Shown here piece by piece: positions 1-15,288 of a DNA stretch of 15,288 nt; position 1 is the stretch's first letter, and each line of letters opens with the position of its first letter. A program made the position numbers and the translations under genes. The DNA comes from an uncultured archaeon (GTDB lineage: Archaea > Asgardarchaeota > Lokiarchaeia > Sigyniarchaeales > SOKP01). Below the pieces are notes generated by a model that was not told where the DNA came from, ran no database searches, and saw nothing but the letters and a program-made list of their open reading frames with translations. The stretch spans positions 1-15,288 of the forward strand of contig CAZDTP010000076.1 of the NCBI GenBank assembly GCA_964508365.1. The letters are read 5' to 3'.

Positions 1-211
1 CATCAAGAAAGATTTGTTTCTGATCAGAACCGCATATCCCACAATATTTCGTCTTAATGACCAGCCATTCATTAGTTATGAGCCTTGGAGAAGAAACTTC
101 TTTCAAATGTAATGGTCCAAGTTTGGAAAGATATCCTTTTAGATAAATTGTTCCTAATATTTTAGATAATGCTAACCTGGAAAGTTTGTAATTAAATACG
201 AGTGCTTTCAT
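1..211 (-). CDS. Zinc-dependent alcohol dehydrogenase / MDR superfamily, N-terminal part (runs off the window edge)
   Basis: Not in the ORF track. Manual translation from ATG at 211..209 gives MKALVFNYKLSRLALSKILGTIYLKGYLSKLGPLHLKEVSSPRLITNEWLVIKTKYCGICGSDQKQIFLD with no stop. GICGSD is the MDR catalytic-zinc motif. Confidence 0.85.
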   Translation of the reverse strand, partial: MKALVFNYKLSRLALSKILGTIYLKGYLSKLGPLHLKEVSSPRLITNEWLVIKTKYCGICGSDQKQIFLD

Positions 212-412
212 AATCCTTATTCATTAGGTATATTAAAAAGCTATTAGAATTTTAATTATTAATGATGTTTAAATGTTAATAAATATGATTCCCTTAAAAA
301 TTATTTATTACTTAAAACTAAATCATATAATTGGGATAATTTTATTTGAGAGAGCTTTTATAATAATTTAAAGTACCCATAATTCAATTTTGTTTTATTT
401 ACGATAATAACA

Positions 413-1969
413 ATGATCGAAAAACCTGAAAGAAGGGAAGATGAAGAAGAAGGCTCAGAAAACATAGATAATGCAGATATCCAAAATCATAAGGTTCCTG
501 AAGAGGAAACGAAAAAGGATGTAGGTAAACCTGTAATTCTCAAAGCGGAAGCTTATAAAACAATTATTTTGTATGCTAGCAGATATGCTAACCAAGCTAT
601 CCCTTCCAAAGATTGGAAAGAAATCTATGGACTTTTAATTGGATATCGAGATGACGATTTTGTATATGTGGAAAGAGCAACCCCAATGACCTTTGGTCAT
701 GATACCGATGTCGAATTCAGTGAAACAGATTACGGGGATATTGAAAAAATTAACGAAGAACTTGATAGAGAGGGTAAAGGTTATTTTTTCGTAGGATGGT
801 TTCATTCACATCCTGGATTAACATTATTTTTTTCTTATATTGATCTCATTAACCAACTTGGGTTTCAGGGCAAATTTGATAATGCAATAGGATTAGTCTT
901 CGATCATACTCTCCTTGGGAAGAAACGAGAAGAAAAAATCGATAAAAACATCCTCACAAAATATGATACGGGATTTGAGATTTATCGATTAACAGATGCC
1001 ACAATGGATCCAAATTCGGTCGAATTTGAAACGAATTATCATAAAGTGGATTATATTGTTGAAGGGTTAAATAAATTCTTTTTTGCAAACGTACTCGCAG
1101 AGTTATCATCTTTAGTATCTGCGGGAAAACCACTTCAGCAAGCCTTCAAGGAACAATATAAACTTGACTCGAATTATAAAGATCTAGATGAGGAATTGGA
1201 TAATCATAATTCCGATTTGAATGAAGAAAATCTTGTAGAAATCCCGCAATATGAGGATATGCAATTCAGCGTGAACGATATTTCTTATCAGACAAGTATA
1301 GATGATACTATTGTAAGAGAATTAGCTGAACAGATTATATACCAAGGGAATGAAGCTTTTAAAAACAAAGATCCTTTCACTGGTATAGAAAATTATCGCC
1401 AAGGAATTGAGAAATATAAAGAAATAAACGATATGAATAGAGTTATGGACTTACTAAGAAAGGTGTCTAGATTCTGTATTTCGAATAATCATTTAGTGTT
1501 AGCTCGAGATTTTGCTGAGGAATTATTCAAAGTAGCAGAAAATAACAATCATACATTTTATATGGGGATCGCTAATTATATTATAGGTTACATTGTCGTA
1601 AAAGAAGAAGAATTAGAAGCCTTAGAATTTGGTTTAAAAAAAATTGAAGAAGCAGCTGTAGAATTCATTAAAGTTAAAGATTTTGCTGGTGCTGGGATGG
1701 CTTTTAATAGAATAGGGTTGATATATGAAAAAAAAATTAAGAGTATTGGACAAGCGTGCCTTTTCTATCGTGAAGCCATAGAAAATTACAATAACGGTTT
1801 AATTTATAGTCACCCTCTAAGAATTACTCCGTGGAGCAAACCGGAAGTTTTAATTGAAAAACTCGTAGAATTAAGAGATATAGTCGATGTTTTACTGCCA
1901 GATATTGAAAATACTGAAATTAAAATGAAAGTCGTTGATGACTTGAAAGCCATTCATTATAACTTCTAA
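413..1969 (+). CDS. JAB1/MPN+ (JAMM) metalloprotease domain fused to a C-terminal TPR/SNAP-like helical region
   Basis: KEIYGLLIG supplies the catalytic Glu. VGWFHSHPGLTLFFSYID fits HxH-x7-S-x2-D exactly. The C-terminal half has TPR-like helices (e.g. GAGMAFNRIGLIYEKK...ACLFYREAIENY). Confidence 0.85.
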   Translation: MIEKPERREDEEEGSENIDNADIQNHKVPEEETKKDVGKPVILKAEAYKTIILYASRYANQAIPSKDWKEIYGLLIGYRDDDFVYVERATPMTFGHDTDVEFSETDYGDIEKINEELDREGKGYFFVGWFHSHPGLTLFFSYIDLINQLGFQGKFDNAIGLVFDHTLLGKKREEKIDKNILTKYDTGFEIYRLTDATMDPNSVEFETNYHKVDYIVEGLNKFFFANVLAELSSLVSAGKPLQQAFKEQYKLDSNYKDLDEELDNHNSDLNEENLVEIPQYEDMQFSVNDISYQTSIDDTIVRELAEQIIYQGNEAFKNKDPFTGIENYRQGIEKYKEINDMNRVMDLLRKVSRFCISNNHLVLARDFAEELFKVAENNNHTFYMGIANYIIGYIVVKEEELEALEFGLKKIEEAAVEFIKVKDFAGAGMAFNRIGLIYEKKIKSIGQACLFYREAIENYNNGLIYSHPLRITPWSKPEVLIEKLVELRDIVDVLLPDIENTEIKMKVVDDLKAIHYNF

Positions 1970-2072
1970 TCTCGACATACTACCAAAAACATTTTTCTTA
2001 TTTTGGATTAGTACAATCAAAAAAATTAAATTTTAGGTTATATTATTTTTATTACATACTTCTTTTAGTTGG

Positions 2073-2831
2073 TTGACAATTCCGCGTAAAAAACAAAAAA
2101 TAAAATTTTCACGCAAATTCGCTTGTAAACATCTCACTCCAATGGGAGATATCGCCAATAGTTTACAACCTCTTTGCTACTGTGGTGAACGAGACTTAGT
2201 AATGGGCAAAAAGGCTTATGTCTGCCAAGTATGCTCGTTGTACGTACAGACAAATCAGCGAGTCTCAGATGTATATGAAGAAAGTAGAAAAGATGCAGAA
2301 AAGAAAATTAAGGAGAAAAAAATAGAACTAGAGGCATTTGAATTAGCTGAATTAGCAGTTGATAGCGAGCTCGATTTAACAATTGATGAATTTGAAGAAG
2401 AAGATGAAGAAATTTCTCTAAAATTCGAAAAAAGAAAAGTAGGAAAAGACGAAATTGACGATTCTGAAGATTTTTCTTTAGAATGCCCATTTTGTGCAGA
2501 GCTATTCGACGATCTAAGATCCCATCTACTAAATTGTGAATTTGCTCCTGATGACGCAAGTATAGACGATATTCTGCCTTCCAAATCGCGAAAAAAGAAG
2601 AAAAAACCTACAGCGGCTTCAGGAACAGAGACTAAAGAAAAGCAAGTTTGTCCTTATTGTAAAAAAGAATTCGTTAGATTAGGGCGCCACATTACCTCCT
2701 GTCCAAAACGACCTAAAAATGATGATAAGGACGACGATAACGAGGAAGAAGAAGACGATAATGACGAGGAAGAAGAGGAAGATGACGAGGAAGAAGACGA
2801 GGAAGAAGACGATGATGATGATGAATCTTAA
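2073..2831 (+). CDS. Zinc-finger protein (N-terminal Cys/His cluster plus two C2HC fingers) with a basic patch and a poly-D/E tail
   Basis: TTG start. CKH...CYCG...CQVC cluster, then CPFC-x9-H-x3-C and CPYC-x9-H-x3-C, RKKKKK, and a C-terminal D/E run. The true start is uncertain. Confidence 0.75.
   Translation: MTIPRKKQKIKFSRKFACKHLTPMGDIANSLQPLCYCGERDLVMGKKAYVCQVCSLYVQTNQRVSDVYEESRKDAEKKIKEKKIELEAFELAELAVDSELDLTIDEFEEEDEEISLKFEKRKVGKDEIDDSEDFSLECPFCAELFDDLRSHLLNCEFAPDDASIDDILPSKSRKKKKKPTAASGTETKEKQVCPYCKKEFVRLGRHITSCPKRPKNDDKDDDNEEEEDDNDEEEEEDDEEEDEEEDDDDDES
2721..2826 (+). repeat. Low-complexity GAN-codon tract with imperfect GACGAGGAAGAAGA repeats, encoding the acidic tail
   Basis: GACGAGGAAGAAGA starts at 2763, 2784 and 2796, with a near copy at about 2740 and a (GAT)n run near the end. 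Confidence 0.8.
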
Positions 2832-2898
2832 AAATCCTTATAAAAAAGATTTTCCTTTTTAATCTCAAAACATATATTATTTAAATTAAACCATAGTT

Positions 2899-3825
2899 AT
2901 GGGTAGTCAAGAAAATATTTATTATTGTATTCCTGTTTTTCGGCCTCCCAGTGAGGCAAATTCTCTTTTAATACAATTAACTGAAGGTTGTACTTTTAAG
3001 TGCGATTTTTGTATGTCAAATCTTCGAAAACATTTTAAAATCCGATCAGTTGAGGAAGTTAAAAGAGATTTAGATATCGGGGCAAGAAGCAAATTTAATT
3101 TATCCGTGCGCAAATTATTTTTCTTAGATGGTAATGCTATGGTAACCCCCGTAGCAAAATTATTAGAGCTTACTAATTATGCTATGATAAAATTTCCTAA
3201 TTTAGAAAGAGTAGGCGTTTACGCTCATGCGAAGGATATATTGAAAAAATCTGATGATGATTTGAAAGCTTTATCAGATGCTGGGCTAAAAATTGCTTAT
3301 GTCGGATTTGAAAGTGGTTCTGATGAATTACTTGAAATAGTTCATAAAAACGCTACAAAAATGGATTTTATTAATGCCTCAAAAAAACTAATGAAAGCAG
3401 ACATAACAATGTCTGCAACATTTATTAATGGTCTTGGAGGGGCATATAACGAGAGCGTTTCTAAAACTCATGCTCTTGAATCAGCAGATTTAGTAAATAA
3501 AATTTGTCCTGATGACGAAAGGATATGGTATATTGCGTTTTTATCTCTCATGGTTCCACCCGGAACTGTTATATACGAGAAAAAATTGCGTAATGAATTT
3601 AAAGAGATGAAATCTTACGAGATTCTATTAGAATTGAAGCTATTCATTGAGACTATTAATTTTACTAATAAGTCCGCAAATTGTATATTTAGATCTAATC
3701 ATGCTTCTAATTATTTACCAATTAGAGGAGTATTAGAAAGAGATAAATCTGAAATTTTAAACCTCATTGAGTATGGGTTAAAAAATAAAGATATTTTAAA
3801 ACCTGAGCATTATCGGGGTTTATAA
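2899..3825 (+). CDS. Radical SAM (Fe-S oxidoreductase) family protein
   Basis: CxxxCxxC motif (CTFKCDFC) preceded by PVFRPPSEANSLLIQLTEG, plus FFLDGNA, YVGFESGSD and C-terminal FRSNHASNY. Substrate unknown. Confidence 0.92.
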   Translation: MGSQENIYYCIPVFRPPSEANSLLIQLTEGCTFKCDFCMSNLRKHFKIRSVEEVKRDLDIGARSKFNLSVRKLFFLDGNAMVTPVAKLLELTNYAMIKFPNLERVGVYAHAKDILKKSDDDLKALSDAGLKIAYVGFESGSDELLEIVHKNATKMDFINASKKLMKADITMSATFINGLGGAYNESVSKTHALESADLVNKICPDDERIWYIAFLSLMVPPGTVIYEKKLRNEFKEMKSYEILLELKLFIETINFTNKSANCIFRSNHASNYLPIRGVLERDKSEILNLIEYGLKNKDILKPEHYRGL

Positions 3826-3854
3826 ATTTTAAATATCAGAAAATCTTTATGATT

Positions 3855-4601
3855 TCAATTATTAAAAATTACTTCTCGATTATATTGTGTATATTTTTTT
3901 ATGGGACTTTTTGGATTGTTTATGAGTAGATTAATAATGCTTTCAATCTTATCGGGAGATATCGACAATTTCTCAGATATCTCGTTTATACTTAATTTAT
4001 CGTAGTTCTTAGCCATAGATTCGAATTGAGTAAAAAGTAAATTCTGATAAATTTTAGTGACTAGTTCTTTCAAATTGGGTAAATTAACATATTTAGACTC
4101 TTTAATGAAACTTAAAATTTTCCCAGAAGCATCGTTATAGTTAAGAACTTTATAGGAACTTATGATAGTATACAATTTTTTAATATGAGTAAAATAAGTA
4201 TTAATATCATCACTTAAATCATGAAGGTTATATTGATTTAGATTATCATCGACATCATTCTTTAACATTGCTAAGAGTTTTATGAAGTTTTCTAAAGTAG
4301 TTTCGGTGAGGGTTTCTTTCCTAAGATTGTTGTATCTTCTCAGAAAAATTTTCCGATGTTCATCAAATTCAACCAGGAGTTTTTGCTGTAAATGGGTGAA
4401 TTCCTTAATCTCTTTTTCCAAATCAAAATCTGTACTGTATTCTTCTACGAGAGTAAGAGTAGAATTTATTTTTGATAAAGCAGATTTGAAATCATCAAGA
4501 TCTATTTTTTTTAAGATAATTGATTTATAAAAATCTAGTTCTTCGATTATTTCTTTTTTTTGCTTATATCTATCTATTTTATCTTTTGAACTCATAATCA
4601 A
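3855..4601 (-). CDS. All-helical protein with a probable C-terminal PCI-type winged-helix domain
   Basis: The C-terminus NLLFTQFESMAKNYDKLSINEISEKLSISPDKIESIINLLINN...EVIFNN follows the PCI winged-helix pattern (Y-x2-I/L-S-I-x2-I-x3-L-x-I/L-S-x3-I/V-E-x2-I-x2-L-I ... V-x-F). The upstream part looks like a helical bundle. Confidence 0.55.
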   Translation of the reverse strand: MIMSSKDKIDRYKQKKEIIEELDFYKSIILKKIDLDDFKSALSKINSTLTLVEEYSTDFDLEKEIKEFTHLQQKLLVEFDEHRKIFLRRYNNLRKETLTETTLENFIKLLAMLKNDVDDNLNQYNLHDLSDDINTYFTHIKKLYTIISSYKVLNYNDASGKILSFIKESKYVNLPNLKELVTKIYQNLLFTQFESMAKNYDKLSINEISEKLSISPDKIESIINLLINNPKSPIKKYTQYNREVIFNN

Positions 4602-4776
4602 TTATGGCGAATTTTTTACCTCAAACCTATAATAACATTAAAGATCAAACGATAATTTAAATTTTAATGTATAAGAACTATACAGTTTTTATTCACTAGA
4701 AGCATTATGATTCTAAAAAGGAAAATAAAATGTAAAAATAAATTTAATTTTTAATATTTTTAAAATTCTTTAATAT

Positions 4777-5424
4777 CTATTCTTCGTCTGAAGTCTCATC
4801 TAATTCTACTTCAGCATCTTTGATATCATCTTCGAGTTCTTCTATTTCTTCCTCCAGCGTATCCGTTTCTCTTTCTATTTCTTCAGCATCTCCTTCTCCT
4901 TCTTCGGCTTTTTCTTCCAGTTTTTCAGTTTTCACTTTGTCTTTCTTCTTTTTTTTCTTAATTCTTGCATCAATTTCTTCTACCCTTTCTTCTAATTCAT
5001 CCGCTTTTTTCTCAAGGTCTTTTGTTTTCTTTTGCGCTTTCTTCGCCTTTTTTTTGTCTCTAGTTTCGATCTCTGCTATCTTCTCTTCTACTTTATCTTC
5101 GACTTTTTTAACTTTAGCTTCAACCTTCTTATCTAGCTCTTCTACTTTTTGCTCTATTTTTTCTTCGACTTCCTCTGCTTTTTTAAGTGAACCTGGCTTT
5201 TTATCACCGGGCCAAGCAATGTTCACAATAGCCCCAATTGAGATTATCACTATAAAAATTATTATGTATAGAGTTAAGTTATTTTGAGGAAAGAATGGCA
5301 AAACATAGTCCATCCAATTTATCATCCATAATCCCAATGGTGATACGATAGGCTTTAAAAAATTGAGAATGGCAGCAACAATGTCAGCAATTATTTGAAT
5401 AAAATCAACAGTTAGAAGAATCAT
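4777..5424 (-). CDS. Membrane-anchored coiled-coil protein, uncharacterised
   Basis: N-terminal amphipathic/hydrophobic segment plus TM (LYIIIFIVIISIGAIVNIAW), then a K/E-rich coiled coil with KVE repeats, a poly-K run and an acidic end. The start overlaps the upstream stop (ATGA). Confidence 0.75.
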   Translation of the reverse strand: MILLTVDFIQIIADIVAAILNFLKPIVSPLGLWMINWMDYVLPFFPQNNLTLYIIIFIVIISIGAIVNIAWPGDKKPGSLKKAEEVEEKIEQKVEELDKKVEAKVKKVEDKVEEKIAEIETRDKKKAKKAQKKTKDLEKKADELEERVEEIDARIKKKKKKDKVKTEKLEEKAEEGEGDAEEIERETDTLEEEIEELEDDIKDAEVELDETSDEE

Positions 5425-5936
5425 GATATCTCTTTCCCTCCTATTGTTGTTTTATATCTTTTCTCTCTTATCGTTTTCCGATTAATTACAAAATCCACGA
5501 AATCATAGCCCTTAAGAATAATAGTAAGGAAATATATTCCCATATATAACATTACCATGTTTTGAACATTAACAGTAATGTATCCAACATTAACAATTTC
5601 AATCACTATTTCAAAACGCACTAAAGTTGCTCCACTAAATTTGTACGACCAAATATACAAACAGTTTAAAATTATTTGTATTAGTGCGAATGTTCCTTTT
5701 CGAATTGATTGTTTGGGAGAAGAATAATTAAAAAATGCACAGGAACTTATAAGTAATCCGAATGTAGAAACCCAATATATTATTCTTTCGTAATTATGTT
5801 GCTCAAGTACGATAGCGACTCCCAATATATTCATCTCTTTGATAAAGGTAAAGGTAAAATAAGGAATTACCATAGTTGTAACAATATAGACACTCATATA
5901 GATTACCCCTCTAGTAATATTATAAAATCGCCCCAT
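5421..5936 (-). CDS. Integral membrane protein with about 4 TM segments, uncharacterised
   Basis: Four hydrophobic stretches. The track's GTG start at 5945 is part of a GGTGA RBS, so ATG 5936 (MGRFYN...) is the more likely start. Confidence 0.75.
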   Translation of the reverse strand: MGRFYNITRGVIYMSVYIVTTMVIPYFTFTFIKEMNILGVAIVLEQHNYERIIYWVSTFGLLISSCAFFNYSSPKQSIRKGTFALIQIILNCLYIWSYKFSGATLVRFEIVIEIVNVGYITVNVQNMVMLYMGIYFLTIILKGYDFVDFVINRKTIREKRYKTTIGGKEIS

Positions 5937-5948
5937 TTTAATCACCTT

Positions 5949-6524
5949 TTACGGATAATGATGTATTGAGTAATTTATAATAGTGGTTGTGAATGTGTAG
6001 AGATCTAATGAATAAGAAGCTCTAAAAGTGAGATTAGCATGATATTCTAAGATGTAAGGGGTTCTATACCAATCAATATTCGAGAGGGGAGGAATATTCG
6101 GGAGAATGAATCCGTCTGCTGCAGTACCATTGAGGGAAGATTTCAAAAATCCTCCATGGGCAACATTGCCATAAAAATGAGATTTATCAAAGATTTTTAC
6201 AGTTGTTGATGCGTTTCCAGGGAGTAATGTATTCCCGTAAGTCATCGAAACCTGAAAACTTATTTCTATATTGGTTAAATCGTAGACACCAGCATTCGTT
6301 ATATTAAAAGGTAAGATAATCAGCATTGAGCTTGTGCTAGTAATATTTAAGTCTACTTCGATAGGTCCATCGGGGACGTTGATATTATAGGAATCTGGAT
6401 TTAAAATAGTTACAGCAGAAAAACCACCTAAAAATCCGACAGCCGATAATGATAATGTAAAAACAAGAAGAAATAGACGAACAACCCACCTGAACACACG
6501 TGACGGTCTAATTATGTTCACCAA
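5949..6524 (-). CDS. Single-pass membrane protein with an extracellular beta-rich (LEA_2/WHy-like or Ig-like) domain
   Basis: N-terminal TM (VVRLFLLVFTLSLSAVGFLGGFSAVTIL), then alternating beta-strand patterns (LIILPFNITNAGVYDLTNIEISFQVS) and several N-x-S/T sequons. TTG or GTG start. The domain call is tentative. Confidence 0.65.
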   Translation of the reverse strand: MVNIIRPSRVFRWVVRLFLLVFTLSLSAVGFLGGFSAVTILNPDSYNINVPDGPIEVDLNITSTSSMLIILPFNITNAGVYDLTNIEISFQVSMTYGNTLLPGNASTTVKIFDKSHFYGNVAHGGFLKSSLNGTAADGFILPNIPPLSNIDWYRTPYILEYHANLTFRASYSLDLYTFTTTIINYSIHHYP

Positions 6525-6607
6525 TCTTTACATATACTTTTTTATTAGATTTAGTAAGTTAACAATAATTAGATAGGCATGTTTATAAATTTATTGTCAA
6601 GTTTAAC

Positions 6608-6648
6608 AAAAAAGGGAAGTCTTTAAATACGGCACGGGCGCAACCGTG
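6608..6648 (-). terminator. GC-rich hairpin followed by a T6 tract, candidate 3' end of the selenoprotein transcript
   Basis: Minus strand reads CACGG-TTGCGC-CCGTG (6648..6633), followed by CCCTTTTTT (T6 at 6613..6608), in otherwise AT-rich DNA. Confidence 0.4.
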
Positions 6649-6692
6649 AATCACTTAATCTTCAAAAATTTACAAGATAAGTTCATTTATCA
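6647..6692 (-). promoter_or_regulatory. Candidate eukaryote-type SECIS element (selenocysteine insertion sequence) in the 3' UTR
   Basis: Minus strand reads AUGA-A-CUUAUCUU-GU-AAA-UUUUUG-AAGAUUAAG-U-GA-U. Core: U6685.U6650, G6684.A6651, A6683.G6652, A6682-U6653. An 8-bp helix with one bulged U follows, and the apical loop carries AAA 11 nt after AUGA. Confidence 0.7.
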
Positions 6693-7064
6693 ACCGTATA
6701 CATTTGAATTTTTTTTTATGAACAACACCCCTACTTTTTTACCTTTCACTTCTCCTACTGCCGCATCTACAATGGTTAATGGTTTTTCTTCTAACTCAGG
6801 AATGATATTTTTCTCAATGTATACCTCGATATGCTCGGCTTTAAATTGTTCGTTCTCAATATTAGTATCATTCAACTTAACAAAATCGTTATCGTCTAAG
6901 AGTTTAAATTTTTCCACCAACTCGACAAAATTTCCACAAAGAGACATTGTTCATGTTTCAGCGGAATGATAAAAAAGTACTACTACTAATTGTTCTGATT
7001 CGATATTTTGTTGTTCATGAATAATATAATCCATTGCTTTTTTTGAGAAAGAAATTTTAAACAT
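6690..7064 (-). CDS. Candidate selenoprotein, HesB/IscA-like fold, 124 aa, with in-frame UGA at codon 38 (U-x4-C)
   Basis: ATG 7064 lies 117 nt (39 codons) upstream of and in frame with the track's ATG 6947, and the only interruption is TGA at 6953..6951. GGTGA RBS at 7072..7068. Translation: MFKISFSKKAMDYIIHEQQNIESEQLVVVLFYHSAET-U-TMSLCGNFVELVEK...EVYIEKNIIPELEEKPLTIVD...NVYG. A SECIS-like hairpin follows directly. Confidence 0.75.
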
Positions 7065-7072
7065 TCATCACC

Positions 7073-7186
7073 AGTATAATTTTTTTATGAACTTATATTT
7101 ATTTTTATATAATATATAAAACTATTATTTATCTAAAATACTTAGTTTAATATTTTAATACAATATTGAAAAAAGATGTATAAAAA
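7073..7186. promoter_or_regulatory. Divergent promoter region between the selenoprotein gene and the P-type ATPase gene
   Basis: Extremely AT-rich gap with TATA-like TTTATATAATATATAAAA near 7104..7121. The exact boxes cannot be assigned. Confidence 0.4.
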
Positions 7187-10042
7187 ATGACAGAAATTAA
7201 ACAGATTAGCGCACACTCGGAGAATGTTGATAAAGTTATAGAAGCATTCGGTACTTCAATTGAAAAAGGTTTGTCTGAAGCTGAAGCACAATCAAGAATT
7301 GAAAGATATGGGAAGAACGAACTAATTAAAGAAAAAGGAAAAACTGCTCTCCAAATTTTCATTGGGCAATTTAAAAGTTTCCTCGTATACTTACTTATGT
7401 TTGCAATTGCAATTTCAATTATTATTGGAATTTGGGAGGGTGCCCAGCCTGGTGCTGAAGATTGGTCTTCGGAATATACAGACGCAATTGTAATTTTAGC
7501 GATTTTAATTGTAAACGCAATTTTGGGATTTTATCAAGAATATCAAGCTGAAAAGTCTATGGAAAGCTTAAAGAAGCTAGCGCCCCATTTTGCTAAGGTT
7601 CGTAGAGATGGCAAGGTGAATGAAATTGCAGTAGAAGATGTAGTTCCAGGAGATATAGCTCTTGTTGAAGATGGGGATAAATTCCCGGCAGATATAAGAT
7701 TCATAAAAGAATTCTCTCTCTATGTTGACGAGGCTATTTTAACTGGAGAATCAAAACCTGTTAAAAAACACCTAAAAATCGTAGACGAAAAGATGATTTT
7801 AGCTGATAGAACTAATCTTGGATATATGAATACTATAATTACCAGAGGAAATGCAGAGGGCGTTGTAATTGGAACGGGAATGAATACTGAGATAGGAAAA
7901 ATCGCTGAAAGCTTGCAAAAAGAAAAAGTTGAACCTAGTCCTTTTCAAGTAGAGGTAAACCGTTTTGGAAAACTATTAGGGATAATAATTCTATTGATTT
8001 GTGCTGGTGTGTTCGTTACAGAAATAATTATAATACTAGCGACTGAGGGTTTAGCATTCACTTCTCAAGAAATTGAAGAAATCATTCAAGCACTAAAAAT
8101 TTCTATAAGTTTAGCAGTATCAGCAGTTCCAGAGGGTCTCGTTGTTGTCATTACTGTGGTTTTAAGTATAGGTATGAAAAAAATGGCTGGTAGGAACGCG
8201 TTAGTTAGGAATTTAACGGCTGTAGAAACACTAGGGCGAGTGAATGTAATTTGTTCAGATAAAACAGGAACGCTCACGAAAAACGAAATGACAGTAGTGA
8301 AAATGTATTTAAACGAAACTGTGTTTGATGTAGAGGGTGTTGGATATAATTTAACAGGTGATATTAAAGAAAATGGGAATTCAGTTGTCATGAATGCCGA
8401 TCTTAAACGTTTCTTGGAGGTTTGCCTATATTGTAACAATTCCAATGTAAATATTCTCGATCAAAAAACTGGAGAAGTTAGTGTTGTCGGTGACCCTACT
8501 GAAATTTCTATGAAAGTTCTCGCCTTAAAGACAGGTTTAGACGAATATTTTGAAAAATTGGATGAAGTTCCTTTTGATTCTGATCGGAAAATGATGAGCG
8601 TAGTGGGTAGATTAGATGGTAAAACATTTGCTTTAATAAAAGGAGCTCCAGATGTACTGATGAGGAATGCTACCTATATTTTAGAAAATGGGGAAATCAA
8701 ACCTATTGGTACCGCTATGGATAAATTATCGAATAAAAATGAGGAGTTTGCAAAAAATGCTTTGAGAGTTCTGGGAGTAGCTTATAAGGAATTAGAGCCA
8801 GGGTACGATCTTAACGAAGTTGAGAAGGATTTTACCTATATAGGTTTAGTAGGGATTATTGATCCTGCTCGTGATGAAGTTAAATTGGCGATTCGCGAAG
8901 CCAGAATGGCTGGAATTCGCACTATCATGATTACGGGAGATCATAAGATTACTGCCATAGCGATAGCTCACCAGATTGGTTTAACTGAATCAACTGAAGC
9001 TATAACAGGCGTAGATTTAGAAGCTATGGATGATGACGAATTATTAGAAAGAGTTAAAACTACAGATGTTTTCGCGAGAGTTACTTCTGAGCATAAACTG
9101 AGAATTTTGAAGAAACTAAAAGAGCTCGGTTTAATAGTTGCAATGACGGGAGATGGGGTCAATGACGCTCCAGCTGTAAAAGGAGCTCATGTAGGCGTAG
9201 CTATGGGTTTGAAAGGTACGGAGGTTACTCAGGAGGCTTCGGATATGATCCTTATCGACGATAATTACGCAACGATTGTAAATGCAATCGAAGAAGGGAG
9301 AGGTATTTTTGAGACGACCAAAGGATTCTTCCGTTATATGTTAAGTACGAATTTTGATGAAATATTTCTAATTTTAGTAGCGTATATCGTAATGAAATTA
9401 TTCACATCGATTTTTATTGGAATCCCTGTTGAGCCAATTCAGATTCTCTGGTTAAATATCGCAACAGATGGCATTCCAGCGATGGTATTGGGATTCACAC
9501 CCACGGATCCTGATGTTATGAAAGCACCTCCGAGAAAAGGATTTACTTTACTGAAAGAAATTAAAGGTCCTGCATTGCTATTAGGAATTTATACCTCAAT
9601 CACAGATATTACGCTTTATATTCTTCTTTGGGCTGTTCTTATTCCTGCGTGGAGTGTTATTGATCCAAACTTAGCTAATTATGCTGTTAGTGGTCATCCA
9701 GATCAAATATATGCCATAGAGCTAGCACAAACGATTTTATTCACGAATTTAGTGATATGTGAGTTACTATTTGTCTATACATGTACAAGCAATATAAAAC
9801 CGTTCTATTTATTTCCTAATAAGCATTTATTCTGGGCTACAGGACTTTCACTTGGCTTACAGTTATTAATACTTTACACGCCAATAGGCATAGCATTTCA
9901 CGTCGTACCATTGACACAATGGTATCACTGGCTAACTCTTATTCTTGCTGCATTTAGCGTTTCTGTAGTTGACGAACTGAGGAAATATAGCATTAGGTTG
10001 AAATTAAGAAAAGATCCTAATTACCTGCTTAATTCTAAATAA
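7187..10042 (+). CDS. Type II (Ca2+-transporting, SERCA/PMR1-like) P-type ATPase
   Basis: LTGES, PEGL, CSDKTGTLT (phosphorylated Asp), KGAPD, MITGD, TGDGVND; TM motifs STNFDE, WLNIATD and LVICE. Confidence 0.95.
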   Translation: MTEIKQISAHSENVDKVIEAFGTSIEKGLSEAEAQSRIERYGKNELIKEKGKTALQIFIGQFKSFLVYLLMFAIAISIIIGIWEGAQPGAEDWSSEYTDAIVILAILIVNAILGFYQEYQAEKSMESLKKLAPHFAKVRRDGKVNEIAVEDVVPGDIALVEDGDKFPADIRFIKEFSLYVDEAILTGESKPVKKHLKIVDEKMILADRTNLGYMNTIITRGNAEGVVIGTGMNTEIGKIAESLQKEKVEPSPFQVEVNRFGKLLGIIILLICAGVFVTEIIIILATEGLAFTSQEIEEIIQALKISISLAVSAVPEGLVVVITVVLSIGMKKMAGRNALVRNLTAVETLGRVNVICSDKTGTLTKNEMTVVKMYLNETVFDVEGVGYNLTGDIKENGNSVVMNADLKRFLEVCLYCNNSNVNILDQKTGEVSVVGDPTEISMKVLALKTGLDEYFEKLDEVPFDSDRKMMSVVGRLDGKTFALIKGAPDVLMRNATYILENGEIKPIGTAMDKLSNKNEEFAKNALRVLGVAYKELEPGYDLNEVEKDFTYIGLVGIIDPARDEVKLAIREARMAGIRTIMITGDHKITAIAIAHQIGLTESTEAITGVDLEAMDDDELLERVKTTDVFARVTSEHKLRILKKLKELGLIVAMTGDGVNDAPAVKGAHVGVAMGLKGTEVTQEASDMILIDDNYATIVNAIEEGRGIFETTKGFFRYMLSTNFDEIFLILVAYIVMKLFTSIFIGIPVEPIQILWLNIATDGIPAMVLGFTPTDPDVMKAPPRKGFTLLKEIKGPALLLGIYTSITDITLYILLWAVLIPAWSVIDPNLANYAVSGHPDQIYAIELAQTILFTNLVICELLFVYTCTSNIKPFYLFPNKHLFWATGLSLGLQLLILYTPIGIAFHVVPLTQWYHWLTLILAAFSVSVVDELRKYSIRLKLRKDPNYLLNSK

Positions 10043-10182
10043 TAATTTTTTATTTTCATATTATTCTATTTTTAGATTTACTATCAAATTTTTAGTTTTT
10101 TTGGAAAACTTTTAAGTATTACGAGCGATAAATTAAAAATAATAAATAATTATTCATAATTAAATTTAAAAAGTGATATTAA

Positions 10183-11196
10183 ATGGGAATTGACATATCA
10201 GATGGTATTGAAAGTGGTAAAGTAACCGTTAAAGTTCTATCAACCAATGAAACTTCTCTCACTTTATTAGCTGAAGAAAAGTTTAAGGGGAAGGTTACCC
10301 AACCAGGAGCTACTGCTAATAGAGTAGTTGGAGAACACGGATTAGCTATGAGTATTAGTATCGTAGATAATGACGAAAAACATCTATTTTTATTGGATAC
10401 TGGAGGATTATCTCAAGCGATAGTGAATAATAGTAAGCAATTAGGGGTGAATTTAGGTGAAGTTGAAAAATTTGTTTTAAGTCATGGGCATTGTGATCAT
10501 TTTGGAGGAATATCAGAAGTCCTCCCGTTATTTAACAAGGGCACCGAATTTTATTTGAATCCTAATTGCTTTAATCAAAATTATATTGCAATTATGAAAT
10601 CTGGGGAAGTAATACCTGCTGAGGTTTTAGGAGAAAAATTGCGAATATTAGCAAAAGAGGGGAAACTTAGTGTCAACATAAAATTACCACTGCTTAGCAA
10701 AAATTTTATTAATAATTTAGTGGAACAATATGGTATTAATCTGATAGAGACAAAAGAACCGAAAATACTATATAAGGGCATAGTAACAAGTGGCGAAATT
10801 GAACTATTCGATAAAAATGAAATTACTAAAGGATTTTACATTGAAAAAAGTAAAAAAGAATTCGTCCATAATTATTTTAGAGATGAAACTTCAATCTATA
10901 TAAATGTAAAGGACAAAGGTTTAGTAGTCTTAACGGGATGTGGACATTGTGGAATAATAAACACGATCAAACACGGTCAAAAATTAACAGGTGTAGATAA
11001 GATATATGCCGTTATTGGTGGATTCCACGAGGAATGGAATCCAATTGAGAAAGTTGAAGAGAAAGTAAAATATATTGAAGGTTTAAATCCAGAAATCACA
11101 TGTGGAATGCATTGTACAGGTTTTAAATTTAATATGCTTATGTCTAGGCACCCATCACATACTTTAGGAATCGTTGGGACAGAATTCCACCTATAA
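10183..11196 (+). CDS. MBL-fold metallo-hydrolase (archaeal dihydropterin/RFA-P synthase-like family)
   Basis: EHGLAM, LDTG, SHGHCDHFGG (HxHxDH), LTGCGH, IGGFH and HCTG motifs. Confidence 0.88.
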   Translation: MGIDISDGIESGKVTVKVLSTNETSLTLLAEEKFKGKVTQPGATANRVVGEHGLAMSISIVDNDEKHLFLLDTGGLSQAIVNNSKQLGVNLGEVEKFVLSHGHCDHFGGISEVLPLFNKGTEFYLNPNCFNQNYIAIMKSGEVIPAEVLGEKLRILAKEGKLSVNIKLPLLSKNFINNLVEQYGINLIETKEPKILYKGIVTSGEIELFDKNEITKGFYIEKSKKEFVHNYFRDETSIYINVKDKGLVVLTGCGHCGIINTIKHGQKLTGVDKIYAVIGGFHEEWNPIEKVEEKVKYIEGLNPEITCGMHCTGFKFNMLMSRHPSHTLGIVGTEFHL

Positions 11197-11217
11197 AAAT
11201 GGGCTTTTACTTTTAAT

Positions 11218-12309
11218 TTAATTATCGTTCTCTTCAAAATGTTTAAAAAACAATCCTATCCCGATAATTTTGAATGTGTCTTGAACATTTATGTTTTGTA
11301 ATGCTGAGGTTTCTATGAAAAAACTTTTTATTTCTTTAGCTTTTGCTAAACCTTCTTCTTTAGTTACCTCTCTATCATCTTCCTTATCGATTTTATTTCC
11401 GATGAGAACAAAAGGAATATTTCCTAATTCTTTTTTAGCATCTAAAAACCATGAATTTGTCGCTTCTTCAAAAGTATCTCTTCTAGTAACATCGTAAACT
11501 ATGAACGCACAGTTAGCCCCTCTGTAATATTCTCTCCTAACGCGTTTGAAAAAACTTTGCCCTGCTAAATCGTATATTAAAAACTTTATAACTTCATCTT
11601 TAAATCCTTGGAGGTAATATTGTTGTGTAGAAAGACATATACCCAATGTAGGTCTATAATCAACAATATTTTCTTTTTTCAAAAACTGATTTACTAAAGT
11701 GGTTTTTCCAACCGCTCCCTCCCCGAGTATGATTAATTTAAATAATTTTTCTATCTGGTTTTCTTTCGTAATTTGATGAGTAGATTTCACTCCATCAGAG
11801 ACAGGCGTGGATTCCTGAATTGAAAATCTATCTAATCCTAAAGAGAAGGAATCGTGAATGTTTAGATCTGGAACTTCTAGATTATTGAATTTAAAATCAA
11901 AACTGTCTTCAAGTAACTGAGCAATCTTCTCGACAACAAGATATGCAACTGGAAATAATTTATTTAAATTTGTTTCATAATCACAAACTAATAAGAGTAT
12001 TGCTTCAAATCCCGCTTCCAAGTAAATGATACGATTATCGTCTGTTTCAAACGAACCACTACCATAACGACCAGATTTGTATTCCAAACTTACTTTATCT
12101 AGTAACTTTTCAACGATAGCAGTAAATGCACCATAAATATCTTCTTTCTCCTGGTCTTTTTCTATTGTAACTTCTGTTTTTCCATACTTTGCCAAAATCA
12201 AGCCATCATTTGAATAAATGAAAGCTACTATAACATCATCTCGCGATTCTACGAAGTTTTTTAATAGAATCCGAAGATTTTCCTCTTTAGTTGCTGCTTT
12301 AGTTTGCAT
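11218..12309 (-). CDS. Roadblock/LC7 (MglB-like) domain fused to a Rab-like small GTPase
   Basis: The N-terminal ~135 aa have the Roadblock pattern (VIVAFIYSNDGLILAKY...GSFETDDNRIIYLEAGFEAILLLV). The C-terminal part has G1 GEGAVGKT, G2 PTLG, G3 DLAGQ, G4 NKID, G5 ETSAL, and Rab-like YYRGA and IVYDVT. Confidence 0.9.
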   Translation of the reverse strand: MQTKAATKEENLRILLKNFVESRDDVIVAFIYSNDGLILAKYGKTEVTIEKDQEKEDIYGAFTAIVEKLLDKVSLEYKSGRYGSGSFETDDNRIIYLEAGFEAILLLVCDYETNLNKLFPVAYLVVEKIAQLLEDSFDFKFNNLEVPDLNIHDSFSLGLDRFSIQESTPVSDGVKSTHQITKENQIEKLFKLIILGEGAVGKTTLVNQFLKKENIVDYRPTLGICLSTQQYYLQGFKDEVIKFLIYDLAGQSFFKRVRREYYRGANCAFIVYDVTRRDTFEEATNSWFLDAKKELGNIPFVLIGNKIDKEDDREVTKEEGLAKAKEIKSFFIETSALQNINVQDTFKIIGIGLFFKHFEENDN

Positions 12310-12486
12310 TATACAGATAAAATAAGAATTATTGATTAATTTCTAGGTATAGGGGTTTTTTTAGAAATTAGGGTTTCTTTTCTTTAAAAATACTACTCGT
12401 TATATTTAAATTTTTTTTATAATTTAACTACTTATTATAAATCTTAAAACTTAATTTTTAATTAGATATTACTTGAGTTAATTTTA

Positions 12487-13173
12487 ATGAATATTTCCGA
12501 ATTACTTAAAAATAAGATTGAATCAAACCAGACTGTGCTTACTGAATTTGAGTCAAAGAATTTACTAAAGGAAATTGGAATCCCCATTCCAGAACAAGAA
12601 TTAGCAATTACTAAAGAAGAAACTATTGCAGCTGCTAAAAAGATAGGTTTTCCGATAGTATTAAAACTCATGGCTGAAGATATAGTACACAAATCTGATA
12701 CTGGAGCAGTGAAATTAAATATCAATAACGAAGTTGAAATTGCTGATGCCTATGATGAATTAATGAAGATTCCCTCCCAAAGTGAAAAATCAATTAGTGT
12801 ACAAAAGATGGCTGATGAGCCAATAACAGAATTAATAATTGGAATGACAACAGATGCTCAATTTGGTCCCGCTTTAATGTTTGGGATTGGAGGCATTTTA
12901 GTTGAGCTCTTAGAAGATGTAAGTTTTAGAATTGCTCCGATTACGGAATACGACGCCCGAGAACAAATACACGAAATAAAAGGATTTCCAATATTAGATG
13001 GGTATCGAGGCAAGCCAAAAGCGGACATCGATGCGATCGTAAATACATTACTAAAAATATCCGATTTAGTAATAGAACACGAAGAAATAAACGAGATGGA
13101 CTTAAATCCTGTTTTTATCTACGAAAAAGGCTTAGTATGCGTAGATGCAAGGATAATTCTAAAAAAACCCTGA
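12487..13173 (+). CDS. acdB: Acetate/acyl-CoA ligase (ADP-forming) beta subunit, ATP-grasp
   Basis: LTEFESKNLLKEIGIPIP, IGFPIVLK, DIVHKSDTGAV (phospho-His motif), DAQFGPALMFGIGG, EMDLNP, VDARI. Confidence 0.9.
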   Translation: MNISELLKNKIESNQTVLTEFESKNLLKEIGIPIPEQELAITKEETIAAAKKIGFPIVLKLMAEDIVHKSDTGAVKLNINNEVEIADAYDELMKIPSQSEKSISVQKMADEPITELIIGMTTDAQFGPALMFGIGGILVELLEDVSFRIAPITEYDAREQIHEIKGFPILDGYRGKPKADIDAIVNTLLKISDLVIEHEEINEMDLNPVFIYEKGLVCVDARIILKKP

Positions 13174-13189
13174 ACATATTACTTTTCTG

Positions 13190-13591
13190 TCAATAGTTAA
13201 TTTTCTTAACCTTGAGATTTTCCACATCTTTAAAATGAGTTTCCGTCGTATAGATAAATATATTACGAGCTAGTGCTTCAGCAATTATTATAGCATCTAT
13301 TGTTGACAGGGATTTGTACTTACACTTAAGTTCTCCAGCCAGTATTGATGTTTTTTCGCTAACAGGTATAAATTTAATGGTATTACTTTGACGGAGATTT
13401 TCCATTATAACTTGAGCGTTAATTTTTCCTTTTTCCCTGCATATATGAAGAAACAATTCAATATAGTTTAATTCTGAAGAGAGGAAAATGCAGTCGTTTT
13501 TTCTCAAAGTTTTAATCTCTCTTAATGTTAGTTCGTGATTACTTTGATATAAACTAATAACTCCCGAATCAAGAAAGATTGTATTCTTCAT
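13190..13591 (-). CDS. vapC: PIN-domain (VapC-type) toxin
   Basis: IFLDSGVI, ELNYIEL, LSTIDAIIIAEA and YTTETHF match the PIN layout; 133 aa. The start overlaps the antitoxin stop (TAATG at 13593..13589). Confidence 0.85.
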   Translation of the reverse strand: MKNTIFLDSGVISLYQSNHELTLREIKTLRKNDCIFLSSELNYIELFLHICREKGKINAQVIMENLRQSNTIKFIPVSEKTSILAGELKCKYKSLSTIDAIIIAEALARNIFIYTTETHFKDVENLKVKKINY

Positions 13592-13854
13592 TAAATTATC
13601 CTCTGATATAATCTGTCTTTTTCCTCTTCTATTTCTTTCTTGCGTTCTTTAGAGATTTCTTCAACAATCTTTATACCTGTTTCCTCGTCTAAAATTGATC
13701 GTATTTTCTTATCGGAAAGATATGGCAATATTTTAATTCCTTCTAAAGGATGGTCAATAATTATTATTTTATCACCATCTTTCCATCCATATTTCTTCCG
13801 TATTTCTGATGGAATTGTGATTCGCCCGTGGTTGCTTATATTTACTATTGTCAT
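13591..13854 (-). CDS. AbrB/MazE/SpoVT-family antitoxin (VapB-type)
   Basis: VNISNHGRITIPSEIRKKYGWKDGDKIII is the swapped-hairpin signature. The gene lies directly upstream of the PIN gene. Confidence 0.88.
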   Translation of the reverse strand: MTIVNISNHGRITIPSEIRKKYGWKDGDKIIIIDHPLEGIKILPYLSDKKIRSILDEETGIKIVEEISKERKKEIEEEKDRLYQRII

Positions 13855-13858
13855 GTAA

Positions 13859-13918
13859 TATTAATAGACTATTAATAATTTAAATTTGCTTATAATTTTT
13901 AAGATTTGCTAAGCAAAT
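13859..13918. promoter_or_regulatory. Two perfect palindromes upstream of the toxin-antitoxin operon (candidate autorepression operators) flanking a TATA-like box
   Basis: TATTAATAG-A-CTATTAATA at 13859..13877 and ATTTGCT-A-AGCAAAT at 13904..13918. TTTAAA lies at 13879..13884, 25-30 nt upstream of the antitoxin ATG. Confidence 0.55.
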
Positions 13919-14015
13919 GTAATTTTTAATTTCTGTTCGTAAAATTTTTGGGATGTGCATTCAATTAAATCCAAGTATCTAATGTACTCGAGTTTTAACT
14001 AATTTGCTGCGTTTA

Positions 14016-14942
14016 TTATAATAAAAATTTATCTAATTTAAGCTGGTCTTTGATTTCGTTGATTTTCTTCCTAGCTAAATCAACATATTCTTGAGAGATA
14101 TCATAACCAACATAACGTCTATTAAGTTCAATTGCTGCAAGAGCAGTTGTGCCGCTACCGATAAAGGGATCTAAAATTACATCATTTTCATAAGAATACA
14201 ATTCGATTAATCGTCGAGGGAGCTCAATTGGAAATGGCGCAGGATGTCCAACTTTTTTAGCAGAAACAGCAGAGAAATTCCAAATTGATTTAGACCATTC
14301 GACAAAATTTGATTTCTCAATAGTATTTTTTTTTTCACCTTTTTCTAATCTATTCGTAATTTTTGAAAATATTAGAATATATTCGTGCACGTCTCTAAGA
14401 CATGGATTACTCGCAGATGCAAAAGATCCCCATGCTGTAGACACTCCTGCAGAAGCAGCTTTATTCCAGATAATCTCACCTCGCATATGAAACCCAATTT
14501 TATGCATAATATCAATTAAATATGCATGAAGTGGGATATATGGTTTCCTACCGATGTTTGCGATATTAATAGCAGCTCTACCGCCGGGTACTAGAACTCG
14601 CCATGTTTCTTCGAAAACCTCCTTTAGTAGATTTAAATAATCTCTAAGACTTAAATCATCATCGTATTCTTTTGTAACATCATATGGGGGAGAAGTAATC
14701 ATGAGATGCACTGAACTATCTTGTAATTGATACATTCTCTTACTATCTCCTAATAATATATTATCAATAATATCTTCAGGTATAAGTCTGGAATTATCAA
14801 TATATAGTGTTTTTCGCGGTTTTGGTAAAGTTTGGTAAAGTTTAGAATTATAAAATTGAGAAGCATCGTGACTTTCTCGTTTGGATACCCCAAAAGAACT
14901 TGTTTTACTCTTTTTATGTGAAGGATTATTTTGATTAGCCAT
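14016..14942 (-). CDS. Site-specific DNA amino-methyltransferase (N4-C/N6-A), beta class
   Basis: Motif IV ITSPPY precedes GHPAPFP and motif I ILDPFIGSGTT, which is the beta order. No restriction enzyme is adjacent within the window. Confidence 0.92.
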   Translation of the reverse strand: MANQNNPSHKKSKTSSFGVSKRESHDASQFYNSKLYQTLPKPRKTLYIDNSRLIPEDIIDNILLGDSKRMYQLQDSSVHLMITSPPYDVTKEYDDDLSLRDYLNLLKEVFEETWRVLVPGGRAAINIANIGRKPYIPLHAYLIDIMHKIGFHMRGEIIWNKAASAGVSTAWGSFASASNPCLRDVHEYILIFSKITNRLEKGEKKNTIEKSNFVEWSKSIWNFSAVSAKKVGHPAPFPIELPRRLIELYSYENDVILDPFIGSGTTALAAIELNRRYVGYDISQEYVDLARKKINEIKDQLKLDKFLL

Positions 14943-15139
14943 TGATTATACTATATTAGCACGAAATATTTATAATATTCATTAATAAAATGTGATTTCC
15001 TCTTAAGAATTTTATTTGATATTTAAACAACTTTGATGATTTGTAAAAAAAAAGAAATTATTATATTCAAATTACGCGATTAATCTAATATAGTGGATAT
15101 AGTACTAACCAATAAATAAAAAATATATTTTTGATAATT

Positions 15140-15288
15140 ATGAAATTCGTTAAATCTAATCATAAAAAAAGACTCCTCGTCCTTATCTTATTATCTTTCG
15201 GAATGATTTTTGCCAGTATTGATTTTTCATCTCTTAACTTTCCTTGGAATTTTAACTCAATTAACAATGAAGAAAATACAAATATAGA
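15140..15288 (+). CDS. N-terminus of a secreted or membrane-anchored protein (runs off the window edge)
   Basis: Not in the track. ATG at 15140 gives MKFVKSNHKKRLLVLILLSFGMIFASIDFSSLNFPWNFNSINNEENTNI, open to the end: basic N-region followed by a hydrophobic core. Confidence 0.65.
   Translation, partial: MKFVKSNHKKRLLVLILLSFGMIFASIDFSSLNFPWNFNSINNEENTNI

Follow-up and report, generated by a model that had tools for sequence, protein, structure and literature searches.

The lokiSECIS geometry, as given in the excerpted text of Mariotti et al. (2016; PMC4989117), comprises an AUGA, a 9-bp stem, an 11-nt loop and a GA, and the same excerpt reports that the Loki elements had no match to the eukaryotic SECIS model. 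For Asgard archaea, a type I eSECIS-like model has been put forward with an upper stem of 7-15 bp and at most two mismatches, and the available part of that article states that no SBP2 was detected in these organisms (Huang et al., 2024; PMC11227280). The selenoprotein lists in the available portions of the two articles name SelD, FrhA/VhuU, HdrA, FrhD/VhuD, PrxL, AhpF-N and a DsbA-like protein for Asgard archaea, with no HesB-like family among them (PMC4989117; PMC11227280). A review of May 2026 recognizes 11 archaeal selenoprotein families, and a HesB-like family is not listed there for Asgard archaea (PMC13188914).

The DNA analysed here, referred to as the window, is a stretch of 15,288 nt that constitutes a whole contig (CAZDTP010000076.1) of a 4.07-Mb assembly (31.8% GC) from an uncultured member of the Lokiarchaeia. 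On its minus strand, the RNA at 6699-6627 is very probably a functional Lokiarchaeial SECIS of the lokiSECIS or Asgard type I kind, serving the UGA at 6953-6951. This kind of RNA is already known from Lokiarchaeia, and the gene family served is absent from the published Asgard lists. The results that support this assignment are the motif and its geometry, the conserved and covarying base pairs of helices I and II, the occurrence of the element only behind gene copies with the UGA, and the Sec-pathway genes of the genome. A first-pass annotation had already suggested a eukaryote-type SECIS after the stop codon, a proposal now supported by geometry, orthologues, covariation and paralogue arrays. 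With such an element, an annotated 85-aa ‘hypothetical protein’ fragment would become a selenoprotein of 124 aa that has the fold of iron-sulfur carriers, and a HesB-fold selenoprotein would add one family to the archaeal selenoproteome. The gene lies beside genes for a P-type ATPase and a membrane protein. The window also contains two genes of the ‘eukaryotic signature’ type that is typical of Asgard archaea, one encoding a Roadblock/LC7 domain fused to a small GTPase (11218-12309, minus strand) and the other a JAB/MPN-type protein with a helical-repeat tail (413-1969, plus strand).

Architecture of the element and its likeness to described SECIS types

The features of the locus are collected in Table 1. 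Read along the minus strand, the sequence runs through GUA UAC GGU UGA UAA, AUGA, ACUUAUCUU, GUAAAUUUUUG, AAGAUUAAGU, GA, UU, CACGG-UUGCGC-CCGUG and CCGUAU. The first-pass annotation had placed the AUGA at 6686..6683, the AAA 11 nt further on at 6671..6669 and the GA at 6652..6651, and all of these coordinates hold, as does the distance of about 265 nt between the in-frame UGA and the AUGA. It had drawn helix II with 8 bp (CUUA-UCUU / AAGA-u-UAAG); the named pairs are retained, and the additional pair A6682-U6653 brings the helix to nine standard pairs with one bulged U. Its spacer of 17 nt is correct when counted from the AA and amounts to 16 nt after the AAA, and the short spacing, which had been listed as a weak point, is that of the published lokiSECIS according to the excerpted text of PMC4989117. 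Helix I had been regarded as simply short; it comprises 6 bp (6699-6694 with 6632-6627), displaced by the hairpin inserted at 6648-6633, which it encloses. The extent originally assigned, 6647-6692 (46 nt), is accordingly replaced by 6699-6627. At the foot of helix II, a non-Watson-Crick quartet of A6683.G6652 and G6684.A6651, flanked by U6685.U6650 and A6686-U6649, is possible.

Table 1. Positions in the window of the gene, its stop codons and the parts of the SECIS element
Feature	Position	Strand	Remarks
Whole SECIS	6699-6627	-	73 nt; 3' end of CDS and 3' UTR
Helix I, 5' strand AUACGG	6694..6699	-	Within final codons of CDS; MFE fold
AUGA of core	6683..6686	-	5' half of putative G.A/A.G quartet; sequence
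Helix II, 5' arm ACUUAUCUU	6674..6682	-	Fold, covariance model, alignment
Apical loop GUAAAUUUUUG	6663..6673	-	11 nt; AAA 6671-6669 at loop positions 3-5; last letter G
Helix II, 3' arm AAGAuUAAGU	6653..6662	-	One bulged U (6657 or 6658); covariance model, alignment
GA of core	6651..6652	-	3' half of putative quartet; followed by U (C in the genome's other elements)
Second GC-rich hairpin CACGG-UUGCGC-CCGUG	6633..6648	-	Between core GA and helix I 3' strand; MFE fold
Helix I, 3' strand CCGUAU	6627..6632	-	MFE fold, alignment
CDS of 124-aa selenoprotein	6693..7064	-	Translation; ATG 7064-7062; putative Sec codon is residue 38
In-frame UGA, probably read as Sec	6951..6953	-	265 nt upstream of SECIS AUGA (6686-6683)
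Tandem stops UGA-UAA	6687..6692	-	Inside 5' internal loop of SECIS
U6 run	6608..6613	-	14 nt past end of SECIS; sequence

The 124-codon gene ends at a UGA (6692-6690) with a UAA immediately behind it, and the AUGA begins 3 nt past the terminal UGA. Since orthologues mostly carry UAA at the stop position, and the extra sense codon (Cys, Tyr, Phe or Leu) that some of them have before the UAA is not conserved, this terminal UGA is read as a plain stop. A C-terminal Sec may be considered there as a residual possibility, at a position that is not conserved. The run of six U downstream of the element is probably a transcription terminator, judging from its sequence.

When compared to the lokiSECIS and Asgard type I elements, the same order is observed, with the AUGA directly before a 9-bp stem, the GA directly after it, an 11-nt loop with a run of A and a terminal G, and a location right after the stop of a UGA-bearing gene. 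The start of the loop, GUAAA, corresponds to the G[U/G]AAA variant in the excerpted text of Huang et al. (PMC11227280). Differences from the lokiSECIS are the bulged U of the stem, which is restricted to the source genus, the U before the last G of the loop, the GAU in place of GAC or AAC, and the gene family served, which is missing from the lists in the portions of PMC4989117 and PMC11227280 cited above. In other genera the element has a perfect 9-bp stem. Against the consensus of the genome's own elements, the window element likewise stands apart by its bulged U, by loop ends of the form GU...UG and not RA...AG, by UAA and not RGR before the AUGA, and by GAU and not GAC. The U before the final loop G, where A is usual, is also found in the genome's own PrxL element.

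Likenesses to the eukaryotic SECIS (Rfam SECIS_1, RF00031) include the AUGA/GA core, unpaired adenines 11 nt past the AUGA, a 3' UTR location and an effect exerted from a distance on a UGA further upstream. In contrast, helix II has 9 bp where the eukaryotic stem is longer, as stated in the excerpt of PMC4989117, and the window element has no RF00031 match at E <= 10, starts inside the last codons and spans just 73 nt. With the euryarchaeal SECIS, including the Methanococcales VhuD SECIS in which AUGA...GAC surrounds the main stem, it shares the 3' UTR position and a GC-rich stem, and with the latter also an outer ‘extra’ stem that has the AUGA on one side and the GA(C) on the other, again as far as the excerpted text of PMC4989117 describes them. 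It differs from the euryarchaeal type in that its main stem is AT-rich, the GC-rich stem is a separate side hairpin and the GAA_A bulge is missing. An assignment to the euryarchaeal GAA_A type was rejected, no such bulge being present anywhere in 6699-6627, hairpin 2 and helix II included.

As a single sequence, the element would not attract attention. By chance, 0.6 occurrences of the bare pattern ATGA-N11-AAA-N16-GA are expected per window, and at least one was present in 92 of 200 shuffles; the folding energy of the element is ordinary when compared to shuffles (z = -1.14). An Rfam scan of the window at E <= 10 returned no SECIS family, its snoRNA-like matches being at chance level and located elsewhere. 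As neither the bare motif nor the folding energy exceeds chance, the significance of the element rests on its full architecture and on cross-genome comparison.

Conservation of the element among orthologues, paralogues and other genes of the genome

A six-frame protein search was performed on 160 genomes of the class, covering 134 other genomes of the same family and 25 outside the family. Homologues were detected in 53 of the 134, where all good matches contain a single in-frame TGA in an identical position, and in none of the 25 outside the family. Among the homologues, the stretch of 37 codons ahead of the TGA is preserved in frame and at the protein level, and U38, C43, G44 and N45 are invariant in 22 orthologues. 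In public records, the homologues appear either as 85-86-aa fragments starting past the TGA or as miscalls in which TGA is translated as W, and the proteins of these relatives are labelled Promethearchaeota (Lokiarchaeia).

The position of the element is also conserved. Of 30 orthologous loci that were fetched, 28 have a match (11-29 bits) immediately past the stop to a covariance model built from six known SECIS of the source genome (R1); of the remaining two, one is cut by a contig end and one was aligned differently, with the element visible in its sequence. The AUGA is kept in 25 of 29 aligned orthologues, with AUAA in L011 and AUGU in L024, L025 and L028, and the core GA is invariant in the alignments (A3, A5 and A6). 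These four loci, as well as the second Sec paralogue of L060 described below, retain the UGA and the rest of the element. For the orthologues with AUAA or AUGU, either the core variant is tolerated or the copies are decaying.

Base pairing is well preserved in the 29-element alignment, in which 91.8% of the cells of the stated structure are paired, compared to 40-49% when the partner columns are slid by 1-3 positions. Helix II is 98.3% paired, and five of its eight counted pairs have changed on both sides. For helix I (pairs 6-11/89-94 of alignment A3), 89% of the cells are paired and three pairs have changed on both sides. Pair 9-91 is C-G in 12 sequences and U-A in 11, the switch consisting of a synonymous UAC-to-UAU change in a Tyr codon and a matching G-to-A change in the 3' strand. 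When RNAalifold was run unguided on a MAFFT alignment, helix II was recovered with nine pairs, six of them with compensatory changes; helix I and hairpin 2 were not recovered from this alignment. The latter two are therefore less firmly established than helix II, and their basis is the stated structure together with the inspection of individual sequences.

Searches with covariance models gave a more divided picture. In the source genome, R1 retrieved the six known elements and three further ones behind small ORFs at 27-53 bits. On the window element, which is its top match in the window, this six-element model gives 14.4 bits (E 0.14 within the window), less than the weakest match listed genome-wide at E <= 10 (17.4 bits). 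This low score is attributed to the bulged U, the GU...UG loop ends, the UAA before the AUGA and the GAU. For a second model (R2), the training set consisted exclusively of 13 elements of the HesB-fold gene from other genera, all lacking the bulge. In the genome search with R2, the window at 6650-6690 was the sole significant match, with 39.4 bits and E 0.001, followed by a match of 23.9 bits, among the 150 of about 10,000 candidates that were scored; the VhuD, HdrA and PrxL elements were not among the matches listed from those 150.

Tandem arrays of HesB-fold paralogues occur in two other genera (loci L056, L057, L058, L059 and L060), flanked as in the window by genes for a P-type ATPase and a membrane protein. 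The orthologue with U is designated copy A, a Cys form (..ISKQACAGSY..) copy B and a second Sec form (..RSUSGxFC..) copy C; the source genus has copy A only. Copies A and C each have their own element directly after the stop, that of copy C in L060 (1472-1511) having the core ACGA, and the Cys copy, which is present in three of the loci, has no element behind it in any of them. The absence of the motif behind Cys-type copies and its presence behind copies that keep the UGA had both been named beforehand as points on which a SECIS reading would depend, and both were observed. These Sec/Cys/Sec arrays can be regarded as an experiment of nature, with SECIS and UGA present or absent jointly. The arrays and the four natural core variants (AUAA and AUGU) provide material for testing which letters are needed by a eukaryote-like SECIS that operates without SBP2, and the letter requirements of such archaeal elements bear on the origin of eukaryotic Sec decoding.

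A pattern scan of the genome identified a set of elements in which a 9-bp stem is flanked by AUGA on its 5' side and by GA or AA on its 3' side. The loops measure 11 nt, except for two with 10 or 12 nt, and have AAA near the start and G at the end. This shape agrees with the lokiSECIS geometry (PMC4989117) and with the type I model (PMC11227280). Six of the other elements lie behind three VhuD genes, one HdrA, one VhuU and one PrxL gene, in each of which UGA occupies known Sec positions. Each of the 11 type I elements of the genome has a short GC-rich hairpin after the core GA, with an outer helix enclosing the two hairpins; the sequences of the GC-rich hairpin differ among the 11, and hairpins of differing sequence are also present at this place in the orthologous and paralogous elements. 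A similar layout surrounds the type II hairpin in the selD 3' UTR (C6:91380-91560, L050). The anticipated likeness to the 3' regions of selD, hdrA, vhuD and vhuU is thus borne out in geometry and in the three-helix layout, and the 14.4 bits obtained with R1 have to be set beside it. GC-rich hairpins recur after the core GA(C) in a genome of 32% GC. A descriptor of core, 9-bp stem, loop, GC hairpin and outer helix, composed after the elements were known and allowing one bulge, matched exactly 11 sites in the 4.07-Mb genome, the window element included. The same descriptor yielded 0, 0, 0, 0 and 1 sites in controls consisting of one reversed and four locally shuffled genomes, about 0.2 on average.

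The encoded protein and the selenocysteine pathway

The residues around position 38 of the translation are ..FYHSAET-U-TMSLCGN... Pfam, NCBIfam and PDB sequence searches with the protein gave faint HesB and CC/Se hints and nothing more, namely matches to HesB_rel_seleno (TIGR01911) and to the CC/Se family (NF041239) with E values of 0.0026 and 0.012, far below the cut-offs. An AlphaFold model based on 22 orthologues has a mean pLDDT of 81 and a pTM of 0.76, and its ten top fold matches in the PDB all belong to the HesB fold and include SufA and IscA (best E 2.6e-3, probability 1.0). The protein is hence modelled as a small member of the HesB/IscA/SufA fold. In this model, Sec-38 follows the second strand and would occupy the place of the first cluster-binding Cys of IscA, a correspondence drawn from topology and not from a residue-by-residue alignment. 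The small IscA/HesB fold and the Sec after the second strand are features shared with the HesB-like selenoproteins (TIGR01911) and the CC/Se family (NF041239). The window protein differs from them in having U-x4-C-G-N and not UxGP, and in lacking the C-terminal CxC.

Several genes of the Sec pathway have been identified in the genome, among them SepSecS (477 bits), PSTK and SelD, the last with an in-frame TGA, and an EFSec-like gene (C19:2090-2977) is located 5 kb from SepSecS. A genome-wide reassignment of TGA was considered and rejected, as TGA is the terminator of 201 of 1558 ORFs of at least 300 aa. The assembly is rated 100% complete, and a tRNA-Sec went undetected in it despite the other Sec-pathway genes: the Rfam model at E <= 10 gave ordinary tRNAs only, and nothing credible was obtained from ARAGORN with or without introns, nor from a script for 9/4 stems. 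The published Loki tRNA-Sec carries an intron, according to the excerpted text of PMC4989117, and an intron may conceal this tRNA in the source genome as well. ARAGORN counted 14 tRNAs without introns and 29 when introns were allowed, which suggests that many tRNAs of this genome bear introns.

Proposed decoding mechanism, alternative readings and further candidate genes

In the mechanism envisaged for the window element on the model of eukaryotic and Loki SECIS, the AUGA...GA core would fold into a kink-turn with tandem sheared G.A pairs at the foot of the 9-bp helix II, and the loop adenines and the terminal G would offer further conserved contacts. The RNA would then recruit the Sec-specific elongation factor loaded with Sec-tRNASec, either directly or via a K-turn-binding protein. 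A ribosome paused at the UGA 6953-6951 would insert Sec as residue 38 rather than terminate, and the terminal UGA 6692-6690, which lies within the element and has a UAA behind it, would act as the stop.

Other explanations have been weighed against this reading. It is exceedingly improbable that the element is a chance hairpin of AT-rich DNA, with the TGA a true stop and the annotated 85-aa ORF the product. The unremarkable z value of -1.14, the 0.6 bare motifs expected per window and the 14.4 bits of R1 would all fit such an account, and public databases show 85-86-aa fragments or TGA=W calls only. The comparative data contradict it: reading-frame conservation extends through the 37 codons that precede the TGA, the TGA itself does not vary across 53 genomes, and the element is conserved with compensatory changes and is the sole significant R2 match genome-wide (150 of about 10,000 candidates scored). 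Its full architecture was counted 11 times in the genome, compared to about 0.2 per control. It is also very unlikely that the conserved 3' structure serves a purpose other than UGA recoding, for instance as a terminator or as an element for transcript ends or stability, even though the position at the 3' end of the gene, the GC-rich hairpin and the run of six U after it could be taken in that sense. The letters that are conserved are those that define a SECIS (the AUGA, the loop AAA, the terminal loop G and the GA), the Cys paralogue of the same tandem array has no such structure, and the same architecture stands behind VhuD, HdrA, VhuU, PrxL and SelD genes.

Archaeal L7Ae binds K-turns generally, and the AUGA...GA core is a K-turn motif, so that a kink-turn binding L7Ae for another purpose, as in a C/D-box-like sRNA or a translational regulator, also has to be considered. 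This is highly improbable, given that an Rfam C/D-box match is absent at 6627-6699, that a guide region could not be accommodated within this box spacing and hairpin layout, and that the element is strictly tied to UGA-bearing genes. A C/D box sRNA proper was rejected on its letters, which are AAAUGAA and GUGA and not RUGAUGA/CUGA boxes, with a 29-nt hairpin between them.

A further proposal, which is tentative and on balance doubtful, concerns the layout of the Lokiarchaeial SECIS as a whole. It might be a three-way junction in which the GC-rich second hairpin is an integral and conserved part, a counterpart of the euryarchaeal GC-rich stem and a docking site for an archaeal SECIS-binding factor. 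That the hairpin is integral is suggested by its presence in all 11 type I elements and in those of orthologues and paralogues with unrelated sequences, and by the similar type II element of selD. No description of a three-way layout with a second GC hairpin was found in the excerpted texts of Mariotti et al. (2016; PMC4989117) and Huang et al. (2024; PMC11227280). If the proposal is true, such elements would stand structurally between the euryarchaeal and the eukaryotic SECIS types.

Additional sites with the full architecture have been observed in the source genome. The one at C89:6401 (minus strand) has no convincing ORF assignable beside it, and that at C4:47580 (minus strand) lies behind a small unannotated zinc-ribbon-like CxxC...CxxC ORF, the frame of this ORF terminating in a TGA 43 nt upstream of the element. 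Another, at C6:66549 (minus strand), follows an unannotated membrane-anchored peptide ending in ..GGGUPSTCSIFTNVF. On contig C22, an ORF of 152 aa (21316-21771, plus strand; L061/L064) has two adjacent in-frame TGA codons (..HAD-U-U-ADN..) and no Pfam match, and 11 nt separate its end from a canonical type I SECIS at C22:21783 (37 bits with R1). Homologues of this ORF with two TGA codons, and in a few cases three, are present in 134 of the 160 genomes of the class.
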